Shown: positions 1 to 43,691 of the stretch, in pieces | Layout: every line of letters begins with the position of its first letter | Numbering within the stretch: position 1 is the stretch's first letter | Virus record (IMG/VR): IMGVR_UViG_2645727945_000025 | Location: 1 to 43,691 of that record | Reading direction: 5' to 3' (one strand) | DNA: 43,691 nucleotides | DNA from: a virus | Taxonomy: Duplodnaviria > Heunggongvirae > Uroviricota > Caudoviricetes | The notes under the pieces: generated by a model | Seen by the model: only the letters and a program-made list of their open reading frames with translations | What the model was told of the DNA's origin: nothing | The model's database searches: none | Position numbers and translations under genes: made by a program

Positions 1-1254
1 ATGCTGGAACAAATGGGCATTGCCGCGAAGCAAGCCTCGTATAAATTAGCGCAACTCTCCAGCCGCGAAAAAAATCGTGTGCTGGAAAAAATCGCCGATG
101 AACTGGAAGCACAAAGCGAAAGCATCCTCAACGCTAACGCACAGGATGTTGCAGACGCGCGTGCTAATGGCCTTAGCGAAGCGATGCTTGACCGTCTGGC
201 ACTGACGCCCGCACGGCTGACAGGCATTGCCGACGATGTGCGCCAGGTGTGCAATCTCGCCGATCCGGTGGGGCAGGTAATCGATGGCGGCGTACTGGAC
301 AGCGGCCTGCGTCTTGAGCGTCGTCGCGTACCGCTGGGAGTGATTGGCGTGATTTATGAAGCGCGCCCGAACGTGACGGTTGATGTTGCTTCCCTGTGCC
401 TGAAAACCGGTAACGCGGTGATCCTGCGCGGCGGCAAAGAAACCTGTCGCACTAACGCTGCAACGGTAGCGGTGATTCAGGACGCCCTGAAATCCTGCGG
501 CTTACCGGCGGGTGCCGTGCAGGCAATTGATAATCCTGACCGTGCGCTGGTCAGTGAAATGCTGCGTATGGATAAATACATCGACATGCTGATCCCGCGC
601 GGTGGGGCTGGTTTGCATAAACTGTGCCGCGAGCAGTCGACAATTCCGGTGATCACAGGCGGTATAGGCGTATGCCATATTTACGTTGATGAAAGCGCAG
701 AGATCGCTGAAGCCCTGAAAGTAATTGTCAACGCGAAAACTCAGCGTCCGAGCACGTGTAATACGGTAGAAACGTTGCTGGTGAATAAAAACATCGCCGA
801 TAGCTTCCTGCCCGCATTAAGCAAGCAAATGGCGGAAAGCAGCGTGACATTACACGCAGATGTAGCTGCGCTGGCGCAGTTGCAGGCAGGCCCCGCGAAG
901 GTGGTGGCTGTTAAAGCCGAAGAGTATGACGATGAGTTTCTGTCATTAGATTTGAACGTTAAAATCGTCAGCGATCTTGACGATGCCATCGCCCATATTC
1001 GTGAACACGGCACACAACACTCCGATGCGATCCTGACCCGCGATATGCGCAACGCCCAGCGTTTTGTTAACGAAGTGGATTCGTCCGCTGTTTACGTTAA
1101 CGCCTCTACGCGTTTTACCGATGGCGGCCAGTTTGGTCTGGGAGCGGAAGTGGCGGTAAGCACACAAAAACTTCACGCGCGTGGCCCGATGGGGCTGGAA
1201 GCACTGACCACTTACAAGTGGATCGGCATTGGTGATTACACCATTCGTGCGTAA
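1..1254 (+). CDS. proA: gamma-glutamyl phosphate reductase (complete, 417 aa)
   Basis: Full-length track ORF; translation recognisable as enterobacterial ProA; host gene upstream of thrW. Confidence 0.95.
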
Positions 1255-1368
1255 ATAAAACCGGGTGATGCAAAAGTAGCCATTTGATTCACAAGGCCAT
1301 TGACGCATCGCCCGGTTAGTTTTAACCTTGTCCACCGTGATTCACGTTCGTGAACATGTCCTTTCAGG

Positions 1369-1444
1369 GCCGATATAGCTCAGTTGGTAGAGCAGCGCAT
1401 TCGTAATGCGAAGGTCGTAGGTTCGACTCCTATTATCGGCACCA
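1369..1444 (+). tRNA. thrW: tRNA-Thr (anticodon CGU)
   Basis: 76-nt sequence GCCGATATAGCTCAGTTGGTAGAGCAGCGCATTCGTAATGCG...GGCACCA folds as a cloverleaf with CGT anticodon and encoded CCA; classic phage integration target. Confidence 0.9.
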
Positions 1445-1462
1445 TTTAAATCAATAAGTTAC
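1399..1462. repeat. attL core: 64-bp direct repeat (tRNA 3' half plus 18 bp), identical to 41138-41201
   Basis: Exact 64-bp identity between the two positions; flanking sequence diverges on both sides. Confidence 0.85.
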
Positions 1463-2619
1463 CTCACATTTAAGTAAATCACGTTCTCCTCTTGTGCCGT
1501 ATTTGTGCCATTGCGACTTATAATTGCATCGATTTTGCTCGCGTGCTCGGTGAGATGCCCGGCTGAAAGGTGGGCGTATCTTTGAACCATTTCGAGAGTT
1601 TCCCATCCTCCCATCTCTTTAAGTGCAAGAAGAGAGACTCCGGACTGAACCAGCCAGCTTGCCCAGGTGTGTCTCAGGTCATGGAATCGGAAGTTGCTAA
1701 TGCCTGCCCGCTTTAACGCTCCCTTCCATGCTTTGTTGCTATCGGTTCTCATCTTCCTTACCGCAGCTGTTTTTGTTCCGTCGCTTCGGTAGGCAGGTTT
1801 GGTGTGGACAAATACCCATCTCTTATGGAGCCCCTGCTGTTTTCTTAATATCTGGCATGCGGTTTCGTTAAGAGGAACTCCGATCGCATTGCCAGCTTTT
1901 GTTTCATCAGGGTGCATCCATGCCATTTTCTTATCCAGATCGACCTGTGACCACTCAAGGTCTGTAACGTTGGAACGGCGAAGGCCTGTCGTGATTGCAA
2001 ACATGACTACAGGGAAGAAATGAGGAGCAATTTCTGCAAACAGGCGCTTCGATTCCTCCTCTGTAAGCCATCTAATGCGTCCATTCTTAACGCGTGGTGT
2101 TGATATTTTGGGCGCCCTGTCAAGCCATCCCCATTCAACAGCCATATTGAGAATAGCGCGAAGTATTGCCAGATGCCGCGTCTTCGTTCCTTTGCTTGCC
2201 AGCTTTGGTTTATACTCCGGCACTGGCTTGCCAAGCCGCAAACACCTGTCCCGGCTCATTTCCCAGTTCAGGCGATGGCGGCGGTTTTCCATCCCGTCTA
2301 CCGCCTCCATTATTTTTTCTGTTGTTATGTCTGAGAGAATGGTTTCTCTGAAGTGCAACATCCAGAACGATATAATGCTCTTGTCATCATCAATGGACTT
2401 CTTATCCGATTTCTCACGAAGCCACCGTATGCAGGCTTCCTTGAATAGCTTTTTCGGTGATTCCCCGAGATTTTTTACTCTCCACGCTTCTGCTTTCAGA
2501 CGATCGTGAAGTTCTTGCGCTTGCCTTTTGTCCGATGTTTCAAGAGAGCGTCTAACTCTTGATCCATCTGGCGCGACGAAATCACAGTGCCACGTGCCAC
2601 CGCGTAGTTTGATTGACAT
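1459..2619 (-). CDS. int: Tyrosine integrase (P22/lambda family), 386 aa
   Basis: C-terminal catalytic motifs (HDLRHT...W, ...MVQRYAHL); stop codon lies inside the att core next to the tRNA. Confidence 0.95.
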   Translation of the reverse strand: MSIKLRGGTWHCDFVAPDGSRVRRSLETSDKRQAQELHDRLKAEAWRVKNLGESPKKLFKEACIRWLREKSDKKSIDDDKSIISFWMLHFRETILSDITTEKIMEAVDGMENRRHRLNWEMSRDRCLRLGKPVPEYKPKLASKGTKTRHLAILRAILNMAVEWGWLDRAPKISTPRVKNGRIRWLTEEESKRLFAEIAPHFFPVVMFAITTGLRRSNVTDLEWSQVDLDKKMAWMHPDETKAGNAIGVPLNETACQILRKQQGLHKRWVFVHTKPAYRSDGTKTAAVRKMRTDSNKAWKGALKRAGISNFRFHDLRHTWASWLVQSGVSLLALKEMGGWETLEMVQRYAHLSAGHLTEHASKIDAIISRNGTNTAQEENVIYLNVR

Positions 2620-2843
2620 GCTTTAACCTCCTGCACATCAACCGCATTCACCGCGCTATTGTGTCTTACAGACTTAAGCGCCGCAATGCAGTCTGACTTG
2701 CAAATGCGATATGGGCTTTTAGGTTTATCTGGATTTATCTTTGCGGCCTGAAGTCGTCCACTTCGTATCCACTGCGTGATAGTGCCTTTGTCTACCTTCA
2801 GATACGATGCTGCCTCTTCACGAGTGAAGATTTCTTCTTCCAC
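2496..2843 (-). CDS. xis: Excisionase-like HTH protein (probable GTG start)
   Basis: Overlaps int 5' end as in lambdoid phages; homologous in sequence to the xis of prophage 2 (42238-42588). Confidence 0.65.
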   Translation of the reverse strand: MEEEIFTREEAASYLKVDKGTITQWIRSGRLQAAKINPDKPKSPYRICKSDCIAALKSVRHNSAVNAVDVQEVKACQSNYAVARGTVISSRQMDQELDALLKHRTKGKRKNFTIV

Positions 2844-2930
2844 TTGGAATCTCCATTTATTGAGTTGGTATTATTGCGGTAGGTCTGGATATCTTGAGAA
2901 ATGAACAGGCCTCATCGAGTGTGAGGCGGG

Positions 2931-3275
2931 TTAGTCCTTGCGTAGCTCGCTGATTCTTCTGTAAGTCTCTGGTGCTTTGTTCCCGTACGTCTTCATTTCA
3001 GACTTCAACAGAGCAACGAGTGAATCCCATTCGTTGAGGATGCCTTTGAATGCCGGAACGCGCTTTGCAACCTTGTCGAATGAATCTCTGATTTCTGGAA
3101 TCTGCTCAACAAGTGCAACGCATCGCCGGAAATCTGCTGCGTCATGTGGAGCGCCGAAGTGATGACCATAGATATTCTTTTTCAGTCCACATGCGATTGA
3201 GGCAAGAGTTGCGCTACTGATGCCGACATCGCCAGTCGATTGCCATTTCAAAACCTTAATAGCCAAATCTGACAT
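2931..3275 (-). CDS. Hypothetical protein (114 aa from internal ATG with GGAG RBS)
   Basis: Track ORF 2931-3302; likely start at Met10; preceded on its own strand by an intrinsic terminator. Confidence 0.5.
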   Translation of the reverse strand: MSDLAIKVLKWQSTGDVGISSATLASIACGLKKNIYGHHFGAPHDAADFRRCVALVEQIPEIRDSFDKVAKRVPAFKGILNEWDSLVALLKSEMKTYGNKAPETYRRISELRKD

Positions 3276-3285
3276 TTCTTGTCTC

Positions 3286-3309
3286 CAATAAAAAACCGCC
3301 ATCAGGCGG
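3286..3309 (-). terminator. Intrinsic terminator within early-left operon (approx.)
   Basis: Minus-strand reading gives CCGCC-TGAT-GGCGG hairpin followed by TTTTTTATT. Confidence 0.5.
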
Positions 3310-3352
3310 ATTGGTGTTCTTTCAGTTCTTCAATTCGAATATTGGTTACGTC

Positions 3353-3652
3353 TTATTCGATACGCACTCCTGGTATTTCGCCTTTTGATATTGCTAAGTC
3401 ATAAATTTGCGCGGCACTATACCCATCTCGCATCCATGAATCTAAGGCGCGAACAGCCTCGCTACGCTTTTTATCTTCTCTCTCATTTTTGATATCAACG
3501 AGGACATCAACGCAATTAAGGCATATGTGGATTTTGTCCTTACATTCGATCATGGCGGCTTTACCATGATTTCCGCCACACAGTGAGCATAAATCTTCAG
3601 GGTCTGGCTGGTATTTCTGTAACGTTAGAGGGTTGAATGTTGAACAGGCCAT
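3353..3652 (-). CDS. Hypothetical Cys-rich (CxxC...CxxC) small protein
   Basis: Track ORF; start at Met5 with GGAGA RBS; two CxxC pairs suggest a zinc ribbon. Confidence 0.5.
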   Translation of the reverse strand: MACSTFNPLTLQKYQPDPEDLCSLCGGNHGKAAMIECKDKIHICLNCVDVLVDIKNEREDKKRSEAVRALDSWMRDGYSAAQIYDLAISKGEIPGVRIE

Positions 3653-3723
3653 AATCATCTCCATAAAACAAAACTCGCCGTAGCGAGTTCAGATAAAAGA
3701 AATCCCCGCGAGTGCGAGGATTG

Positions 3724-4008
3724 TTATTCAGTGCTGATATTTACCTTTATAGCGAACACCTTTACCGGTTTATCGCCGAAGTGCGGATGTGTGATTGTCT
3801 TGATTTCATATCCGTCATACGGGACGTCAATTCTGCGACTGAAGTCTTCGCGCTTCGGATATCCCTTTGTGATAATCAGGCGGTCATACTTACGGTTAAC
3901 GAGGCGCTTATTCCAGTAGTCATTACACAGGCGATACTCTTCCGTTTTCTCCCCGCGAATCATGGCATCGAAGTATTCACCTTTAACGGCAAGTTGCAGG
4001 TTAGCCAT
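3724..4008 (-). CDS. Hypothetical protein, ASCH/PUA-like by motif
   Basis: Track ORF; start at Met8 with GGAGG RBS and TAATG stop-start overlap with upstream gene. Confidence 0.5.
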   Translation of the reverse strand: MANLQLAVKGEYFDAMIRGEKTEEYRLCNDYWNKRLVNRKYDRLIITKGYPKREDFSRRIDVPYDGYEIKTITHPHFGDKPVKVFAIKVNISTE

Positions 4009-4268
4009 TACCGCACCTCCAGTCTCCATACCGCCTGACCAATCCGGCTGGCATAGGTATCTTTGGATACTGCTCCGTCTTTAGCCAGCTCCATAAGAAT
4101 TTTGCGCAAATCTGCCGAACGCCATTCTTCATCAGGAAATTCCTTCTCCATTGCCAACCGCAGATTCCAGGTTGCCATCCTGAATGGATATTTCCCGCCG
4201 AGAGCTTTATCTTGCAGGGCAGCCCGGGAACGCATCACCTGCAAAACCTTCTCTTTTACATCCATCAT
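4008..4268 (-). CDS. Hypothetical early protein (86 aa)
   Basis: Track ORF, translationally coupled to neighbours. Confidence 0.5.
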   Translation of the reverse strand: MMDVKEKVLQVMRSRAALQDKALGGKYPFRMATWNLRLAMEKEFPDEEWRSADLRKILMELAKDGAVSKDTYASRIGQAVWRLEVR

Positions 4269-4834
4269 TTCGCCTCCTGCGGCGGTTCTGGTAGAGGCAT
4301 CCAGTGAGTTGCTTGCTCAATACCATTACCCGGCTTAATCGTTACATCTCCGCGCCGAAAGGTGATTCCGGTATAGCGTGCGGAGCATATTAGCGGTTCA
4401 ACCAGAGAGCTATCGAAATTCACCGAAATAAGCACGTTCTGATTCTTTTCCGGCATTCGCTCACTACAGCTTATCCAACCATCCGGAGTTCCCGGAGTTG
4501 GTCCATCGAATTTGGGCATGTCAGGACCTTTTCTGATAGCTTTAGCCAGCTCCAGCGGGTCATCGTAAAGCCAGTCGCCAGTTTGTGGGTGATTTGCTTC
4601 TGCAAGCTGCGCAGCCCATTCAAGACCATCTTTTTGACCTTGAAGATAATCAAGTGGCAACTCTTCATGATTACTTGCAGGTTCGGCACTATCAGCTTCG
4701 CGCCGCTTCTGTAGCTCTGCTGCCATTGCTCTCACGACTTCAACTGGTGCCCTTGCAGCAAACTCTATGTTGGTGATCAGCTCATTAAGATATTGCTCGC
4801 TGGGATACTGTTTTTTATCGGTTATAGTGGTCAT
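4265..4834 (-). CDS. Hypothetical early protein with DUF551-like C-terminus (W.PLPEPP)
   Basis: Track ORF 4265-4876; start at Met15 with AGGAG RBS. Confidence 0.5.
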   Translation of the reverse strand: MTTITDKKQYPSEQYLNELITNIEFAARAPVEVVRAMAAELQKRREADSAEPASNHEELPLDYLQGQKDGLEWAAQLAEANHPQTGDWLYDDPLELAKAIRKGPDMPKFDGPTPGTPDGWISCSERMPEKNQNVLISVNFDSSLVEPLICSARYTGITFRRGDVTIKPGNGIEQATHWMPLPEPPQEAK

Positions 4835-4835
4835 A

Positions 4836-5231
4836 TCACTCTCCTTTTCCCTGAAGCATAGCGGCACGGCAGGCATTCCACCCCTTCACATAACCGAACG
4901 CCATCAACTGATCACTCATGGCGGGCAGCATTGTGTGGGTCGTACTGATTTCTTCCGGCACTACCGGCGCTGGCGGGGTGATGCGTCCAAGCAACTTATT
5001 TACCTCTTTCGCCATCGCGTCATATTTATCTAAATGGCGATTAGCTTCTAAGCAGACTCGGCGCATCTGATCTGAGTTAACTCGTTTAACTGGATCTGCT
5101 TCCAGCGATGCCAGCGCAATCCGTGCCAGTTCTTCCGCTTCTTCTGCTGGCAGTACAACGTTGCTACCAGGTCCGTATGTTTCGCGCCACTGCTTGATTG
5201 TCAGCAGTCGCTCTTTGGTAATAGTGATCAT
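4836..5231 (-). CDS. Hypothetical early protein (131 aa)
   Basis: Track ORF in operon context. Confidence 0.5.
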   Translation of the reverse strand: MITITKERLLTIKQWRETYGPGSNVVLPAEEAEELARIALASLEADPVKRVNSDQMRRVCLEANRHLDKYDAMAKEVNKLLGRITPPAPVVPEEISTTHTMLPAMSDQLMAFGYVKGWNACRAAMLQGKGE

Positions 5232-5743
5232 GCCGCGTTTCCTTCTTTCTTATTAACAATTACACCGTCATATATTTCATTAAGGTGCCCTCTCAACTCC
5301 ATGCGCCTTAATGCAGATAACATGTAATCGCATTCAACCTGCTTATTTCCAGTAAATGGCTTATCGTCAGGATTACCCCAACAGCAATTACCCTTGGGCC
5401 ACCCATGTACTTTCCGTACTCTTCCGTTAACAACGTGAAGTAATCCCCAGCCAGGTGGTAAATCCTCAACTGAAATAATTCCCGGCTCACTAATAAAGAA
5501 TCGCCAGTCGCCCATTCCAAGAGACGGATTTTTACGAAAACGCTTTTTTCTATCTGCCAACAAGTCAGCACGAGAACATTTCGCCTCTATCAGGCATGAT
5601 GCTGAATTTCTGAATCCCATAGCATCTGGCTGTTCTCCGGTACTGGTTACAGCTATAAAGCGGTCATGAAAACAAACCTTGAACCCGTTGCGCTTAAGGA
5701 ACTTGTACGCAATCTGACAGAGTTCGCGGTGTGTTAACGCCAT
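5228..5743 (-). CDS. Hypothetical protein with PD-(D/E)xK-like motif (PD...EAK), 171 aa
   Basis: Track ORF 5228-5815; start at Met25 with AGGAG RBS; near-identical paralog at 42890-43405 in prophage 2. Confidence 0.55.
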   Translation of the reverse strand: MALTHRELCQIAYKFLKRNGFKVCFHDRFIAVTSTGEQPDAMGFRNSASCLIEAKCSRADLLADRKKRFRKNPSLGMGDWRFFISEPGIISVEDLPPGWGLLHVVNGRVRKVHGWPKGNCCWGNPDDKPFTGNKQVECDYMLSALRRMELRGHLNEIYDGVIVNKKEGNAA

Positions 5744-5744
5744 A

Positions 5745-5933
5745 TCACTCTCCTTTAGTGCGCAAGTGGTTTTTCCAGCGGTTTTGCGCCGCGCTGGGCT
5801 TTTTGCAAAAACCACAATCCATCATCCCGTAATGTTTCATTAACCCCATCCGTCGGTTGCTGAGTCTCACCCACTGCCAGACGCCAGGAGCGTTTCTACG
5901 AACTAACAGAATCTTTGCTTTACGGTTTTTCAT
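5745..5933 (-). CDS. Hypothetical small basic protein (62 aa)
   Basis: Track ORF with GGAGA RBS; segment absent from the homologous position in prophage 2. Confidence 0.35.
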   Translation of the reverse strand: MKNRKAKILLVRRNAPGVWQWVRLSNRRMGLMKHYGMMDCGFCKKPSAAQNRWKNHLRTKGE

Positions 5934-6105
5934 CGCTTTGCTCTCCTGCGTCTCTTTGCTGCTCGTCGTGCCGCTGCAATACCGGTATGGCGGCGCTTTG
6001 GTGCCGGGATGATGTTGTCAGCCATCAGGACATACGGCTTTGCAATTAGCGCAGAAGCCCAAAAACGAGTCGGGTACGGTAACAAGCCGATACATGCCAC
6101 ACGCA

Positions 6106-6789
6106 TTACTCACCTCCTTTGATGCGAATGCCTGCGGCGCGGATTGCAGCGATGACTTCAGAAACTTTGTATGCCATTACCGTTTGGTAATCATCGTGAA
6201 AATCTGTTCGATGAAGCATGCTGCTACGTTCCGGGAGCGATATTTCCCGAGCATCCAGTTCCTTAACGCGTTCCTCCAGTTCGTAGACCCTGCATTGTTC
6301 TCTATCATCAATCAGATATACCCCAAGACATTCGCTTTCTACCCAACCGCCAAAATCATGATCGTAACGCTCACATGAAAACTCACCGTCACCGTCCTTT
6401 GTTGGAATGGTGTAACTATCTAATGGGCCACCATATGTCGGCACATTTCCCAATGTTGGATGCTCAATCCACATGAAAAATGCACGTCCGGTTATTGGGC
6501 AAATATCTGGCCGCCATTGGTTACGAACAGCCTTGGTTTCGGATAATTCTTCAGCGTGTTGTTTTACTTCCTCAAGCTCAACACGCAGCTTCCCTACCGT
6601 TAGCGCAATATCCTCGTTCTCCTGATCGCGGCTTTTGATGTATTGCAGGTTTCTTTCCCGTTCATCCAGCATTGCCAGCACAATCGATGGTGTTACCAGC
6701 TCATGGAAAAGGTCCGCGTCAAATCCCCAGTCGTCATGCATTGCCTGCTCTGCCGCCTCACGCAGTGCCTGATGGTCAATTTTGCTCAC
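6106..6789 (-). CDS. Hypothetical early protein (227 aa)
   Basis: Track ORF; 3' and 5' parts homologous to the partial gene at the window end (43408-43691). Confidence 0.55.
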   Translation of the reverse strand: MSKIDHQALREAAEQAMHDDWGFDADLFHELVTPSIVLAMLDERERNLQYIKSRDQENEDIALTVGKLRVELEEVKQHAEELSETKAVRNQWRPDICPITGRAFFMWIEHPTLGNVPTYGGPLDSYTIPTKDGDGEFSCERYDHDFGGWVESECLGVYLIDDREQCRVYELEERVKELDAREISLPERSSMLHRTDFHDDYQTVMAYKVSEVIAAIRAAGIRIKGGE

Positions 6790-7045
6790 TGGCTGCCTCC
6801 GCTTCCCACGTTTTCAAACTTTCACCACAGAACGGGCAAAAGCACATTGCAACGCCACGACCGATATATTTCCCCGAGTGAATTTGAGCAATATCTATGC
6901 ATGACTCGCCGGTGTTTATGTTCACACGCTCCGGGATAAATATGCCTTTACTCTTGAATGTTGGATTTCCATATTCGAGAGATTTTGCCAACGCCGCGCA
7001 CGGTTCTATCTTGTTGCCATTAATTTGGCATTTTGACTCACTCAC
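6776..7045 (-). CDS. Hypothetical Cys-rich protein (89 aa)
   Basis: Track ORF, overlaps neighbours in operon fashion. Confidence 0.45.
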   Translation of the reverse strand: MSESKCQINGNKIEPCAALAKSLEYGNPTFKSKGIFIPERVNINTGESCIDIAQIHSGKYIGRGVAMCFCPFCGESLKTWEAEAASEQN

Positions 7046-7473
7046 TGGTTGCCTCCTTTGCGAAGCTCAGCGGCGAAGGCTACTGCGTGATCATGATGTT
7101 CAAGTGTGTATGCGCACTCAGCAAACATCTCCACGCCCTGTGCCCGTACATCAGCCAGGAAAGCATCGGTGGCTGGGGTGTCTGATTGCAGAGACTTTGC
7201 GCGATAGTCATTCCACCCTCTTGCATACATGGGATTAACTTGCACTCCATCTTTTACACAATATGCCTGCCCTCCACGGTTGATAACCTTGATTTCGTCC
7301 ATAGCGCCAGACTTCATCCCCGCATTCTCCGCTGCCAGCGCCGCGCACTTGGCCTCCGCTTCAGCAAATTTACGCACCAGATATTCAGCGTTTGTTTCGT
7401 TAACCTTTAAATCTCGTGGGATGCATTTACCTTTCAGAAATCCATCCATCTCAATTAGTGACATTTGTTTCAT
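7042..7473 (-). CDS. Hypothetical early protein (143 aa from Met7)
   Basis: Track ORF 7042-7491; ATGA overlap with the upstream small ORF. Confidence 0.5.
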
Positions 7474-7634
7474 TTCTTCCAACTCCGCCACATTGCATTC
7501 AGATATTTGTTTTGATTCACTGATGGAAAAGAATTTCTCTTAAGCAATTCCTCTCTCGATGGCATTGGCTTTACGCGTTGGCGAATAATCATTTCTGCCG
7601 GAAGAATGCCGGGATTGTATGAAAGTCCTCTCAT
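7470..7634 (-). CDS. Possible small ORF (54 aa), translationally coupled
   Basis: ATG overlaps stop of 7631-7921 gene (ATGA) and its stop overlaps the next start; below track threshold. Confidence 0.25.
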
Positions 7635-7921
7635 GATTTACTCTCCATGAACTGGTCAACAGCCATGCTAAGTGATACACCTAAAGTCTCGATATGCTGC
7701 TGAATATCCTGTAGCGTCTGCGCCTGAGATAACAGGATTTCACGGTTGCATAACTCTTTAACCAGATGCTCAAACTTGCTGTAATAACCGATACGACTTA
7801 GTGTTTCTTTCCCTGCATTCTCGCCTTCTTTGATAATTCCTCTTTCATTAAGAATCAGGTCGTGTTTGGTTCCGGTAATAACGTATTTTCCGAGGTCGAT
7901 GTTTAGCTTCATTGTTTTCAT
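7631..7921 (-). CDS. Hypothetical early protein (96 aa)
   Basis: Track ORF 7631-8074; likely start at Met52 with GAGGA RBS just after the upstream stop. Confidence 0.5.
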
Positions 7922-7931
7922 TGTTAATTCC

Positions 7932-8228
7932 TCAGTCATTACTGATAGCGCCATAGCGTGAGCGGTAATTACGCAGGCGCGGGTCGATATATTCAGGGAA
8001 GTGGGTATATGTTGCTTTGCGGAACGGTCGGATTGATGTCTGGTAAATTCGCTCGCGTTCTTCTTTCTCTGCAAGCCATATACAATGGCGAAATTCCTTT
8101 TCCTCTTTCGTTTCCTGCGGTAGAGACATTATTCGATCGTAGTTTTTTCTGAATTTATCCAGCACTTCCGATACGGAATTGCCGGAACAGCGGCGTGGGT
8201 CATCCGCACCATACAGAGGCGCTGGCAT
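7932..8228 (-). CDS. Hypothetical early protein (98 aa)
   Basis: Track ORF. Confidence 0.45.
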   Translation of the reverse strand: MPAPLYGADDPRRCSGNSVSEVLDKFRKNYDRIMSLPQETKEEKEFRHCIWLAEKEERERIYQTSIRPFRKATYTHFPEYIDPRLRNYRSRYGAISND

Positions 8229-8251
8229 AATGGAATCCTTATGTTGCTACT

Positions 8252-8635
8252 TTAGAAGGGAATTGAATCGTCGTATTCAGGATGATTTTGATGATTGCTA
8301 CTTTGCTGCTGTTGGCTGTTTCCTGAAGTTGCAAATCCAATCTTTGCATTCAGTAATTCAAGAGTGATTGATTGACCATTTTGCCCCTGATAAACATCAA
8401 CCCTGATGTTTTCTCCGGTAATTTCTACAATGCCACCTTCAACAAGAACACTACGGTAGTAATCCGCTTGCGCTCCCGGCTTGGCAAATACAACGGCGCT
8501 GTAGTTTGTCCATTCTTTCTTTTTTGTCTGGCGATCGTAATACTGAACGCCAGCACGGATGTTGAATCCGATATTTTCCCCGGCCTGAAACTCTCTTGCG
8601 GGCTTGTTTAGTCTTACAGTAATCGAATGTGCCAT
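8252..8635 (-). CDS. Putative single-strand DNA-binding protein (127 aa) with acidic C-terminal tail ...EYDDSIPF
   Basis: Track ORF 8252-8725; start at Met31 overlapping erf stop; C-terminal DDxIPF tail is an SSB hallmark. Confidence 0.5.
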   Translation of the reverse strand: MAHSITVRLNKPAREFQAGENIGFNIRAGVQYYDRQTKKKEWTNYSAVVFAKPGAQADYYRSVLVEGGIVEITGENIRVDVYQGQNGQSITLELLNAKIGFATSGNSQQQQSSNHQNHPEYDDSIPF

Positions 8636-9240
8636 TAAGCAGCCGCTCCTTCTAATTCGTCTCGTCTGATGTTGTAAACGTCCTGCGCTTTGTGCTGCTC
8701 CGGTGTGCCTTCGAGCATCTTCCACGCTTTGGCGAACGCCTGTTTAAGCTCTTCCACGGTGTTTTTCTGCAATGCTGCGTCAGTGAATGCTTTTAGAACC
8801 TGTTCAGGTGTAGGTGATGGTTTTGATTGCTTTGCTGCTGCGTTCTGCTGATGTTTATGCTCGTCTGTATCTGCATCTTTCGCATCATCAATGCCGAATA
8901 AACCATTGAGGCAATACTTGCGTGCATAAGAGCTTGTAGCTCCCGTAACTTGTGCAGAATCCATTCCTTTCTTGCTTTCTTCCTCTCGTGCAAGAGCGGT
9001 TGCCGTATGACTGTTTTCGCCATCGGTAATAGTTGCCGTGGCTTTCACGTAATACCGATCACCAATCAACACAACTTCATCGCTGATTGATAAAAACAGG
9101 CCATTCAGTAACGGCTTAACGCCTTCAAGAATGTCTTCGCAGCTTCTGTATTTATATTTACCGAATGAGTTGTACTGATTCTTTGGCGCGTTCAGATTCT
9201 CCTGAATGGCTGCCAGCCTTGCATAAAATTCTTTGCTCAT
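8635..9240 (-). CDS. erf: ERF-family single-strand annealing recombinase
   Basis: Track ORF 8635-9270 (start at Met11); sequence recalled as close to P22 Erf (MSKEFYARLA...NQYNSFGKYKYRSCEDILEG). Confidence 0.7.
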   Translation of the reverse strand: MSKEFYARLAAIQENLNAPKNQYNSFGKYKYRSCEDILEGVKPLLNGLFLSISDEVVLIGDRYYVKATATITDGENSHTATALAREEESKKGMDSAQVTGATSSYARKYCLNGLFGIDDAKDADTDEHKHQQNAAAKQSKPSPTPEQVLKAFTDAALQKNTVEELKQAFAKAWKMLEGTPEQHKAQDVYNIRRDELEGAAA

Positions 9241-9250
9241 ATGATTGCTC

Positions 9251-9421
9251 TCAGAATGGACATGGCCCAAGGAAATAACGCTGATTTAATACTTCAGTCT
9301 TTGCCGCATTTAAAAATACGCGAACACCTTCACGATCTCCCTTCTGGCGATACATTAACGCCTGCTGCGTGTACATGCGTCTCTGTAACTTACTCTCCTT
9401 CACTGTGGTTGCAAGTGACAT
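9251..9421 (-). CDS. Small ORF (56 aa) in the kil/arf position
   Basis: ATG with strong AAGGAGATATTC RBS; below track size threshold. Confidence 0.35.
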   Translation of the reverse strand: MSLATTVKESKLQRRMYTQQALMYRQKGDREGVRVFLNAAKTEVLNQRYFLGPCPF

Positions 9422-9633
9422 GAATATCTCCTTCGTTACCGATTAATTCTTTCATCTGACGAATGAATTCTTCGTCTGACCAGTTATCTGTAAAGCTCAT
9501 TTCCTGCGATACCACGGAAGGTTGATAGCTGATTTCATCGCTTTATTTGCTTCAAGCCACATTTTGGAATCACCAATAAATCGGGCTATTACTGCTTTGT
9601 TTTGTGCAGCACGAAGCATCTGGTGATTGATGG

Positions 9634-9768
9634 CTATTTCATTGCGCATAACGCCTCCAGTTGTTTCTTTGCTGCTCTGATTAATTGTTTAACTCGGCGT
9701 GATAATTCAGATTCGTGCGGGTAGAAAGCGGACATGACGCCGCTACCCGCGAACTGAAAGTGCATCAT
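9634..9768 (-). CDS. cIII-like small protein (44 aa)
   Basis: Track ORF 9634-9873; AAGGAG RBS before internal Met36; position and sequence style match lambdoid cIII. Confidence 0.5.
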   Translation of the reverse strand: MMHFQFAGSGVMSAFYPHESELSRRVKQLIRAAKKQLEALCAMK

Positions 9769-9830
9769 GGGTAACTCCTTCTGTTTGATTGCATAACGAA
9801 AACGCCTCAATTGAAGCGTTATTGGTATGC

Positions 9831-9858
9831 ATATAAAAAGGCCCTCACACTGGAGGGC
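9831..9858 (-). terminator. Intrinsic terminator upstream of the cIII-like gene (approx.)
   Basis: Minus strand: GCCCTC-CAGTGT-GAGGGC hairpin followed by CTTTTTATAT. Confidence 0.4.
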
Positions 9859-9994
9859 AAAGAAGATTTCCAATAATCAGAACAAGTCGGCTCCTGTTTA
9901 GTTACGAGCGACATTGCTCCGTGTATTCACTCGTTGGAATGAATACACAGTGCAGTGTTTATTCTGTTGTTTATGCCAAAAATAAAGGCCACCA

Positions 9995-10195
9995 TCAGGC
10001 AGCCTTGTTATTCTGTTTACCAAGTTCTCTGGCAATCATTGCCGTAGTTCGTATTGCCCATTTATCGACATACTTCCCATCCTCCATTACAGGAAGCATT
10101 TCTTCAGGCTTAACCATGCATTCCGATTGCAGTTTGCATCCATTGCATCGCTTGAATTGTCCACACCATTGATTTTTATCAATAGTCGTAGTCAT
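9995..10195 (-). CDS. Hypothetical Cys-rich protein (66 aa)
   Basis: Track ORF; hairpin plus T-run on the minus strand follows its stop. Confidence 0.45.
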   Translation of the reverse strand: MTTTIDKNQWCGQFKRCNGCKLQSECMVKPEEMLPVMEDGKYVDKWAIRTTAMIARELGKQNNKAA

Positions 10196-10445
10196 AAGGA
10201 TAGTCCTGGTATTGCTCCATCACATCCTGCGGATGCTCTTCGAACTCTTCAAATTCTTCTTCCATATCTCACCTCAAATAAGTGGTTTGCTGCCTAATTT
10301 CATTTTCTGGCGACCAACACAAGCCACACCCATTTCACTGCGTGGCTTGCGGTAGTAAAGATTGTGCCTATCTTTTAACCACATCAGGCTCGGTGGTTCT
10401 CGTGTACCCCTACAGCGAGAAAAATAGTAAAATCCTCTCACCCCC

Positions 10446-10808
10446 TTATTTTGTCAGGGGGATATCTCCTTCAGTTCTGACCATTCGCCTTAATACTTTC
10501 CTTAAGTCGATGTAAAGTTGAAGGTCTCCATTTGCTGCGGCATCAGCCATTTTTTGCCTGACAAGCAGTAATGTTTCATACGGCTCAATAAGAATATCGT
10601 CATGAGTAATTAGGTGAAGCGTTGCCGCATCAACTATTCCTAGAGCTGCGCCAAGTATCAAAAATTCCCTGCTATTTTTGTCGCATGAGGAGATAAGCGT
10701 ATTTAGCGCATACCTAATATTCTTTATAGCTGTTGTTAATTCTGCAATTTCTTCTATGGCGTCTTCTCCAATGAGCTTTTCAAGCTCATATTTTTCTTCC
10801 TGACCCAT
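10446..10808 (-). CDS. Hypothetical AT-rich early gene (120 aa from Met24)
   Basis: Track ORF 10446-10877; GAGGT RBS before Met24; lower GC than neighbours. Confidence 0.45.
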   Translation of the reverse strand: MGQEEKYELEKLIGEDAIEEIAELTTAIKNIRYALNTLISSCDKNSREFLILGAALGIVDAATLHLITHDDILIEPYETLLLVRQKMADAAANGDLQLYIDLRKVLRRMVRTEGDIPLTK

Positions 10809-10810
10809 AA

Positions 10811-11083
10811 TTACCTCGCCGTCAGTTGTTTTGATTTCCGGTAGCCTGCCGCGTAAATGGCTACGTTTGGCAGGCAAATACTTCCACTGTATTCATCTGC
10901 CTTCTTGCAGCGAAGACTTCCGAGTGATGCTGCTTTATCTGCTCTGACGCAACCAGAGAGCTTTAGCGCAATCTTTCGCGCCAGTCGCTGTTCTTGCATT
11001 GCCTGTTCACGTTGAGCCTGTCTGCGTGCTCTGCGGTGATTTCTGGCGTTATCGTCAGCCAGATATGTAATGACTACTGTCAT
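10811..11083 (-). CDS. N: N-like transcription antiterminator (90 aa)
   Basis: Track ORF 10811-11155; start at Met25 with GGAGG RBS; arginine-rich N-terminus (NARNHRRARRQAQ) and C-terminus like P22 gp24; downstream of nutL. Confidence 0.7.
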   Translation of the reverse strand: MTVVITYLADDNARNHRRARRQAQREQAMQEQRLARKIALKLSGCVRADKAASLGSLRCKKADEYSGSICLPNVAIYAAGYRKSKQLTAR

Positions 11084-11123
11084 GTTGACCTCCGGGTAGG
11101 TGCACATCCTTGTGTGTCGATGA

Positions 11124-11243
11124 TTATTTGTTTTTGCGTTCCCACATCCAGTCATCTACTTCAGACCAGATAGTGAAACCGAAGCAGATGGCGAATGTGG
11201 TAACTAAACCACCGAGAATTGGGTTGGTCATGATGTCTAACAT
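11124..11243 (-). CDS. Possible 39-aa hydrophobic peptide between nutL and N
   Basis: ATG with GAGGAACAGAAA RBS; single predicted TM segment; below track threshold. Confidence 0.3.
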   Translation of the reverse strand: MLDIMTNPILGGLVTTFAICFGFTIWSEVDDWMWERKNK

Positions 11244-11414
11244 TTTCTGTTCCTCAGATGATTAGCTTTGGTGGTGTGGTAGGTGGGAGACCCATTTCGA
11301 CCCGCTTCGTCCGACTTCAATTCGGCAATAGTCCCGCAGGCCTCGCCGCTTTACGTGCGACATATTCCCGTCCATGAACCCTTCACCACACCCCAAAGCC
11401 AACTACTCTTTGGT

Positions 11415-11456
11415 TCCCGCATTTCGGCGGGACAATCCCATCAATGTTAAAGAGCC
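11415..11456 (-). promoter_or_regulatory. nutL (boxA-like plus boxB hairpin), approx.
   Basis: Minus-strand RNA contains GGCTCTTTA then UCCCGCCGAAAUGCGGGA, the same 18-nt boxB as nutR. Confidence 0.55.
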
Positions 11457-11503
11457 TGCCAATCTGTTCCGTTTGGCTACCAGCGTCCTGCTGATGGCTA
11501 AAG

Positions 11504-11588
11504 AATACTGTAGGTATTTTATTGTGTAAATACCCGAGGTATTTATTTTTGGTGAAATAATGATAAGCAAATGAATACAAAGGATATT
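11504..11588. promoter_or_regulatory. OL operators and PL promoter region (approx.)
   Basis: Three AATAC-N5-(G/A)TATT palindromes at about 11504-11518, 11529-11543, 11574-11588; minus-strand -35 TTTACA/-10 TATTCT overlap them. Confidence 0.5.
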
Positions 11589-11674
11589 TATTTTTTCGGT
11601 GTCTGCTTGTTCAGTGCTTTTTATGCGGGATATGTGAAGTGGATCCCGATAGCTATTGCTGCCGGGATTATGGG

Positions 11675-12043
11675 TTAGTCAGCGAAGGTTAAGACGAGAA
11701 TTACCTTAATGATGTCTGCTACAACAGACACGGCCATAGATAAACCAAAGACGATCCAAGCCATAGAGATGTCTTCACTACCATCGTATAGAGTTCCGTA
11801 ATCACTGGTGTAAGGCGTAAATGTCGCGCCTTGATACAATAGGTATAAGCTTGATCCATAGAGGATAAATGCAGATATCCCTTGTATTGCCATGATCACC
11901 AGAATCATGAAACGAGCTGATCTATGCGCCCAAGCCTGGCTTATTTTTTCTGATAGAGATTTCGCAATAAAAGCATGCGCTAAGCCGTAAATTGTTGAGA
12001 TTGCCAACATCCCCAAAAAGCTTGCTATAGCGGTTCCAACCAT
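11675..12043 (-). CDS. Predicted 3-TM membrane protein directly downstream of cI (rexB-like slot)
   Basis: Track ORF 11675-12064 abuts cI stop; ATG at 12043 with AAGGGG RBS or TTG at 12064; three hydrophobic helices. Confidence 0.55.
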   Translation of the reverse strand: MVGTAIASFLGMLAISTIYGLAHAFIAKSLSEKISQAWAHRSARFMILVIMAIQGISAFILYGSSLYLLYQGATFTPYTSDYGTLYDGSEDISMAWIVFGLSMAVSVVADIIKVILVLTFAD

Positions 12044-12060
12044 AATCGCCCCTTGCGTGA

Positions 12061-12777
12061 TCAAACCAGCCTTAGTTTTGTCTCAATTGCAACGCCTATA
12101 ATCTTGCAGTTTCCATTGATTGGCACGAGAGGCCATGCAGGATTAAGTCCCTTGAGGTATTTATTTCCGCCGTCGATTATCAGCTTCTTGAATGTTGCTT
12201 CGTTAGAGTCAGAAAGTTTTGCTATGACCAAGCTGCCGTTGATCGCCTCCCTTCCGGTATCGAAAAGAACGAATGTTCCCTCTGGAATGCTTAACCCAAC
12301 CGGTGCCGTCATTGAATCACCTTCCACTTTAAGCCAGAACGCATTACCTTGAATATGCGCGTCAGACTCAAGCCAAACATCTATGTCTTTAATGGTGTAT
12401 GGTTCGCATGCTTCACACCACGAGCCAGCCTGGATACTGCTTAACACCGGATACCTCTTTCCTGCTCTGTATTCCCCTGCATACCTTACGTTGGCATCGC
12501 TCTTAAGGCTTTCTGCCTGTTCTGCAACCTTGGCAGCAATTGACTGGCTAAAATCAGCAATTGAGACTTGCAACAATCGTGCAAAACCAGATGCAACCTC
12601 AACGTTTAGCGCGTTTCTGCCATTAAGATAATGCCCTACCGCTCCTTGGGTGATACCCAGTTCATCAGCGATTGAGTATTGGGTTATTCCCAATTCTTTC
12701 TTTTTTGACTCATACAAAGCCTTAAGACGCTTAGCGTCTTCGAGCTGTTCTGTCGTCAGTGATTTTTTATTTTCCAT
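12061..12777 (-). CDS. cI: CI repressor (HTH plus S24 LexA-like autocleavage domain), 238 aa
   Basis: Recalled similarity to lambda CI throughout (LTTEQLEDAKRLKALYE..., FWLKVEGDSMTAP..., C-terminal S24 domain). Confidence 0.9.
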   Translation of the reverse strand: MENKKSLTTEQLEDAKRLKALYESKKKELGITQYSIADELGITQGAVGHYLNGRNALNVEVASGFARLLQVSIADFSQSIAAKVAEQAESLKSDANVRYAGEYRAGKRYPVLSSIQAGSWCEACEPYTIKDIDVWLESDAHIQGNAFWLKVEGDSMTAPVGLSIPEGTFVLFDTGREAINGSLVIAKLSDSNEATFKKLIIDGGNKYLKGLNPAWPLVPINGNCKIIGVAIETKLRLV

Positions 12778-12877
12778 AGCTTAATTCTAATAGCTAAGGT
12801 ACTTAAACTAAAAATACCCTAAGTATTGATTGCTTTGAATACCTGTAGTATTCTTTGTTCATGGTTAATAACGGAGA
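12778..12877. promoter_or_regulatory. OR operators with divergent PRM and PR
   Basis: AATAC-N5-GTATT palindromes at 12813-12827 and 12837-12853; minus-strand TAGAAT 7 nt upstream of the cI ATG (leaderless-style PRM); plus-strand TTGATT...TATTCT before cro. Confidence 0.6.
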
Positions 12878-12883
12878 GTGCAT

Positions 12884-13078
12884 ATGATTCGAATGACACT
12901 TGCCGATTACGCCAAAATCCATGGACAGGCTAAAGCAGCCAGTGACTTTGGTGTAATCCAGTGCGCTATCAGCAAGGCCATTCTGGCAGGCCGTAACATC
13001 ATGGTTACGGTAAAGCCTGATGGCAGTGTGATTGGAGAGGAAGTTCGTCCTTTCCCAAGCAACAAGAAAAACAAATAG
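12884..13078 (+). CDS. cro: Cro repressor (64 aa)
   Basis: Recalled similarity to lambda Cro ([11 protein letters not shown]...FPSNKK); GGAGAG RBS. Confidence 0.85.
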
Positions 13079-13084
13079 TAACAC

Positions 13085-13128
13085 CGCTCTTTAACAGTCA
13101 TGGTCATCATTCCCGCCGAAATGCGGGA
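13085..13128 (+). promoter_or_regulatory. nutR (boxA CGCTCTTTA plus boxB hairpin)
   Basis: CGCTCTTTA at about 13085-13093; boxB TCCCGCCGAAATGCGGGA at about 13111-13128. Confidence 0.55.
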
Positions 13129-13186
13129 ATACAACGCGCATACGTTGATGCGCATAACTTCTTATTTGTTAAGGAAATACTTACAT

Positions 13187-13465
13187 ATGGAACTTACAAG
13201 TACTCGCAAGAAAGCGAATGCAATTACAAGCAACATCCTGAATCGAATTGCTGTACGTGGTCAGCGAAAGGTTGCTGATGCATTAGGGATCAATGAATCG
13301 CAAATTTCGCGATGGAAAGACAGCTTTATCCCAAAGATGGCCATGCTTCTGGCTGTACTGGAGTGGGGTGTTGAAGACGAGGAGTTGGCGGAACTGGCTA
13401 AGAAAGTAGCCAGAATGCTGACAAAAGAAAAAGCCCCGAAGAACGGCGAATTCTTCGAGGCCTGA
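13187..13465 (+). CDS. cII: CII transcriptional activator (92 aa)
   Basis: Recalled similarity to lambda CII (SQISRWK...MLLAVLEWGV); AAGGAAA RBS before the internal ATG of track ORF 13100-13465. Confidence 0.8.
   Translation: MELTSTRKKANAITSNILNRIAVRGQRKVADALGINESQISRWKDSFIPKMAMLLAVLEWGVEDEELAELAKKVARMLTKEKAPKNGEFFEA
13421..13460 (-). terminator. oop-like antisense terminator overlapping the cII 3' end (approx.)
   Basis: Minus strand: CC(T)CGAAGAA-TTCGCCG-TTCTTCG(G)GG hairpin followed by CTTTTTCTTTTG; CATAAT -10-like element about 65 nt upstream. Confidence 0.4.
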
Positions 13466-13499
13466 TGTAGAAAGACTGGATCAATCCACAGGAGTAATT

Positions 13500-14144
13500 A
13501 TGACATACGAAAATGACAAATTCCAGGTTCTGAAGAGCATGAAGGTGCCAGATGATTTTAAATCAAATGGCTTTGTTTATGTGCTTTCGAATGAGTGCAT
13601 GCCAGGAATTTATAAGATTGGGATGACTAAGCATTCACCAGAAGTTAGGGCTAAAGAAATTTCAGCCTCTACTGGCGTTCCTAAGCCATTTAAGGTGATA
13701 GCAGCCTTTCATTCAAATAATCCCGCATCAGATGAAAAACTCATTCATAAAGCCTTTGCAAAAGAGAGGCTTAGTGATAATCGAGAGTTTTTCAAGCTTG
13801 AAGATAATGATCTTTCTGAATCTCTAAATGAAATAAGGGCGCTGGTTGGCCCTGAAAGAAATGGCGAGACGGCAGAATACGCAATTTACGACTCATTCAT
13901 TTCTTTTCGCCATGAAAATGAGCTTGATCTTAATGAGGAGCTTATAGAGCAAGGTCTGGGTAGTGTAGTTGGTCATCTTCCTGCGGTGAAAAATTTCCTT
14001 ATTCGCGCCGGAATTGCTTACGCGAAGCAACTGATAAGCAAATATAACTCATCGATAGTTATTAATACAGATGGCAGTGTGGTGATGGTTAAGTCTCTTG
14101 AAGCCCAATGCTTTGATGCGGAGGTTGGAAATGAGCCTGGCTGA
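13500..14144 (+). CDS. T5orf172/GIY-YIG-superfamily domain protein (214 aa), moron between cII and O
   Basis: N-terminal motif GFVYVLSN...GIYKIGMT...R...F.V...E.LIHKAF...REFF; strong AGGAG RBS; AT-rich. Confidence 0.6.
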   Translation: MTYENDKFQVLKSMKVPDDFKSNGFVYVLSNECMPGIYKIGMTKHSPEVRAKEISASTGVPKPFKVIAAFHSNNPASDEKLIHKAFAKERLSDNREFFKLEDNDLSESLNEIRALVGPERNGETAEYAIYDSFISFRHENELDLNEELIEQGLGSVVGHLPAVKNFLIRAGIAYAKQLISKYNSSIVINTDGSVVMVKSLEAQCFDAEVGNEPG

Positions 14145-14973
14145 AGTATTTTACCTGCCGAAGAGTGAACCTGTTGAACAGGAGCGAAGAGTGGCTGATA
14201 TCGATGATGGTTACACCAGATTCGCTAACGAGCTGCTGGAAGCTATCGCAAGTGCCGATTTAACCGCTCGCCAGTTGAAAGTTATGCTGGCCTACGTCCG
14301 GAAAACATATGGATTCAATAAGAAAACAGATCGAATAGCCGATGAGCAAATTGCTCAGTTAACAGGACTGTCAAGGCAGAATGTTAACAAGGCTAAAAAA
14401 GAACTGATTTCAATGAATTGCCTGTTTATGGATGGAAATCAAATCGGTGTAAACAGTGAGGTATCTGCGTGGCAATTCAGCAAGTGTCTCCAAGTTAGCA
14501 ACTTTGTCTCGAAGTTAGAGACAAAAAATGTCTCCAAATTAGAGACACTCAATGTCTCGAAGTTAGAGACACACAAAAGACATTCTTTAAAGACAAAAGA
14601 AAATATTAATAACCCCCCTATATCCCCCAAAAAAGTTTCTCAGAAGTTCGACCCGCTAGAAACAGAGTTGCCTGATTGGTTATCAGCAGAAACATGGTTG
14701 TCGTGGGTTACCTATCGCAAGGAGATAGGTAAGTCGATCAAGTCTAAGCAAAGTGTCACTCAGGCTATCAACGTTCTAAGCAGAAGTCTGGAGAAGGGAT
14801 ATACACCTGAAGAAATTATAAACCAGAGCATCGCCAGTGGTTGGCAGGGGATTTTTGAGCCCAAGACTTCAAAGGGGAAATCTCAACCGAGGCCGCAGCA
14901 TCGAGCTATGCAGGAAAACTTTGCCACCAAAGATTACGGACAAACTGAAATGCCTTCATGGGCGCAGGAGTGA
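14131..14973 (+). CDS. O: Replication initiator O (lambda O-like N-terminus)
   Basis: N-terminal similarity to lambda O (DDGY.R..N.LLEA...ADLT.RQ.KV.LA..RKTYG.NK..DRI); ori iterons inside the gene; start at Met12 (alternative 14098). Confidence 0.8.
   Translation: MSLAEVFYLPKSEPVEQERRVADIDDGYTRFANELLEAIASADLTARQLKVMLAYVRKTYGFNKKTDRIADEQIAQLTGLSRQNVNKAKKELISMNCLFMDGNQIGVNSEVSAWQFSKCLQVSNFVSKLETKNVSKLETLNVSKLETHKRHSLKTKENINNPPISPKKVSQKFDPLETELPDWLSAETWLSWVTYRKEIGKSIKSKQSVTQAINVLSRSLEKGYTPEEIINQSIASGWQGIFEPKTSKGKSQPRPQHRAMQENFATKDYGQTEMPSWAQE
14484..14615. repeat. Origin of replication: four ~19-bp iterons (TGTCTC-N7-GAGACA) plus AT-rich tract
   Basis: Tandem copies at about 14484-14502, 14504-14523, 14528-14548, 14550-14572, then an A/T-rich stretch. 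Confidence 0.65.
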
Positions 14974-14975
14974 AC

Positions 14976-15821
14976 ATGACGCTGGATGAAAAGATCTTCC
15001 AACTGGAGAAAAAACTTGCAGAATTGAGTTCTCCGCCAATTGCTATCGAGCATACAGCTGTAGAAATTGGCACTGGCATCTGTGAAAAACATGGTGAGTT
15101 TGAGCAGCGTAACCGTTACTCGACTGGGCCAATTAAGTTTGCCTCAAGACCTAGCGAATGCCCGGAATGCATGAGAGATGAGCTTATTCGGCTACAGGCA
15201 GAGAAGATTAAAATCGACGAGGAATCACGTAAGCGCAATGTCGAGTTTCTGTTGAATAATCTTGATATTCCTGAACGATTCAAGGGTTGCACACTACAGA
15301 ACTACGAGCCAGTCAACGACGATGCAAAGAGAGTGCTCAGGGTGTGTCAGGCATACGCCAGCAAATGGCCTGAGAGGTTACAGAAAGGCGGTGGGCTGGT
15401 TATGTGTGGAAAGCCTGGTACTGGAAAGAATCATCTTGCACTGGCTATCGCCTGGCACGCAATTACGGAACATCAAAGCTCAGCTATTTTCACAACGGCG
15501 CTGAAAATTGCCAGAGAATATAAATCAACATGGTCGAAAAACTCCACCCGCACTGAGGATGAAGTGATCCGACAGTTCACTAAACCTGACCTGCTAATTA
15601 TCGATGAGGTTGGTGTGCAGTTTGGAAGCGAGGCGGAAAAGATGATCATGTTCGAAATCATCAACACCCGCTACGAGCGTATGAAGCCAACAATCCTGAT
15701 TAGCAACCAGAGCAAAGATGAACTGTCTGCATTCATTGGTGAGCGTGTTATTGACAGGATGAATGATGGCGGCGGATGCACCCTTGCGTTTACATGGGAT
15801 AGTTACAGGAGCAGATCGTGA
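14976..15821 (+). CDS. DnaC-like helicase loader (IstB-type AAA+ ATPase)
   Basis: Walker A GKPGTGKNHLA and Walker B LLIIDEVG; GGAG RBS; follows O. Confidence 0.8.
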   Translation: MTLDEKIFQLEKKLAELSSPPIAIEHTAVEIGTGICEKHGEFEQRNRYSTGPIKFASRPSECPECMRDELIRLQAEKIKIDEESRKRNVEFLLNNLDIPERFKGCTLQNYEPVNDDAKRVLRVCQAYASKWPERLQKGGGLVMCGKPGTGKNHLALAIAWHAITEHQSSAIFTTALKIAREYKSTWSKNSTRTEDEVIRQFTKPDLLIIDEVGVQFGSEAEKMIMFEIINTRYERMKPTILISNQSKDELSAFIGERVIDRMNDGGGCTLAFTWDSYRSRS

Positions 15822-16108
15822 CTGGAAAAGAAATCATCCTGGAATATCTGAAAACTCATGAACAATTCTCCCCACATGAATTAGCACTGATCACCGGAAT
15901 ACCAAATAACAGAATCGCTCAAGCAGCAAGGCATATGGTGAAACAAGGACATTTGAGTGTTGTTGAGCGTAAGTGGAAGACGGTTATTTATGCAAAACGC
16001 AAAGTGAAGAAGGAGCCAATTAAAAGAAATCCAGATGGTACGGGGTGGGGATGTGCAAATCCAATGACGGCGTTTATTAATAGGGCGCTTATGGAGGTAA
16101 GGCAATGA
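15818..16108 (+). CDS. Hypothetical small HTH-like protein (96 aa, GTG start)
   Basis: Track ORF; AGGAG RBS; GTGA overlap with the preceding stop. Confidence 0.45.
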   Translation: MTGKEIILEYLKTHEQFSPHELALITGIPNNRIAQAARHMVKQGHLSVVERKWKTVIYAKRKVKKEPIKRNPDGTGWGCANPMTAFINRALMEVRQ

Positions 16109-16133
16109 CCATCTACATCACTGAGCTAATAAC

Positions 16134-16164
16134 AGGCCTGCTGGTAATCGCAGGCCTTTTTATT
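16134..16164 (+). terminator. tR2-like intrinsic terminator preceding the nin region
   Basis: AGGCCTGC-TGGTAATC-GCAGGCCT hairpin followed by TTTTTATTT. Confidence 0.6.
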
Positions 16165-16181
16165 TGGGGGAGAGGGAAGTC

Positions 16182-16622
16182 ATGAAAAAACTAACCTTTG
16201 AAATTCGATCTCCAGCACATCAGCAAAACGCTATTCACGCAGTACAGCAAATTCTTCCAGACCCAACCAAACCAATCGTAGTAACCATTCAGGAACGCAA
16301 CCGCAGCTTAGACCAAAACCGAAAGCTTTGGGCTTGCCTTGGTGACGTCTCTCGTCAGGTTGAATGGCATGGTCGCTGGCTGGATGCAGAAAGTTGGAAG
16401 TGTGTGTTTACCGCAGCATTAAAGCAGCAGGACGTTGTTCCTAACCTTGCCGGGAATGGCTTTGTGGTAATAGGCCAGTCAACCAGCAGGATGCGTGTAA
16501 GCGAATTTGCGGAGCTATTAGAGCTTATACAGGCATTCGGTACAGAGCGTGGCGTTAAGTGGTCAGACGAAGCGCGACTGGCTCTCGAATGGAAAGCGCG
16601 ATGGGGAGATCGGGCAGCATGA
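16182..16622 (+). CDS. ninB: NinB recombination protein
   Basis: Recalled near-identity to lambda NinB (MKKLTFEIRSPAHQQNAIHAVQQILPDP...). Confidence 0.85.
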   Translation: MKKLTFEIRSPAHQQNAIHAVQQILPDPTKPIVVTIQERNRSLDQNRKLWACLGDVSRQVEWHGRWLDAESWKCVFTAALKQQDVVPNLAGNGFVVIGQSTSRMRVSEFAELLELIQAFGTERGVKWSDEARLALEWKARWGDRAA

Positions 16623-17146
16623 CTATCAAATCAAATACGCCAGCACACGACAAGGACTGCTGGCAAACGCCGCTTTGGCTTTTTGATGCACTGGATATTG
16701 AGTTTGGATTCTGGCTGGATTCGGCAGCGAGCGACAAAAATGCTCTGTGTGCTCACTGGCTAACTGAGGCCGACGACGCGCTCAATTCTGAGTGGGTAAG
16801 CCACGGTGCAATCTGGAATAACCCACCGTACAGCAATATCAGGCCGTGGGTGGAAAAAGCCGCTGAGCAGTGCATACAACAGCGACAGACGGTAGTTATG
16901 CTTGTGCCAGAGGATATGTCAGTCGGATGGTTCAGCAAGGCTCTGGAGAGTGTCGACGAAGTTCGCATTATCACTGATGGACGGATTAATTTTATCGAAC
17001 CATCGACAGGGTTGGAGAAGAAGGGAAACAGCAAAGGCTCCATGCTGCTGATTTGGCGACCGTTCATCAGTCCTCGACGGATGTTTACTACCGTATCCAA
17101 AGCGGCATTGATGGCGATCGGGCAGGGCGTCAGGAGGGCGGCATGA
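16619..17146 (+). CDS. DNA N6-adenine methyltransferase (phage Dam-like, orphan)
   Basis: NPPY catalytic motif (IWNNPPYS); ATGA overlap with ninB; no adjacent restriction gene. Confidence 0.8.
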
Positions 17147-17319
17147 GGCGACAGCGACGAAGTATCACCGACATCATCTGCGAAAACTGCAAATACCTTC
17201 CAACGAAACGCTCCAGAAATAAACGCAAGCAAATCCCAAAAGAATCTGACGTAAAAACCTTCAACTACACGGCTCACCTGTGGGATATCCGGTGGCTAAG
17301 ACATCGTGCGAGGAAATGA
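17143..17319 (+). CDS. ninE: NinE
   Basis: Recalled similarity to lambda NinE ([20 protein letters not shown]...). Confidence 0.7.
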
Positions 17320-17321
17320 CA

Positions 17322-17681
17322 ATGGATTATTCACAGTTAAGTGATTTTGAAATTAACGTGGCGGTATTCGAAGCCATTCATAACGGATCACCGGATTACA
17401 AAGAAGGTGAGAATGGCGATATGGTGTTTGTCTCATTTGAGGGAGACATTGTAAACGGATACGCAGTTGAAGTAGAAGTTGAGCGCGGATCCTTTAACCC
17501 ATGCGCAAACCCAGCAGACGCATGGCCGATTATTGAAAAATACAGGATTAGCATTATCAATCTCGATGAAGACGAGTGGGGTGCACGCGGTGTGGCCTAC
17601 TGTAAATCTAAGCGAGCTATACATGAAAATCCCCTCCGCGCCGCCATGATTGTCTTTCTCATGATGCAGAGAATCCAATAA
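17322..17681 (+). CDS. NinX-like (DUF2591) protein
   Basis: Track ORF 17280-17681, start at Met15; nin-region context. Confidence 0.6.
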   Translation: MDYSQLSDFEINVAVFEAIHNGSPDYKEGENGDMVFVSFEGDIVNGYAVEVEVERGSFNPCANPADAWPIIEKYRISIINLDEDEWGARGVAYCKSKRAIHENPLRAAMIVFLMMQRIQ

Positions 17682-17857
17682 TGCTTAGCCCATCCCAATC
17701 CATTCAATACCAGAAAGAAAGCGTCGAGCGGGCTTTAACGTGCGCTAATTGCGGTCAAAAGCTGCATGTGCTGGAAGTTCACGTGTGTGAGCACTGCTGC
17801 GCAGAACTGATGAGCGATCCGAATAGCTCAATGTACGAGGAAGAAGACGATGAGTGA
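17681..17857 (+). CDS. ninF: NinF (58 aa)
   Basis: ATG overlapping ninX stop; C-terminal ...CANCGQKLHVLEVHVCEHCCAELMSDPNSSM... recalled from lambda NinF; below track threshold. Confidence 0.55.
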   Translation: MLSPSQSIQYQKESVERALTCANCGQKLHVLEVHVCEHCCAELMSDPNSSMYEEEDDE

Positions 17858-18062
17858 TTACCTGAAATGGTATCTCTGCCACCGCTGGTTAATTAAGTTT
17901 GCTGTAAAAGACTGGATGACAGCGGATGCCAACAAGCTTAAGCAAAGAAAAGACTATTACTACGCCAGAATGAAGGAAAACTACTGCTCAATTCGCACTC
18001 GCATATTTATTAAAAAAGACCTTCAGTCAATTCTTCAATTGCGAGGGAAGGTAAATGGCTAA
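17850..18062 (+). CDS. Hypothetical nin-region protein (70 aa)
   Basis: Track ORF. Confidence 0.45.
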   Translation: MSDYLKWYLCHRWLIKFAVKDWMTADANKLKQRKDYYYARMKENYCSIRTRIFIKKDLQSILQLRGKVNG

Positions 18063-18345
18063 CCTACGCAAAGAAGCGCGCGGCAGAGAATGCCAGGTAC
18101 GTATTTACGGCGTATGCAATGGCAATCCTGAAACTACAGTTCTGGCACATTACCGGATGGCTGGAATTTGCGGAACGGGAATGAAACCTGACGACATGAT
18201 CGGCGCATGGGCTTGTAGCGCGTGTCACGATGAAATCGACCGACGCACCCATAACCTCGACAACAAAGACGCCAGACTTTACCACCTCGAAGGCGTGATC
18301 AGGACGCAGGCGATACTGCTGAAGGAGGGGAAGATTAAGTCATGA
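18055..18345 (+). CDS. ybcO: YbcO-like (DUF1364) Cys-rich protein
   Basis: Recalled similarity to DLP12 YbcO (RGRECQVRI.GVCNGNPET.VLAH...CSACHDEIDRRTH). Confidence 0.65.
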   Translation: MANLRKEARGRECQVRIYGVCNGNPETTVLAHYRMAGICGTGMKPDDMIGAWACSACHDEIDRRTHNLDNKDARLYHLEGVIRTQAILLKEGKIKS

Positions 18346-18704
18346 ACGAATATCAGTTTGTGCTTCCATACCCGCCGTCGGTGAACACCTACTGGCGAAG
18401 ACGGGGAAGCCAATACTACATCAGCGATAAAGGCCAGAAATACCGAAAAGACGTTCAGCAAATCATCCGCCAACTCAAGTTAGACATTTTCACCAAATCA
18501 CGACTACGAATCAAAATAATCGCAGACATTCCGGACTCACGTCGCCGCGATCTCGACAACATCCTTAAATGCTTGCTCGACTCCCTTATCCACGCCGGAT
18601 TTGCGGAAGACGACGAGCAATTCGATGACATTCGCGTAATTCGTGGTGTGAAAGTACCAGGCGGAAGGCTTGGAATAAAAATCACCGAACTGGAGAACGT
18701 ATGA
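18342..18704 (+). CDS. rusA: RusA Holliday-junction resolvase
   Basis: 120 aa; RusA motifs (PPS.N.Y, DIPD.RRRDLDN, GGRL.I.I.E). Confidence 0.85.
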   Translation: MNEYQFVLPYPPSVNTYWRRRGSQYYISDKGQKYRKDVQQIIRQLKLDIFTKSRLRIKIIADIPDSRRRDLDNILKCLLDSLIHAGFAEDDEQFDDIRVIRGVKVPGGRLGIKITELENV

Positions 18705-18889
18705 ACGCCACAATTCAAACGATACCAGAGCTTCTTATCCAGACACGAGGCAATCAGACCGAAGTGGCGAGGATGCTTTCCTGCGCAAGAGGAACAGTGC
18801 TCAAGTACAACCGAGACAGCAAAGGCGAGCGTCATGTAATAGTTAACGGCGTCCTGATGGTCAAACAGGGCAAGAGGGGAAGACGATGA
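18701..18889 (+). CDS. ninH: NinH-like protein
   Basis: Recalled similarity to lambda NinH (GNQTEVAR.L.C.RGTV.KY). Confidence 0.6.
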   Translation: MNATIQTIPELLIQTRGNQTEVARMLSCARGTVLKYNRDSKGERHVIVNGVLMVKQGKRGRR

Positions 18890-19404
18890 GCATAAGAGAA
18901 CTAAATCTCACCAAAGAGCAGCACGAGTGGCTGAATGGCTGGCTTGAACTGTGGGGCGCATGGGTTTATTCAGGTCGTCTGGAAAAGCGCATGAGCAGCG
19001 TAATAGCGAAGTTCATGGAGAGCGTAGAGCCGGGAAGAGTTATGACAAGGCCAATGTGCAATGATGATGATGGAATGTTGATTTCTCAGGTCGTCGATTC
19101 CGTCATGTACATTGACAAAAAAGCCTTTGGGATCCTCCTCAGCTACTACGCTCATGGTTCATCTAAGCGAGCAATTGCATCCTACTATCACGCGACTGCA
19201 AAGCCACGCAAGATGTGTGGACGTGGTGGCGAGGGATGGAGAAAACCTTCACTGGCAACCTGTAGAAACGAAATTGACGACATCCTGAAAGCGTCGTTAT
19301 TTGTTTTGTACCAACCAATGCAAAATGCTTTCAAAATGCGTAAACGTGTTGAGAAAGTTAAGCATGTTGCTGTTAAAAGCCTTGACATGCAATTAGCCAT
19401 TTAG
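18886..19404 (+). CDS. Q: Late-gene antiterminator Q (P22 gp23-type family)
   Basis: Motifs LELWGAW, RPMCNDDDGMLI, SYYAHG shared with P22-type Q; immediately upstream of PR' and the lysis genes. Confidence 0.75.
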   Translation: MSIRELNLTKEQHEWLNGWLELWGAWVYSGRLEKRMSSVIAKFMESVEPGRVMTRPMCNDDDGMLISQVVDSVMYIDKKAFGILLSYYAHGSSKRAIASYYHATAKPRKMCGRGGEGWRKPSLATCRNEIDDILKASLFVLYQPMQNAFKMRKRVEKVKHVAVKSLDMQLAI

Positions 19405-19411
19405 CCATAAT
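19382..19411 (+). promoter_or_regulatory. Candidate late promoter PR' (-35 TTGACA, -10 CATAAT)
   Basis: Consensus hexamers with 18-bp spacer at the 3' end of Q. Confidence 0.5.
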
Positions 19412-19420
19412 TAGCAGGTA

Positions 19421-19466
19421 AGCTGCCGTTAGTGACTCTTAAGTTGCAACGGTGGCTTTTTTATTT
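19421..19466 (+). terminator. Intrinsic terminator just after Q/PR' (approx.)
   Basis: AGCTGCCGTT...AACGGTGGCT imperfect hairpin followed by TTTTTTATTTG. Confidence 0.5.
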
Positions 19467-19703
19467 GCACAACAGGTAAGAGCATTCTCCCTTATGGGGC
19501 TTGGCTTAAATGCACCGAGTGCTCTTATCGTTGTGCTGAATTAAGCGAATGCCGGAAGCAGAACCGGATCACCAAATGCGTACAGGCGTCATCGCCGCCC
19601 AGCAACAGCACAACCTAAACTGAGCCGTAGCCACTGGCTATCCTGAATTCATCAGTGATAGTTACGCTGCGGCCTTCTACACATGATCTTCGTGAAAGCG
19701 GGT

Positions 19704-19740
19704 GGCAGGAGGTCGCGCTAACAACCTCCTGCCGTTTTGC
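19704..19740 (+). terminator. Second intrinsic terminator in the Q-S leader (tR'-like)
   Basis: GGCAGGAGGT-CGCGCTAACA-ACCTCCTGCC hairpin followed by GTTTTGC. Confidence 0.45.
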
Positions 19741-19858
19741 CCGTGCATATCGGTCACGAACAAATCTGATTACTAAACACAGTAGCCTGGATTTGTTCTA
19801 TCAGTAATCGACCTTATTCCTAATTAAATAGAGCAAATCCCCTTATTGGGGGTAAGAC

Positions 19859-20182
19859 ATGAAGATGCCAGAAAAACATGACCTGTTAGCCGCCATTCTC
19901 GCGGCAAAGGAACAAGGCATCGGGGCAATCCTTGCGTTTGCAATGGCGTACCTTCGCGGCAGATATAATGGCGGTGCGTTTACAAAAACAGTAATCGACG
20001 CAACGATGTGCGCCATTATCGCCTGGTTCATTCGTGACCTTCTCGACTTCGCCGGATTAAGTAGCAATCTCGCTTATATAACGAGCGTGTTCATCGGCTA
20101 CATCGGTACTGACTCGATTGGTTCGCTTATCAAACGCTTCGCTGCTAAAAAAGCCGGAGTAGAAGATGGTGGAAATCAATAA
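19859..20182 (+). CDS. S: Holin, lambda S type (dual-start MKMPEK), 107 aa
   Basis: Recalled near-identity to lambda S. Confidence 0.95.
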
Positions 20183-20642
20183 TCAACGTAAGGCGTTCCT
20201 CGATATGCTGGCGTGGTCGGAGGGAACTGATAACGGACGTCAGAAAACCAGAAATCATGGTTATGACGTCATTGTAGGCGGAGAGCTATTCACTGATTAC
20301 TCCGATCACCCTCGCAAACTTGTCACGCTAAACCCAAAACTCAAATCAACAGCAGCCGGACGTTACCAGCTTCTTTCCCGTTGGTGGGATGCCTATCGCA
20401 AGCAGCTCGGACTGAAAGACTTCTCTCCGAAAAGCCAGGACGCTGTGGCACTGCAACAGATTAAAGAGCGTGGCGCTTTACCGATGATTGATCGCGGTGA
20501 TATCCGTCAGGCTATCGACCGTTGCAGCAATATCTGGGCTTCACTGCCTGGCGCTGGTTATGGTCAGTTCGAGCATAAGGCTGACAGCCTGATTGCAAAA
20601 TTCAAAGAAGCGGGTGGAACGGTCAGAGAGATTGAGGTATGA
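20166..20642 (+). CDS. R: Endolysin, lambda R lytic transglycosylase, 158 aa
   Basis: Recalled near-identity to lambda R. Confidence 0.95.
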
Positions 20643-21076
20643 GCAGAGTAACCGCGATTATCTCCGCTCTGGTTATCTGCATCATCGTCTGTCTGTCATG
20701 GGCTGTTAATCATTACCGTGATAACGCCATGACCTACAAAGAGCAGCGCGATAAAGCCACATCCATCATCGCTGATATGCAGAAGCGTCAACGTGATGTA
20801 GCTGAACTCGATGCCAGATACACAAAGGAGCTTGCTGATGCTAACGCGACTATCGAAAGTCTCCGTGCTGATGTTTCTGCTGGGCGTAAGCGCCTGCAGG
20901 TCGCCGCCACCTGTGCAAAGTCAACGACCGGAGCCAGCGGCATGGGCGATGGAGAAAGCCCAAGACTTACAGCAGATGCTGAACTCAATTATTACCGTCT
21001 CCGAAGTGGAATCGACAGGATAACCGCGCAGGTTAACTACCTGCAGGAATACATCAGGACGCAATGCCTTCGATGA
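20639..21076 (+). CDS. Rz: i-spanin Rz
   Basis: N-terminal TM segment and coiled-coil periplasmic domain similar to lambda Rz. Confidence 0.85.
20838..21023 (+). CDS. Rz1: o-spanin Rz1 lipoprotein embedded in the +1 frame of Rz
   Basis: Signal peptide [20 protein letters not shown] with lipobox, proline-rich mature part; nested in Rz as in lambda. Confidence 0.6.
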
Positions 21077-21523
21077 TAGCGATAATTTTACTCATCATCC
21101 TTCACATCTGGCTCTGTAGACAGGGTGGTGATCACTTCTGGAGTGAATCCAGATTAAACATCTCATTGCTGATGCTTGATATTGAGCATCTGGCGCGCGG
21201 TAAGGGGCTGCGTTGAGATAAGAGCCAGTTCATTACAAAGCCTATCTACTGGTGGGCTTGATAATGAAACCGGAATTTATTCTGGGTAACCAGTTACGGC
21301 AGTACCGCGAAACAACCCAAGCCAGTAAGTGGGGAAATAACACTGGCAGCCACTGAAAGATGAACCTCCTGCCTTATGGCAAAAAAGATTCTTTGTGGTG
21401 GCGGACTGATGGAAAGACATCGGTTATTGCAGAGGCCATTCAATGAGTGGTCTCGACAATGGCTTATACCCTACACGGGATAACTTAACTGATATCCCTT
21501 TTAACGGATAAACGGAGCCAACA

Positions 21524-21766
21524 ATGGCAGAGATTATTCCCATGACTGAAGAACAGAAATTCAAGTTAGAAATTTACCGACTGCTATCTAAGAACAATTC
21601 AGCGGCAGAGGAAGCGTTTGCATTCATTGGTGCTGACCAGTTGAAACTGGAATTGTTCAAGTTGCACTACAACGATGGCGGTGCAAATCCAGACTTCACA
21701 TCTCGCACTATCGAAGCGGTGCGTAAATCGAAGGAAGCGTTAGACCTGTTCACTACCGGAGGGTAA
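21524..21766 (+). CDS. Hypothetical protein (80 aa)
   Basis: Track ORF. Confidence 0.45.
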   Translation: MAEIIPMTEEQKFKLEIYRLLSKNNSAAEEAFAFIGADQLKLELFKLHYNDGGANPDFTSRTIEAVRKSKEALDLFTTGG

Positions 21767-21769
21767 GAG

Positions 21770-22057
21770 ATGACTGAACAAGAAATGCCGAGATACCAGT
21801 GCCACAAAAAAGTTCGCGCCCTGAAGATTGGCTCTATAGAACATAAGCCAAACCCAGATCAGTCTGGTAAGACTGGCTCTTCTAGTTATGGGGCAATTAT
21901 TCATCCGGATGATAAGAAATACGCAGCATTTGATGTTAGCGCGGAATATATCTGTAAGCACCGACCAATGTCTGGAGGCTATTACGTTGTCTATGAGGAT
22001 GGATATGAATCATATTCTCCTGCTGAGGTATTTGAGTCTGGATATTCAAAATTATAG
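21770..22057 (+). CDS. Hypothetical protein (95 aa)
   Basis: Track ORF. Confidence 0.45.
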   Translation: MTEQEMPRYQCHKKVRALKIGSIEHKPNPDQSGKTGSSSYGAIIHPDDKKYAAFDVSAEYICKHRPMSGGYYVVYEDGYESYSPAEVFESGYSKL

Positions 22058-22066
22058 GAATCCTCT

Positions 22067-22246
22067 ATGACAAGCGTCGTTGATCTTGGTAAGGAGAAGA
22101 AATTCCCAATTACTCAAGAGCTATACGAGCGGCTGGAAAGCGTCATTCATGATTACGATGGTGAAATCAGTTTATGCGAGGCGATTGGCACACTCGAATT
22201 GCTGAAGCAGTCACTGATTGAAGGCGCGAAAGAGTCCTCAGCCTGA
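22067..22246 (+). CDS. Possible small protein (59 aa)
   Basis: ATG-initiated ORF just below track threshold. Confidence 0.3.
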   Translation: MTSVVDLGKEKKFPITQELYERLESVIHDYDGEISLCEAIGTLELLKQSLIEGAKESSA

Positions 22247-22269
22247 AATGACAATTAAGTGAGATAAAT

Positions 22270-22758
22270 ATGGCAGCACCAAAGGGCAACCGATTTTGGG
22301 AGGCCCGCAGTAGTCATGGGAGAAACCCTAAATTCGAATCGCCTGAGGCGCTGTGGGCTGCTTGTTGTGAATACTTCGAGTGGGCTGATGATAACCCACT
22401 ATGGGAGGGTAAGGTATTTTCATATCAGGGAGAAATAATTAAGGCTAATGTCCCTAAGATGCGAGCCATGACTATTTCAGGATTGTGTACCTTCCTTGAT
22501 ATCACCAGGCAAACGTGGGGAACCTTCCGGTCAATGGAAGGTTTTTCTGACGTCACATCACGAGCGGAAGACATCATCTACGACCAGAAATTCTCTGGCG
22601 CAGCCGCTGACCTTCTCAACGCTAACATAATCGCCCGCGATTTGGGCCTCAAAGAGCAGTCGCAAGTTGAAGACGTGACACCTGATAAGGGAGATCGCGA
22701 TAAGCGACGCTCTCGTATCAAGGAGCTTTTCAACCGTGGAACTGGACGCGATTCTTGA
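22270..22758 (+). CDS. Terminase small subunit (P22 gp3-like, 162 aa)
   Basis: Size and position immediately upstream of, and overlapping, the large terminase. Confidence 0.75.
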
Positions 22759-24235
22759 TAACCTGAGCGACGAAGAGCAAATCGAATTGCTCGAGCTACT
22801 CGAAGAAGAAGAGAACTACCGGAACACACACCTGCTATATGAATTTACGCCATACAGCAAACAGCGTGAGTTCATCGACGCCGGGCATGACTATCCAGAG
22901 CGCTGTTTTATGGCTGGTAACCAGCTTGGTAAGTCATTTACTGGTGCTGCTGAAGTCGCGTTTCACCTTACAGGGCGTTATCCGGGCACAAAAGGCTATC
23001 CTGCTGATGGTAAATATGGCGGTGAGTGGAAAGGTAAGCGTTTCTATGAGCCTGTTGTCTTCTGGATTGGCGGCGAGACAAACGAGACTGTAACCAAAAC
23101 GACTCAACGCATCCTGTGCGGTCGTATCGAAGAGAATGATGAGCCTGGCTACGGTTCCATACCGAAAGAAGACATCATTAGCTGGAAGAAGTCTCCTTTC
23201 TTTCCGAACCTTGTTGATCATCTTCTGGTTAAGCATCACACGGCTGATGGCGTTGAAGATGGCATTTCAATCTGCTACTTCAAACCATACTCGCAAGGCC
23301 GCGCTCGCTGGCAGGGTGACACAATCCACGGCGTGTGGTTTGACGAAGAGCCACCATACAGCATTTATGGCGAAGGTCTTACCCGTACCAACAAATACGG
23401 GCAATTCTCAATTCTGACGTTTACCCCGCTGATGGGGATGTCTGACGTTGTTACCAAGTTCCTGAAGAATCCCAGCAAGTCGCAGAAAGTGGTCAACATG
23501 ACCATCTATGACGCTGAGCACTACACCGACGAGCAGAAAGAGCAAATCATCGCATCATATCCTGAGCATGAGAGAGAGGCGCGTGCTCGCGGTATTCCTA
23601 CGATGGGTAGCGGGCGAATCTTCCAGATACCGGAAGAGACGATTAAGTGTCAGCCGTTTGAGTGCCCTGATCACTTCTACGTAATTGGCGGGATGGATTT
23701 CGGATGGGATCACCCGCAGGCGCAGGTTCAGCTTTGGTGGGATAAGGACGCAGACACAATCTACGTTTCACGCGTGTGGAAGGCGAAAGAAAAAACAGCC
23801 GTTCAGGCATGGGGAGCTGTTAAATCATGGGCGCATAAAGTGCCAACAGCATGGCCTCATGACGGAAACCAGCATGAGAAGGGCGGCGGTGAGCAGCTCA
23901 AAGGGCAGTATGCAGATGCTGGTTTTATGATGTTGCAGGAGCATGCGACATGGCCTGATGGCGGTAATGCTGTTGAGCCTGGCATCACTGAATTGCGAGA
24001 CATGATGCTTGATGGTCGCTTCAAAGTATTCAACACCTGTGAGCCATTCTTTGAGGAGTTTCGCCTCTATCACCGTGATGAAAACGGGAAGATCGTCAAG
24101 CTTAACGATGACGTTCTCTCCGCCGTTCGCTATGCATACATGATGCGCCGCTTCGCCAAAATGATGCGCGACATCAAAAAACCAAAAGAGAAAAAGATAC
24201 CAGCCCCAATCAGGCCCATCGCACGGAGAACTTAA
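22736..24235 (+). CDS. Terminase large subunit (P22 gp2-like, 499 aa)
   Basis: Recalled near-identity to P22 gp2. Confidence 0.95.
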
Positions 24236-26401
24236 ATGGCCGACGAAAACAGACTCAATTCCATTCTGTGTAAGTTTGACGCAGACTGGATGGCGAGCGA
24301 TGAAGCCAGAACCGAGGCGACAAATGACCTGTATTTTAGCCGAGTGTCGCAATGGGATGACTGGCTATCAAACTACACCACCCTGCAATATCGCGGACAA
24401 TTCGATGTTGTTCGCCCGGTGGTCAGGAAACTGGTCGCAGAGATGCGCCGGAACCCTATCGACGTTCTCTTCCGACCCAAAGACGGCGCTAATCATGATG
24501 CAGCCGATGTGTTGATGGGGATGTATCGTACTGATATGCGCCATAACACGGCAAAGATTGCCGTTAACGTTGGCGTTCGTGAGCAGATAGAGTCCGGCGT
24601 TGGTGCATGGCGTCTGGTCACACAGTACGAAGACAACGACCCAACAAGCAACAATCAGGTAATCAGACGCCTGCCAATTCATGAAGCCTGCTCACACGTC
24701 ATATGGGACGCCAACAGCAAGCAGATGGATAAGAGCGACGCTAAGCACTGCACGGTGATTAACGCCTTGTCGCGCAATGGCTGGAAAGAGTTCGCAGAGG
24801 ATTACGGTATTGATCCGGACACCTTGCCATCTTTCCAGAATCCGAACGATACATGGCTGTTTCCGTGGGTATCGAATGATGTCGTCTACGTCGCTGAGTA
24901 TTACGAGGTCGAAGAGAAGAAAGAGAAGGTCTTCATCTACCGCGACCCGCTGACAGGTGAGCCGGTCAGCTATTACCAGCAGGATATCAAAGACGTCATC
25001 GACGACCTGGCTAATCGTGGATTCATTAAGGTAGCAGAGCGTAAGGTCAAGCGTCGGCGTGTGTATAAGTCGATCATCACCTGCACGCAGATACTGAAAG
25101 ACCGCGAGAAGATAGCCGGAGAGCATATTCCAATCGTTCCAGTGTATGGCGAATGGTCATTCGCTGGTGACAAGGAGTGCTACGAAGGAGTGGTAAGGCT
25201 GACGAAAGACGGTCAGCGCCTTCGTAACATGATCATGTCGTTCAACGCCGATATCGTTGCTCGTTCACCGAAGAAGAAACCGACCTTCTTCCCTGAGCAA
25301 GTCGAAGGCTACGAATACATGTACGGTGGAAATGATGACTATCAGTACTATCTGCAGAACAGGACCGATGAAAACGGTAACGACCTGCCGATTGGTCCAA
25401 TCTCCTACATGGAAAACCCTGAAGTGCCGCAAGCCAACGCTTACATGCTTGAGGCTGCCACCAACGCAGTGAAAGAGGTGGCTAGTCTTGGCGTGGATGC
25501 GCAGGCGGCAAATGGTCAGGTCGCTTTCGATACCGTCAATCAACTGAACATGCGGGCAGACCTTGAGACATACGTGTTTCAGGATAACCTGGCTACCGCA
25601 ATGCGACGTGATGGCGAGATTTATGCCTCAATGGTCAACGATATTTATGACGTTCCTCGTCATGTAACGCTGACACTTGAAGATGGAAGCGAGAAAGACG
25701 TTCAACTCTATGCGCAAGTTGTCGATTACCAGTCCGGCAATGTGGTCACACTCAACGACATTCGTGGTCGATATGAGTGCTATACAGACGTTGGGCCATC
25801 CTTCCAGAGTATGAAGGAACAGAACCGCGCAGAGATTCAGGAGTTGCTCACCAAGGTTCCGCAAGGTACTCCAGAGTTCCAGATGCTGATGCTGCAATAC
25901 TTCACGCTGCTTGACGGTAAAGGCGTCGAGATGATGCGAGAGTACGCGAACAAGCAACTGGTAATGATGGGGCTGAAGAAACCAGAAACACCTGAAGAGA
26001 TGGAGATGGTGCAACAGGCACAACAACAGCCGCAGCAGCCATCAGCAGAGCAAATTCAGGCGCAGGGTATCCTTCTGCAAGGTCAGGCTGAATTGCTCAA
26101 GGCAGAGAACCAACAGGCGCAGATTCAGGTTGAAGCTGCCAAGGTTGAAGCTCAAAACCAACTCAACGCCGCGAAGATTGCAGAAATCTTCAACAATATG
26201 GATCTCGACAAGCAGGCAGAACTGCGTGAGTACCTCAAGCTCGTAGGTCAATTCCAGCAACAGCGCAGCAAAGATGCTCGTGCTAACGCTGAGCTGCTTC
26301 TTAAAGATGCAGACCAGACTCATTCACAACGCATGGATTTCGCGAATCTTATGCGTCAAGTTCAAATCCCCTCCGGCGGAGTAGCCGAGACACCTCAATA
26401 A
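24236..26401 (+). CDS. Portal protein (P22 gp1-like, 721 aa)
   Basis: Recalled high similarity to P22 portal, including the Gln-rich C-terminal barrel. Confidence 0.95.
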
Positions 26402-26414
26402 GAGAGAGTTAATC

Positions 26415-27326
26415 ATGGACCAAACCACCGACATTCAGGCTTCTGAAGAATTAACCCTGCCCGGCAATCATGCAGCGGCATCTGCTGATGGCTTAGTTGT
26501 CGATAATGCCAACGACAACGCAGGTCAGGAAGAAGGCTTCGAGATTGTCCTGAAAGACGATGAGAAACCAAAACAAGACCCGGCAACTAATGCTGAATTT
26601 GCCCGTCGCCGCATCGAACGCAAACGCCAGCGTGAGCTTGAGCAGCAGATGGAAGCGGTTAAGCGTGGAGAGTTGCCGGAGCACCTGCGGGTGAACCCTG
26701 AGTTACCAAAACAACCAGACCCTAACGATTATCTTTCCGAAGATGCACTGGCTAAGTACGACTATGACCAGAGCCGCGCACTGGCTGCCTTCCAGCAGGC
26801 AAACAGTGAATGGCAGATCAAGGCTATGGACGCACGAAGCCAGGCTGTCGCCGAGCAGGGTCGCAAAACTCAGGAGTTCACCCAGCAATCAGCGCAATAC
26901 GTCGAGGCAGCCCGTAAGCACTACGACGCAGCGGAAAAGCTCAATATCCCTGACTATCAGGAGAAAGAGGATGCATTCATGCAACTGGTGCCGCCAGCAG
27001 TCGGTGCCGACATCATGCGCCTCTTCCCGGAGAAATCCGCTGCTCTCATGTATCACCTTGGTGCTAATCCTGAGAAAACACGCCAGTTGCTGGCGATGGA
27101 CGGGCAATCCGCGCTGATTGAACTCACTCGACTGTCAGAACGTTTAACTCTCAAGCCTCGAGCCAAGCCTGTTTCAGAAGCCCCGTTACCTGATGAACCC
27201 ATTCAGGGACACGCTGTTGCTGCAAATATCTCTGCGATTGAAAAGCAGATGGAAGCGGCAGCAAACAAAGGGGATGTAGAGACATACCGCAAGCTCAAGG
27301 CGCAACTGAATAAAGGAATTCGATAA
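26415..27326 (+). CDS. Scaffolding protein (P22 gp8-like, 303 aa)
   Basis: Recalled high similarity to P22 gp8. Confidence 0.9.
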
Positions 27327-28621
27327 TGGCATTAAATGAAGGTCAACTGGTCACGTATGCTCTGGATGAAATCATCGAAACCGTCCAGAACCTGACGCCA
27401 ATGGCGTCTAAAGTGACAAAATACACCCCTCCGGCAGAATCCATGCAGCGTTCAAGCAACACCGTGTGGATGCCTGTTGAGCAGGAAGCGCCAACCCAGA
27501 CTGGCTGGGATTTAACTGGCAACGCAACCGGGATTCTGGAACTCTCCGTGAAATGCAACATGGGCGATCCGGATAACGATTTCTTCGAGCTTCGTGCAGA
27601 TGACCTGCGTGATGAGCGTTCTTACCGTCGCCGCATCCAGGCATCCGCCAAAAAACTGGCGAATAACATTGAGTCAGCGATTGCCAAACAGGCAACTGAA
27701 ATGGGCTCGCTTGTTGTTCACGATACCCGCGCAATTGGTCCATCTACTGGCCTGTCTGGCTGGGATTTTGTGTCTGATGCAGAGCGCCTGATGTTCTCCC
27801 GTGAGCTAAACCGCGATATGGGCATCAGTTACTTCCTGAACCCTGACGATTACCGCAAAGCAGGCCGCAACCTGGTAGATGGTGACATCTTTGGGCGCGT
27901 TCCTGAAGAAGCGTATCGCAACGGTACTATTCAGCGTCAGATTGCTGGCTTTGATGAAATTCTTCGCTCACCGAAACTTCCGGCAGTTACCAAGTCAACC
28001 GCTACTGGTGTAACTGTTTCTGGTGCGCAGAAGTTTAAGCCGCAGGCATACACCCTTGATACCGATGGTAACAAAGAGAACGTCGACAACCGTGTTGCAA
28101 CGGTGACCGTATCCTCCACCACCGGATTTAAGCGCGGCGACAAAATCAGCTTCACTGGTGTGAAATTCCTGTCTCAGATGGCGAAGAACGTGCTGACTGA
28201 TGACGCGACTTTCTCAATCACCCGTGTGATCGATGGTACTCACATCGAAATCACGCCGAAGCCGATTGCGCTTGATGACGCTTCACTGACAAAAGAAGAG
28301 AAGGCTTACGCTAACGTAAATACTTCTCTTGCTAATAACACTCCGGTAAACGTTCTGAACGTGGCAACAACCACCGCTAACGTGTTCTGGGCTGATGACT
28401 CAATCCGTCTGCTTTCTCAGCCGATCCCGGTAACCCATGAACTGTTTGCTGGCATGAAAACGTCTTCCTTCAGCATTCCAGGTATTGGTGTTAACGGCAT
28501 CTTCGCAACGCAGGGTGATATCAACACTCTGTCTGGTAAGTGCCGTATTGCTGTGTGGTATTCAGCATGTGCTGTACGACCAGAGGCAATTGGTGTTGGT
28601 CTGCCTAACCAGACCGCGTGA
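27326..28621 (+). CDS. Major coat protein (P22 gp5-like, 431 aa)
   Basis: Recalled high similarity to P22 coat protein. Confidence 0.95.
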
Positions 28622-28665
28622 TAACCAGAGGGAGCTTCGGCTCCCTTTTCTATCTGGAGACAAGC

Positions 28666-28933
<268 letters not shown>

Positions 28934-28956
<23 letters not shown>

Positions 28957-29434
28957 TTTAGTTCTTGCGGCATTACGTAAGCTCGGTGTGGCATCAAATG
29001 CCACGTTAACCGATGTCGAACCGCAGTCTATGGAAGACGGCGTCAACGACCTTGAAATGATGATGGCTGAATGGCTTGGCGGTGATGCGTCACCTGGTAT
29101 CAACGTTGGCTACATTTTTGCTGATGCAGATGTTGCTCCGGATCCGGGCGATGAGCACGGTTTATCAAATAACGCTATCAATGCCGTCATTTTCAACCTT
29201 GCCTGCCGAATTGCTCCAGATTATGCGCTGGAAGCGTCTGCAAAACTTATAACCACTGCCAGATACGGGAAAGAGCGACTCGTCAAACTGTCTGCAATGG
29301 ACAGGGCAAAAGCAGCTAAATGTAAGTCCGGTTATCCAAACCGTATGCCTGTTGGTAGTGGTAACCAGTTTGCGAAGTGGAATGGTTGGAATTACTTCCA
29401 CCGAAAGGAATCTTGCGATAACGGGAGCGAATAA
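28934..29434 (+). CDS. Tail adaptor / head completion protein (P22 gp4-like, 166 aa)
   Basis: Recalled similarity to P22 gp4; real start is internal Met44 of track ORF 28805-29434. Confidence 0.85.
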
Positions 29435-30852
29435 TGCCTATTCAGCAACTTCCGCTTATGAAAGGTGTCGGCAAAGACTTCCGAAACGCCGATTATATCG
29501 ACTATCTGCCAGTGAATATGTTGGCTACACCCAAAGAAATCCTCAACAGTAGCGGATATCTTCGCTCATTCCCGGGCATTGCCAAACGTTCTGATGTGAA
29601 CGGTGTATCTCGAGGCGTCGAGTACAACATGGCGCAGAGTGCTGTATATCGCGTGTGTGGGGGCAAGTTGTATAAGGGCGAAAGTGAAGTCGGCGATGTT
29701 GCCGGAAGTGGTCGTGTATCATTGGCTCATGGTAGGACATCACAGGCGGTTGGCGTTAACGGGCAACTGGTCGAGTATCGCTATGATGGCACGGTTAAAA
29801 CCGTCTCAAACTGGCCTACAGACAGCGGATTCACGCAGTATGAGTTAGGTTCGGTCCGTGACATTACGCGTTTACGTGGGCGTTATGCGTGGTCAAAAGA
29901 CGGTACTGATTCATGGTTTATCACTGACCTTGAAGACGAATCGCATCCTGACCGTTACAGCGCACAATATCGCGCAGAATCGCAGCCGGACGGTATCCTC
30001 GGCATCGGAACATGGCGAGACTTCATCGTCTGCTTTGGTTCATCGACTATTGAATATTTCTCCCTGACTGGCGCAACCACCGTTGGTGCTGCTTTGTATG
30101 TCGCGCAGCCATCGCTGATGGTGCAAAAAGGCATCGCCGGGACTTACTGCAAAACGCCGTTTGCTGATTCCTATGCGTTTATCAGCAATCCGGCAACAGG
30201 TGCGCCGTCTGTATACATCATCGGCTCCGGTCAGGTGTCACCAATCGCCAGCGCGAGCATTGAGAAAATACTACGCTCCTACACTGCTGATGAACTGGCT
30301 GATGGCGTGATGGAATCGTTGCGCTTTGATGCGCATGAGTTGCTGATTATCCATCTTCCGCGCCACGTACTCGTGTACGACGCATCTTCAAGCGCCAATG
30401 GTCCGCAATGGTGTGTACTGAAAACAGGCCTGTATGACGATGTGTACCGCGCTATCGACTTCATTTACGAAGGCAATCAAATAACGTGCGGCGATAAGCT
30501 GGAGTCCGTGACCGGGAAATTGCAATTCGACATCAGCAGCCAGTACGACAAGCAACAGGAACACCTGCTGTTTACTCCGTTGTTCAAAGCGGATAACGCC
30601 AGAGTGTTCGACCTTGAGGTTGAATCGTCAACTGGCGTTGCGCAGTATGCTGACCGCCTGTTCCTCTCTGCAACCACTGACGGCATAAATTACGGGCGTG
30701 AGCAGATGATTGAGCAGAATGAACCGTTCGTTTACGACAAACGCGTTTTGTGGAAGCGAGTAGGGCGCATCAGGAAAAATGTTGGCTTCAAATTGCGCGT
30801 TATCACGAAGTCTCCTGTCACTCTGTCTGGCGCTCAGATAAGGATTGAGTAA
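29434..30852 (+). CDS. Tail hub protein (P22 gp10-like, 472 aa)
   Basis: Size and synteny; recalled similarity to P22 gp10. Confidence 0.9.
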
Positions 30853-31700
30853 TGGCGGATTCGAATCTCAATGTGCCGGTAATCATTCAGGCCACACGGC
30901 TCGACACATCAGTCCTTCCACGCAATATCTTCTCGCAGTCGTATCTGCTTTACGTTATCGCACAGGGCACTGATGTTGGTAATGTGGCGAACAAGGCCAA
31001 CGAGGCCGGACAGGGCGCTTATGACGCACAAGTCAGGAACGATGAGCAGGATGTGATTCTCGCTGACCATGAGCAGCGAATTTCTGCTGCGGAAGCAACG
31101 CTTGTTAATCATGAGGAGCGAATCAGCCAGGCAGAATCAACTCTTCAGGAACATGAAACGCGAATCGCTCAGAATGAAAGCGATATTGCGTCTCTTGATA
31201 CCAGAGTTCAGTCGCTGGAGTCGCAGGTTTCAGACCATGAAACGCGCATCGATGCTCTGGAGTATGCCACTACTCGCAAGAAGTCGGAGGTTGTTTACTC
31301 TGGCGTATCTGTAACCATCCCAACAGCGCCGACCAACCTTGTTAGCCTGCTGAAAACGCTCACGCCGTCATCCGGCACGTTGGCACCATTCTTCGATACC
31401 GTTAACAACAAGATGGTTGTGTTCAACGAGAACAAAACCTTGTTCTTCAAGCTGTCGATCGTCGGGACGTGGCCCAGCGGAACCGCTAACAGATCAATGC
31501 AGCTAACCTTTTCCGGCTCTGTTCCTGACACACTGGTTAGCAGTCGTAATGCGGCGACAACAACCGACAACATTCTGTTAGCTACGTTCTTCAGCGTGGA
31601 TAAAGACGGCTTTCTTGCCACAAATGGCAGTACGTTAACCATTCAGTCAAATGGTGCGGCGTTTACTGCCACAACCATCAAAATCATTGCGGAGCAGTGA
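30852..31700 (+). CDS. Tail needle (gp26-like) with extended C-terminal domain, 282 aa
   Basis: N-terminal gp26-like segment and heptad coiled coil; C-terminal ~140 aa extra domain. Confidence 0.8.
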
Positions 31701-32179
31701 TGGAAATAAAGCTCATCGATAATCCGGTGAAGCTTGCAGAATTCCTCAACAACCCGGCAAACACGGGAAATATCGTAGACAGTGGAGATAAATACTACAT
31801 CAAGCCTGATGCGGTATATCTCGGCATCTACGAAGGATTAGTGCTGGCTGGAGTTCATGAAGTGCGTAACTTCTGGCATAGCGTTGTTGAATGCCATGCG
31901 GTGTATGACCCCGGATTCCGTGGAGAATATGCACTGCAAGGGCATCGATTATTCTGCAAATGGCTTCTCGAAAACTCACCATTCCTTAACAGCATCACCA
32001 TGGTTCCTGACACCACCAAATACGGACGGGCAATTATCCGTTTGCTTGGCGCTACCCGTGTTGGTCACCTTGATGATGCTTATACCAGCAATGGAAAGCC
32101 TGTAGGCATCACGATTTATCAGTTACCGCGCTCAAAATACGAGGAGCTAAAGAATGTTAATTTTCCAGATTGCCAATAA
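31697..32179 (+). CDS. P22 gp14-like virion accessory protein
   Basis: Synteny and size. Confidence 0.75.
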
Positions 32180-32807
32180 GCACCTCAGCAAAGCTGTGTA
32201 CTGCAAAGGCGGCAGTGATAGCGGAGCAAAAGAGCAGGCCCGCGCAACTGAAAAGGGCATCGAACTGCAGCGTGAAATGTGGCAGACGAACATGCAAAAC
32301 CTTGCACCGTTCACGCCACTCGCTCAGCAGTACGTATCACAGCTGCAGAATCTTTCCTCTCTTCAGGGGCAAGGTCAGGCGCTTAACCAGTATTACAACT
32401 CTCAGCAGTATAAAGACCTTGCAGGGCAGGCGCGTTACCAGAGTCTGGCAGCAGCAGAGGCAACGGGTGGATTAGGCTCTACAGCAACAGGAAACCAGTT
32501 AGCAGCAATCGCACCTACACTCGGTCAAAACTGGCTGTCAGGTCAGATGAACAACTACAACAATCTGGCAAATATCGGCCTTGGTGCTCTTACAGGTCAG
32601 GCAAACGCCGGACAGAACTACGCTAACAACGTCAGCCAACTGTATCAACAGCAGGCGGCAGCATCTGCGGCTAATGCGAATAAACCATCAGGATTTCAGA
32701 GCGCCTTGGGTGGAGCGGCAGCAGGTGCAGCTGCAGGTACTGCAATCATGCCTGGTTGGGGTACAGCAATTGGTGCTGGCGTCGGTCTTCTTGGTTCACT
32801 TTTTTAA
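32154..32807 (+). CDS. Ejection protein (P22 gp7-like)
   Basis: Gln/Asn/Ala-rich low-complexity protein with Gly-rich C-terminus, in synteny. Confidence 0.8.
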   Translation: MLIFQIANKHLSKAVYCKGGSDSGAKEQARATEKGIELQREMWQTNMQNLAPFTPLAQQYVSQLQNLSSLQGQGQALNQYYNSQQYKDLAGQARYQSLAAAEATGGLGSTATGNQLAAIAPTLGQNWLSGQMNNYNNLANIGLGALTGQANAGQNYANNVSQLYQQQAAASAANANKPSGFQSALGGAAAGAAAGTAIMPGWGTAIGAGVGLLGSLF

Positions 32808-32819
32808 TGGAGGTGTCTC

Positions 32820-34232
32820 TTGGCTACATGGCAACAGGCTGGTAATTCAGGCGCGCTTCTTGCCGGGTTAGGCGGCATGAACTCCAACGCTCCAAGAGCA
32901 AGTGATGCAGACGCCACGCTTGCATACATTAGACAGAATAACGAGATGGAGCGTTCAGGACGTAATAACGTTGGCTTGCAGGCTTTGCAGGGCATTTCAT
33001 CTGTCATGGATATGTATAAGCAGATGGATCAGCAGAAGCGACAGCAAGAGTTTCAGCAGGCTTATGCTGATGCATATACATCTGGTGACCGCGATGCAAT
33101 GCGAAAACTGGCATCACAGTATCCTGAGCAGTTTGACGCTGTAAGAAACGGCATGAAATTTGTCGATGAAGACCAGCGTTCCACTGTCGGTACACTGGCA
33201 GCAAGTGCCAGACTCGCAGCTTCATCTCCAGAAGCCATGATGTCATGGTTGCAGAACAACTCATCTGAGCTTACTCGTGCCGGAGTAGACCCTCTGGATG
33301 TGGCGAAAATGTATCAGCAAAATCCACAAGGTTTCACAGAGTTTGTTGATCACCTTGGGATGGCTGCTCTTGGTCCTATTGATTACTTCAATGTTCAGGA
33401 CAAGATGGCAGGTCGTGAGATTGACCGAGGCAGGCTGGCAGAGACAATCCGCAGCAATCAGGCTGGTGAAGCACTTCAGGCGAGAGGGCAAAACCTTTCC
33501 TATCAGTCAGCAATGACTGGGCACAATATCGCAGCACAACGCTTGGCTCTGGATCAGCAAGAGTTCGGGTTTAAGATGCAGCAAGCGCAGGAAAAGGCTC
33601 AGCAGTTGATTAGCGAAGCACCTAAGCTGTCAGTAAACATGGAAAAAGGCATCGAGACGGCTGTAAACAATGCCACAGCATCATCAAACTCAGCCAATTC
33701 TATGAGTGCGCTTGCTCAACAGTTCAGAGCAGAAAAACCAACGACAGGTTTGTTCGGTAACGCACAGAACATGTTCGCAAAACTTACCGGAAGTGATACG
33801 ACATTGCGTGATTTGCGCATTCGCCAAAATGCCCTTGTTAACAGTCAGGTTCTTAAATTCCTACCTCCCGGCCCAGCAACGGATAAAGACGTTGAGATCG
33901 TTCGACAGGGTGCGCCAACTGACATGGATAACCCTGAGACGGTCGCAAGATGGCTTGATGCAATGGCAAACCTTGAGCGACGAAACGCGCAGTTTAATGA
34001 GTTTAAAGCCGAGTGGATGAGCGCGAATGGCAACCCTGGACAATCGCGTAATGGCGGTCAGATATTGGGGTTGGATGTTAAAAAAGGTGAATCATTGGGG
34101 AGTGCCGTTAAGCGGTATATGTCAATGAATACTGACGCAGCTCCAGCACAAGATTCGACACCTTCAGGAGAACCACGGAATCAGGTTGGATCATATACCT
34201 CAAAATCAGGCATTCAATTTACGGTGGAATGA
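32820..34232 (+). CDS. Ejection protein (P22 gp20-like, TTG start)
   Basis: Synteny, size (470 aa), GGAGG RBS. Confidence 0.8.
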   Translation: MATWQQAGNSGALLAGLGGMNSNAPRASDADATLAYIRQNNEMERSGRNNVGLQALQGISSVMDMYKQMDQQKRQQEFQQAYADAYTSGDRDAMRKLASQYPEQFDAVRNGMKFVDEDQRSTVGTLAASARLAASSPEAMMSWLQNNSSELTRAGVDPLDVAKMYQQNPQGFTEFVDHLGMAALGPIDYFNVQDKMAGREIDRGRLAETIRSNQAGEALQARGQNLSYQSAMTGHNIAAQRLALDQQEFGFKMQQAQEKAQQLISEAPKLSVNMEKGIETAVNNATASSNSANSMSALAQQFRAEKPTTGLFGNAQNMFAKLTGSDTTLRDLRIRQNALVNSQVLKFLPPGPATDKDVEIVRQGAPTDMDNPETVARWLDAMANLERRNAQFNEFKAEWMSANGNPGQSRNGGQILGLDVKKGESLGSAVKRYMSMNTDAAPAQDSTPSGEPRNQVGSYTSKSGIQFTVE

Positions 34233-36235
34233 TGAAAGTAACTGCAAACGGTAAGACATTTACCTTTCCTGATGGTACGAGCACCGAAGATATTGGCACC
34301 GCCATTGATGAGTATTTTGCTGGACAGTCAGCGCCAACACAACAAGGTGTTCAGCAATCGCCAGCAGACAACTCACTTGCATCAGGATATGCACAGCTTG
34401 CCACTCAGCAGAAGGAAGGACTAGATCGCTCTGCTGAGCAAGGGGCTGTTTTAGGTGCTGCAATGCGCGATGCCGTTACCGGTGAAAGCCGAATGACACC
34501 AGAAATGGAGAGACTGCAAAATGTTGGGTCTGCTCCAGAGCTTAATAGCTTAAGCACTGATGCGCTGCGTGCTGGATTGGGGCAGCTATTTGGTTCCGAC
34601 GCTTCACAGGAGAAAATACTGCAAAGTATTGGCGGGAAAATCCGGAAGGATGAGAAGGGAAATTCCATAGTCACCCTTCCTTCAGGGGAATATGCACTTA
34701 ACAAGCCTGGTTTGTCACCGCAGGATATAACGTCATTCTTGGCAAATGCTCTTGCATTCACTCCAGCAGGTAGAGCTGCGTCTGTTGTAGGTGCAACACT
34801 AAAATCAGGCGCTACTGATTTAGCTTTACAGGGTGCCACTAAGATCGCTGGCGGTGAGAATGTTAATCCAGTTCAAACTGCAATTTCTGCTGGACTTGGT
34901 GGGGTACTGAAGGGTGTAGAAAACACCGCAAGCGCAGTGTCTCGCTCTGCTATGGGTAAGATTGCTCCTGAAAAACAAGCTCAGATTGACTTTGCCAAGC
35001 AGAACAACTTGCCACTGATGACAACAGATCTTGTGGAACCGGGAACAAATATTGGTAAGCAAGCACGAGCTATGGCTGAGCGAATCCCAATAGCCGGAAC
35101 AGGTGGGATAAGAAATGCACAGCAAAAGGCCAGGGAAGATTTAGTTAGAACATTTAGCGATAATGTTGGCGGAATATCTGACGCACAACTTTACCAATCA
35201 GCTACTCGTGGTCAGCAGCAATTTATTCAGGCTGCTGGCAAGAGGTACGACAGGATCATCAGTTTGATGGGGGATACTCCTGTTGACATCACTGGAACAG
35301 TGAAAGCAATTGATGAGCAGATTTCCAAGTTAACTCGCCCAGGAGTATCGCAAGACCGCTCAGCTGTTTCTGTCCTTCAACAGTTTAGAAATGACATCAC
35401 CAGCGGTCCAAATAACCTGCAATTAGCTAGAGAAAACCGCACAAACTTACGTAAGCGCTTTATGGCAGCACCTGACGAGGTCGATAGAGATACGCTGGAG
35501 AAAGCTGCGCAGTCTGTTTATAACGCATACACAACAGACATGAAAAAAGCGGTTGGCGCAAAACTAGGTGCGAAGGAAGCGCAAAACATGTCGCGTGTTG
35601 ATCGTTCTTGGGCAAAGTTCAACGACATGATGAGCAATACACGTGTCCAAAAAGCTATTCAGAGTGGTAAAACAACGCCAGAAGATGTCACTAAACTAGT
35701 ATTCAGCCAAAGCCCAGCGGAAAGGGCGCAACTTTATAGATTGCTTGATGATAGTGGGCGTCAAAATGCTAGAGCAGCACTTGTTCAGCGTGCAATGGAT
35801 AAGGCGACAAGCGATTCAGGAAAGCTTAGTGTTGAGAAGTTTATTAATGAAATGAAAAGGAATCGGAAGCAGGCTGAGACGTTCTTCAGAGGAGAGCATG
35901 GGAAACAGCTTGATGGGATAATGAAATATCTTGATTCCACTAGACAGGCAGCTACTGCTGCCGCAAGCCCACTGACAGGGCAAATGGTAGCTGGTCCAGC
36001 AGCGCTGATAACAGCTCTTGCGTCTGTTACAAATCCAATGTTTGCAAAAGTTGCGGCAGTTGGAGCTGGTATCGGTATGGCTGGCAGGGGCTATGAGTCA
36101 CGCGCGATGAGGAACGCATTACTAAAGTTAGCAAACACGCCAAAAGGAAGTACTGCTTATGATAGAGCGATCAGACGGGTATCTGAAACTCTTACACCTC
36201 TAATTCAGGCTTCAAGTGAGAAAGCCCAGCAGTAA
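34229..36235 (+). CDS. Ejection protein (P22 gp16-like, 668 aa)
   Basis: Synteny and size; last gene of the plus-strand virion operon. Confidence 0.8.
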   Translation: MMKVTANGKTFTFPDGTSTEDIGTAIDEYFAGQSAPTQQGVQQSPADNSLASGYAQLATQQKEGLDRSAEQGAVLGAAMRDAVTGESRMTPEMERLQNVGSAPELNSLSTDALRAGLGQLFGSDASQEKILQSIGGKIRKDEKGNSIVTLPSGEYALNKPGLSPQDITSFLANALAFTPAGRAASVVGATLKSGATDLALQGATKIAGGENVNPVQTAISAGLGGVLKGVENTASAVSRSAMGKIAPEKQAQIDFAKQNNLPLMTTDLVEPGTNIGKQARAMAERIPIAGTGGIRNAQQKAREDLVRTFSDNVGGISDAQLYQSATRGQQQFIQAAGKRYDRIISLMGDTPVDITGTVKAIDEQISKLTRPGVSQDRSAVSVLQQFRNDITSGPNNLQLARENRTNLRKRFMAAPDEVDRDTLEKAAQSVYNAYTTDMKKAVGAKLGAKEAQNMSRVDRSWAKFNDMMSNTRVQKAIQSGKTTPEDVTKLVFSQSPAERAQLYRLLDDSGRQNARAALVQRAMDKATSDSGKLSVEKFINEMKRNRKQAETFFRGEHGKQLDGIMKYLDSTRQAATAAASPLTGQMVAGPAALITALASVTNPMFAKVAAVGAGIGMAGRGYESRAMRNALLKLANTPKGSTAYDRAIRRVSETLTPLIQASSEKAQQ

Positions 36236-36243
36236 AAAGTTGG

Positions 36244-36588
36244 TTAGCGGTTGATGGTTGCTTTTTTCGGGTCATACCATCTCGGCCATTCTTTCAGGAA
36301 TGGGAATGAGTCAGGTGCGTGGTTCTTTTTGTACGATTTAAGCAGCCTTAACCGCTCAACCGCACACTCATAAACCTCTTGTTGCCCTGTAGTCATCTCG
36401 GTCCATGAAAGGTGATCCATTGATAAGACAACGTTTTCAGCTTCTTTTATGAGGGCGTTTTTATTTCTCACCGCAGCAGCATGGCTGACAGAGCAATCCT
36501 GCCATATTCTTAAAAGCCAAATAGCCAAGCAGATGAAAAAAATGGTAGATAGCGATATATACACACCAACCTCCTTAGTTTTGAGCAT
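36244..36588 (-). CDS. Single-pass membrane protein (114 aa), moron in the sieA slot
   Basis: Track ORF; N-terminal hydrophobic helix VGVYISLSTIFFICLAIWLL; AT-rich; opposite strand to the virion operon. Confidence 0.5.
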   Translation of the reverse strand: MLKTKEVGVYISLSTIFFICLAIWLLRIWQDCSVSHAAAVRNKNALIKEAENVVLSMDHLSWTEMTTGQQEVYECAVERLRLLKSYKKNHAPDSFPFLKEWPRWYDPKKATINR

Positions 36589-36617
36589 GACGAAATTAAC
36601 CAGCCATCAGGCTGGTA

Positions 36618-36800
36618 TTAGTCACATTCTATTTCTTTTGTCGAGGTCCATACATAAGGGTCTGAGCAAACAACCTCACCATTTATCATGACGTCATAGC
36701 CCATTAGATATGAGTTACCACCAACAATCTGAGCGGCTATGACGCTAATGCTGGCGGCGCAGGCTGCACCAAAAACGAAACCAATTAATATATTTTTCAT
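36618..36800 (-). CDS. Small secreted/periplasmic miniprotein (60 aa) with signal-peptide-like N-terminus
   Basis: Track ORF; [17 protein letters not shown] then a Cys-containing mature part. Confidence 0.4.
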
Positions 36801-36831
36801 TTTAATTCCAAATAGTTATAGGATGAAAGTT

Positions 36832-37017
36832 ATGACCATAGAAGAACGTCTGAACAACATTGAGTTGAACCAAACCCTGCTTGACCAGCGACTTTCAGAT
36901 CTTGAGCTTAAAGATCTAGATGCGCAAATATCAGAAGCAGAAGCCAAGCTCTCCAGCCTAAACCACCGCAAGAAGCAAATCCGCAACAGAATTACTCAGG
37001 GACGCGGAAGCTGTTGA
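36832..37017 (+). CDS. Possible coiled-coil miniprotein (61 aa), convergent with the mnt-operon ORF
   Basis: Internal ATG of track ORF 36739-37017 with AGGA RBS; low-complexity heptad-like sequence. Confidence 0.3.
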   Translation: MTIEERLNNIELNQTLLDQRLSDLELKDLDAQISEAEAKLSSLNHRKKQIRNRITQGRGSC

Positions 37018-37201
37018 GGTGGGATGCTAGGTCTCTATCGTTAAAATCAAGGCTGCTAATCATTTCATTGTAGATGGCGTTTTTATCTTCCATTGGCAGT
37101 CTTGAGTAAACCAGACACAGAGCATATTTCAGGGAGTTTAGCTCTTTCTCTAGCTCTTCCTTGCTTGACGTTTTTGACTTAATAAACTGTTTTTTATTCA
37201 T
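36992..37201 (-). CDS. Hypothetical 69-aa protein translationally coupled to mnt
   Basis: Start adjacent to the mnt stop with AAGGA RBS inside the mnt 3' end. Confidence 0.45.
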   Translation of the reverse strand: MNKKQFIKSKTSSKEELEKELNSLKYALCLVYSRLPMEDKNAIYNEMISSLDFNDRDLASHLNSFRVPE

Positions 37202-37434
37202 TTTGCATCCTTACCATACATGGTTTTCAGTGTTTCAAGTAGCGCATCCCTGAATTTGTCAGCCTCTTTCTGAGCAAATTCATTGCTATTAAGCGATCTA
37301 CCACAAACAGCATCTTCGATAATCTGTATTATTTCAGCATTCATGGAACGCTTGTTATGTTGCGCCCTGGCTTTAACCTTTGCCTTTAACTCTTTGGAAA
37401 TCCTGATATTTATTTGCGGCTCTTCGCGTGACAT
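37198..37434 (-). CDS. mnt: Mnt-like ribbon-helix-helix maintenance repressor
   Basis: N-terminal RHH sequence resembling P22 Mnt (..RISKELKAKVKARAQHNKRSMNAEIIQII.DA); divergent from arc. Confidence 0.75.
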   Translation of the reverse strand: MSREEPQINIRISKELKAKVKARAQHNKRSMNAEIIQIIEDAVCGRSLNSNEFAQKEADKFRDALLETLKTMYGKDAK

Positions 37435-37487
37435 ACCACCTCCATAGCATTTTGGTGATATTACTATTGCATCACTGCGATCACAAT

Positions 37488-37504
37488 GGTATAACGGTTA
37501 TACC
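37488..37504. promoter_or_regulatory. 17-bp perfect palindrome GGTATAACGGTTATACC in the mnt-arc intergenic region (candidate operator)
   Basis: Read directly; located between the divergent RHH repressor genes. Confidence 0.45.
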
Positions 37505-37522
37505 AAATTGATTGGAGGTAAT

Positions 37523-37696
37523 ATGATAGTCAAGTCAGACGCACCAAAGTACCCTTTGCGCATCCCATTAGAGGTTAAGTTAGCAATCGAGAAGTCAGCG
37601 AAAGAAAATGGTCGCTCAATAAATACCGAGATGGTAATGCGGTTAGTGGATAGTTTAAGGCGGGATAGTTCTAAAGGTAATCTAGCAAAAAGTTGA
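37523..37696 (+). CDS. arc: Arc-like ribbon-helix-helix repressor (57 aa)
   Basis: GGAGG RBS; RHH motif ...PLRIPLEVKLAIEKSAKENGRSINTEMVMRL; directly upstream of ant. Confidence 0.7.
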   Translation: MIVKSDAPKYPLRIPLEVKLAIEKSAKENGRSINTEMVMRLVDSLRRDSSKGNLAKS

Positions 37697-37726
37697 AGCC
37701 CCAACTGCTGTAACAGTCAGGGCTTC
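37695..37726 (-). terminator. sar-like antisense terminator in the arc-ant intergenic region (approx.)
   Basis: GAAGCCC/GGGCTTC stem; only on the minus strand is it followed by a T-run (AACTTTTTGC). Confidence 0.4.
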
Positions 37727-37758
37727 GGTATCAACAAAACTTACGAGGTATTATTGAT

Positions 37759-38649
37759 ATGTCAAGCTTAGCAAAGTCAACTGTAAATTGCACTAATAGC
37801 ATCATCATTTCTGACGTCAAGATTCATATGGATTCAGAGGGTCGTTACTCGCTTAATGACCTTCATGTAGCGTCTGGAAAGGAGGAAAAACATCAGCCAG
37901 CTTTCTTCATGCGTAGAAATGAAACTATTGAATTGATTAATGAAATTTTTAATTCTGCGGATATGCAGAATAAGAATCCCGTCCTTTCTAAGAAAGGTAG
38001 ATATGGTGGAACCTACGTGTGCAAGGAGCTTGTTTACTCCTACGCCATGTGGATTAGCGCAGCCTTTGCGCTGAAGGTTATCCGTGCATATGACGCAATG
38101 GTTACTACCACACAAGAGAGGAAGGCTATTGGCGGTAAAACTTCAGTAGCTGAACGCACACCGCTACGCGATGCAGTAAACATGTTGGTAGGAAAGAAAG
38201 GACTTCGCTATGACGATGCATACAATATGGTTCATCAGCGTTTTGGTATTGACAGCATTGATGAACTTTCAATTGAACAAATCCCGCTGGCCGTAGAGTA
38301 CATCCACAGGGTAGTGCTTGAAGGTGAATTCATCGGCAAACAAGAGAAGAAAACCAACGAGCTTTCTGCAAAAGAAGCAAACAGCCTTGTATGGCTATGG
38401 GATTATGCCAACCGCTCACAGGCATTATTCCGCGAACTGTATCCGGCGCTGAAACAAATTCAATCGAACTATTCCGGCAGATGTCATGACTGCGGTTATG
38501 AGTTCTCCCGTATTATCGATATAGCGAGAGACGTTTTAATCAATCACTCACGAGATGTTGATATCAATGAGCCAGACGGACCAACGAATCATTCCGCATG
38601 GATGAGACTTAAGAATAAAGAATTACCTCCTTCAGTACATAACTACTGA
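37759..38649 (+). CDS. ant: Antirepressor Ant (296 aa)
   Basis: Size and position after arc; KilA-N-like N-terminus. Confidence 0.85.
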
Positions 38650-38667
38650 CAGATAACCAACGCAACG

Positions 38668-38692
38668 ACCCAGCTTCGGCTGGGTTTTTTTA
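38668..38692 (+). terminator. Intrinsic terminator after ant
   Basis: ACCCAGC-TTCG-GCTGGGT hairpin followed by TTTTTTTAT. Confidence 0.6.
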
Positions 38693-38749
38693 TGCCCAAA
38701 ATTCACCGTAGCCATGCTGCGGCGATTCCTTGTATCTGGAGCAAATTAA

Positions 38750-40885
38750 ATGACAGACATTACAGCCAATGTGATCGTATCGATGCCTTCGCAACTCTTC
38801 ACTATGGCTCGTTCTTTTAAAGCCGTAGCCAATGGAAAAATTTATATCGGTAAAATTGACACTGACCCGGTAAATCCTGAAAACCAGATTCAGGTTTATG
38901 TGGAGAACGAAGACGGCTCTCACGTTCCTGTATCGCAGCCAATCATCATTAACGCTGCCGGATATCCTGTATATAACGGACAGATTGCCAAATTCGTAAC
39001 TGTGCAAGGCCATTCTATGGCTGTTTATGATGCATATGGGGCGCAGCAGTTCTATTTTCCTAATGTGCTGAAGTATGACCCTGATCAACTCAGGTCTGAA
39101 TTATCAGCTCAGGGTGGAGATAAGATTGTTGGTAGTTCGTATGGCGGAACCGTCTATACAGACTACAGTCCATCAGAATTCATTAAGTTTGCAGAATTCA
39201 CCGTCCCAACAAGTCTTTCAAACAATAGACAAGCCGTTAAATATATAGACGGATTTTGGTATGTATGGAATGGAACATTTCCATACAATACTGGAACGTC
39301 AAATCCTGGTAATAATGACACATGGAAATGCGTTGGACTTCTAAATGGTTTTTCGGTTAATGACGCTCAGAACTTTGGCTTCACAGGGGGTATGGACGAT
39401 GCACTTCCAGCGCTAAATGCGATGATTAGAAGCCCATTTTTTGAAATGTTTTTCCCTATTGGAAGTGAAATTAATATTTCGTCTGACTGGAATCTCCGTT
39501 CAAATTTATATATAAACTTTCACGGTTCAACAATCAACTGGATGGGTGCTGCTTTCTCAAGTTCTGATGTTGTGAATGGTAGCGAGATGGCTATTTTAAA
39601 TACGCCAAATTTTTCAGGTGGAACTACAGGGGCACTCGTAAACCTTCATCTGTCAAACTTAAATATTAAAGCAAATGATTACGCAATAGGCATAAGTGCA
39701 AGGAATATTACAAATTTCTCTATAGAGAATGTTTATGTAGAGAAAGCGCAACGTCAAGGAATTAATGTATCTAATTGCCAGAATGGATGTATTAATCAAA
39801 TAACTCTGAAAGATTGCTCTCCTTTATCTGATAAAGGATTTACTAGTTCACAGCTAGAGAGTTGGGGCGATGGATTGATTGTATGGTATGGAAGCACTAA
39901 CGTATCCATTGATAACATTAGAGTTGAATCAGGAAATAATTCACGAGGAGGTCGCTGCGGTATCTGTATCGATGGTTATGCTCCATCCGGAAAGCCAGAT
40001 TCACGCAATATTTCTGTAAATAACGCTTATGTTTACGGTTATGACAGGCCTATACATACCGAACTATGCGGTATTGTTACCGTAACTAACAGTGTTTTCG
40101 AATACAACTCAGGCTCTGACACGCATCACTTTTTGCAATGTGGTGTCGTCGTGTGGAATGTCCTTGAAACCACTACTTTTATCAACTGCACGTTTCGCAC
40201 AGATATGCGGTTTATGAAAAACTCAGGCGCTAAGGCGAAATTCATAAAATGTAATGTGTACAAAACATCAAGCACTGAGCCTATGTTTATAACAGGTACA
40301 GAGCAAACAGGTATAGTTAATTTTGATGACTGCTTACTTTCTCATGCCGGTGGTGAATGGGGGGCTTGGAACTGTTCATTAAGTTTTAATGGTTGCACGA
40401 TATCATCTGATTCTGCTGGATCTGTTATTAATTTTGGTAGCGAATCCATACCAAAAAATATCACTATTGTTAATTCACATCTGTTAAACACATCAATATC
40501 AGCACTGTTCGCACCTGGATTTACTGAAATTCATCTTTCTAATTCAACAATAAATGGAGATGTTAATTGCGGACCTTCTGCCAGACTTCGTGTAAATTCA
40601 TGCGATATATATGGAGTTGTTACATGCAATAGTGTAATGAGATACAACGGACAGAAACCAAATAAATTAATTTATTTGCAAAATGCAGACCAGCAATACA
40701 ATGGCATGTGGCTAGGAACGCGCCCACCACTAGGTGCTAGACCAGATGGATCTGGAGATTGGTTGAGGGGTGATATAGTTTTTAATCTCGACGCCATAGA
40801 GTCAACACCATTCCAATGGTATTGCGTAACCCCAGGATCGCCTGGAAGATGGGCTGTATCTGGAACTCTTGGCGCAGCTTCTTAA
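38750..40885 (+). CDS. Tailspike (P22 gp9-family head-binding N-terminus plus divergent receptor-binding domain), 711 aa
   Basis: N-terminal ~115 aa recalled as the conserved P22/HK620/Sf6 head-binding domain; remainder AT-rich with repetitive beta-strand-like segments. Confidence 0.9.
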
Positions 40886-41137
40886 ATTTAAATGAATAAC
40901 TATATTAGTTAATGGTCTTATCTCTGTCACAACCTCATGACACACAAAGCTTTGCACTGGATTGCAAGGCTTTGTGCTCTTCTATGCTGGGTGGCTACAT
41001 GTTTGAAGATCGTTGTGCCGTATTTGTGACATACACATGACAACATCATGCATCAACTTTCTGTTTGTGCCATCAACTATTGCTTGGTGAATGCGGTTAA
41101 TGCTTGCTAAAACAGATAGTTATGATTGGTGCTACAG

Positions 41138-41201
41138 ATTCGTAATGCGAAGGTCGTAGGTTCGACTCCTATTATCGGCACCATTTAAATCAATAAGTTA
41201 C
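41138..41201. repeat. attR of prophage 1 and attL of prophage 2: second 64-bp core copy with tRNA 3' fragment
   Basis: Identical to 1399-1462; the 5' tRNA half is not reconstituted here (no GCCGAT acceptor strand upstream). Confidence 0.85.
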
Positions 41202-42361
41202 ACATCATTAGTACCTTCCTTATTTTTTGACTGGGACAAATTTGGGACCGATGGGTTCAGAATCGAGTCTATTTGCCGTGCGTGTTCGGTAAGGTGATTA
41301 GGCGCGAGGTGAGCATATCGACGAACCATTTCGATAGACTCCCAGCCACCCATTTCCTGTAACACTGACAACGGGACTCCGGCTTGAACCAGCCAACTTG
41401 CCCAGGTGTGTCTCAAGTCGTGAAATCTGAAATCATCAATACCAGCTCGTCTCAGCGCCGCTTTCCAGGCTGTGTTTGCGTCATACCGCATCTTCCTTAC
41501 TGTTGGCGCTTTCGTTCCGTCTGGTTTGGTACAGCTTTCCTTGTACACAAATACCCAACGGTGATGATTCCCGATTTGTTTTTTCAAAACGCGACATGCA
41601 GTATCATTCAGCGCAACGCCGATTGCGCGGTTTGATTTACTCTCTTCCGGGTTTATCCATGCCACCCGGCGCTGCATATCTATTTGTTGCCATTCAAGGT
41701 TGATGATGTTCGAGCGTCTTAAACCTGTTGCCAGTGCAAATTCAACAACAGACTTTAATGGCTCCGGACATTCATCAATCAGCCTTTGTGCTTCATGGGG
41801 CTCCAGCCAGCGGATCCGTTTATTCTTTGGTTGAGGCACTTTAATAATTGGTGCCTTATCCAGCATTTTCCATTCACGCTCTGCGGCTCTTAGTAGGGCC
41901 TTTATAAATGAAAGATGCGTAGCCTTCGTTGCAACGGACGCTGGTTTTGGCGTGTATTCTGGAACAGGTTTCCCTTTTTTTCTGCATGCTTCTGCCCTGA
42001 GTTTCCAGTTTTCCTCATGACGCCGGTTCGTCATTTTCTGCATTGCTGAATAAATTTTTGATTCAGTAATGTCTCTTAGTTGCATTCCTGCGAAATGTTG
42101 AAGCCAGAATCCGATCCGGCTTTTGTCATCGTCCAGTGATTTTTTATGTGCTTTCTCTTCAAGCCACCTGACACACGCTTCCTCGAACGTTATATCAGGT
42201 ATTTCACCAAGTTTGCTGACCCGCCATGCTTCAGCCTTTAGCTTGTCATGGAGTTCTGTCGCCTGCCTTTTGTCCTTTGTTCCAAGAGACTGTTTAAATC
42301 TTTTACCGTTCGGCAATGTGAAACTGGCGTACCATATTTCACCTCTGCGGAAGAGTGACAT
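41198..42361 (-). CDS. int: Tyrosine integrase of prophage 2 (P22 Int-like, 387 aa)
   Basis: Recalled close similarity to P22 Int ([33 protein letters not shown]...); stop inside the att core. Confidence 0.95.
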
Positions 42362-42588
42362 TTTCTTTCCTCTGTTATGCCATCACCCGCGCTCACCTGG
42401 ACAGTATGCAGCGGAGACTGAAGAGCCGCAATGCAGGCTTGTCGTGTTGTGAGGTAAGGAGATTTATTCTTAGTGGGATCTTTGCGTGTTGCCTGAAGAC
42501 GCCCTGTGCGTATCCAGTTAATGGCAGTCGGTCTGGATATCTTGAGAAAATGACAGGCCTCATCGAGTGTGAGGCTGTATGGCTCCAT
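42238..42588 (-). CDS. xis: Excisionase of prophage 2 (116 aa)
   Basis: Internal Met29 of track ORF 42238-42672 with AGAGGTG RBS; overlaps int as in lambdoid phages. Confidence 0.65.
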
Positions 42589-42893
42589 TATTTCACCTCT
42601 TGCTGTGACATTGTTGAAAAATGGATACCAGCTCGTTGCTGCCAGATGATCCAACCGAGAGTCATATCCCATGCCATGTATTCGTTATCGCCGTTTTTTG
42701 CTCTCCGACGATCTACTAAGTCACCAAAACGCTTTTCCATGAATAATTCATAAGCTTCGCGTTCATCTGGTTCTACTTCCAGAGATAGGAGTGCGATTTC
42801 ATAAGCCCGGCGCTCAATATTGTCTCGAACGTCCAAGCTACCAATTCGCTCTCTGATTTCTTTAATTAGTTCTTTGTCGGTTAAAGTGGTCAT
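42588..42893 (-). CDS. Hypothetical early protein of prophage 2 (101 aa)
   Basis: Track ORF. Confidence 0.45.
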   Translation of the reverse strand: MTTLTDKELIKEIRERIGSLDVRDNIERRAYEIALLSLEVEPDEREAYELFMEKRFGDLVDRRRAKNGDNEYMAWDMTLGWIIWQQRAGIHFSTMSQQEVK

Positions 42894-43405
42894 GCTGCGT
42901 TTCCTTCTTTCTTATTAACAATTACACCGTCATATATTTCATTAAGGTGCCCTCTCAACTCCATGCGCCTTAATGCAGATAACATGTAATCGCATTCAAC
43001 CTGCTTATTCCCAGTAAATGGCTTATCGTCAGGATTACCCCAACAGCAATTACCCCTGGGCCATCCATGTACTTTCCGTACTCTTCCGTTAACAACGTGA
43101 AGTAATCCCCAGCCGGGAGGTAAATCCTCAACTGAAATAATTTCCGGCTCACTAATAAAGAATCGCCAGTCGCCCATGCCAAGTGAGGGATTTTTACGGA
43201 AACGCTTTTTTCTATCTGCCAACAAGTCAGCACGAGAACACTTCGCCTCTATCAGGCATGATGCTGAATTTCTGAATCCCATAGCATCTGGCTGTTCTCC
43301 GGTACTGGTTACAGCAACAAAGCGGTCATGAAAGCAAACCTTGAACCCGTTGCGCTTAAGGAACTTGTACGCAATCTGACAGAGTTCGTGGTGTGTTAAC
43401 GCCAT
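42890..43405 (-). CDS. Paralog of 5228-5743 (PD-(D/E)xK-like motif protein), 171 aa
   Basis: Near-identical protein and DNA to the prophage-1 copy; start at Met12 of track ORF. Confidence 0.55.
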   Translation of the reverse strand: MALTHHELCQIAYKFLKRNGFKVCFHDRFVAVTSTGEQPDAMGFRNSASCLIEAKCSRADLLADRKKRFRKNPSLGMGDWRFFISEPEIISVEDLPPGWGLLHVVNGRVRKVHGWPRGNCCWGNPDDKPFTGNKQVECDYMLSALRRMELRGHLNEIYDGVIVNKKEGNAA

Positions 43406-43407
43406 AT

Positions 43408-43691
43408 CACTCTCCTTTGATGCGAATGCCTGTTGCAATGCTGTTTATGATGCTGTCAGTGCATGGGGTAGAAAGCTGGGCATCTCCAGCAATTTTCATG
43501 ACCTCAACATCTGCATATCGAATACCGAGGTGTATCAGACCGGCTATGCCTGACTTAAGCCGAGCATTTTCCATAAATAGAACTTTTGCCCGCTGTTTTT
43601 CTGCTTCAAGCTCAACGCGCAGCTTCCCTACCGTTAGCGCAATATCCTCGTTCTCCTGATCGCGGCTTTTGATGTATTGCAGGTTTCTTTC
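43408..43691 (-). CDS. Partial CDS (3' end only; 5' end beyond window), homolog of 6106-6789
   Basis: Open frame to the window edge; C-terminus ...IRIKGE and last ~90 nt match 6570-6660. Confidence 0.35.

Follow-up and report, generated by a model that had tools for sequence, protein, structure and literature searches.

The cII locus of the window

The window is the whole stretch of DNA that we analyzed, 43,691 nucleotides of an IMG/VR virus record (IMGVR_UViG_2645727945_000025), and the region around cII in it has the standard lambdoid immunity-right layout. A gene for a CI-type repressor with Peptidase_S24 and HTH_3 domains is present on the minus strand (12061-12777) and is followed by cro (12878-13078) and by cII on the plus strand (13187-13465). 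The cII gene encodes a protein of 92 amino acids that matches Pfam Phage_CII over the full model length (2.5e-42), and it is 98.4% identical to the annotated HK620 gene. Next to it on the plus strand is a 214-aa ORF of 645 bp (13500-14144; Pfam T5orf172 2.3e-15, MUG113 4.3e-16), which PGAP names GIY-YIG nuclease family protein and which takes the place of O in lambda and of orf48 in P22. After the T5orf172 gene come genes for an O-like replication protein and a DnaC/IstB-like loader. There is also a boxA-like sequence, CGCTCTTTAA, followed by a hairpin TTCCCGC…GCGGGAA (13085-13131, plus strand), which falls within homology to the annotated HK620 nutR.

Opposite cII, on the minus strand, we found an element (13424-13525) that overlaps the cII 3′ end and precedes the next early-right gene. 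Its parts, in the order of leftward transcription, are a candidate promoter, a predicted RNA of 63-67 nt and a hairpin followed by a U-tract. The RNA is predicted from alignments with lambda, P22, BTP1 and phage L together with folds; it would start at G13489 (the position of lambda +1, 38675) or at 13486 (the position of the P22 5′ end seen by small-RNA sequencing) and run to about 13424, with its 3′ end within the U-tract, around 13426-13423. The part of cII that it would complement is the last 13 codons and the stop codon (13424-13465).

A candidate pO promoter overlaps the start of the T5orf172 gene

The original prediction placed a –10-like hexamer over the T5orf172 gene start, and the hexamer is indeed there: CATAAT (13502..13497, minus strand) covers the ATG of this gene (13500-13502), about 35 nt from the 14-bp hairpin. 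It is preceded by TG (13505..13504) and a T, and the resulting extended –10 (13505..13497) overlaps both the start codon and the second codon (ATG ACA). On the far side of a 17-bp spacer is a –35-like hexamer, TGGAAT (13525..13520, minus strand), which lies inside codons 7-9 of the T5orf172 gene and matches TTGACA at 3/6 positions. Because of this 3/6 match, pO is not among the promoters listed by a generic sigma-70 scan, and the case for a promoter therefore rests on homology and on comparison with other phages.

When we compared the site with other phages, we found that CATAAT over the downstream start codon is shared and that TGTCATAAT-N-ACTCCTGT is exactly as in lambda. P22, BTP1 and phage L keep TG-N-CATAAT as TGGCATAAT, and the extended –10 TG is present in every sequence class of the element that we describe below. 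The counterparts of the –35 hexamer are TGGTCA in P22 and BTP1 and TTGAGT in lambda. We also observed CCTGG(A/T), which gives the TGG of the –35, at an equal distance from the –10 in the unrelated T5orf172, hkaW/orf48 and Sf6 gp42 genes (minus strand CCTGGAA, 13520-13528, in the window, compared with HK620 L001, Sf6 L002 and P22 L125); this sharing may be chance or may reflect a promoter constraint on N-terminal codons.

Upstream of the –10, the pO region of the window has been replaced by T5orf172 coding sequence, and codons 7-9 of that gene supply the –35. In lambda, the effects of OOP were far weaker from an oop construct with 45 nt of upstream sequence (pO45) than from a construct that had 94 nt (pO94; PMC5869508), so the stretch from 46 to 94 nt before the oop 5′ end matters there. 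By analogy, the strength of pO and the expression of oop may differ here from those of P22 or lambda.

A leftward terminator hairpin lies within the last codons of cII

In the terminator scan, the minus strand at 13463..13431 reads AGGCCTCGAAGAATTCGCCGTTCTTCGGGGCTT, a hairpin (AGGCCTCGAAGAAT-TCGCC-GTTCTTCGGGGCTT) of 14 pairs, 6 of them G-C, with a loop of five bases (UCGCC) and a G-C-bounded core at 13461..13433. It is followed by TTTCTTTTGT, so that the stem and tract claimed earlier for 13421-13502 of this strand are both present. The U-tract of this putative tO, UUUUUCUUUU (13432..13423, minus strand), lies opposite cII Lys/Glu codons (AAAAGAAAAA), and the hairpin falls inside the last 13 cII codons. 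The site has the form and the place of oop-family terminators, which are rho-independent, lie some 55-80 nt past the start and are inside cII. Between 11000 and 16000 we found 8 terminator-like sites as compared to 5.1 ± 2.4 in shuffles, a number that is not above chance; the tO stem is by far the longest among them.

Folding of the minus-strand RNA (13488..13421) gave –23.3 kcal/mol with z = –3.66, and 1/200 shuffles folded as well; the tO hairpin folded alone gave –19.5 kcal/mol. A good fold is also obtained for the plus-strand RNA (–17.9 kcal/mol, z = –3.03), as would be expected if the hairpin were a feature of the cII message, either a 3′ stabilizer or processing site, a terminator for rightward transcription or a by-product of the amino acids encoded there. 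However, no T-run comes after the hairpin on the plus strand, and the site is therefore a terminator for leftward transcription only. The minus-strand fold is also the stronger one; its G-U pairs, such as U-G at 13458/13436, correspond to A-C on the plus strand, which cannot pair, and the U-run, the promoter and the RNAs detected in related phages all belong to the minus strand.

When we searched Rfam at gathering and at permissive thresholds, no family reached threshold at the site and there was no oop-named match. The best sub-threshold matches, to ctRNA_p42d (19 bits versus 50) and to GcvB (18.3 bits versus 42), were rejected as matches to a generic terminator.

The element is homologous to lambda oop

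In lambda, OOP RNA (38675..38599, with pO and tO) occupies the same site: it is antisense to the cII 3′ end, faces pR and lies before the next start codon. We found that a 30-bp core that holds the –10 and the RNA 5′ end, TGTCATAAT-N-ACTCC-N-GT-N-GAT-N-GATCCAG, is identical to lambda at 27/30 positions, and the three differences between the window and lambda fall among the four variable positions of this pattern (minus strands aligned: window TGTCATAATTACTCCTGTGGATTGATCCAG, lambda TGTCATAATGACTCCTGTTGATAGATCCAG, NC_001416). The mutations that inactivate pO in lambda, at 38,683 and 38,683-87 (PMC5869508), fall in the –10 of that promoter, CATAAT at 38688..38683. The pO94 construct extends 94 nt rightward from the oop 5′ end, as far as base 38769 (PMC5869508), which places the lambda 5′ end at 38675, the G of GTTGAT; the start printed as 38685 in the same passage of that paper we took as a misprint.

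Both phages have the extended –10 TGTCATAAT, with TG one base before the hexamer, over the downstream start codon, both have a rho-independent terminator within cII, and the first 14 nt of the RNA are nearly identical, CTGT-N8-CCAG included. The lambda-like position and size had been put forward as mimicry; since pO and oop align base for base, they are borne out as homology. Beyond what had been predicted, the RNA of the window would be of the shorter P22 type and its promoter would combine an extended –10 TG with a weak –35. At about 65 nt as compared to the 77 nt of lambda OOP RNA (PMC12197685), it would be some 12 nt shorter because most of the 5′ stem-loop of lambda, about 15 nt, is missing. 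The overlap with cII is also smaller, approximately 42 nt in the window and 52-55 in lambda (52 bases in PMC5869508). The sequence of the terminator stem is unrelated to that of lambda, the –35 TGGAAT is weaker than TTGAGT, and the downstream gene is GIY-YIG/T5orf172 in the window and O in lambda.

An RNA of the same sequence class has been observed in other genomes

P22 carries the element at the homologous site, where RefSeq NC_002371.2 annotates a promoter (32346..32374) and a terminator (32277..32319), each as 'oop; similar to phage lambda'. Small-RNA sequencing published in 2026 (PMC13397905) detected P22C-oop, a minus-strand RNA of 63 nt (GAUUGAUCCAGUCUUUCUACAUCAGGCCUCAAAACUGUUCCCGCAGUCUUGAGGCUUUUCUUU), in infected samples only, at 653-1513 RPM, and the window matches it exactly over the first 30 nt. 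The window and P22 share the length class of oop, the U-tract and the place of the terminator in the c1/cII tail. In contrast, P22 has other sequence in the upper two thirds of the terminator stem, where five pairs have changed in a compensatory way and one P22 pair is mismatched; the cII tail differs as well, and downstream P22 has TGGCATAAT and orf48.

BTP1 is closer still. Between the predicted RNA start and the last base of the U-tract, a single base differs between BTP1 and the window (GTTGATTG versus GTGGATTG). Transcriptome data on S. Typhimurium D23580, in which BTP1 is a prophage, led to the report of an RNA named OOP-BTP1 at the 3′ end of its cII gene (PMC7067206); we found no start-site coordinates for it in the supplements of that paper. 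An RNA of the sequence class of the window has therefore already been observed, in another genome. Phage L is identical to the window over 13421-13502, from the –10 hexamer through the terminator, and its record annotates a terminator there.

Over the 85 bases from 13421 to 13505, 103 phage records have at least 99% identity, out of 176 records matched in all, and Bas106, HK446, HK542, HK544, mEp213, mEpX2 and others are 100% identical. The element is also present in 491 of 5426 complete E. coli genomes (about 9%). BTP1, HK620, Sf6, ST64T, L and Bas106 belong, like the window, to the class that we call C, and they differ from the window in their flanks only (cII body and downstream gene; BTP1 and L carry another cII type). 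Except for OOP-BTP1, these copies are unannotated or annotated as a terminator only, and among the records that we inspected oop is named in P22 only.

Taken together, these data make it very likely that the minus-strand segment 13424-13525 is the oop gene of a P22-like lambdoid E. coli prophage, with its pO, oop RNA and tO, and they support the original prediction of an oop-like antisense RNA signature at the cII 3′ end, with a promoter and RNA 5′ end homologous to those of lambda, P22 and BTP1. A chance pairing of a –10-like hexamer with a hairpin is ruled out by the base-for-base homology with these three phages. Our confidence is not higher mainly because the T5orf172 sequence upstream may have changed the strength of pO. 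The element belongs with the known oop genes of lambdoid phages, in the P22/HK620/BTP1 sequence class. The region should carry the label oop gene (pO, oop RNA, tO), as this lysis-lysogeny regulator is omitted by most automatic annotations. Its importance beyond annotation is small; of minor interest are the mosaic cassette, the compensated terminator and the –35 supplied by the T5orf172 gene.

Terminator pairing is kept while the encoded peptide changes

To compare the element across phages, we scanned IMG/VR for the core pattern and found at least 119 loci, or 124 loci with the reference phages included. These 124 loci carry 37 distinct versions of the transcribed region, which fall into four classes: A (lambda), B, C (the window, HK620, Sf6 and BTP1) and D (P22). 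Every version folds into a 5′ domain, a terminator hairpin and a U-run, and across the classes the isolated terminator hairpins range from –16 to –19.5 kcal/mol.

Using a register-corrected, N-padded alignment to count pairs in classes C and D, we found that 97.4% of cells are paired as compared to 33-57% in slid controls. Between the two classes, 5/14 terminator pairs are changed on both sides with pairing kept (G-C/A-U, G-C/A-U, A-U/C-G, A-U/U-A and U-G/G-C), and the covariation score is 0.297 versus 0.133 ± 0.025 in shuffles; these compensatory changes may stem from one segment replacement and not from many independent events. Two further pairs (C-G/U-A and G-C/C-G) are changed on both sides between classes A and B. 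The short 5′ stem has no covariation support between C and D (seven invariant pairs and one break, in BTP1).

The peptide encoded across the hairpin is APKNGEF in class C and PQDC[C/G]NS in class D, which are unrelated, while the hairpin and the U-tract that encodes Lys/Glu are kept. The constraint is therefore on the nucleic acid and not on the protein. This divergence also bears on the readings of the hairpin as a plus-strand feature: a peptide that is not conserved between classes speaks against a hairpin dictated by the amino acids, and together with the lack of a T-run and the weaker plus-strand fold it led us to reject a plus-strand terminator or a protein-driven hairpin. We give the plus-strand readings as a whole, the 3′ stabilizer or processing site included, next to no credence, and consider the hairpin as tO in what follows.

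The element lies in a mosaic cassette

When we followed homology outward from the element, we found that it breaks at both edges. On the right, the homology of HK620, Sf6 and most other matches to the window stops at 13505, right after ATGACA. On the left, homology to the window in E. coli prophages with other cII bodies begins at 13418, and BTP1 and L diverge just beyond the U-tract. The class C tail, TKEKAPKNGEFFEA, is joined to two different cII bodies, and a lambda-type tail is joined to two unrelated bodies, one of them an unrelated protein (…CHESKISRTDWRFIASVLCAFGMASD…). These homology breaks and tail swaps indicate that 13418..13505 is a cassette bounded by recombination junctions, and in Sf6 the core is annotated as 'bsq5; boundary sequence'. 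Four unrelated downstream genes start with ATGACA (lambda-type O, the 53-aa Sf6 gp42-like gene, the 48-aa hkaW and T5orf172), and there is no fixed pairing between these four gene classes and the four oop classes. In P22, BTP1 and L the downstream gene starts with ATGCCA, which still gives TG-N-CATAAT. The cassette is consistent with lambdoid genomes being modular, and also with selection that keeps the pO-oop-tO unit intact.

The same observations could be read in another way, in which the segment is mosaic boundary sequence plus the ribosome-binding region of the next gene, pO has been silent since T5orf172 replaced the –35 and the upstream sequence, and the hairpin is a relic. The Sf6 label, the exact breaks at 13505 and 13418 and the free combination of gene and oop classes are what this reading would lead one to expect, as are the 3/6 match of the –35, the negative promoter scan and the weakness of lambda pO45 relative to pO94. 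However, P22 and BTP1 have an equally non-consensus –35 (TGGTCA) and a downstream gene, orf48, that is not O, and yet oop RNA was detected in them. A silent promoter would also leave unexplained the extended –10 TG that is kept in every class, and a relic hairpin the terminator that is kept by compensatory changes while the peptide changes. We therefore consider a silent relic quite improbable and continue with an oop gene that is predicted to be active.

The T5orf172 gene is a rare neighbor of pO: we found it there in 1/183 phage records (Bas106), 4/116 viral contigs and 19/5426 complete E. coli genomes. It occurs in at least three left-hand contexts, with homology that starts at 13380, 13418 or 13475, and it could be a mobile, homing-type nuclease gene. 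A bolder proposal is that the 88-bp oop cassette (13418-13505) is an autonomous module whose edges are the terminator and the extended –10, and that its core is an insertion or homing site through which T5orf172 spreads between lambdoid replication modules. We regard this as a long shot; if it were true, any downstream gene would have to begin ATG-ACA or ATG-CCA, with a –35 in its first ten codons.

Proposed action of oop on cII and on rightward transcription

By analogy with lambda, pO (a weak –35, a 17-bp spacer and an extended –10) would drive leftward synthesis of an RNA of about 65 nt that ends at tO within cII. The predicted RNA has perfect complementarity over approximately 66 nt to the cII mRNA 3′ end and the 24-nt spacer before the next gene, and this spacer ends beside the Shine-Dalgarno sequence AGGAG (13490-13494) of the T5orf172 gene. 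Pairing of oop RNA with cII mRNA would produce a long duplex that RNase III could cleave; the cut cII message would then decay, CII would fall, pRE and pI would be activated less, and the outcome would be biased to lytic growth. The RNase III-dependent effect of oop on cII in lambda is credited to Krinke and Wulff (1987, 1990) and Krinke et al. (1991) in the papers that cite them (PMC7067206, PMC5869508 and PMC3985674), and OOP expressed alone abolishes CII activities in lambda (PMC5869508). Lowering of cII expression, as in lambda, is most likely what the oop gene of the window would do as well. We infer the transcription of the window copy, the exact ends of its RNA, its RNase III dependence and its possible LexA control.

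Polymerases moving leftward from pO may also run into rightward ones from pR, as proposed for the control of lambda replication (PMC3985674). It is conceivable that this act of transcription, which would interfere with pR transcription into the replication genes, is the main role of pO and that the antisense effect on cII is secondary. In lambda plasmids, inactivation of the pO –10 lowered copy number and increased pR read-through, and a raised level of oop RNA had little effect on replication (PMC3985674). The layout in the window is the same, with pO facing pR upstream of an O-like gene that contains three probable 24-bp iterons (14505-14576). However, pO is about 1 kb from these iterons here because the 645-bp T5orf172 gene intervenes, and the precise conservation of a terminator inside cII and the short, discrete RNA are better explained by a role of the RNA itself; in lambda, moreover, OOP alone acts on CII. 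We consider it unlikely that interference is the main role, and the two roles are not mutually exclusive; an antisense action on cII is the reading that we prefer.

Regulation of pO by LexA is a further point of comparison. A palindrome that resembles a LexA box, CTGT-N8-CCAG (13476..13491, minus strand), spans the predicted oop start site, where lambda has the same motif. PMC5869508 cites a sequence bound by LexA in lambda oop-pO, and in our literature search for the exact lambda site in pO this second-hand citation was the only one that we found. The pattern has two matches in the window as compared to 5.2 expected, which is not significant alone, and HK620 and Sf6 have CCGT in place of CTGT. 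Given the CCGT of these two phages and a frequency of the pattern within chance expectation, SOS control of the window copy is possible at most.

Other features of the window

The three 24-bp tandem repeats at 14505-14576 (plus strand, consensus TGTCTCGAAGTTAGAGACACACAA) lie in the O-like gene, encode the repeated peptide VSKLET and are probably origin iterons. The window matches E. coli chromosomes at 99.9%. Near its left end is a tRNA-Thr gene (anticodon CGT; 1369-1444, plus strand), which is probably the thrW-type attachment site of a P22-like prophage. On the minus strand at 37691-37757 we found a sar antisense RNA (Rfam RF00262, 67.4 bits versus a gathering score of 43), and this match indicates that the prophage has a P22-type immI (arc/ant) region.

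Follow-up and report, generated by a model that had tools for sequence, protein, structure and literature searches.

A T5orf172-type GIY-YIG nuclease with a lineage-specific C-terminal domain on an optional cassette between cII and O in a P22-like Escherichia coli prophage

Results

The region between cII and O

The window, by which we mean the whole 43,691-nucleotide stretch of DNA analysed, is a P22-like E. coli prophage that adjoins tRNA-Thr and carries its integrase gene at 1459-2619. An open reading frame (ORF) on the + strand at 13500-14144 encodes a 214-residue T5orf172/GIY-YIG nuclease with a lineage-specific C-terminal domain. Its left neighbour is cII (13100-13465, + strand), identified by matches to Phage_CII (E = 5.1e-42) and to phrog_191, a family of CII-like activators; the start codon of cII is uncertain, the Pfam match beginning at residue 30 of a 121-residue ORF. 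On the right lies the gene for the replication initiator O (14131-14973, + strand; Phage_rep_O, E = 3.9e-36), followed by the second gene of the replication module, which encodes a DnaC/IstB-like helicase loader (14958-15821, + strand; IstB_IS21, E = 1.8e-18; Bac_DnaA, E = 1e-8). Three ori-type iterons of 24 bp each were located by Tandem Repeats Finder within O (14505-14576), about 360 nt 3' of the nuclease gene. The two flanking matches bear out the placement between cII and O given by the first-pass annotation.

The translation signals are likewise as first described. The ORF runs from an ATG at 13500 to a stop codon at 14142-14144, and a strong ribosome-binding site (RBS), AGGAG at 13490-13494, lies 5 nt 5' of the ATG. 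The overlap with the start of O amounts to 14 nt: the ATG of O is at 14131 and its RBS, GGAGG at 14120-14124 on the + strand, lies within the 3' end of the nuclease ORF, in agreement with the RefSeq annotation of O in identical loci (L003, L004).

The gene had also been called AT-rich. It is AT-richer than its surroundings, with a GC content of 0.406 against 0.472 for the whole window and a GC3 of 0.353 against 0.47-0.51 in the neighbouring genes, but only modestly so (about the 5th percentile of 645-bp windows). A scan detected neither a + strand promoter-like site upstream of the ORF nor a + strand terminator downstream. The earlier label of moron is thus apt only in a loose sense: the gene is accessory and of atypical composition, but it uses the RBS of O inside the pR operon. 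A moron in the strict sense, an autonomous transcription unit, was rejected, as the gene comes without its own promoter or terminator and its ORF overlaps O. Databases label the gene merely as a "GIY-YIG nuclease family protein" or as "hypothetical".

Boundaries of the cassette

Insertion between cII and O can be seen directly by comparison with relatives that lack the gene. Phage N7 has matching cII and O at 98% identity with the insert absent, while the BASEL phage Bas106 has the same arrangement as the window together with the gene, annotated as a "hypothetical protein". With N7 and 26 E. coli prophages as insert-less references, the flanks are 98-99% identical, and the comparison at this junction marks the gene as accessory rather than core, in keeping with what the first-pass annotation had supposed. 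Alignment with N7 and two empty E. coli sites delimits a presence/absence cassette of 670 bp at 13506-14175.

The RBS and the sequence ATGACA with which gene O opens in N7 are those that open the nuclease ORF in the window. The nuclease ORF shares its first two codons with O; the rest of this ORF, together with a substitute for the first 15 codons of O, makes up the cassette. These 15 codons (MSLAEVFYLPKSEPV) are cassette-derived, and the remainder of O is 98-99% identical to that of the insert-less phages N7 and mEpX1. The cassette therefore takes over the RBS and ATG of O and overwrites its first 15 codons, while translation of O is kept up by the new GGAGG and ATG that it supplies.

The O allele of the window occurs 45 times in complete E. 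coli genomes, with the cassette in 19 and without it in 26. The altered 5' end of O accompanies the nuclease gene in all 19 occupied genomes and in none of the 26 empty ones: occupied genomes match from the ATG of O, whereas empty ones match only from query position 46 (window position 14176) and have a lambda-like O 5' end. A search of the occupied and empty alleles for a co-conversion gradient in O found a single linked SNP (14186, 11 nt from the junction) and no extended tract. The cassette was absent from other E. coli O alleles with a lambda-like 5' end, all 19 copies lying on the one allele, and it is combined with at least four different cI/cro/cII sets.

Left of the cassette lies a conserved junction block, ACTGGATCAATCCACAGGAGTAATT (13475-13499 in the alignments), which contains the AGGAG RBS and the likely oop 5' region. 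This block of 25-31 nt, ACTGGATCAATCCACAGGAGTnATT(ATGACA), is common to different cII alleles and is found directly 5' of O in insert-less phages. Of 78 IMG/VR loci, 47 have it upstream of the nuclease gene with at most two mismatches, as do Klebsiella, Pantoea and Enterobacter loci. The cassette is thus optional, sharply bounded and situated at the boundary between the immunity and replication modules.

The expectation that lambdoid phages normally pass straight from cII to O holds for many of them, at least 1342 of 5426 E. coli genomes having a lambda-like empty cII/O junction, with up to four unoccupied junctions in one genome; the slot, however, also holds other small cassettes (see below).

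The oop promoter and terminator

The first-pass annotation had the ORF overlapping an oop-like terminator. The hairpin found by a terminator scan and by reading the minus-strand sequence, a 14-bp stem followed by a T-run, instead lies on the minus strand at 13463-13431, in the 3'-terminal part of cII, 37 nt before the ORF begins. What the ORF does overlap is the oop promoter (pO; 13497-13525, minus strand), within which the left edge of the cassette falls. At the empty site, used as a control, the promoter scan reads TTGAGT-17-CATAAT with an extended -10 TG, the -10 element lying over the ATG of O. The window keeps CATAAT and the TG (complement of 13497-13502), while TTGAGT is replaced by the cassette sequence TGGAAT (complement of 13520-13525; 3 of 6 matches). 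The scan that finds a promoter at the empty site did not call one in the window. By altering both the oop antisense promoter and the N-terminus of O, the cassette may shift the balance between lysis and lysogeny.

The nuclease domain

A Pfam search supported the earlier reading of the N-terminal motif as T5orf172/MUG113. Residues 24-112 (13569-13835, + strand) match PF10544 (T5orf172; E = 2.3e-15, 57.4 bits against a cut-off of 20) and residues 38-111 match PF13455 (MUG113; E = 4.3e-16, 59.7 bits against 22.3), both above the gathering thresholds. Searches of NCBIfam and of PDB sequences gave no match to the protein. The ORF product belongs to the T5orf172/MUG113 families of the GIY-YIG clan. 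Residues G24, Y27, Y38-K39-x-G41, R50, E79, H83 and R95-E96-F97-F98 are each conserved in at least 97% of 131 homologues, and GFVY27, Y38KIG, R50, H83 and E96 are invariant in a 37-sequence alignment, so that the GIY-YIG catalytic constellation is present. An AF2 model built from the 37-sequence alignment (pLDDT 87, pTM 0.71) has the GIY-YIG alpha/beta fold, and fold comparison placed Slx1 structure-specific endonucleases as its closest structural matches. Given this conservation of catalytic-type residues, the protein is apparently a catalytically intact GIY-YIG enzyme; activity is to be expected and DNA cleavage is predicted.

The C-terminal domain

The first-pass annotation left about 90 residues of C-terminal sequence unassigned, and the stretch without a Pfam, NCBIfam or PDB-sequence match indeed comes to about 100 residues (residues 113-214; 13836-14141, + strand). 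The domain is acidic (pI 4.66, against 5.2 for the whole protein) and is predicted to be mixed alpha/beta with a long central helix. It had no match in Pfam (E up to 10) or NCBIfam, nor among PDB sequences with either a single sequence or a profile as query, and Foldseek found no fold match in BFVD (best E = 0.2). A profile of the domain run against 1.84 billion representatives retrieved only 14 proteins, all of the same two-domain architecture or fragments of it. Aligned by hhalign with O and with the DnaC-like loader, the profile gave probabilities below 1%; an Odn-like borrowed initiator domain was rejected, the domain being known only from this architecture and unlike O or the loader. Judged by these searches, the C-terminal domain is lineage-specific and previously undescribed, with no known fold or family. 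The protein contains no recognisable DNA-binding module of the kind that targets homing enzymes. Both domains are under purifying selection (dN/dS about 0.07-0.2, with dS saturated).

Distribution of the family and its position in the replication module

Close full-length homologues are rare in isolated phages, Bas106 being the only carrier among 50,697 records, and a search of plasmids found none. The gene is present in 19 of 5426 complete E. coli genomes. The subfamily to which it belongs comprises proteins of about 211-229 residues with 55-99% identity and includes members from Klebsiella, Pectobacterium, Cronobacter and Pantoea. Proteins of the same architecture, at about 34% identity, form a sister subfamily that is far larger (at least 179 clusters) and extends across the Enterobacterales. 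Decayed copies are found occasionally, one of them split (L069) and another truncated (L044). An apparent nuclease-O fusion (P0034) and two further entries (P0055, P0056) were set aside as artefacts of frameshifts or fragments, or as decayed copies, and were not taken for a distinct architecture.

In all of 88 loci, of which 11 were inspected by hand and 77 were IMG/VR loci having downstream sequence (56 distinct nuclease sequences), the family gene lies immediately upstream of a replication initiator gene, at a distance of -74 to +12 nt. The initiators fall into three unrelated families, namely O-like, phrog_17247/16167 and phrog_8540/1032, and are followed by a P-like or DnaC/IstB-like loader or, in Salmonella phage S107, by a primase-helicase. 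The left neighbour is cII, YdaT or something else. The position at the head of the replication module is thus invariant for the family as a whole and is not incidental to the window. Our literature search on GIY-YIG genes at lambdoid cII and on PDC-S57 returned no paper on this gene.

C-terminal tails and initiator fusions in the sister subfamily

Among 103 sister-clade representatives, 94 end in Phe, typically in [DE]x[ILV]PF or PVEF after a GIYGP motif; examples are ...SDDSDIPF, ...PDFDDAPF and ...VDEPLPF. The C-terminal docking motif of SSB is DDDIPF (PMC5872125). The close resemblance of the sister-clade tails to this motif hints at protein docking in the replication and repair network. 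A Phe-type tail was found in none of 28 members of the window's subfamily, and the clue is not directly applicable to the window protein, whose 3' end overlaps O.

The nuclease domain matches the profile phrog_8130 at positions 181-257, and the N-termini of initiators of the phrog_17247 type, the family that neighbours the sister clade, match the same profile at positions 11-102. This double match indicates that fusions of an initiator domain to T5orf172, Odn-like in architecture, exist.

Discussion

Relation to known systems

Among the closest counterparts of the window gene are the free-standing T5orf172 homing endonuclease genes (HEGs) of ICP1-, T5- and VpaJT-like phages (Barth, Dunham & Seed 2023, PMC10448857), with which it shares the Pfam nuclease domain, a phage-encoded setting, a place beside an essential replication gene and at an exchange boundary, and presence/absence polymorphism. 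It differs from them in three respects. Those HEGs pair the nuclease with recognisable DNA-binding modules, namely CapR, DUF723 or DUF4397 zinc fingers or RepA_N, and are often multi-copy in lytic phages (PMC10448857). The window protein pairs it with an acidic domain; the window gene is single-copy in temperate lambdoid prophages; and, unlike the ICP1- and T5-type genes, the window's family keeps one fixed position across unrelated initiators.

ICP1 Odn (Gp88) is also a T5orf172 nuclease tied to a replication initiator or origin, but it carries the RepA_N domain of the satellite initiator in the same polypeptide (PMC8263062), whereas the window nuclease is only encoded beside an initiator. 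Membership of the Odn type was rejected, the second domain having no similarity to O, the loader or any initiator. The defence protein SNIPE/PD-Lambda-1 and the PADLOC candidate PDC-S57 have a homologous nuclease domain. SNIPE, however, is a protein of about 490 residues with a transmembrane anchor and DUF4041 that acts in uninfected hosts (bioRxiv 10.1101/2025.11.03.685801), while the window protein has 214 residues, is cytoplasmic by composition, lies in the pR operon and differs from both SNIPE and PDC-S57 in its C-terminal half. Membership of PD-Lambda-1/SNIPE was rejected because only profile positions 354-450 of 491-496 match, and that of PDC-S57 because only positions 3-93 of 212 do (the profiles having 212-245 positions), a result that was the same for seven relatives from both subfamilies. 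Slx1/HIGLE structure-specific GIY-YIG endonucleases (PDB 6seh, 7wme, 7cq2) are likewise among the closest known systems; enzymes of the Slx1 type join the GIY-YIG domain to a C-terminal RING or zinc finger and are activated by an Slx4-like partner. Membership of the Slx1 type was rejected, since the protein has no Cys/His cluster (two Cys in total) and its C-terminal domain no RING match.

Phage T4 encodes the free-standing GIY-YIG homing endonucleases Seg and Mob; Seg proteins are basic and bind DNA through C-terminal regions, and marker exclusion and co-conversion have been demonstrated for them. The window gene resembles the Seg and Mob genes in its GIY-YIG core, in an intergenic insertion that spares expression of the neighbour, in an altered would-be target in the carrier and in being AT-rich. 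It differs from Seg, which is basic and associated with co-conversion: the window cassette has no co-conversion tract, and cleavage by its product is a prediction only. The nuclease family itself was already known; what is new in this free-standing phage T5orf172 protein is the combination of a novel domain with a temperate lambdoid setting and a strict link to a replication initiator.

Proposed role of the nuclease

We tentatively favour a homing-like or competitive nuclease that is expressed together with the replication genes. In the proposed mechanism, a T5orf172-type GIY-YIG endonuclease fused to a lineage-specific acidic domain, carried on an optional 670-bp cassette, would be made from the pR transcript just ahead of O as lytic growth starts, and would be off in the repressed prophage. 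Expression from pR ahead of O is inferred from the way the cassette uses the RBS and ATG of O and restores O translation. The enzyme would then behave like a free-standing homing or competition endonuclease, cutting co-resident or co-infecting lambdoid genomes at or near the unoccupied cII/O junction, while its own genome would be immune, the cassette having split this junction and replaced part of it. Repair by recombination, with the occupied allele as template, may proceed on the left through the conserved 25-31-nt block and on the right through O, with the outcome that the cassette is copied in or the rival replicon is removed.

The homing-like reading comes first in our ranking because of family precedent, presence/absence polymorphism, a composition that is foreign, a would-be target that is disrupted and a location at a module boundary. 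As for precedent, the putative homing endonucleases of ICP1- and T5-like phages are mainly encoded by T5orf172 genes, which cluster by essential genes and at the boundaries of genetic exchange (PMC10448857). As in homing, presence and absence are sporadic at a single locus, with near-identical flanks and sharp junctions. Further support comes from the preserved expression of the essential neighbour O, from the occasional decayed copies, which are expected of a dispensable element, and from the multiple empty junctions in some E. coli genomes (up to four), which are potential targets.

The reading is nevertheless held loosely. Characterised GIY-YIG and T5orf172 homing enzymes have zinc-finger or helix-turn-helix targeting domains (PMC10448857), whereas the window protein lacks a DNA-targeting domain and has an acidic C-terminal domain that matches no fold. 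Occupancy is low, with 19 occupied E. coli genomes set against at least 1342 that have lambda-like empty junctions, and is confined to a single O allele there; selection on both domains is strongly purifying, and synteny over non-homologous flanks fits a replisome-linked nuclease about as well. The absence of a co-conversion gradient in O beyond one SNP weakens the reading further, as do the SSB-like tails of the sister clade, which suggest protein docking and are not a homing-enzyme trait.

Alternative explanations

Several of these observations would suit a replication or recombination accessory nuclease, co-translated with the initiator and acting on replication or recombination intermediates or on host forks, for example by nicking or cutting in favour of the phage replicon or by aiding the theta to rolling-circle transition. 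The C-terminal domain would bind the replisome, the initiator or proteins of the SSB interactome and not a DNA sequence. We regard this role as a close rival of the homing-like reading, if a somewhat less likely one. It would account for the gene's place directly 5' of an initiator, with a helicase loader next in line, in all 88 loci and whatever the initiator and partner types, and is consistent with purifying selection on both domains, with the SSB-Ct-like tails (DDDIPF type) in 94 of 103 sister-clade members, with Slx1 structure-specific endonucleases as best structural matches and with an acidic C-terminal domain that argues for protein rather than DNA binding. Yet the gene is dispensable: 26 genomes, as well as the viable phages N7 and mEpX1, have the O allele of the window but lack the gene. 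The SSB-like tail is missing from the window's own subfamily (0 of 28). We know of no lambdoid replication step that needs such a nuclease, which also counts against this role. A related proposal, about which we are doubtful, is that the window gene is a branch of an unrecognised, Enterobacterales-wide family of replication-module leader nucleases: a T5orf172 core with a private second domain, always directly 5' of the initiator and tied to the replisome, in which the sister clade would dock on host SSB-binding proteins through a tail mimicking the SSB C-terminus (...DDSDIPF, ...DEPLPF, ...PVEF) and the window's clade, its tail lost, would have come to be coupled to O in translation. A nuclease of this kind could cleave host or rival forks or origins and so hand the replication machinery to the phage.

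The remaining alternatives rank lower. One is a conflict nuclease that would attack other mobile elements or host defences in lytic growth, a trans-acting counterpart of the origin-directed nucleases with PICI- or P4-like satellites, plasmids, prophages or host DNA as candidate targets. Its model is ICP1 Odn, in which a T5orf172 nuclease has been redirected against the origin of a satellite (PMC8263062), a kind of change of target that has arisen repeatedly (PMC10448857); the phrog_8130 fusions of an origin-binding domain to T5orf172, which involve the initiator family that neighbours the sister clade, and the likely early expression with the replication genes point the same way. We nonetheless regard it as improbable, as the C-terminal domain is unlike O, the loader or any other protein family and so gives no sign of borrowed specificity, no satellite or defence target emerged from the analysis, and the strict positional conservation would be left unexplained. 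More improbable still is a prophage-encoded anti-phage defence or superinfection-exclusion nuclease that protects the lysogen in the manner of PD-Lambda-1/SNIPE or PDC-S57. PADLOC does match PDC-S57 (E = 6.4e-29) and PD-Lambda-1 (E = 8.6e-12), the gene resides in a prophage, and SNIPE cuts incoming phage DNA with a homologous GIY-YIG domain (bioRxiv 10.1101/2025.11.03.685801), but only the nuclease domain is matched (positions 3-93 of 212 in the PDC-S57 profile, 354-450 of about 495 in that of PD-Lambda-1) and the protein has neither a transmembrane segment nor DUF4041. Lacking its own promoter and lying in the repressor-controlled pR operon behind cro and cII, the gene should be off in a lysogen; moreover, the full-length family was absent from plasmids, and its 88 loci all lie in a lambdoid replication module, not in a defence island. 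Finally, a domesticated, non-cleaving DNA-binding regulator like PLE CapR, which might modulate expression of oop/cII or of O, seems very improbable: CapR derives from a T5orf172 HEG (bioRxiv 10.1101/2020.11.28.402263; PMC10448857) and the cassette does change the -35 element of the oop promoter, but conservation of at least 97% at catalytic-type residues over 131 sequences, an acidic protein (pI 5.2) and no detectable DNA-binding domain all speak against it.

Implications for lambdoid phages

If the homing-like reading is right, the cassette would place a T5orf172 selfish nuclease at the classic immunity/replication mosaic boundary of temperate lambdoid phages. It would then offer a mechanism that drives the shuffling of modules in the best-studied model for mosaic phage genomes, and a means of studying how the prophages of a polylysogen compete. 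A replisome-linked nuclease would instead represent an accessory step in lambdoid replication or host takeover, one that decades of work on lambda would have overlooked, the gene being absent from lambda itself. Both possibilities are open to direct test, as Bas106 is an isolated phage with the cassette and its close relatives N7 and mEpX1 are without it.

Other occupants of the cII/O slot are hkaW in HK620 (HK022 gp53-like) and DUF2740 proteins in many prophages. The hkaW and DUF2740 products, of about 48 residues and without a nuclease domain, differ from the window protein, but their cassettes are built in a similar way: they start at the usual ATG of O, 34 nt after the cII stop codon, and overlap a new O start.

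Organisation of the cII/O junction

Judged from sequence comparison, the cII/O junction is a general slot for cassettes, of which the nuclease cassette is one. Two kinds of unrelated small gene, hkaW (HK022 gp53-like) and DUF2740, begin at the same ATG, 34 nt past the cII stop codon, and overlap the re-created start of O. The former is exemplified by hkaW of HK620 (L015, 1101-1247), while DUF2740 genes are found in the E. coli genome matches H110-H122. In S107, a small slot ORF, orf63 (L016, 2856-3002), stands ahead of the T5orf172 gene.

The left junction of the cassette falls between the -10 and -35 elements of the oop antisense promoter (window 13497-13525, minus strand). Comparison with the empty-site locus L013 (1450-1478) reveals that the -35 hexamer, TTGAGT at empty sites, is TGGAAT in the window, while the extended -10 element (TGtCATAAT) is retained. 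Levels of oop RNA may differ between phages with and without the cassette, in which case control of cII might differ too.

Three 24-bp iterons with the consensus TGTCTCGAAGTTAGAGACACACAA lie inside O (window 14505-14576), where they encode the repeated peptide NVSKLET. These iterons are the presumed ori, and the nuclease gene ends approximately 360 nt upstream of them. In one prophage carrying the cassette (L003, E. coli C 236-04A), O is a pseudogene (L003, 4157-5067), frameshifted and with an internal stop codon; an insertion of approximately 68 nt is located beside the iteron region, at a point corresponding to about window position 14491, and the nuclease gene is intact.

Relatives of the nuclease

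The sister subfamily of nucleases includes proteins P0031, P0035, P0039, P0040, P0054, and P0095-P0170, and is represented at loci L011, L018, L019, and L049-L099. Comparison of protein ends revealed a C-terminal phenylalanine in 94 of 103 sister-clade nucleases, the usual ending being [DE]x[ILV]PF or PVEF downstream of a GIYGP motif. Such tails, for example SDDSDIPF, PDFDDAPF, and VDEPLPF, strongly resemble in sequence the C-terminal docking tip of SSB, DDDIPF. None of the 28 members of the window's own subfamily has a Phe-terminal tail of this kind.

Two PHROG profiles hint at further architectures. The window nuclease domain matches positions 181-257 of phrog_8130 (434 positions), and positions 11-102 of the same profile are matched by the N-termini of phrog_17247-type initiators from L011 and L019. 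That both matches fall on a single profile implies the existence of phage proteins in which an initiator DNA-binding domain would be fused to T5orf172, an architecture like that of the ICP1 origin-directed nuclease, Odn. The top PHROG match of the window protein is phrog_8430 (E = 4.8e-68), residues 1-172 aligning to positions 275-439 of 439. Since the alignment starts at position 275, some relatives likely possess around 270 additional N-terminal positions; no long homologue with this extra part was present among the protein-search results.

The IMG/VR and metagenome data also contain, at low frequency, nuclease genes that are split, truncated, or fused through a frameshift (L069, 2962-3651; L044, 3001-3483; proteins P0034, P0055, and P0056); these are either decayed genes or assembly errors.

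Other features of the prophage

The nin region contains a 195-aa ORF (window 16559-17146) at the position annotated as a phage N-6-adenine methyltransferase in related loci. The methyltransferase is not always found together with the nuclease cassette, being present in L003 and absent from L004. Window positions 1369-2619 hold tRNA-Thr(CGT), which the prophage adjoins, and the adjacent integrase ORF.

Follow-up and report, generated by a model that had tools for sequence, protein, structure and literature searches.

Positions 14485-14612 of the window (the whole stretch of 43,691 nucleotides that was analysed) very probably form the bidirectional (theta) replication origin of a lambdoid or P22-like prophage, built on the design of ori-lambda and lying inside the initiator gene O. 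An ori-lambda-like origin inside O had been proposed in the first-pass annotation of this DNA, and the comparisons reported here support it: position, copy number and spacing of the repeats match those of lambda and of the annotated P22 origin. The anatomy of the region, the constraint on the arms of its repeats (iterons), the co-variation of the iterons with the N-terminal domain of O (N-domain) and with its predicted recognition helix, and the modular exchange of its parts are shown by the sequences compared. What is new is the sequence of the iterons (GTCTC type, with a DnaC-like partner), the design itself being the textbook one of a lambdoid origin inside O.

Gene O (14131-14973, plus strand, 280 aa) was identified from the list of open reading frames (ORFs) and by its match to the Pfam family Phage_rep_O. 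The ORF as computed begins with a TTG at 14098; the likely start is the ATG at 14131, which has a GGAGG at 14120-14124 (6 nt upstream) and is the start annotated in phage CurroJimenez_Bas106 (hereafter Bas106). The product matches Phage_rep_O (PF04492) over the complete model (1-95 of 95, E 3.9e-36), and this is its only Pfam match. The match covers residues 31-125 of the ORF starting at 14098, i.e. positions 14188-14472 (plus strand), and corresponds to the N-terminal DNA-binding domain, the putative iteron-binding part of the protein. Within it the stretch SRQNVNKAKK (14371-14400, plus strand; residues 81-90 counted from the ATG at 14131) is the predicted recognition helix, on the basis of its invariance and of an alignment with the CRP family. 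Alignments place at 14613-14973 (plus strand) the linker CCCCCCTATATCCCCC (PPISP) and the C-terminal domain, the part that would recruit the helicase loader. This C-terminal part aligns with O of Klebsiella phage 6, phiES15 and Gifsy-1 and not with lambda O. The next gene (14958-15821, plus strand) encodes by Pfam a DnaC/IstB-like AAA+ helicase loader, with matches to IstB_IS21 (E 1.8e-18) and to the Bac_DnaA ATPase (E 9.9e-09); its counterpart is annotated DnaC-like in mEpX1 and Bas106. The start of this gene precedes the O stop codon, and the resulting 16-base overlap (14958-14973) suggests that initiator and loader are translationally coupled.

The iterons are 19-bp dyad-symmetric units, as given by a repeat finder and by reading of the sequence, and are listed here without strand. 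Iterons 2 (14505-14523, TGTCTCGAAGTTAGAGACA), 3 (14529-14547, TGTCTCCAAATTAGAGACA) and 4 (14553-14571, again TGTCTCGAAGTTAGAGACA) are perfect TGTCTC-N7-GAGACA palindromes found by exact pattern match. Iteron 1 (14485-14503, TGTCTCCAAGTTAGCAACT), recognised from the sequence and with the repeat finder, is half-degenerate: its left arm is perfect and its right arm matches at 3/6 positions. Of the four TGTCTC-N7-GAGACA iterons first described, three are thus exact and one keeps only its left arm intact. Likewise the spacing of ~22 bp holds as a mean (22.7 bp) but is not uniform, the start-to-start distances being 20, 24 and 24 bp. In the 43.7-kb window the pattern occurs with zero mismatch at iterons 2-4 only, for a chance expectation of ~0.003-0.005 per window (calculated for an exact match to 12 specified bases). 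With 2-3 mismatches, 17 matches were found elsewhere in the window versus 16 expected from shuffles. Because more distant relatives (L123-L126) have a full palindrome, AGTCTCCAAAAACGAGACA, at the position of iteron 1, the latter is a decayed fourth site, of which the left half is possibly still bound cooperatively.

The last iteron is followed by an A/T-rich tract of 41 bp (14572-14612, unstranded; CACAAAAGACATTCTTTAAAGACAAAAGAAAATATTAATAA), a candidate DNA-unwinding element by its duplex stability and its composition (A24 T9 C5 G3, 80% A+T). The plus strand of the tract is A-rich (GC 0.28-0.30, AT skew +0.5). Among all 3,900 such segments of 12601-16500, the 40-bp one that begins at 14573 shows the minimum of nearest-neighbour stability; compared with the whole window it belongs to the least stable 0.085% (-41.8 kcal/mol versus a mean of -54.1, sd 3.7). 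The A/T-rich region that had been placed after the iterons is thus present, and no other duplex of the replication region is less stable. The tract begins with a conserved block, (A)CACAAAAGA. When the origin of the window is aligned with those of lambda, P22, phiES15 and Klebsiella phage 6, the ACACAAAAGA found directly after the last iteron is invariant; the iterons themselves differ. More generally, this start of the A-rich tract is constant across the enterobacterial lineages of the O family. At its 3' end the tract adjoins the C-rich motif CCCCCCTATATCCCCC (14613-14628), which encodes PPISP. This motif (CCCCCT-N-CCCCC) is seen again in phiES15, P22 and Klebsiella phage 6 as well as in many relatives, and it is here that the homology of mosaics with one another tends to stop. 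It may be kept either as DNA or as a proline linker.

In lambda the origin (39034-39160, within gene O) is made up of four iterons of 18 bp joined to an AT-rich sequence of 38 bp (PMC3349717, PMC7466680). The window resembles it in having four dyad iterons of 18-19 bp inside O, directly after the Phage_rep_O domain, followed by a ~40-bp A/T-rich tract that opens with ACACAAAAGA. The lambda iterons (ATCCCTCAAAACGAGGGAA and variants) start at codon 117 of O with a spacing of 20/24/23, and those of the window at codon 119 with a spacing of 20/24/24. In P22 the rep_origin is annotated in gene 18 (P22-pbi, AF527608), at the same position in the O homologue, and it also shows four iterons (spacing 20/24/23) and an A-rich block, ACAAAAGACA. 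For the window, lambda and P22 the iterons begin 2-5 codons past the end of Phage_rep_O (here the domain ends at 14472 and the first iteron begins at 14485). By its position the array is thus a homologue of proven lambdoid origins.

Disparities nevertheless appear between these origins. The iterons are ATCCCTC-N5-GAGGGAT in lambda and TGTCTC-N7-GAGACA here, where in addition iteron 1 is half-degenerate. The N-domain of O is only ~48% identical to that of lambda, the C-domain is unrelated, and a DnaC/IstB-like AAA+ protein stands in place of P. P22 has iterons of the TTTACC...GGTAAA type, and in that phage a DnaB-like helicase (gp12) takes the place of the DnaC-like loader. The Stx phages 933W and P27 have six lambda-type iterons, and in these phages changes of copy number add in-frame residues to O (PMC7466680). 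Copy number also varies here between close relatives, from 2 to 5, but the Stx-phage iterons have the lambda specificity, are read by a lambda-like O and are used with P. The features of a lambdoid O-type origin are found together in the window, i.e. the position inside the gene, the iteron array, the adjacent A/T-rich tract and the Phage_rep_O initiator; the iteron sequence also appears to be inherited with the initiator N-domain and specific to it. A strict lambda O-P replicon was rejected, as the downstream gene is an IstB/DnaC-like AAA+ gene and the O C-domain has no alignment to lambda. We also rejected an iteron plasmid origin of the Rep_3/RepA/pi type. Such origins are made of direct non-palindromic repeats bound by monomers of Rep_3-family initiators; the units of the window are palindromic and its initiator matches Phage_rep_O only.

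The O gene and the iteron array of mEpX1, N7 and Bas106, which are isolated plaque-forming coliphages, are ~99% identical to those of the window. In the GenBank records of this group, the closest to the window, O and the DnaC-like gene are annotated and an origin is not. In the searchable literature no paper has the exact iteron strings, and papers naming mEpX1 do not deal with its origin. Of 5,426 complete E. coli genomes, 47 (~0.9%) carry the N-domain together with the origin, in every case on the chromosome. The present assignment would locate the unannotated origin of the mEpX1/N7/Bas106 phage group and of the prophages in this ~0.9% of genomes.

To assess conservation, relatives were gathered with the protein sequence of the O N-domain alone (residues 1-117, upstream of the iterons), so that the sampling is independent of the repeats. 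The set comprises 80 viral contigs and 77 genome loci; codon-site statistics were calculated on 40 non-redundant loci and information content on 44 non-redundant arrays. The 65 loci of a pattern-based scan of viral contigs were left out of these statistics, being ascertained on the arms themselves. Conservation over the 44 arrays reaches 98-99% (1.84-1.94 bits) at arm positions 2-6 and 15-18; the values are 0.1-0.8 bits for the linker positions and 0.2-0.7 bits for spacer positions 7 and 10. At the codon level, the third base of the left-arm Val codon GTC, a four-fold site, is C in 40/40 loci for each of iterons 2-4, that of the arm GAG codon is G in 40/40 and that of the arm Thr codon ACA is A in 114/120, counts which are not independent events since the loci are phylogenetically related. 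The contrast within sequences is unaffected by this relatedness: at the third base of Ser TCN, with which the spacer begins, the majority base accounts for only ~0.5, and four-fold sites in invariant N-domain codons of the same sequences have an average majority of 0.67. Because the four-fold arm sites are invariant while the spacer synonymous sites drift, the arms are constrained as DNA beyond coding needs.

The number of iterons varies in frame between prophages that share 98-100% O N-domain identity with the window. Four copies are the norm; L082 has lost 48 bp and keeps iteron 1 and one perfect iteron (2 copies), and L077, L081 and L091 have an additional 24-bp unit (5 iterons). A point change in one arm, giving TGTCCC, was observed in L078.

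We then compared the iteron type with the divergence of the N-domain. At N-domain identities of about 64% and above, (T/A)GTCTC-N7-GAGAC(A/T) sites are found at the same offsets in every locus, the exceptions being five loci at 63-64% identity with TTAGC- or GTCAC-type arms. The GTCTC type is also found at 58% identity in two loci (L135 and L163), and these are the only cases between 58% and 64%. Below ~63-64% identity the same position holds GTCAC-N7-GTGAC, TTAGC-N7-GCTAA, TTACC-N7-GGTAA or GTTAC-N7-GTAAC, and further palindromes at this position are GTCCC-N5-GGGAC, GTCCG-N5-CGGAC and AACCC-N7-GGGTT. The O family (L075-L231) displays at least eight palindromic iteron types at one position.

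When the N-domains are projected onto the query, residues 81-90 track the iteron type. They are SRQNVNKAKK for the GTCTC type (identical in 50/50 distinct proteins), PRQKVNKAKN for GTCAC, HHTHVCKAKN for TTAGC, LPHKCSAAKS for TTACC and AKAHVSVAVR for GTTAC. Between the GTCTC and GTCAC types a single base changes in each half-site, and the predicted helix shows the changes S81P, N84K and K90N; we propose S81, N84 and K90 as candidate residues in the reading of iterons by O proteins. In a search of PDB sequences the stretch containing residues 81-90 (EQIAQLTGLSRQNVNKA) aligns weakly (E 0.057) with the helix-turn-helix and recognition helix of CRP/FNR (EEIAQLVGASRETVNKA), the CRP-family recognition helix SRETVNKA being the counterpart of SRQNVNKAKK. 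Because this weak alignment is the sole link with a solved structure, the assignment of the recognition helix to residues 81-90 is provisional. A single-sequence AlphaFold2 model of O residues 1-130 is of low quality (mean pLDDT 46), and no more than its helix-helix-hairpin order agrees with a winged helix.

In the relatives the C-terminal domain of O is exchanged independently of the N-domain and the iterons. The GTCTC module is associated with the window-type O C-domain and a DnaC-like loader in 38 loci, with the lambda-type O C-domain and P in 15 loci (and 6 mixed), and with a P22 gp12-type helicase in 11 loci. The DNA of Hafnia phage Pocitis76 is 85% identical to the window up to ~14630 only, just beyond the origin. 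The iteron type therefore follows the N-domain lineage and the predicted helix, and neither the O C-domain nor the loader. Since they are adjacent in one gene, iterons and N-domain would move together as a replicon-specificity module, of which these loci provide many natural cases of recombination with DnaC-like, P-like or DnaB-like partners. The iterons had been described earlier as predicted sites of the O N-domain and as the determinant of replicon specificity. Both proposals are consistent with these comparisons, in which the arm type tracks the N-domain lineage and its predicted recognition helix and nothing else nearby. It is also fairly likely that GTCTC iterons and SRQNVNKAKK define an uncharacterised lambdoid replicon-specificity class, orthogonal to those of lambda, P22 and the GTCAC type. 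If this is true, the GTCTC/GTCAC pair and the wider O family would constitute a natural series for the initiator-origin recognition code, useful for building orthogonal phage replicons. The origin itself carries little weight for basic biology because its architecture is that of ori-lambda.

Could the array be a coding repeat only, i.e. an 8-codon unit (NVSKLET-x) duplicated by slippage in the O linker, with no role for the DNA? Iterons 2-4 do share one reading frame, with a 24-bp period of eight codons that encodes VSKLET three times, and near-identical prophages differ in copy number without loss of the frame (L082 has 2; L077, L081 and L091 have 5). But this seems extremely unlikely, because the four-fold arm sites are invariant in 40/40 loci while the spacer synonymous sites drift, and because the units have a perfect dyad that a peptide repeat does not need. 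Moreover iteron 1, offset by 20 bp, is in a different frame from iterons 2-4 and still keeps its left arm, at the same place the palindromes and the encoded peptides are different in other O lineages, and the homologous repeats of lambda are proven O-binding sites (PMC7466680). Just as improbable, in our view, is a role for the palindromes as hairpins, whether in RNA or in single-stranded DNA, or as targets of another protein than O (e.g. a regulator, or a terminator element). A 6-bp stem is possible in each unit, and from one lineage to another both arms change symmetrically (GTCTC/GAGAC to GTCAC/GTGAC), so that pairing would be preserved. The one terminator-like hit of a scan within the origin was iteron 3 plus a T run (minus strand, 14550-14526); we rejected it as a terminator because it consists simply of these two elements. 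However, it is the sequence of the arms, and not pairing alone, that is fixed within a lineage and the same in all copies, whereas independent hairpins would be free to diverge. In addition the arm type tracks the predicted recognition helix of O and is independent of all the other neighbouring genes tested, and the Rfam search gave no match at the origin.

The array could also be an inactive relic in a defective prophage, replication beginning elsewhere or being only passive. The window resembles an integrated prophage (tRNA at 1369-1441, phage similarity from ~1400-2900), iteron 1 is degenerate, and the close relative L082 is without two iterons. This explanation is hardly more probable than the preceding ones: O and the DnaC-like gene are intact, and an origin ~99% identical is found in the plaque-forming Bas106, N7 and mEpX1. 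In lambda two iterons plus the A/T-rich stretch are enough for unwinding, and three iterons for growth (cited in PMC7466680). Since lambda needs only two to three iterons, the three perfect ones should be enough here.

For an active origin inside O, which we favour, we infer by homology with lambda the binding of O, the unwinding, the loading of the helicase and the firing of the origin. Dimers of the winged-helix N-terminal domain of O would bind the 19-bp (T/A)GTCTC-N7-GAGAC(A/T) palindromes, with SRQNVNKAKK as the predicted helix. O on the three perfect iterons and on the half-site of iteron 1 would form an O-some in which the DNA is bent or wrapped, and this O-some would induce melting of the adjoining 41-bp A-rich tract. 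The C-terminal domain of O would bring in DnaB of the host by way of the phage's DnaC-like AAA+ loader, whose gene lies directly downstream. That task falls to P in lambda; as the loader here is not lambda P, the steps after O binding may differ from those of lambda.

The ORF list also contains an antisense ORF of 63 aa with a TTG start (14439-14630, minus strand). No Shine-Dalgarno sequence was found at its start. Stops in this antisense register need specific junctions of sense codons, which are rare in this K/E/T/S/V/N-rich stretch, and when the order of the sense codons is shuffled, 27% of the shuffles leave the register free of stops. Because so many shuffles are also open, the open frame is no evidence of a gene, and we rejected it as such. 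The antisense ORF, already suspected of being artefactual in the first-pass annotation, is a compositional by-product.

Upstream of O the window contains a CI-like repressor gene (12061-12777, minus strand), a 66-aa ORF at the Cro position (12878-13078), named from this position alone, and a CII homologue (13100-13465). A T5orf172/MUG113-domain gene (13500-14144, plus strand, 214 aa; domains E ~1e-15) separates cII from O and runs into the start of O. Bas106 has this gene; mEpX1 and N7 lack it, and in these two an O whose N-terminus is lambda-like comes directly after cII. Beside the replication module, the gene has the look of a moron insertion or of an element of the homing type. At the 3' end of cII, the minus strand has a strong terminator-like hairpin of 14 pairs with a T run (13463-13431), at the position of the terminator of the oop/tO antisense RNA of lambda and P22; P22-pbi annotates one there. 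This hairpin has no Rfam match and no promoter was identified for it. A promoter scan of 12700-15100 gave fewer promoter-like sites than in shuffles. On the other side, the DnaC-like gene is followed by a gene annotated Ren in the closest phages, then by NinB.

Rfam places a tRNA gene (1369-1441, plus strand) near the left end of the window, where the phage similarity starts at ~1400-2900; this region is probably the attachment site of the prophage. Near the right end, it identifies a sar antisense RNA of the P22 immI type (37691-37757, minus strand). Its presence indicates that the element is a mosaic with P22-like parts.

Follow-up and report, generated by a model that had tools for sequence, protein, structure and literature searches.

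A dam-type orphan methyltransferase gene between ninB and ninE of a P22-like prophage encodes a protein identical to VT2-Sakai orf32

The window, by which we mean the whole stretch of 43,691 nucleotides that was analysed, contains a complete P22-like prophage with proteins of the coat, portal, scaffold, gp7 and tailspike head-binding families. The prophage is integrated at a tRNA-Thr(CGU) gene (thrW, 1369–1444) and is flanked by a direct repeat with a length of 62 bp or more (1399–1460 and 41138–41199). No record in the phage or E. coli collections matches the prophage as a whole; since it is a mosaic, the best records cover only 34–55% of each half. A second integrase gene (41198–42361, minus strand; PF00589, 3e-48) follows directly after the right-hand repeat, suggesting tandem integration of a second element at this tRNA site.

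A dam-type gene (phage N-6-adenine DNA methyltransferase) occupies positions 16619–17146 on the plus strand, between the recombination mediator gene ninB/orf (16182–16622, plus strand; PF05772, 1.3e-54; 441 nt, the length of the RefSeq CDS) and ninE (17143–17319, plus strand; PF05322, 1.5e-42). The reading frame of 528 nt runs from an ATG at 16619 to a TGA at 17144–17146 without frameshift or internal stop and encodes a protein of 175 aa. A longer, GTG-started form (16559, 195 aa) is also present in the mechanical ORF list; RefSeq uses the 528-nt form. The purine-rich sequence GGGGAGA (16603–16609, plus strand), which falls within the 3' end of ninB, 9 nt ahead of the ATG, is the likely Shine–Dalgarno sequence of dam. 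In E. coli ECCHD184, RefSeq annotates a 528-nt CDS that is 100% identical at the DNA level and has the same 4-nt overlaps with NinB and NinE. An antisense ORF (16753–17277, 174 aa) was dismissed as a non-gene: RefSeq has no annotation on that strand in the ECCHD184 record, which is identical across the dam CDS.

Both ends of dam overlap with the adjacent genes. At the upstream junction, GCAGCATGACT, the ATG of dam (16619–16621) and the TGA of ninB (16620–16622) have TG in common and thus form an ATGA; at the downstream junction, the ATG of ninE (17143) and the TGA of dam (17144–17146) form another, again with two bases common to both. The original prediction held that the methyltransferase gene is translationally coupled to ninB, and the overlap that it relied on is indeed present. 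However, overlaps of this kind are common to lambdoid nin regions in general (PMC8022706), so that the coupling says nothing particular about dam. It is real at the level of the sequence and not peculiar to this gene, and from the overlap we infer that translation of the two frames may actually be coupled.

The deduced protein matches Pfam family PF05869 ("Dam") with an E-value of 6.4e-65 (218.4 bits, cutoff 28.1; profile positions 1–167 of 169) and the NCBIfam equivalog TIGR01712 ("phage N-6-adenine-methyltransferase") with an E-value of 9.7e-80 (265.9 bits, cutoff 97.05; positions 1–165 of 165). It is also matched by phrog_111 of PHROGs ("DNA methyltransferase", 8.6e-88) and by the PADLOC model "orphan methyltransferase" (3.6e-19). 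The protein contains the sequence IWNNPPYS, in which N68-P69-P70-Y71 represent catalytic motif IV, encoded by AAC CCA CCG TAC at 16820–16831 (plus strand). All four residues are invariant in an alignment of 46 sequences comprising homologues of 59–86% identity, and the same is true of T17, P18, D34 and A36. The NPPY motif named in the original prediction is therefore present and conserved, and the profile matches together with the flanking ninB and ninE genes agree with its description of the locus as an orphan phage N6-adenine methyltransferase gene in the nin region. Judged by its sequence, the product is a phage-borne orphan enzyme, a DNA N6-adenine methyltransferase that depends on S-adenosylmethionine and belongs to the small "T1/HP1/VT2 Dam" family (PF05869, TIGR01712). 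Enzymes of this family are approximately 175 aa long and consist of a Rossmann catalytic core with NPPY, without a separate target-recognition domain.

PF05869 is the sole Pfam family matched by the protein; PF02086 and MT-A70 are absent. We also considered a non-specific methylase of the M.EcoGII type, and this was ruled out: M.EcoGII is described as a beta-class enzyme, and the dam protein matched PF05869 alone in Pfam. No methyltransferase family besides Dam occurs among the Pfam families listed for the other ORFs of the window (the listing covers the first 25 families of each bulk scan; for the left arm, 25 of 30).

A phmmer search against PDB sequences gave no match at E < 0.2 and no Dam chain at E ≤ 1. 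We built a structure model of the 175-aa protein from the 46-sequence alignment (pLDDT 85.4, pTM 0.85). The modelled protein is a bare Rossmann-type class-I methyltransferase core without a separate recognition domain. Structural comparison gave scores of 10.3 for PCIF1/CAPAM (Foldseek E 7e-5), 9.6 for M.TaqI, 9.3 for E. coli Dam, 9.1 for M.BseCI and 8.8 for T4 Dam; the closest solved fold is that of PCIF1, an RNA cap m6Am methylase. The model superposes on the catalytic domains only of PCIF1, M.TaqI, Dam and M.BseCI, which are proteins of 240–550 residues.

The alpha-class enzymes E. coli Dam, T4 Dam and DpnM (PF02086) carry out the same reaction on what is reported to be the same site, forming m6A in GATC. 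Nevertheless, the phage protein has no detectable sequence similarity to them and no PF02086 match. When it is compared with the solved chains of Dam, T4 Dam and DpnM (241–258 residues), 104–108 residues superpose with 8–11% identity, and the phage enzyme does not have the target-recognition domain that the other three carry inserted in the catalytic domain. It is not an orthologue of host Dam, and the name "Dam" reflects the reported site and function, not ancestry. A hairpin formed by residues 120–140, which is less confidently modelled, is a candidate for the element that reads GATC.

The protein is identical in all 175 of 175 residues to orf32 of phage VT2-Sakai (BAA84315, "similar to DNA methylase"), which is situated between the nin146 and nin60 homologues. 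We take orf32 to be the enzyme entered in REBASE as M.EcoVT2Dam, because it is the sole methylase-like gene in the VT2-Sakai annotation; orf4 was considered as a second methylase of that phage and ruled out, since it is a DUF551 protein. In PMC6602927, with reference to Radlinska & Bujnicki 2001, M.EcoVT2Dam is described as "known to target 5'-GATC-3'", and homologues are also listed there with GATC. By this secondary citation, and provided that orf32 is M.EcoVT2Dam, the enzyme encoded in the window is reported to methylate GATC. For the dam product of phage Phi24B, too, 100% identity with the VT2-Sakai protein has been reported.

VT2-Sakai orf32 is likewise situated between ninB and ninE, with the same 4-nt overlaps, and is an orphan there too. 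The two proteins do not differ; what differs is the carrier, which is a podovirus-type, P22-like prophage at thrW here and a Stx-converting phage in the case of M.EcoVT2Dam, and this is ordinary lambdoid mosaicism. Our analysis re-identifies a named and characterised gene, which the original prediction had treated as an open question. The gene was already known: it carries a RefSeq name, and the identical protein has, as far as can be told, been cloned and assigned GATC specificity. Our literature searches found neither in-vitro enzymology nor a structure for the PF05869 family.

We weighed whether the true substrate might not simply be GATC DNA, with the enzyme having a relaxed specificity, acting on single-stranded DNA or RNA, or depending on a partner such as the product of the upstream gene. 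Several features would fit such a substrate. The protein is a catalytic core with no recognisable target-recognition domain, its closest solved fold belongs to an RNA methylase, and its gene is tightly coupled to ninB, whose product is a recombination mediator with homologues that prefer single-stranded DNA (PMC4118853). There is also a precedent among Stx phages: the prophage-encoded "DNA adenine methyltransferase" M.EcoPA8orf6770P, which is similar to M.EcoGV, acts with its partner PNB-2 as a 16S rRNA methylase (PMC10810198, 2023). That study is a caution that specificities derived from in-vivo overexpression can be incomplete or mislead.

M.EcoGV and M.EcoPA8orf6770P resemble the enzyme described here in that they are prophage-borne, orphan and annotated as GATC adenine methylases, and an enzyme of their type can share one Stx2 prophage with M.EcoVT2Dam. 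However, they belong to the MT-A70 family with a DPPW motif, require the partner PNB-2 encoded upstream and prefer RNA, whereas the dam protein has NPPY and no MT-A70 Pfam match, and its gene neighbours are ninB and ninE. The possibility that dam is itself the 16S rRNA methylase of PMC10810198 was ruled out, since that enzyme is an MT-A70/DPPW protein encoded at gp5–gp7, near 3.3 kb and far from the nin region.

Homologues of 66–73% identity are found in the early regions of Yersinia, Providencia and Serratia prophages, where the neighbours differ. The gene upstream of dam is ninB in E. coli, a DUF1367 gene in Serratia and an unrelated small ORF in Providencia and Yersinia. No conserved partner is apparent from this variation, and NinB was ruled out as an obligate partner of the methyltransferase. 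Together with the difference in motif and the report that M.EcoVT2Dam, taken as the identical orf32 protein, is a GATC methylase, this makes a substrate other than GATC DNA very unlikely in our view. A related conjecture, which we regard as distinctly improbable, is that a mini-Dam without a target-recognition domain is more than a duplicate of host Dam activity: it could read GATC, broader sites, single-stranded intermediates of replication or recombination, or RNA by some minimal mechanism, and its selective role might be to overcome a methylation-sensitive defence that is not classical restriction. The minimal mechanism might be a dimer or the beta-hairpin of residues 120–140.

The 70 ORFs of the prophage include no restriction-endonuclease family among the matches listed by PADLOC and Pfam, which covers described families. 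The original prediction that no partner endonuclease lies nearby therefore holds up within this scope. Downstream of ninE follow NinX, NinF, YbcO, RusA, NinH and then the Q antiterminator. The nuclease-type proteins of the prophage are YbcO (18055–18345), RusA (18342–18704) and a 214-aa T5orf172/MUG113 protein (GIY-YIG-like, 13500–14144). RusA and YbcO, the latter by its Pfam name, are ordinary nucleases of the nin set and not restriction enzymes.

With nuclease-type domains less than 2.5 kb away on both sides of dam, the methylase could be thought of as one half of a restriction-modification or toxin-like pair, and the T5orf172/GIY-YIG-like protein or YbcO would be the candidate partners. Neither partner accompanies the methylase elsewhere, however. 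In VT2-Sakai, which encodes the identical methylase, cII and O have no gene between them; in the ECCHD184 prophage, the place of ybcO is taken by a truncated DUF1364 pseudogene; and the homologues in other genera occur without either neighbour. No endonuclease was found beside the homologues in the Yersinia, Providencia and Serratia prophages. In addition, no ORF matched any restriction-endonuclease model, and both RusA and YbcO belong to the usual nin gene set. The label "orphan" holds for dam, as none of the nuclease-type proteins of the prophage co-varies with the methylase, and the already disfavoured idea of a hidden nuclease partner is hardly credible.

A strong intrinsic-terminator-like hairpin followed by a T-run is located between the replication genes and ninB (16134–16157, plus strand; 8 bp stem, 6 G-C pairs). 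By its position, we take this hairpin to be the equivalent of lambda tR2. A search for sigma-70-like promoters revealed no strong site between 13.8 and 19.0 kb, and no credible internal promoter for dam. A PR'-like site is present after Q (19382–19411), and the N gene is found at 10811–11155. The tR2-like terminator would tie expression of dam to antitermination by N. The enzyme would then be a delayed-early product of the PR transcript that appears after infection or induction, when antitermination by N has set in, and is not made in the stable lysogen. Location downstream of the tR2-like terminator in the PR operon fits the early lytic expression that had been proposed from the sequence alone.

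The original prediction further suggested that leaky expression may methylate host DNA in lysogens. In its stronger form, the methylase would be an epigenetic regulator in the lysogen, where leaky or separately promoted enzyme would alter methylation of host or prophage and thereby gene expression or prophage stability. There are data that point in this direction. The Phi24B dam product was found in a screen for proteins of lysogen cultures, and the authors speculated that it supplements host Dam in maintaining lysogeny. Host Dam itself is reportedly needed for stable lysogeny of phage 933W, a result that others attribute to Murphy et al. 2008. On the other hand, qPCR with Phi24B linked four of five chosen genes, dam among the five, to the lytic cycle, with lom as the stated exception, and dam changed significantly on induction. 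This pattern suggests that the product comes from a spontaneously induced subpopulation. The hairpin upstream of ninB and the lack of a good internal promoter also argue against expression in the lysogen.

A further argument comes from the methylomes of Shiga toxin-producing E. coli (STEC) that contain the dam gene in extra copies (PMC6602927). The methylomes of these strains showed GATC only, methylated to 99.9%, and the contributions of Dam and its homologues could not be told apart by the authors. Chromosomal GATC is methylated to this degree with or without extra phage Dam copies, so that an additional enzyme has almost no sites left. A regulatory role in the lysogen is therefore quite unlikely, and leaky methylation in a dam+ host would be invisible and probably of no effect. 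The same consideration affects how activity can be detected. The original prediction took the lack of a new m6A motif as a reason for rejecting it, and this reasoning is invalid: the reported target is the site of host Dam, so that dam+ lysogens show no new motif whether or not the enzyme is active. Methylome comparison in a dam+ background thus cannot reveal activity of the phage enzyme; a dam- host or virion DNA would.

We consider it highly probable that, as a whole explanation, the gene encodes a mini-Dam with GATC specificity that is expressed as a delayed-early product and tops up GATC methylation of replicating phage DNA. Host Dam is known to leave the virion DNA of P22 and lambda under-methylated, "possibly because replication outstrips modification" (PMC8022706). 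The phage enzyme would supplement the limited host Dam during fast phage replication, and progeny genomes would then be fully methylated at GATC. Genomes in this state would resist restriction enzymes of the MboI/DpnII type, which cleave GATC in its unmethylated form, or enzymes with overlapping sites, and might also escape attack by MutH at unmethylated or hemimethylated GATC. An anti-restriction or epigenetic role, as put forward in the original prediction, is plausible on these grounds, but what phage Dam enzymes do is described as "still not well understood" (PMC7556043). It counts against such a role that the host already has Dam, and any gain from a second GATC methylase is presumptive.

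GATC is depleted in the window (1–43691), with 105 sites observed and approximately 206 expected from a second-order Markov model (ratio 0.51). Of the 16 palindromic tetramers, CTAG alone has a lower rank, and the depletion of GATC is even over the length of the prophage. Avoidance of GATC and a GATC methylase thus occur together in one phage. This could mean that methylation is not the sole or main answer to a pressure directed at GATC.

Among phage records, 244 contain DNA at least 95% identical to dam. Of 5426 complete E. coli genomes, 1566 (approximately 29%) contain such DNA, with up to five copies per genome. The phage carriers at this level of identity include Stx1- and Stx2-converting phages, HK544, Sf6, Sf101 and lambda-like isolates, and the same gene is also found in HK97. 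In nearly all records among the matches listed, the annotation places dam between NinB and NinE. With tblastn, homologues of the family were detected in 1908 of 50,697 phage records, from temperate as well as virulent phages. Some of the phages matched are T1-like coliphages and Klebsiella phages, whose homologues are approximately 30–35% identical to the dam protein.

The methylases of the T1-like phages (Drexlerviridae) and other PF05869 phage methylases belong to the same Pfam/TIGR family as the protein described here, and they are likewise small, phage-borne and orphan with an NPPY core. They differ in their low identity (approximately 30–35%), in residing in virulent phages and in having other gene neighbourhoods.

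In the Providencia prophages (approximately 5258–5633), the dam homologue is followed, at a distance of about 1 kb, by a gene for the restriction-alleviation protein Lar (PF14354), and a second methylase gene (PF01555) lies after Q. Anti-restriction functions thus appear to be clustered in the Providencia lineage.

Other genes in the early region of the window are also worth recording. The 214-aa ORF at 13500–14144 (plus strand) lies between cII (13100–13465) and the replication gene O (14098–14973). PADLOC relates it to the candidate defence family PDC-S57 (6e-29) and, in its match to a C-terminal domain, to PD-Lambda-1 (9e-12; the domain is that of PD-Lambda-1), and the ORF looks like an accessory or defence gene of the prophage inserted in the early-right operon. 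On the minus strand, a 129-aa ORF (11675–12064) overlaps by 4 nt with the end of the cI-like repressor gene (12061–12777, minus strand; Peptidase_S24/HTH_3). This ORF has no Pfam or PADLOC match, and it is situated in the slot where lambdoid prophages often have exclusion genes that are expressed in the lysogen (rex, sieB). The second replication gene (14958–15821, plus strand) encodes an IstB/DnaC-like AAA+ ATPase (PF01695, PF00308), unlike lambda P or the DnaB-type helicase genes of the related prophages that we retrieved; its weak PADLOC match to DrmD (1.7e-10) is probably due to similarity of the ATPase domain only.

Follow-up and report, generated by a model that had tools for sequence, protein, structure and literature searches.

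The window analysed here, i.e. the whole stretch of 43,691 nucleotides, harbors a mosaic Lederbergvirus-type prophage of 39.7 kb that carries an integrase gene. It is flanked by an exact 63-bp direct repeat (attL/attR) at positions 1400-1462 and 41139-41201. The integration site is a tRNA-Thr(CGU) gene, thrW, located just downstream of an aldehyde-dehydrogenase-family gene, which is presumably proA, given the known order proA-thrW. From terminase through tailspike, full-length open reading frames (ORFs) follow each other in the expected order, and those that were searched matched the expected families. Judged by its sequence, the 39.7-kb prophage is apparently complete. Next to the prophage, directly at attR, another tyrosine integrase gene begins (41198..42361, minus strand), which suggests that a second element was inserted at this tRNA gene in tandem.

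The virion genes were assigned by family searches and synteny. Between the coat gene (27326..28621) and the gene of the gp4-like adaptor lies a small repeat-containing ORF (28618..28956, plus strand). The adaptor ORF is listed at 28805..29434, and its Pfam domain P22_Tail-4 begins at amino acid (aa) 45. Then follow the gp10-like tail hub gene (head closure Hc3; 29434..30852, plus strand; PHROG 578, E 9.5e-228), the tail needle gene, homologue of Sf6 gene 9 and P22 gene 26 (30852..31700, plus strand), and the gp14-like gene, named DUF2824 or ‘head morphogenesis’ (31700..32179, plus strand; PHROG 651, E 5.4e-74). The ATG of the latter is found at 31700; the mechanical ORF list begins this gene at a GTG at 31697. 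On the 3' side of the gp14-like gene are located a gp7-like ejection protein gene (PHROG 598), a gp20-like gene (Pfam Inj_translocase) and an ORF in the gp16 position, which had no Pfam match and was placed by synteny with Sf6 gene 13. This order, gp4-gp10-needle-gp14-gp7-gp20-gp16, is the canonical P22-like virion module. Around the needle gene it is common to Sf6, Kapi1 and HK620, and the needle-gp14 arrangement is the same in Sf6 and Kapi1. An antirepressor-like gene separates the gp16-position ORF from the gene of the 711-aa tailspike (38750..40885, plus strand), the primary receptor-binding protein of such virions. In the tailspike, Pfam Head_binding was recognised at aa 1-113 (E 7e-67). 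Matches to Pfam and to the PDB were confined to aa 1-121, i.e. by sequence no solved relative was found for the tailspike body (approximately aa 125-711).

The small ORF upstream of the adaptor gene deserves a separate description. It contains a perfect tandem array, (CAGAGC) x 12.7, at positions 28811-28886, which reads as a (PE) run in the frame of this ORF. By position, the ORF corresponds to Sf6 gene 6 and HK620 hkbT. The array-containing stretch of 501 bp measures 441-477 bp in the phages Dewey, Louie, HZ41, IME10, APC_JM3.2 and CurroJimenez, and these sequences suggest in-frame variation of the copy number among phages. The same array makes the mechanically listed ORF of the gp4 homologue (28805..29434) over-long.

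The needle ORF itself starts with an ATG, preceded at about 9 nt by an AAGGA Shine-Dalgarno motif, and comprises 282 codons followed by a stop. At its 5' end, start codon and gp10-like stop overlap in the motif TAATG, and the two genes are translationally coupled. Likewise, at its 3' end, stop codon and gp14-like start overlap in the motif TGATG, within the junction sequence CAGTGATGG. A first-pass annotation of this DNA had described the product as a gp26-like needle of 282 aa, and both the ORF and the identity of 277 of 282 residues to Sf6 gp9 agree with that description. The same annotation had proposed a gp26-type N-terminus, a heptad coiled coil and a C-terminal part of about 140 residues rich in Thr, Ser, Asn and Gly; all three elements were recovered.

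Three regions can be distinguished along the protein. The first is the N-terminal gp26-type domain (aa 1-55; 30852..31016, plus strand), which was identified by matches to gp26 structures and to which the role of plugging the tail hub channel is attributed by analogy (PMC3741392, PMC9728967). In the alignment this domain is almost invariant among Sf6, Kapi1, P22 and HK620, and over aa 1-73 most positions are invariant in the five aligned needles. A PDB search matched the N-terminal part with the P22 gp26 structures 2POH, 3C9I and 8EAP, the gp26 chains giving E values of 1e-42 to 1e-46. Over aa 1-137 the protein is 59% identical to P22 gp26 in BLASTP.

The second region is the coiled-coil shaft, predicted to be trimeric (aa 56-139; 31017..31268, plus strand). 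It is defined by a heptad register that runs without a break from about aa 56 to aa 139, and by an alignment to the helical core of P22 gp26 that extends to aa 137. In the last ten heptads the ‘a’ positions, from L70 to I133, are all Ile, Leu or Val; the ‘d’ positions, from H73 to L136, are occupied by His, Ala, Asn or Leu. By our own count aa 56-139 form 12 seven-residue rows, and the Sf6 and P22 needles have been described with 11 heptads (PMC3741392).

The third region, the Sf6-type needle knob (aa 140-282; 31269..31697, plus strand), measures 143 aa, and Thr, Ser, Asn and Gly together make up 40.6% of it, versus 23.7% of aa 1-139. Its identity follows from several searches. PF16532, ‘Sf6-type phage tail needle knob’, matched aa 108-282 with 388.7 bits (E 3.4e-117; the cutoff is 27 bits), and the profile was covered end to end (positions 1-175 of 175). 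PHROG 1030, ‘tail needle knob’, matched the protein with an E value of 1.3e-135. In the PDB search, aa 130-282 retrieved the knobs of Sf6 (3RWN, E 3e-90) and HS1 (4K6B, E 8.9e-90), from which the knob differs by only one or two substitutions (approximately 99% identity). Together with the 98% identity to Sf6 gp9, these matches bear out the earlier suggestion of an Sf6-like C-terminal knob. Since PF16532 matched over its full length and 3RWN and 4K6B were retrieved as well, a novel C-terminal domain was ruled out.

A structure prediction of the C-terminal part had been proposed as a check. The AF2 single-sequence model of aa 130-282 reached a moderate pLDDT of 63.5, and a fold search with this model likewise retrieved 3RWN and 4K6B as best matches, with a TM of 0.76. 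The next matches were C1q/TNF-like jellyrolls, including BclA, EDA-A1 and PRD1 P5. The knob is assigned to the TNF-like jellyroll fold. As the AF2 model is only moderate, this assignment rests mainly on the approximately 99% identity to the crystal structures.

At the residue level, the knob can be compared with the ligand contacts published for Sf6 (Leavitt et al. 2013, PMC3741392). In Sf6 and HS1, the trimeric knob is approximately 45 Å wide, buries three L-glutamates at the subunit interfaces and holds a phosphate at the distal apex (PMC3741392). All six contact residues of L-Glu (E146, K200, S248, D250, L255 and K277, Sf6 numbering) are kept in the window, as is the apical phosphate triad S231-R232-N233, so that all nine ligand residues are identical. 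Relative to Sf6 gp9, the needle carries three substitutions in the shaft (R92S, D100E and S113A) and two in the knob (S234A and S270A), all five being conservative. S234A adjoins the phosphate triad, which itself is unaltered, and Ala270 is also the state reported for the HS1 needle (PMC3741392). No allele-specific changes at functional residues were found in the comparison with Sf6 gp9 and the published ligand residues. A comparison with Sf6 gene 9 shows 45 nucleotide differences, which amount to 39 synonymous and 5 nonsynonymous codon changes, a pattern as would be expected under purifying selection. What the sequence shows directly is the identity of the protein, its division into domains, the class of its fold, the retention of the ligand residues and the gene context. 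Every feature that defines the Sf6-type needle class and can be examined in sequence is present: plug, shaft, PF16532 knob, jellyroll, ligand residues and gene position.

Altogether, the product is almost certainly the tail needle of a P22-like (Lederbergvirus) prophage of the Sf6/HS1 type from E. coli/Shigella, working by the plug, shaft and knob mechanism of that group, and no feature of the sequence speaks against this reading. Trimer formation, hub plugging, ligand binding and a kinetic role would all be carried over from the literature on near-identical proteins. Accepting this analogy, one needle would consist of three chains. About 55 N-terminal residues of each would enter the channel of the hexameric gp10-like hub, plug it and retain the packaged DNA; without gp26, packaged DNA leaks (PMC9728967, PMC3741392). 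Residues from about 56 to 139 would form the trimeric coiled-coil shaft, and aa 140-282 would fold as a trimeric Sf6-type TNF-like jellyroll knob. On infection, the tailspikes would bind and cut the O-antigen, and the needle, which is positioned to touch the outer membrane first (PMC3741392), would then reach this membrane and be released. Its release would open the channel for the ejection proteins and the DNA. The knob would tune the speed of DNA delivery and would not choose the host.

The division of roles proposed in this last step derives from published experiments. P22 with the knobs of Sf6 or HS1 infects Salmonella normally (Leavitt 2013, PMC3741392), mutations of the glutamate ligand site had no measurable effect, and a P22 needle tipped with foldon was functional but showed slower K+ efflux (PMC3741392). 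Leavitt et al. concluded that the tip has no role in host specificity and affects the kinetics of DNA delivery (PMC3741392); the kinetic measurements were made with P22 chimeras infecting Salmonella and not in an E. coli/Sf6-type background. The first-pass annotation had considered that the knob may influence receptor use or ejection triggering. The chimera, ligand-mutant and foldon results disfavor the former, as P22 with Sf6 or HS1 knobs infects Salmonella normally, and support the latter through the effect on ejection kinetics.

Receptor use nevertheless merits consideration as an alternative, in which the knob would be a host-specificity or secondary-receptor-binding domain comparable to the adenovirus fibre knob or PRD1 P5. 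The TNF-like fold is common to the receptor-binding P5 of PRD1, as seen in our fold matches and stated in PMC3741392, and the knob sits at the distal tip, where first contact with the outer membrane is expected. In addition, OmpA and OmpC are secondary receptors of Sf6 (PMC9728967), and in the 2013 survey the Sf6-type knobs of P22-like phages were confined to Escherichia and Shigella phages (PMC3741392). However, P22 chimeras with Sf6, HS1 or foldon tips infect Salmonella, with an infectivity that is normal or reduced but real, so the tip is neither essential nor host-restricting. Moreover, the tailspike is the established determinant of specificity, and knobs differ by at most 4.9% among P22-like phages (PMC3741392), which is the opposite of the diversification that a receptor-binding domain would be expected to show. 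We therefore regard a receptor-binding knob as very unlikely. A narrower variant would be that in E. coli and Shigella the knob, with its bound L-glutamate or its apical phosphate site, specifically senses a component of the envelope, for example OmpA/OmpC or inner-core LPS, and so triggers needle release. The P22/Salmonella chimera experiments would have missed such a role, and S234A, beside the phosphate triad, could then alter sensing; we hold this variant to be very unlikely.

Besides its role in infection, the standing of the gene in its host has to be weighed, and here the distribution of the needle is informative. A megablast search of 5426 complete E. coli genomes matched the needle gene in 914, where its PGAP name is ‘tail needle knob protein’, and only 474 of these 914 matches reach a coverage of at least 80%. 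In addition, small P22 remnants with a needle gene of the Sf6 type have been reported from more than 100 E. coli genomes (Leavitt et al., PMC3741392). Both observations would fit a non-functional relic within a defective prophage. On the other side, the gene in the window is full length and shows the 39 to 5 ratio of synonymous to nonsynonymous changes relative to Sf6, and the surrounding element spans 39.7 kb with an integrase, ORFs from terminase to tailspike and exact 63-bp att repeats. Its size, these repeats and the complete virion module rule out a prophage-remnant origin, and it is highly improbable that the needle gene is a relic. Least of all could the protein be a standard P22-type gp26 needle whose added length results from a frameshift, a misplaced stop or fusion to the next gene: its first 137 aa are indeed 59% identical to P22 gp26, but aa 140-282 are dissimilar to aa 141-233 of the P22 and HK620 gp26 proteins, all 282 aa are collinear with the equally long Sf6 gp9 without gaps, and the gp14-like gene that follows is an intact gene of its own, so that an ORF-calling artefact or gene fusion was ruled out and this origin has practically no chance of being correct.

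The preferred reading, an Sf6/HS1-type needle of plug, shaft and knob, is that of a protein already fully known, from its sequence and structure to its distribution and the effects of mutations. An identical sequence of 282 aa is present in public collections on at least 1000 contigs, under the name ‘MULTISPECIES: tail needle knob protein [Enterobacteriaceae]’. The value of the present result is consequently a correct annotation, and the gene places the prophage in the Sf6/HS1 needle class of the P22-like phages of E. coli and Shigella. On the part played by the knob and its bound L-glutamate in natural infection, a question common to the whole family, the copy in the window sheds no new light.

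Sf6-type needles were found in 69 of 164 P22-like genomes, with a knob divergence of at most 4.9% (Leavitt et al., PMC3741392), and the needle in the window falls within this range. In 2013 the P22-like phages with such knobs were Escherichia and Shigella phages only (PMC3741392). Two records lie outside this description. Firstly, the needle of the Salmonella P22-like phage vB_SalP_ABTNLsp11242 (MW790496.1) matches all 282 aa, including the knob, at 61.9% identity. Secondly, the Klebsiella phage phiKp_30 record LC768498.2 contains the needle gene at 95% nucleotide identity. Set against a survey restricted to Escherichia/Shigella and to at most 4.9% divergence, these sequences indicate that the Sf6-type knob family appears to be broader than was described. 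In a separate observation, the 90%-identity cluster of the needle protein also lists ‘DUF2824 family’ proteins of 153-159 aa (P0003, P0006), which are products of the adjacent gp14-like gene. Their presence is probably a clustering artefact or due to overlapping or fused gene calls, and biologically meaningless.

Among known systems, gp26 of Salmonella phage P22 is the natural reference for the N-terminal half. In the P22 and HK620 gp26 proteins (PDB 2POH, 3C9I, 5BU5), plug domain, shaft and gene position are homologous to those of the needle in the window, and P22 gp26 acts as channel plug and membrane-contacting needle, a role that the protein described here would share. This similarity ends at the shaft. 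BLASTP against P22 gp26 gave no significant alignment past aa 137, the P22 and HK620 gp26 chains in the PDB cover aa 1 to 137-145 with no match beyond, and a MAFFT alignment of the C-terminal halves with P22-type tips was gap-ridden, with only scattered identities. Homology to the P22-type tip (gp26 aa 141-233; HK620, epsilon34 and P22 subtypes) was thus looked for in the needle and was not found: a tip of 93 aa in P22 stands against an unrelated 143-aa jellyroll knob here. As aa 140-282 lack similarity to gp26 aa 141-233, the sequence comparison argues that the Sf6-type knob replaces the P22-type tip, i.e. that it is an alternative tip and not an addition. This modifies the idea of an ‘extra’ C-terminal domain with which the locus had initially been labelled. 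The domain is real and longer than that of P22, and P22 gp26, described in that annotation as shorter, indeed has 233 aa versus 282 aa. It is, however, not extra, because length and domain content are standard for the Sf6 type. The comparisons with both phages that had been suggested agree on this point: relative to P22 the homology stops at aa 137 and the length is not the standard one, and relative to Sf6 the alignment is collinear, gap-free and of equal length.

Among the closest references is gp9 of Shigella phage Sf6 (NP_958185; ‘tail needle protein’), whose knob crystal structure is PDB 3RWN (Bhardwaj et al. 2011). It also has 282 aa, its 277 identical residues align ungapped, and the three-part architecture, the ligand residues and the gene neighborhood are all common to both proteins. 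In the case of the needle of the E. coli prophage HS1 (knob PDB 4K6B), the knob shows one difference over aa 131-282, and the shaft is longer, with 16 heptads versus 11, the needle in the window having a shaft of Sf6 length (PMC3741392). The ‘tail needle knob protein’ of Escherichia phage Kapi1 is identical at 279 of 282 positions, and the Louie needle protein shows 99.3% identity over aa 1-268. More distantly, PF16532 includes knob homologues from large phages, among them T4-like and ViI-like ones, with 36-51% identity over about aa 112-268, for which Pectobacterium PP99, Salmonella PhiSH19 and Aeromonas 44RR2.8t are examples. Unlike the needle described here, these are stand-alone knob proteins that lack the gp26-type plug and shaft (PMC3741392).

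Follow-up and report, generated by a model that had tools for sequence, protein, structure and literature searches.

Variable cargo at the sieA position of a P22-like Escherichia coli prophage: four small conserved genes, two of them for predicted envelope proteins

What does a P22-like phage carry between gene 16 and the maintenance repressor gene mnt when the genes found there are not those of P22? We addressed this question in a stretch of 43,691 nucleotides (the window), the whole of which is a P22-like (Lederbergvirus) E. coli prophage integrated at thrW, which lies at the prophage end. A first-pass annotation had described an undescribed, lysogen-expressed module of three minus-strand ORFs in the sieA slot, co-oriented with mnt. 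Gene 16 (end, 36235), mnt and the three ORFs lie where it had placed them (Table 1), and the P22 layout confirms that sieA holds the equivalent position in that phage. The segment itself is not new: 36244-37434 is the variable, non-immI portion of the "ant moron", the interval from gene 16 to the tailspike gene that has already been described in P22-like phages (PMC2629481). We find that this slot holds uncharacterised cargo within a described variable hot spot, and no new kind of system.

Table 1. Features of the gene 16-to-ant segment, by position in the window.
Feature	Position	Strand	Description
orf106	36244-36564 (maximal ORF to 36588)	-	single-pass inner-membrane protein, predicted; sieA slot beside gene 16
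orf106 translation-initiation region, CATGC(T/A)CAAAACTAAGGAGGTTGGTGTG	36562-36590	-	common to P22 sieA and Kapi1_059
hairpin ACCAGCC-TGAT-GGCTGGT, then UAAUUUCGU	36599-36616	-	after the orf60 stop and ahead of the orf106 ribosome-binding site
orf60	36618-36800	-	small secreted protein, predicted; signal peptide ~1-22, variable
orf61	36832-37017	+	61-aa coiled coil in late-operon orientation, convergent with orf69
orf69	36992-37201	-	small cytoplasmic three-helix protein, ATGA-coupled to mnt
mnt	37198-37434	-	mnt-like Arc/MetJ-family maintenance repressor, 78 aa; heads the minus-strand string; position and synteny of P22 mnt
Pmnt (by eye)	TTGTGA 37486-37481, 17-nt spacer, TAATAT 37463-37458	-	
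Pant (by eye)	TTGCAT 37467-37472, 17-nt spacer, TATAAC 37490-37495	+	
palindrome GGTATAACCGTTATACC (putative operator, by eye)	37488-37504		inverted repeat
remainder of immI (arc, sar, ant)	37523-38649	+ (sar on -)	
arc	ATG 37523 to 37696	+	Pfam Arc
sar antisense RNA	37691-37757	-	Rfam RF00262, 67.4 bits, E = 4e-13
ant	37759-38649	+	P22_AR_C and KilA-N domains

The segment is flanked by gp7, gp20 and the tailspike head-binding domain, and mnt, arc, sar and ant are inserted between gene 16 and the tailspike gene 9. The mnt product matched Pfam Arc (PF03869, E = 6.8e-13), and an Rfam scan of 35800-39000 matched sar alone, beyond the slot genes. P22 has an equal layout, 16> <sieA hkcC> <59a <mnt arc> ant> 9>. 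The strand layout of its ant moron (orf59a, hkcC; Villafane et al. 2008, PMC2629481) is identical to that of the window, whereas each non-immI gene has here been swapped for an unrelated one, and two slot genes (orf60 and orf106) are present where P22 has one. The ant moron is variable and its functions are unstudied; PLate transcription passes through it, and a role in tuning how much late transcription reaches gene 9 has been ascribed to it (PMC2629481). As the first-pass annotation had noted, the slot region is AT-rich, with a GC content of 0.38-0.44 against 0.45-0.51 in the virion genes. The other cargo of the slot is mostly of envelope type and includes SieA, signal-peptide proteins, proteins with a TM helix and a coiled coil, and, as judged by eye, candidate lipoproteins.

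Short ORFs without Pfam matches in an AT-rich spacer might be chance or decaying frames, and their annotation is inconsistent, RefSeq often omitting orf60 in favour of a 92-aa plus-strand ORF over the same DNA. Substitution patterns refute this reading for all four of orf69, orf61, orf60 and orf106, and we give it a negligible probability. The genes are real and under purifying selection: dN/dS values are 0.03-0.22 in orf69, orf61 and orf60, lengths are conserved and alternative frames contain stops. Each ORF falls in a PHROG, and the families are spread over E. coli, Salmonella and Citrobacter at protein identities of 48-84%. In orf106, dS is saturated (dN 0.24-0.40), so that selection is supported there by protein conservation. 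Only a 56-aa minus-strand ORF (36816-36986) and the N-terminal extension that yields the 92-aa ORF are spurious. Scans of all ORFs with Pfam, NCBIfam and PADLOC returned nothing meaningful, the PHROGs were families of unknown function only, and PDB sequence searches with the slot proteins gave no matches.

The four genes do not travel as a single module, contrary to the first-pass description. They are independent mosaic cassettes, found individually in 36-130 E. coli genomes and all together in only 2 of the 5,426 surveyed.

The cassette next to mnt is orf69. Its ATG (37201-37199) and the mnt TGA (37200-37198) share an ATGA, with GGTAAGGA upstream; the first-pass annotation had placed the start next to the mnt stop, behind an AAGGA ribosome-binding site inside mnt. 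The overlap, which implies co-translation from one mRNA, is kept in every relative examined, with three different mnt alleles. The gene shows dN/dS of 0.03-0.14, lacks a hydrophobic segment and occurs in 74 of the 5,426 E. coli genomes; its product would act in the cytoplasm as an accessory to that operon, the one headed by mnt. P22 orf59a takes the same first-position cargo site of the operon. We rejected orf69 as its homologue, there being no similarity between the two.

On the plus strand, orf61 is a fourth real gene outside the minus-strand string and no by-product of it. The first-pass annotation had noted this ORF and its overlap with the 3' end of orf69, which amounts to 26 nt and is conserved. 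The 61-aa length is constant among variants that share 76-82% identity in the block DNA, dN/dS is 0.05-0.22, and frames antisense to the gene, the 56-aa ORF among them, contain stops in relatives. The product (phrog_7586) lacks a hydrophobic segment and keeps a C-terminal Cys, which is part of a CxxC in 3 of 5 variants; it has no similarity to P22 hkcC. The commonest of the four (130/5,426 genomes), orf61 also occurs without orf69 or orf60. RefSeq calls a 92-aa form starting at 36739 as a "hemolysin XhlA family" protein. We rejected this form, as its N-terminal extension is unconserved; it had no XhlA match, and orf61 itself reached 14.1 bits against XhlA PF10779, where the cut-off is 34.7. 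This corrects a recurrent mis-call that masks orf60.

The product of orf60 (phrog_37095) was called signal-peptide-like in the first-pass annotation, and further evidence agrees. The N-terminus is hydrophobic (KD19 2.36) and consists of MK, 18-19 hydrophobic residues and V/I-A-A before Q; for the near-identical Kapi1_060, the GenBank annotation gives a DeepTMHMM signal at residues 1-22. By prediction, then, orf60 has the n-region, h-region, small-x-small site and mature Cys pair of a Sec-exported protein. The mature part of 38 aa is highly conserved, with invariant C45 and C59, and ends in EIECD. Members of the family share 48-98% identity, most of them are 60-61 aa long, and dN/dS against the Citrobacter homologue is 0.07. 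As read from these features, orf60 probably encodes a periplasmic disulfide-bonded peptide of ~38 aa. A Cor/Llp-type lipoprotein was also considered. It was rejected because Cys14 in the signal peptide is unconserved (homologues have T, A, S, V, I, F or L there) and no lipobox precedes it. No conserved partner gene was found, since the neighbours of orf60 change in every context. In one Citrobacter relative (L020), the homologue overlaps the mnt stop and is directly coupled to mnt, and other relatives lie in contexts unlike P22.

The gene nearest to gene 16 had been taken as a 114-aa ORF with one N-terminal TM helix. The helix stands, as residues 3-21 form the sole hydrophobic segment (KD19 2.05), but the length does not. 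A start at GTG 36564, giving 106 aa, is most likely because a perfect AAGGAGG (36576-36570) lies 5 nt upstream, homologues begin with MYISL and the RefSeq call is 321 nt. The positive-inside rule, the only basis for the topology but one that holds across the family, predicts N-out/C-in, with the domain cytoplasmic and not periplasmic. This C-terminal domain of ~80 aa is helical and carries the conserved pattern LSW..M..Q..Y.CA.ERL..L.SYKKNH.P...WP; an AF2 model (pLDDT 84) has helices at 13-56 and 67-85, including one long helix. The family (phrog_10450, function unannotated) is tiny: in a set of 1.84 billion representatives it makes up 12 clusters at 50% identity. Its members are always the final gene before gp16 and close an unbroken string headed by mnt, in which the gaps measure just 33-45 nt; in one such string (L023), 45 nt separate mnt from the orf106 relative. 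Relatives of orf60 likewise lie in unbroken mnt-led strings. Two of the three minus-strand products are thus predicted envelope proteins.

Is either of these a form of SieA? The Pfam library used had no PF26849, and we compared the proteins directly by hhalign, tblastn and motif. As a positive control, P22 SieA matched a 212-aa protein of another prophage (L008) with E = 2e-25. Profiles of orf106 and orf60 against P22 SieA (type A) and L008 SieA (type B) gave hhalign probabilities <1%, three SieA proteins searched by tblastn over the full window gave nothing below E = 0.1, and the pattern FnRYPnEAnnFNK, present in 3/3 control SieA proteins, was absent from the six frames of the window. None of orf106, orf60 and orf69 encodes a multi-pass inner-membrane protein of 164-212 aa. 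No slot product is SieA, as the first-pass annotation had suspected, and sieA of the types tested is absent from the window altogether. The P22 pid ORFan locus is irrelevant here, being located elsewhere, between orf25 and orf80.

The placement of all three minus-strand ORFs in the sieA slot holds for orf106 alone, because in other prophages orf69 and orf60 each accompany a bona fide SieA and are not sieA substitutes. P22 SieA (PF26849; types A-C, Leavitt et al., mBio 2024) shares with orf106 the slot, the minus strand and the convergence with gene 16, from whose stop orf106 ends 8 nt away. The ribosome-binding site and the GTG start are also common to both genes; the P22 sieA CDS in NC_002371 begins at the equivalent GTG, with the translation VSDSMSYAV... 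DNA alignment with P22 sieA and Kapi1_059 puts the cargo exchange point directly after this codon, and orf106 has been swapped in for sieA exactly there. The conserved motif of SieA is predicted to be cytoplasmic, as is the conserved part of orf106, for which the inner membrane is predicted. In contrast to SieA, orf106 shows no sequence similarity, one TM helix and not several, 106 rather than 164-212 aa, and no motif.

How might these genes be expressed? At 37458-37504, Pmnt and Pant stand face to face and overlap, which parallels the annotated Pant/Pmnt and operators of P22. A consensus scanner reported neither promoters nor terminators here, and because it stayed below threshold at 37458-37504, the two sites are inferred by eye. 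In a lysogen, Pmnt, possibly with weak internal promoters, would drive a leftward transcript from mnt through the ATGA-coupled orf69, the antisense of orf61, orf60, the hairpin and orf106, ending opposite gene 16. No intrinsic terminator folds between gene 16 and orf106. As for orf61, read-through of the late operon towards the tailspike gene, as in P22, would most likely express it; this real convergent gene lies within the proposed leftward transcript and splits the string. The hairpin before orf106 (RNA fold -17.2 kcal/mol, z = -4.75, equalled in 0/200 shuffles) is kept together with orf60 in Kapi1 and was not called by the terminator scanner. It might act as a weak terminator or an attenuator, or it might stabilise the mRNA, and part of the proposed leftward transcript may end there.

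The first-pass annotation had proposed that orf69 is probably co-transcribed with mnt and expressed in the lysogen. Translational coupling in all relatives examined would imply a shared mRNA, but lysogen expression fares less well. Kapi1 shares orf60, orf61, orf69 and mnt with the window at 98% DNA identity, and in published RNA-seq of the Kapi1 lysogen mnt stayed below the detection threshold in both LB and SIF, so that expression from Pmnt in a lysogen is a prediction only; Kapi1_059-062 are absent from the undetected list of the same experiment (PMC12922286).

Fold and sequence searches linked the slot proteins to no exclusion protein. In general build they resemble the small envelope exclusion proteins of other phages, such as T4 Imm and Sp, HK97 gp15, P1 Sim and the Cor/Llp lipoproteins, which have either a signal peptide or one TM helix and stop DNA entry at the inner membrane or in the periplasm. 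The best explanation of the whole, which we hold tentatively and at a little short of an even chance, is that the segment is mosaic cargo of the ant moron, led by Pmnt, with orf106 and orf60 as exclusion or conversion factors at the envelope of the lysogen; the exclusion function is our guess. Here orf106, an inner-membrane anchor with a cytoplasmic helical domain, would take the role that SieA has in P22. The positions recall other lysogen-expressed genes downstream of a repressor, namely lambda rexAB and epsilon34 genes 44/45. Relatives of orf106 and orf60 also lie directly 3' of a repressor gene, which is mnt in P22-like phages and cI in mEp043, a siphovirus whose mEp043_049 is a distant orf106 relative; the slot products are not homologous to Rex and are far smaller. 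A narrower version, in which orf106, alone or with orf60, is a new exclusion determinant unrelated to SieA that took over the sieA expression slot and blocks P22-like DNA delivery at the inner membrane by means of a single-pass protein facing the cytoplasm, seems to us rather unlikely. The presence of orf60 relatives in contexts unlike P22 and of an orf106 relative in a siphovirus speaks against any role bound to ejection proteins of the P22 type. If the version were true, P22-like prophages would use the slot beside gene 16 to exchange injection blockers that differ in mechanism.

Other readings shift the action from incoming phage to the host or to the prophage itself. The minus-strand genes could be lysogen-expressed morons that alter host physiology (LPS/O-antigen, envelope stress or gut fitness), with orf60 or its neighbours as the factor behind the O-antigen conversion of Kapi1. 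Kapi1 lysogens change their O-antigen, and the gene responsible is not among hyp5, hyp19, hyp24 and hyp25; by our own count of its hypothetical proteins, Kapi1_059-062 would lie outside these four. The deletion construct of hyp19, probably the gene 16 homologue beside this slot, was toxic, which its authors blamed on a flanking hypothetical protein. Seroconverting phages also have small membrane peptides that inhibit the O-antigen polymerase, such as epsilon15 iap. However, orf60 is not tied to one O-antigen, because its carriers include prophages with different tailspike receptor-binding domains, Citrobacter and non-P22-like elements. The slot proteins show no similarity to glycosyl-/acyltransferases or Wzy/Wzz partners, and the Kapi1 slot is only partly shared, orf106 standing in for Kapi1_059. 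We consider this reading improbable, and within the envelope explanation, too, orf60 or a neighbour as the missing Kapi1 conversion gene is the less likely variant.

We find it similarly hard to favour a regulatory role for orf69, perhaps with orf61, within the immI circuit and not in conversion. As a small cytoplasmic helical protein made in stoichiometric amounts with Mnt, the orf69 product could modulate Mnt, Arc or Ant; alternatively, the convergent orf61/orf69 overlap could determine how leftward transcription from Pmnt is weighed against late transcription running rightward into the tailspike gene. The strict coupling to three mnt alleles, the conserved 3' overlap and a homology block that spans from the orf61 start codon to the 3' end of mnt would suit such a role, as would the antisense control by sar that P22 already uses here and the modulation of gene 9 read-through ascribed to the ant moron. 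Yet orf61 exists without orf69 (130 vs 74 genomes), many P22-like phages, P22 included, operate immI without either gene, and in Emek an additional gene separates mnt from orf69. The Emek hot spot also holds two plus-strand ORFs that we take to resemble a toxin-antitoxin or defence pair. Together with the rex-like position of the mEp043 relative of orf106 after cI, they raise the idea that the slot genes work inside the cell in anti-phage defence or anti-defence, as cargo of abortive-infection or toxin-antitoxin type that merely uses the hot spot. We regard this as very improbable: none of the proteins encoded on the minus strand had a PADLOC match, and orf61 drew no more than weak coiled-coil noise. 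The products are also tiny and without enzymatic motifs, and two of the three from the minus strand are envelope-targeted.

Only ~1/3 of the sequenced P22-like phages carry sieA, and for the remainder the content of the slot has received no study. The mnt-led string gathers small envelope-targeted proteins as interchangeable cassettes, and Kapi1, which has some of the same genes, shows an unexplained O-antigen conversion and gut-colonisation phenotype. This makes the slot genes compact candidates, well suited to experiment, for exclusion or conversion functions of a new sort.

The window is a prophage of the P22-like type (Lederbergvirus); at the DNA level it is closest to E. coli prophages and to the phages Kapi1, N7, HZ41 and Emek. 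An integrase gene adjoins tRNA-Thr(CGT), as does a host gene of the aldehyde dehydrogenase family (window 1-2619). A second integrase gene just past the tailspike suggests that a further integrative element occupies this site in tandem. Among the ejection-protein genes, gp7 and gp20 were detected by their own Pfam domains, and the gene 16 homologue encodes 668 aa. Beyond the region studied here lie two Arc-family genes, the sar antisense RNA (Rfam RF00262, 67.4 bits, E = 4e-13) between arc and ant, the antirepressor gene and a tailspike gene that encodes the P22 head-binding domain. The sar terminator hairpin is the sole terminator-like site returned by the scanner in 35900-38000. The arc ORF is listed from a TTG, although the ATG at 37523, with GGAGGT 4 nt upstream, is the likelier start; the resulting 57 aa agree with RefSeq, which gives Arc a 174-nt gene in identical prophages.

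The region is uncharacterised cargo in a moron already described from P22-like phages, the "ant moron" of Villafane et al., which is highly variable and whose functions have been studied only in P22 (PMC2629481). All ORFs named in the first-pass annotation lie where it placed them, and the segment is AT-rich as it described (GC 0.38-0.44 against 0.45-0.51 in the virion genes). Its observations were real and mostly accurate, with corrections needed for a 114-aa ORF, a 61-aa ORF and a 92-aa form competing with orf60. Its reading of uncharacterised, non-SieA, probably lysogen cargo with envelope products holds, whereas unity and novelty were overstated.

Features of the prophage and of the region beside gene 16, with carriage among 5,426 complete E. 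coli genomes
Feature	Position	Strand	Genomes
tRNA-Thr(CGT)	1369-1444		
Integrase	1459-2619	-	
Gene 16 homologue	ends at 36235		
Four genes plus mnt (at least 80% covered)	36236-37440		2
orf106	36244-36564	-	57
orf60	36618-36800	-	36
92-aa ORF	36739-37017	+	
56-aa ORF (rejected)	36816-36986	-	
orf61	36832-37017	+	130
orf69	36992-37201	-	74
mnt	37198-37434	-	
arc ORF, from TTG	37508-37696	+	
sar homologue of P22	37691-37757	-	
Second integrase	41198-42361	-	

The ORF nearest gene 16 had been read as 114 aa with one N-terminal hydrophobic helix. The helix stands, while the length is probably 106 aa: GTG 36564 is the most likely start, as it has a perfect AAGGAGG at a distance of 5 nt, homologues begin MYISL there and the RefSeq gene is 321 nt. 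Few proteins belong to the orf106 family: there are 14 clusters at 90% identity, and a search of 1.84 billion representatives gave 12 at 50%. In every member the helix begins the protein; no positive charge precedes it and the next 15 residues carry a net +1 to +4, so by the positive-inside rule orf106 is predicted to be N-out/C-in with a cytoplasmic domain. The AF2 model (pLDDT 84) has a long helix at 13-56 and a second at 67-85, and the Trp/Pro-rich C-terminal tail is conserved. In diverged relatives orf106 is always the last gene of an uninterrupted mnt-led string, with 33-45 nt between it and the gene before, and it converges on gene 16. mEp043_049 (L019 2432-2728, 98 aa) is a distant relative, 36% identical over 58 aa with a pairwise E of 1e-12, and has an N-terminal TM segment and a helical domain like orf106. 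Its gene lies directly 3' of the cI repressor of the lambdoid siphovirus mEp043, in a rex-like position.

The Pfam-A set searched lacked PF26849 (SIEA) and PF26808 (Phage_P22_gp16), which makes Pfam negatives for both uninformative. As positive controls failed in that search, SieA membership was tested by direct comparison instead. P22 SieA matched a 212-aa protein of locus L008 with E = 2e-25 as positive control, whereas orf106 and orf60 profiles gave hhalign probabilities below 1% against both proteins. Three SieA proteins had no tblastn match in the window, and the SieA motif of Leavitt et al., FnRYPnEAnnFNK, is absent from all six frames. The products are thus unlike SieA, as first proposed, and the window phage has no sieA, a gene present in just 22 of 66 P22-like phages (Leavitt et al.). 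The proposed occupation of the sieA slot applies to orf106 only. Precomputed annotation places PF26849 on the 212-aa protein of L008, downstream of mnt, orf69 and orf61, and in L016 a comparable protein, also of 212 aa and bearing the SieA motif, adjoins orf60 and orf61. Found alongside SieA, neither orf69 nor orf60 can substitute for it. The element CAAAACTAAGGAGGTTGGTGTG is common to orf106, P22 sieA and Kapi1_059, and its GTG is the annotated start of P22 sieA and the most likely one of orf106. Within a single expression slot, the exchange of sieA for orf106 appears precise to the start codon.

The start of orf69 abuts the mnt stop as described earlier, ATG and TGA overlapping as ATGA with GGTAAGGA preceding. 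Its product is hydrophilic, with three predicted helices (pLDDT 77) and no informative match in the fold search. Five variants were compared over the orf61/orf69 block, where their DNA is 76-82% identical to the window. In these, dN/dS is 0.03-0.14 for orf69 and 0.05-0.22 for orf61, orf61 keeps its exact length, and the frames antisense to either gene contain stops in relatives. For the plus-strand 61-aa ORF the coiled coil was correctly noted; the comparison demonstrates, at the sequence level, that orf61 is also a real late-strand gene. Its C-terminal Cys is conserved, and CxxC occurs in three of the five variants. A 56-aa minus-strand ORF was dismissed by the same comparison, given the stops in antisense frames.

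The N-terminus of orf60 is strongly hydrophobic, in keeping with the signal-peptide-like character first ascribed to it. Across the family the signal peptide varies and the mature peptide, with two invariant Cys, is nearly invariant. A lipoprotein was rejected because homologues do not conserve the Cys within the signal peptide. Other mobile contexts also carry relatives, at 52-55% identity. RefSeq/PGAP often calls the overlapping 92-aa ORF and omits orf60, sometimes with the label "hemolysin XhlA family protein"; the XhlA Pfam score of orf61 is 14 bits, below the cut-off of 34.7. The 31-aa N-terminal extension of the 92-aa form is not conserved, and the Citrobacter relative lacks its start codon; for orf60, dN/dS is 0.07 against the Citrobacter homologue. 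Judged by conservation, orf60 is real and the extended form is not; the 92-aa call seems to be an annotation error that recurs.

The single module first envisaged resolves into four separate cassettes with differing genome counts. Homology to diverged relatives forms a block that begins at the start codon of orf61 and extends into the 3' end of mnt. orf61 is also found without orf69 or orf60, and accompanies orf60 in every E. coli context examined. In Citrobacter, an orf60 homologue directly follows mnt with an overlapping start. orf106 stands alone beside gene 16 in N7, HZ41 and STEC prophages.

Other genes occupy this hot spot. N7 ORF15 (L002), L024 2554-2886 and L025 1933-2367 lie between mnt and the orf106 homologue, and include coiled-coil proteins with a hydrophobic C-terminal tail and a tail-anchored look. 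Emek (L003) 1602-2475 (+) holds two overlapping ORFs of 149 and 161 aa, by eye a candidate toxin-antitoxin or defence pair, followed by an annotated terminator and orf61. P22 (L018) has at 3850-4227 (+), between sieA and orf59a, a 125-aa ORF unannotated in NC_002371, presumably hkcC. It has a HECAH (HExxH-like) motif, matches an annotated gene of an E. coli ETEC prophage (L015 2330-2695, +) at 99% identity, and takes the relative position of orf61.

Putative promoters Pmnt (TTGTGA-17 nt-TAATAT) and Pant (TTGCAT-17 nt-TATAAC), read by eye, overlap face to face, in parallel to the annotated promoters and operators of P22. A perfect 8-1-8 palindrome covers the putative Pant -10 element, and a consensus scanner scored both promoters below threshold. 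No convincing promoter was found for orf60 or orf106. A stable hairpin (z = -4.75) with a weak U-tract lies between these two genes, whereas the stretch from orf106 to gene 16 does not fold into a terminator. In the simplest reading, a leftward Pmnt transcript would cross orf69, the antisense of orf61 and orf60, and beyond a partial stop would reach orf106. orf61 would be expressed by late read-through, which in P22 crosses the ant moron region to gene 9 (PMC2629481). Simple lysogen expression is counted against by RNA-seq of the Kapi1 lysogen: mnt, 98% identical in DNA to the window mnt, is undetected in both media, and Kapi1_059-062 are not on the list of undetected genes (PMC12922286).

No link was found from the four proteins to any known activity. 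Other hot-spot cargo is mostly envelope-related (SieA, candidate lipoproteins recognised by eye, signal-peptide proteins, TM plus coiled-coil proteins), and with the tail-anchored-looking proteins it appears strongly envelope-biased. This bias, the exact placement of orf106 in the sieA slot and the place of its relatives at the ends of repressor-led operons point to a possible role at the lysogen's envelope. The most economical guess, a tentative one that we consider rather more apt to be wrong than right, would be that incoming phage DNA is excluded. Conversion of LPS or host physiology is a relevant alternative because the O-antigen conversion gene of Kapi1 is still unidentified, and by our count of hypothetical proteins the slot genes lie outside the tested set. 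In Kapi1 (MT813197, Kapi1_058-062), "hyp19", which adjoins the slot and is probably the homologue of gene 16, could not be deleted, as the construct was toxic outside a lysogen, for which the authors blamed a flanking hypothetical protein (PMC8787464); its flanks include the Kapi1 counterparts of the slot. The alternatives also include a regulatory role of orf69 and orf61 inside immI (mnt/arc/sar/ant) and intracellular defence.

The single families are not new, being catalogued already as PHROGs of unknown function. What is new is the apparently start-codon-precise placement of orf106 in place of sieA, the demonstration that orf61 is genuine and lies on the late strand, the retrieval of orf60 hidden beneath a mis-extended RefSeq ORF, and a short list of exclusion or conversion candidates common to Kapi1.

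Follow-up and report, generated by a model that had tools for sequence, protein, structure and literature searches.

The immI switch of phage P22, the mechanism of which was established by Susskind, Sauer, McClure and colleagues, provides the pattern against which related loci can be read. Its organization is taken here from the annotation of P22-pbi (AF527608), in which a leftward mnt gene is divergent from rightward arc and ant genes, the whole group lying between the genes for a DNA-transfer (ejection) protein and the tailspike. The Mnt operator of P22 (Omnt) is a perfect palindrome of 17 bp, built around a G and containing the core ACGGT, and its Arc operator (Oarc) is 21 bp long and imperfect in symmetry. 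An antisense RNA, sar, composed of two stem-loops and ending in the arc-ant spacer, starts at the base preceding the ant ATG from a promoter, Psar, annotated in ant codons 3-10 and carrying an extended -10 element in codons 3-5. How far these parts may diverge in sequence while their arrangement is retained can be followed in a locus of Escherichia coli prophages.

This locus lies in a stretch of 43,691 nucleotides (IMG/VR record IMGVR_UViG_2645727945_000025), all of which is referred to here as the window. To judge from sequence comparison, the region is very probably an intact immI of a P22-like (Lederbergvirus) E. coli prophage with divergent alleles; as a locus it is an ordinary member of the immI group, and what is new is the operator sequence. 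Five RefSeq E. coli chromosomes match the 401 bp around it at 100% identity, and 43 genomes cover at least 80% of these 401 bp. A tRNA-Thr(CGU) gene is found at 1369-1444; the integration site of P22 is such a tRNA-Thr gene (thrW). The nearest named phages, Escherichia phage vB_EcoP_Kapi1 (MT813197) and Salmonella phage vB_SemP_Emek (JQ806763), hereafter Kapi1 and Emek, both belong to Lederbergvirus. Gene order, orientation and the two bordering genes are as in P22, and the view of the first-pass annotation that the switch is intact holds, as all of the P22-type parts are present and uninterrupted and the three open reading frames are of full length (Table 1).

Table 1. Features of the immI region and its borders, in window coordinates; promoter elements are predictions.
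Feature	Coordinates	Strand	Basis or description
Gene left of the immI genes, 668 aa	34229-36235		RefSeq annotation "DNA transfer protein"
mnt-like repressor gene	37198-37434	minus	78-aa ORF, RHH and C-terminal tail
GT.ATA.TAC	37455-37464		invariant in clade
Putative Pmnt -10, TAATAT	37458-37463	minus	within invariant GT.ATA.TAC; 17 bp from TTGTGA
TTGCA	37467-37471		invariant in all 10 clade sequences
Putative Pant -35, TTGCAT	37467-37472	plus	TTGCA invariant in clade, next 10 bp variable
Stretch with no pattern	37472-37481		varies freely in clade
Putative Pmnt -35, TTGTGA	37481-37486	minus	CACAA nearly invariant in clade (one variant TACAA)
CACAATGG.ATAAC.GTTATA..AAA.T.AT	37482-37512		conserved 31-bp block, palindrome at centre
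Putative Pant extended -10, TGgTATAAC	37487-37495	plus	left palindrome arm; 17-bp spacing from TTGCAT; conserved
17-bp perfect palindrome, probable Omnt	37488-37504	none	conservation; P22 format and position
arc-like repressor gene	37523-37696	plus	57-aa ORF, RHH; Shine-Dalgarno GGAGG at 37514-37518
sar antisense RNA, about 70 nt	37687-37758	minus	Rfam RF00262, covariance model, fold
sar stem-loop 2, Rho-independent terminator	37695-37726	minus	14 pairs, 4-nt loop, UUUUU at 37691-37687
sar stem-loop 1	37730-37758	minus	folds; anti-Shine-Dalgarno CCUC in loop and upper stem
ant Shine-Dalgarno GAGG	37746-37749	plus	sequence; covered by sar
ant antirepressor gene	37759-38649	plus	296-aa intact ORF; KilA-N N-terminal domain and P22_AR_C (Pfam)
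Putative Psar extended -10, TGcTAAGCT	37765-37773	minus	ant codons 3-5; predicted start at 37758
Terminator 3' of ant	38667-38686	plus	terminator scan
Tailspike gene right of the immI genes	38750-40885		Head_binding domain

The two divergent genes, separated by a control region of 88 bp, both encode ribbon-helix-helix (RHH) proteins (Pfam Arc PF03869, E 6.8e-13 for the leftward and 2e-12 for the rightward product), as had been claimed. Structural matches distinguish them. For the 78-aa product the best PDB match is P22 Mnt (1mnt, E 8.7e-9, residues 3-72), with Arc at only 0.013-0.035; for the 57-aa product the best matches are Arc (1arq, E 1e-6) and pArc (E 1.9e-12), with Mnt weaker (E 1.7e-4). 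Identity to the P22 counterparts is 36% for Mnt and 38% for Arc. The C-terminal extension of the mnt-like protein, about 35 aa in length, aligns at low identity to P22 Mnt up to residue 72, and no C-terminal Pfam family was detected in this protein at E <= 0.01. The arc gene lies directly upstream of ant in the same orientation, and the Ant protein begins with a KilA-N domain that differs from the N-terminus of P22 Ant. Beyond ant, a terminator is annotated in P22-pbi, Emek and epsilon34 at the place equivalent to that found here. In RefSeq, an identical prophage is annotated with two "Arc family DNA-binding proteins" and one "P22AR C-terminal domain-containing protein," and its sar RNA, promoters and operator all stand without annotation. 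The main import of the comparisons that follow is correct annotation of these elements.

The control region contains the perfect 17-bp palindrome that the first-pass annotation had placed between the divergent genes. Its sequence, GGTATAACGGTTATACC, consists of 8-bp arms, GGTATAAC and GTTATACC, around a central G at 37496, and it is the sole match to itself in the window at up to three mismatches, with 0.01 expected by chance. Perfect palindromes of this general form (8+0/1+8) are not rare, as four occur in the whole window where Markov simulations give 1.6 +/- 1.2; among simulated 88-bp spacers, 0.36% held one. The real evidence for the palindrome is its conservation. For this comparison, the DNA beside each mnt start was extracted from 80 IMG/VR loci encoding Mnt relatives, and a control-region clade of the window Mnt type, comprising 10 sequences with 61-100% Mnt identity, was aligned. 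Relatives in which Mnt identity is no more than 61-81% show hardly any change in the 17 bp, and the palindrome is invariant or nearly so until that identity falls to about 61%. Within it, a T-to-C substitution at 37490 occurs in two prophages. The palindrome lies at the centre of a longer conserved block with extended imperfect symmetry (21-nt arms, 76% complementary), the flanks of which may hold part of a putative Arc operator. It shares with P22 Omnt the length of 17 bp, the perfect symmetry, the central G and the ACGGT core, and the distance from its centre to the arc ATG is similar in the two phages (25 and 27 bp); the arms are different, being GGTATAAC in the window and AGGTCCAC in P22.

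Conservation around the palindrome also suggests where the divergent promoters lie. The putative Pmnt, TTGTGA-17-TAATAT, has the layout of P22 Pmnt (TTGAGA-17-TATCAT), and in all three of P22, Emek and the window its -35 element is 1 bp from the edge of the palindrome and 10 bp from the central G. The opposing promoter is harder to place. Pant of P22-pbi is annotated as TTGACA-17-TATATT; in the window it is rather likely, on the pattern of conserved bases, that Pant corresponds to TTGCAT-17-TGgTATAAC, with the extended -10 element falling within the left palindrome arm. Its weak points are a C at -7 and a -35 element with three matches of six, and the list produced by a consensus promoter scan did not include it. 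Two other positions were considered for the -10 element and rejected. At the P22-like place left of the operator (37476-37481) the window has TGCGAT, which is variable in all relatives. The sequence CACAAT (37482-37487) is conserved, but has no usable -35 element at 16-18 bp, and its conservation is better explained by the Pmnt -35 on the opposite strand. With Pant placed in the left arm, this promoter would be about 14 bp nearer the operator than that of P22, and its -10 element would be within the operator, unlike the arrangement in P22.

A further issue is which of the two repressors recognizes the palindrome. Mnt rather than Arc is its probable ligand, a view that draws on sequence conservation and on analogy with P22. 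Like the palindrome itself, the beta-strand of Mnt (REEPQINIR) shows no variation in the clade. In Arc, residue 11 is Pro in the subclade of the window and Asn in other clade members, with the palindrome unchanged; this residue aligns with P22 Asn11, which we take to be a base contact. That the palindrome instead serves as the operator of Arc, or of Arc and Mnt jointly, with Arc regulating its own expression by occlusion of the Pant -10 and Mnt acting elsewhere, is unlikely. Such a reading gains from the fact that the palindrome overlaps the likely Pant at its core, as P22 Oarc does, from the near-identical core TATAACGGTGATA that L058-type phages have at the Oarc position, and from a conserved block of 31 bp, which exceeds the needs of one 17-bp operator. 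Set against these points are not only the Pro/Asn switch in Arc beside the invariant Mnt strand, but also the perfect symmetry and odd length of 17 bp, typical of Omnt and different from the imperfect 21 bp of P22 Oarc, and a spacing to the Pmnt -35 that does not differ among three immI types.

Assignment of the palindrome to Mnt leaves the operator of Arc to be located. No equivalent of P22 Oarc is visible in the window and no convincing symmetric Arc site was found in the control region, where the spacer shared by the two promoters (37472-37481) is variable in the clade, a result that also counts in favor of Arc as a ligand of the palindrome. The candidate places are the palindrome flanks (37482-37512) or 37455-37471. 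A split site, suggested by an apparent co-variation of ATATTAC (37458-37464) with GTAATAT (37518-37524), was rejected because in two relatives, L106 and L131, ATATTAC is retained while the second element reads GAAGTAT; the Pmnt -10 and the context of the arc Shine-Dalgarno sequence and ATG are a better account of the pair. Residues Arg2, Gln6, Asn8 and Arg10 of Mnt are identical in the window and Emek despite different operators, so specificity is unreadable from those residues. Between the window and P22, Mnt residue 6 changes from Gln to His, and the Arc beta-strand reads K-Y-P-L-R-I in the former and Q-F-N-L-R-W in the latter. Recombinants joining the palindrome to another mnt or arc were absent from an IMG/VR scan, in which the palindrome was found only with its own mnt/arc type; other matches to it occurred in unrelated contexts, in a number fitting a rough chance estimate. 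A scan of genome contigs with an Arc protein query yielded zero confirmed loci.

Downstream of arc, conservation of a different type is observed, in which an RNA structure is maintained while much of its sequence is replaced. The first-pass annotation had proposed a sar-like antisense RNA in the arc-ant spacer, and this is borne out by a match to Rfam sar (RF00262) at 37757-37691 on the minus strand, which covers positions 1-68 of the 68 in the model and scores 67.4 bits, the gathering score being 43 (E 5.6e-12). The match shares both helices, context and strand with the family, and the difference is limited to the sequence of stem-loop 1 and its loop, which tracks the ant leader allele. RNA from the minus strand of the spacer folds into two stem-loops (-28 kcal/mol, z = -6.46). 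The GAAGCCC/GGGCTTC hairpin that had been recognized in the spacer constitutes the outer 7 pairs of the 14-pair stem of stem-loop 2, and the T-run, ascribed to the minus strand only, is indeed confined to it: the terminator scan reports this strand alone, the sequence after the stem being AACTTTTTG (RNA tail AACUUUUU), and the plus-strand tail, GGTATCAACAAAAC, is without a T-run. In the window, unlike P22, the arc stop codon runs into this structure, with TGA (37694-37696) extending into the base of the terminator stem. Complementarity of the predicted RNA to the ribosome-binding site of ant is complete, and the plus-strand ant leader can form mirror-image hairpins around the Shine-Dalgarno GAGG. 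The P22 sar locus is covered by small-RNA-seq reads (PMC13397905).

Much of this could in principle be produced by a generic intrinsic terminator of leftward transcription, with no antisense regulator and with the Rfam match reflecting terminator conservation. This is very improbable. Most of the Rfam score does come from the near-invariant 14-pair stem, and the Psar -10 of the window, TAAGCT, is weaker than the common TATACT; yet the match extends over the full model, stem-loop 1 included, and stem-loop 1 is maintained by compensatory changes in many alleles. Its sequence is wholly allele-specific, with GUUGGU/ACUGAC in P22, the completely different AUCAAUA/UGUUGAU in the window, and GUCGUUAA and GUCGAUGA in others, while folding of individual sequences gives the same kind of hairpin in all of 27 variants. 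A covariance model built from 25 sar variants finds sar beside mnt homologues in 82 of 88 sources and scores the window at 88.8 bits (37686-37758). In an alignment of 53 distinct rows, fitted to the covariance model itself, 94.6% of cells are paired and compensatory changes occur in 8 of 21 pairs, a level reached by none of 500 shuffles; when the registers are slid, pairing falls to 32-48%. Stem-loop 2 is paired in 100% of cells in these 53 relatives, with double changes in 4 pairs, and stem-loop 1 has compensatory changes in 4 of its 7 pairs. RNAalifold on a MAFFT alignment recovered only the terminator helix, missing stem-loop 1 because it is out of register between alleles; the latter was recovered by the per-sequence folds together with the covariance-model alignment.

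A putative promoter for this RNA provides an additional argument for an antisense regulator over a simple terminator. Psar, which the first-pass annotation had been unable to place, is now placed by homology to the minus strand of P22, where 6 nt separate tTGcTATACT from the start. The corresponding sequence of the window is tTGcTAAGCT, TGACAT and an A at 37758. Among unique promoter/sar combinations, which come from several otherwise divergent ant 5' alleles, TAnnCT is present in 46 of 46 and the TG extension in 44 of 46, at a fixed distance, and this constancy of the extended -10 across all 46 alleles is hard to reconcile with a terminator acting by itself. The -35 region is poor in both phages (GTGCAA at 37793-37788 in the window, GTGTTA in P22). 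An alternative pair, TTGACT (37781-37776, minus strand) with TCAATA, was set aside in favor of the conserved TGnTAnnCT at the P22-homologous place. The earlier proposal that the antisense RNA begins inside the 5' end of ant is thereby only partly retained: the putative promoter is within ant, but the RNA would start, by homology with P22, at 37758, one base upstream of the ATG (37759).

Taken together with what is known for P22, these elements suggest how the switch might operate, although every step is here inferred for the window allele by analogy. The scheme draws on the P22-pbi annotation, on summaries in PMC2629481 and PMC13397905, and on the work of Susskind, Sauer and McClure. In a lysogen, a Mnt tetramer on the palindrome would overlap the likely Pant extended -10 element and so block arc-ant transcription, and its binding would free or stimulate the overlapping, divergent Pmnt, the -35 element of which abuts the operator. 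After infection, Pant would fire and then be shut down by Arc. The sar RNA transcribed from Psar would pair with the ant leader, blocking translation of Ant, which if unrepressed would inactivate the main prophage repressor.

It is also conceivable, if quite unlikely, that the locus is a decaying remnant in which the parts persist in a dead switch, owing for example to a non-functional Ant or a dead Pant. Rapid flux characterizes the immI ('ant moron') regions, of which many degraded versions are found (PMC2629481); a 65-bp deletion of the control region is present in Kapi1 and in two IMG/VR contigs, the palindrome of two prophages carries the substitution at 37490, and the Pant -10 departs from consensus. 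Against decay, the three open reading frames are of full length and translation signals are intact, and the control region is the same in numerous independent prophages of E. coli and is conserved in relatives that have diverged.

Kapi1 illustrates what loss of the control region may entail for an otherwise similar locus. In DNA sequence it shows 97% identity to the window across mnt, the sar terminator and the 3' part of arc; it has another ant allele, and it is without the 65 bp that correspond to 37469-37533, so that the window represents the intact reference form of the Kapi1 locus. The deletion removes most of the Pant -35, the Pmnt -35, the palindrome, and the arc Shine-Dalgarno sequence with the first codons. 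In a 2026 RNA-seq study, Kapi1 mnt was noted with surprise to be unexpressed in lysogens (PMC12922286). Under the promoter model proposed here such silence would be expected if Pmnt depends on the -35 and operator sequences that Kapi1 lacks; the deletion fits this published and unexplained observation, which is a further point in favor of Mnt as the ligand of the palindrome.

A broader reading, advanced only tentatively and somewhat less probable than its opposite, is that the E. coli immI clade represents a re-wired P22 switch, in which Mnt acts by occlusion of the -10 element, Mnt and Arc have new specificities, and the Arc operator has moved off its P22 position. The operator arms GGTATAAC and the Arc Pro at the residue aligned with P22 Asn11 may be part of this change, and direct occlusion of the Pant -10 would replace the start-site binding of P22. 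If this were true, the clade would supply a new specificity class for the classic Arc/Mnt model of RHH recognition. As a diverged natural set, the Mnt/operator pair and Arc are in any case possible comparison material for that model of RHH DNA recognition.

Emek presents the complementary case, in which the right part of the region is shared and the left part is not. Its sar region, Psar and ant match those of the window at about 97% over the aligned part, with 2 substitutions in the sar terminator loop, whereas its mnt and arc are other alleles, its operators are TAGTAGTACGGTACTATC, and an extra gene, orf73, lies between arc and sar. The annotators of Emek attached the label 'Defective?' to this ant allele.

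In phage Kapi1 (L001, one of the collected loci with Mnt relatives; MT813197, compared over 1771-1870), the immI locus of the window is present but lacks the 65 bp corresponding to window positions 37469-37533, and the same deletion is found in the IMG/VR contig behind a second collected locus, L016. Lost with this segment are the palindrome, the predicted Pmnt -35 element, most of the predicted Pant, and the arc Shine-Dalgarno sequence with the first arc codons. A 2026 RNA-seq study found that Kapi1 mnt was unexpectedly not expressed in lysogens and gave no cause (PMC12922286). The deletion offers a simple explanation for this silence, as it takes out both the Pmnt -35 element and the palindrome.

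A much smaller natural variant is the T-to-C change at 37490 in two prophage contigs (loci L010 and L014; GGCATAAC). The substitution disrupts the palindrome and at the same time alters the first position of the proposed Pant -10 element. Judged from sequence, this change fits an arrangement in which operator and promoter overlap, so that one mutation would weaken both. More distant variation occurs in IMG/VR loci L043-L048 and L054-L057, where the RHH repressor is of a type approximately 48% identical to the Mnt of the window, and where the control region differs and contains repeats of the motifs CACGGTGTAG and CTACACAGTGTAG. The same sar element follows this control region.

A near-invariant patch at 37695-37740, comprising the sar terminator hairpin and GGTATCAACAAA, is common to at least seven different upstream contexts, including various arc 3' ends and, in phage Emek, orf73, as well as to at least seven different ant 5' alleles. 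The patch looks like a stretch of homology at which arc and ant alleles are recombined into mosaics. At the arc end, E. coli Nord122 (L006) has one A fewer in the A5 run at 37687-37691; the resulting frameshift yields an Arc of 77 aa that reads through the sar terminator as far as the ant start, and the same loss cuts the terminator U-tract to four.

Elsewhere in the window, the 69-aa ORF is probably co-transcribed with mnt; in P22, orf59a occupies its position. P22 integrates at a tRNA-Thr gene of this kind (thrW), and the tRNA-Thr(CGU) gene thus suggests that one end of the prophage is located there. Besides the palindrome at 37488-37504, the window holds three more perfect palindromes of the 8+0/1+8 form.

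Additional features of the window, with positions and strands
Feature	Position	Strand	Remarks
tRNA-Thr(CGU) gene	1369-1444	+	near left end of window
Perfect palindrome AAGACGCTTAGCGTCTT	12724-12740		
XhlA-like 92-aa protein	36739-37017	+	just upstream of 69-aa ORF; overlaps ORFs on both strands
69-aa ORF	36992-37201	-	no family match; overlaps mnt stop codon (ATGA)
Perfect palindrome CCTTTATCTGATAAAGG	39821-39837		within tailspike gene
Perfect palindrome AATAAATTAATTTATT	40661-40676		within tailspike gene

Follow-up and report, generated by a model that had tools for sequence, protein, structure and literature searches.

Tailspikes built on the P22 head-binding domain are textbook examples of mosaic proteins, with phages P22, Sf6, HK620 and CUS-3 as the standard cases. 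P22 gp9 is an endorhamnosidase and HK620 gp9 an endo-N-acetylglucosaminidase, and the K1-specific, P22-like phage CUS-3 provides the textbook instance of module replacement on a P22 anchor. The receptor domains of tailspikes set host range, and they serve as serogroup-specific reagents, as components of engineered reporter phages and as O-antigen-degrading tools. Work published in 2023 (Virol J, PMC10408124) reports that the tailspike anchor is conserved within a genus and that receptor domains pass between Lederberg-, Kutter-, Kaguna- and other viruses in step with the O-serogroups of their hosts. The same principle of exchange applies to the tailspike analyzed in this work.

Here we examine a tailspike gene located in a 43,691-nt stretch of Escherichia coli chromosomal DNA (hereafter, the window). 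A reading of the window made from its sequence alone had proposed that the gene joins a conserved P22-family head-binding N-terminus to an AT-rich, divergent receptor-binding domain of foreign origin. We combine domain, fold and nucleotide-level comparisons to delimit the exchanged cassette, to place its receptor domain in a family and to put forward a candidate substrate and a predicted active site.

Results

Prophage setting of the tailspike gene

The tailspike belongs to what appears to be a complete P22-like prophage of the Lederbergvirus type, inserted at the thrW locus of E. coli (Table 1). A 64-bp repeat marks attL and attR and so delimits a prophage of 39.8 kb, in which the tailspike gene, ending 253 nt upstream of attR, comes last. 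The early-to-late region (nt 1-25000) shows patchy 96-97% identity to HK620-, IME10- and N7-like phages, and also to Sf6-like phages. Upstream of the tailspike we find ORFs for the P22-type portal, scaffold, coat, gp10, gp26, gp20 and gp16 proteins and, directly adjacent to it, Arc/Mnt-type and KilA-N/P22_AR_C antirepressor genes. The tailspike hence occupies the position characteristic of the P22 family, at the end of the late region, after immI/ant and adjoining the attachment site. A second integrase gene (41198-42361) was considered as part of the same prophage and is ruled out by the 64-bp att repeat, which places it at the start of another lambdoid element in tandem, one commonly found at thrW. 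This flanking second prophage occurs in many serotypes.

The protein product is identical to the database entry derived from contig JHRO01000030.1 of E. coli assembly GCA_001265515.1. The interval highlighted by the sequence-only reading (39095-40885) corresponds to the 3′ five-sixths of the ORF, starting at codon 116 and ending with the stop codon. The intrinsic terminator that precedes the gene occupies the position of tANT as annotated in HK620.

Table 1. Features of the tailspike locus and its prophage, in window coordinates (aa, residues of the tailspike protein)
Feature	Position	Strand	Remarks
Host gene	1-1254		
tRNA-Thr(CGT)	1369-1444		
attL	1399-1462		Covers 3′ part of tRNA-Thr(CGT)
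Integrase gene	1459-2619	-	Complete set of P22-type early and late genes follows
Antirepressor gene	37759-38649		Upstream of intrinsic terminator
Intrinsic terminator	38667-38686	+	8-bp GC-rich stem, then TTTTTTT; between antirepressor and tailspike genes
Shine-Dalgarno GGAG	38739-38742	+	7 nt before tailspike ATG; read directly from sequence
Tailspike gene	38750-40885	+	Single ORF, 711 codons plus stop; 711 aa; WP_052923891.1
Head-binding (virion-attachment) domain, aa 1-113	38750-39088	+	PF09008, PDB matches, nucleotide identity to phages
Left recombination junction	39087-39092	+	Gene nt 338-343, codons D113-Q114 of KYDPDQ; drop in identity to HK620/CUS-3
Hinge/linker, aa 114-140	39089-39169	+	AlphaFold pLDDT <50 for aa 116-135
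Small beta domain, aa 141-200	39170-39349	+	Ends WKCVG; phrog_22294; related to Tail_spike_N type motif
Right-handed parallel beta-helix, aa 201-655	39350-40714	+	Starts with VNDAQNFGF...ALPALNAMI cap helix; putative glycan-binding/cleaving body
E370...D374 (LESWGDG)	39857-39871	+	Invariant acidic pair, candidate catalytic; 16 sequences down to 21% identity (A3), also A1/A2
R402 of RGGRCG	39953-39955	+	Invariant
G430-Y-D-R-P-I-H-T-E438	40037-40063	+	Most conserved family motif (GYDRxxHxE); candidate active-site rung
C-terminal module, aa 656-711	40715-40882	+	One copy of a ~40-aa unit, widespread, unannotated
Terminator-like 14-bp hairpin	40943-40976	+	3′ of tailspike gene; ET826 homology stops just past it
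attR	41138-41201	+	Exact 64-bp copy of attL

Domain architecture and fold

The N-terminal anchor of the protein is readily identified. The Pfam Head_binding profile (PF09008) aligns with aa 1-113 over all of its positions (1-113 of 113), with an E-value of 7.2e-67 and 223 bits against a cutoff of 24. In a phmmer search of the PDB, Sf6 gp14 matches aa 1-121 (E 1e-67, with ~93% identity over aa 1-113) and the N-domain of P22 gp9 matches aa 1-118 (E 7e-53). These results agree with the sequence-only reading, which had assigned the first ~115 residues to the P22-family head-binding domain. PF09008 is the sole Pfam match to the window protein at E-values up to 1, with no beta-helix profile among the matches, and the full protein has no NCBIfam match.

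Past the anchor, the proposed dissimilarity to P22 gp9 also holds: neither phmmer against the PDB nor profile search detects similarity between aa 116-711 and either P22 gp9 or a tailspike catalytic domain of solved structure. A match of the receptor part to an endoglucanase in the phmmer search (E 0.054) was rejected as chance. Profile search of the PDB returned mostly the anchor domains of homologues and matched the beta-helix part only weakly, to CBA120 TSP4 (profile positions 500-601, E 2e-4). In PHROGs, the protein is assigned to phrog_7992, a "tail spike protein" family (E 3e-26), and homologues at 27-52% identity match PF13229 or PF12708, of the pectate-lyase-like beta-helix superfamily, an affiliation that is supported by fold search.

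In the AlphaFold model, computed for the monomer and built on 27 homologues (pLDDT 88.7, pTM 0.87), a disordered hinge and a small beta domain follow the anchor; the chain then forms a right-handed beta-helix, capped by a helix, and closes with a short beta module at the C-terminus. The beta-helix that the sequence-only reading had proposed to look for by structure prediction is therefore present and, as in the P22 family, the receptor domain is built on a right-handed parallel beta-helix. The solved structures nearest in fold share at most 15% identity with it, and its top structural neighbours include non-enzymatic adhesins as well as polysaccharide lyases and an epimerase, so that the chemistry cannot be read from the fold alone.

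The flanking segments of the receptor domain are found in other contexts. The hinge shows 60-73% nucleotide identity to a subset of other P22-like tailspikes and is in part homologous to those of S1 and fECg99.1. The small beta domain takes the same position in tailspikes with different beta-helices: P0036, P0039, P0040 and P0044, for example, carry the head-binding domain at their aa 1-113 and share 40-51% identity with the window protein, confined to this domain, and P0036 also matches PF18668 at aa 143-188. The C-terminal module has no Pfam family; matches to the module alone occur in Rhizobium and Vibrio phage proteins, and small proteins carry it in two to four tandem copies.

Receptor-domain family and candidate substrate

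The receptor domain belongs to a small family. A search of 5.8 billion entries yielded 27 matching clusters, 26 clusters aligning with no less than 95% of the query at 45-99% identity, and in the library clustered at 50% identity nine representatives match at E 1e-30 or better. Relatives are encoded in two of ~185,000 species-representative genomes and on four IMG/VR contigs; they comprise Salmonella phage Mutine itself, one fragment, and homologues with 27% identity in Proteus penneri and Arsenophonus. Among deposited phage genomes, the nearest match is a spike of Mutine, and full-length homology over ~570 residues, together with the invariant motifs, places the domain in the Mutine-TSP-type receptor family (signature GYDRPxHTE). 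The 90%-identity cluster that holds the window's protein has 73 members, the named ones all from E. coli, and a second cluster, 90% identical to the first, has 60 members, the named ones all from Salmonella enterica. Among named genomes, the closest P22-type versions are those of E. coli, Salmonella and Citrobacter (99%, 90% and 57%), followed by more distant P22-anchored versions in Arsenophonus and Morganella (44-45%).

The sequence-only reading had left the receptor specificity unassigned, and the searchable literature offers neither an experimental nor a predicted assignment for this domain family. Our analysis narrows it to a candidate, the O55-type O-antigen. E. coli ET826, isolated from frog faeces in China, is the sole carrier of the receptor domain among 5426 complete E. 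coli genomes. Annotation of its O-antigen locus lists wzy and wzx of the O55 family together with genes of the colitose pathway, and its wzy-wzx segment is 100% identical to that of the O55:H7 strains CB9615 and RM12579. This segment is present in 17 of the 5426 genomes, so a carrier drawn at random would be O55 with a probability of ~0.3%. The link draws on one serotyped lysogen, the only typable carrier (1/1 O55), and the other 16 complete O55 genomes are devoid of the tailspike gene.

The distribution of the O55 polymerase points in the same direction. Homologues of this protein are confined to three taxa, namely E. coli, Citrobacter freundii (89%) and Salmonella enterica (54%), in each case within a syntenic cluster. 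The O-antigens of E. coli O55 and of Salmonella O50 are reportedly identical, and the support for this equivalence in our data is the syntenic Salmonella cluster with its 54%-identical wzy. At the strain level, no overlap was seen in Citrobacter between the samples listed with an O55-type wzy (three) and those listed with related tailspikes (eight); the Citrobacter tailspikes are accompanied by gtrA/gtrB/GT genes, and their specificity may differ. Weighing these observations, we consider the case for O55 specificity of the domain to be evenly poised.

The leading alternative is that the tailspike targets a different surface polysaccharide, be it another O-type, an O-antigen capsule, a K-antigen or an exopolysaccharide, and that the O55 type of ET826 is coincidental. 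The rarity of O55 among complete genomes argues against such a coincidence. So does the presence of the domain in Salmonella enterica, most serovars of which have no capsule, and the genera with an O55-type wzy are also those with the closest tailspikes. The structural neighbours do not inform on the substrate, because they are at most 15% identical to the domain. We regard a different polysaccharide as unlikely, while granting it a larger share of the probability than any other competing account. No O55- or O50-specific tailspike or depolymerase was found in the searchable literature, and O55 has no occurrences in the main text of PMC10408124.

Predicted active site

Conservation within the family singles out a set of residues that are invariant down to 21% identity: Q334, G337, G346, C356, E370, D374, G375, G381, R402, G430, Y431, D432, R433, H436, E438 and W469. 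The polar residues in this set (Q334, E370, D374, R402, Y431, D432, R433, H436 and E438) lie at four positions along the beta-helix, at intervals of 28-36 residues, and GYDRxxHxE was picked by program as the family-defining pattern. Such regularly spaced, invariant polar residues form the pattern expected of a catalytic groove, which suggests that they outline the active site, and two of E370, D374, D432 and E438 would be the catalytic carboxylates. In the P22, Sf6 and HK620 tailspikes, the catalytic carboxylates are ~33 residues apart. We rate it as highly probable that the receptor domain is an O-antigen depolymerase. To our knowledge, the O55 repeat unit, for which PMC7685785 cites Lindberg 1981, contains no uronic acid; were O55 the substrate, the reaction would then have to be hydrolytic, not lytic.

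A beta-helix that merely binds its glycan, as in an adhesin-type receptor-binding protein, would fit with the presence of the non-enzymatic beta-helices PfbA, Vag8 and pertactin among the structural matches and with the absence of sequence matches to any characterised glycosidase family. A binding face should nonetheless vary with the glycan, unlike the E, D, R, Y, D, R, H and E residues that are kept down to 21% identity here, and all characterised P22-family tailspikes that we know of (P22, Sf6, HK620 and CUS-3) are enzymes. We thus deem a non-catalytic function very improbable and retain the depolymerase as the preferred reading.

Junction, composition and mobility of the cassette

At the nucleotide level, the gene divides sharply into two parts. 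Megablast of the whole gene aligns nt 1 to ~338-351 at 81-97% identity with 30 phage records, HK620, Sf6, CUS-3, N7 and epsilon34 among them, and with 1109 E. coli records, and a match to the head part is present in 1104 of the 5426 complete E. coli genomes. Past nt ~329-351, megablast finds no match to the gene in any phage record, and the remaining 1.8 kb matches exactly one of the 5426 complete genomes, that of ET826. Base-level alignment locates the transition at nt 338-343, inside TATGACCCTGATCA, where identity to HK620 and CUS-3 drops from 93-96% to 40-60%.

Base composition changes along the gene as well. GC content is 47.2% for the window, 43.8% for the head part and 39.2% for codons 116-711, and GC content at third codon positions (GC3) falls from 43.5% in the head part to 29.3% in codons 116-711. 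The step in total GC is modest (4.6 points) because GC content is already below the window mean in the head part and in the adjacent immI region (only ~40% in the latter); the step at third codon positions is large (14 points). In a scan with 4191 sliding windows of 1791 bp (mean 47.1%, sd 3.2%), the five lowest in GC (38.7%) all start inside the segment of codons 116-711, and the interval 39095-40885 ranks 55th lowest. The AT-richness that the sequence-only reading placed from about codon 115 onward, and for which it proposed a sliding-window check, is thus confirmed, with a step in total GC that is only moderate.

The receptor domain is found on four kinds of anchor, namely P22-like, T7-like, siphovirus and that of the Kuttervirus Mutine, with homologues at 45-79% identity. 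Carriers with the P22 head-binding anchor come from E. coli, Salmonella, Citrobacter, Arsenophonus and Morganella. In the T7-like carrier the domain sits on a T7 tail-fibre N-terminus, and in the siphovirus carrier, whose genome encodes tail-assembly chaperones and a family-A DNA polymerase, on a Tail_spike_N anchor. The domain has a low GC3 in every carrier examined, and its GC content is below that of the surrounding phage in the siphovirus and T7-like carriers too, with the window's copy being the most extreme.

Comparison with ET826 provides a direct view of this mobility. The ET826 copy resides in another P22-like prophage, inserted at argW beside IntS rather than at thrW, and its upstream genes differ. 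The two genes show 16 differences over the 338 nt of the head part (95.3% identity) and 12 over the remaining 1798 nt (99.3%; Fisher p 5e-7), and this discordance implies that the receptor cassette moves on its own. Downstream of the stop codon, homology extends for ~95 nt (98% and 88% identity over the first 100 nt, then ~20%), and the hairpin 3′ of the gene marks the right end of the shared cassette (~40980), since homology to ET826 ends just after it. The alignments indicate that the cassette (~39088-40980) was placed on two different head-binding alleles more recently than those alleles diverged. The horizontal replacement of the receptor domain put forward in the sequence-only reading is therefore backed by the four kinds of anchor and by the ET826 comparison, and the gene is almost certainly a mosaic.

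That the low GC content simply reflects the amino-acid composition of an Asn-, Ser-, Ile- and Thr-rich beta-helix in a gene that is an old resident of the lineage, as might be argued from the abundance of Asn, Ser and Gly in the receptor domain (~10% each) and from the low GC content of the immI region, is extremely improbable and already contradicted by the evidence: GC3 is largely independent of the protein and falls nonetheless, nucleotide homology to all other P22-like phages stops abruptly at nt 338-343, the domain sits on unrelated anchors, and the head and receptor parts diverge discordantly between two prophages.

Discussion

The explanation that we favour, and that we consider probable when taken as a whole, is that of a P22-like prophage tailspike bearing a foreign cassette that acts as an O-antigen endoglycosidase, probably on O55. 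The first 113 residues, common to the whole phage group, would dock a putative trimer onto the tail machine. A foreign, low-GC cassette (~39088 to ~40980) has been recombined in at the conserved KYDPDQ codons, contributing the hinge, the small beta domain, the ~455-residue right-handed beta-helix and the 55-residue C-terminal module. The most likely role of the beta-helix is to bind the O-antigen of the host and to cleave it as an endoglycosidase, which would bring the virion to the outer membrane, and the most likely substrate is a colitose-containing O-antigen of the O55 type.

On a bolder reading, which we rate as less likely than not, the domain, which has no Pfam, NCBIfam or PDB relative, would found a new glycosidase family and represent the first enzyme known to cut the colitose-bearing O55/O50 O-antigen or, more radically, its AlgE-like Y-D...H...E arrangement would carry out non-hydrolytic chemistry or act on a substrate other than O-antigen. 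O55 is of clinical importance: classical EPEC strains belong to it, as does the O55:H7 ancestor of O157:H7. An O55/O50 enzyme, if validated, would provide a useful reagent and represent a structurally uncharacterised enzyme family.

Comparison with described systems helps delimit what is specific to this tailspike. The Klebsiella K1 depolymerases 9k4a and 7w1c and the epimerase AlgE4 (2pyg), recovered as fold-search matches, share 12-15% identity with it. These enzymes act on uronic-acid polymers by proton abstraction, in contrast to the proposed O55 substrate, which is not known to contain uronic acid, and a sequence-level match between the AlgE4-like YG(F/I)DPH(D/E) motif and that of the tailspike needs two insertions. 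The Mutine spike (CPT_Mutine_047, AUG88179.1, 1071 aa) is much closer: over its last 570 residues it has 51% identity to aa 142-711 of the window protein, and it shares the GYDRPxHTE and RGGRCG motifs and the C-terminal module. It differs in its anchor, since this Salmonella Kuttervirus protein carries a ~500-residue myovirus TSP-complex anchor instead of the head-binding domain. The literature found on Mutine assigns no receptor to CPT_Mutine_047 and attributes the assigned host of the phage to TSP3. As the sequence of the Mutine spike is half diverged, its specificity may differ from that of the tailspike analyzed here.

Among P22-like phages, CUS-3 has the same head-binding domain (94% nucleotide identity over nt 1-338) and a near-identical upstream ant region, but its swapped module is a capsule-targeting endosialidase, unrelated in sequence and fold to the beta-helix described here. 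P22 gp9, Sf6 gp14 and HK620 gp9 resemble the window's tailspike in their head-binding domain, in the KYDPDQ junction, in gene order (last in the late operon, behind ant/immI and beside att) and in the body plan of their beta-helix. The gene is, in this respect, a P22-family tailspike of the ordinary kind, with a receptor domain from a small uncharacterised family. It leaves the current understanding of these proteins unchanged and adds to it a clean and quantifiable case of the well-known cassette exchange at KYDPDQ, with a receptor domain that is shared across four virion architectures.

Modular composition of the tailspike

The receptor part of the tailspike has 17 cysteines (2.9%), one of which, C356, is invariant in the receptor-domain family. 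Beyond the head-binding domain lies a small beta domain that shares 40-51% identity with the segment at the same position in other P22-like tailspikes (P0036, P0039, P0040 and P0044), whose beta-helices are unrelated. By sequence comparison, this domain forms a second mosaic layer inside the tailspike cassette; as it is common to tailspikes with unrelated beta-helices, the cassette is modular in its own right.

The protein ends in a unit of about 40 residues with the pattern GxWxxGDxxxNxxPxxGxxxGWxCxxxGxPGxW, which was examined in three further proteins (P0064, P0074 and P0081) beside the C-terminal module of the window. Fibre proteins of Rhizobium and Vibrio phages, otherwise unrelated, carry the unit by itself at their C-terminal end, and small proteins without a Pfam family contain two to four tandem copies of it.

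Features of the tailspike and of the thrW site, in window coordinates
Feature	Position	Residues	Remarks
Tandem elements at thrW	1369-1462, 41138-42361, on to 43691		two integrative elements
P22-like prophage ends	1399-1462 and 41138-41201		exact 64-bp repeat
Tailspike receptor part	39095-40882
Small beta domain	39170-39349	141-200
C-terminal module	40715-40882	656-711	final ~45 residues are a single copy of the ~40-aa unit
Tailspike-attR interval	40886-41137
Second integrase	41198-42361		minus strand; directly after P22-like prophage

Tandem integration at thrW

The thrW site is occupied by two integrative elements in tandem. In the second, the integrase is followed by an HTH_17 excisionase-like gene and early genes of the Ead/Ea22 type, and in many E. 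coli genomes this element directly adjoins the tRNA-Thr gene.

O55 hosts and base composition

Among complete E. coli genomes, this tailspike occurs only in that of ET826 (L001, L003; CP100901), isolated from frog faeces. Its accession number is close to that of Citrobacter CP101040.1 (L020), which has an O55-type O-antigen cluster (89% identical), and the two strains may come from one sampling project; if so, hosts of the same O-antigen possibly share a niche. In the O55 gene cluster of ET826 (L003, 1-10330), the wzy, wzx and glycosyltransferase genes have a GC content of 29-34%, which resembles the 29% GC3 of the receptor domain in the tailspike. The genes that make the receptor and the module that recognises it are both low-GC islands in genomes of about 47-51% GC.

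O-antigen modification genes

Between the tailspike and attR there are no gtrABC, oac or acyltransferase genes for O-antigen conversion, and modification of its own receptor by the lysogen through such a cassette is therefore not expected. In contrast, HK620, E. coli S1 and related Citrobacter prophages (L023-L025, L027-L031) carry conversion genes downstream of the tailspike. In Citrobacter freundii, a block comprising the receptor domain and gtrA, gtrB and GT_STM0557-like genes stands behind two different anchors (L023-L025 versus L027-L031), namely the P22 head-binding domain and Tail_spike_N; the Tail_spike_N anchor is preceded by two tail proteins, an NlpC/P60 protein and one of 825 aa. 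The recurrence of this block behind both anchors suggests that spike domain and O-antigen-modification genes travel as one in Citrobacter.
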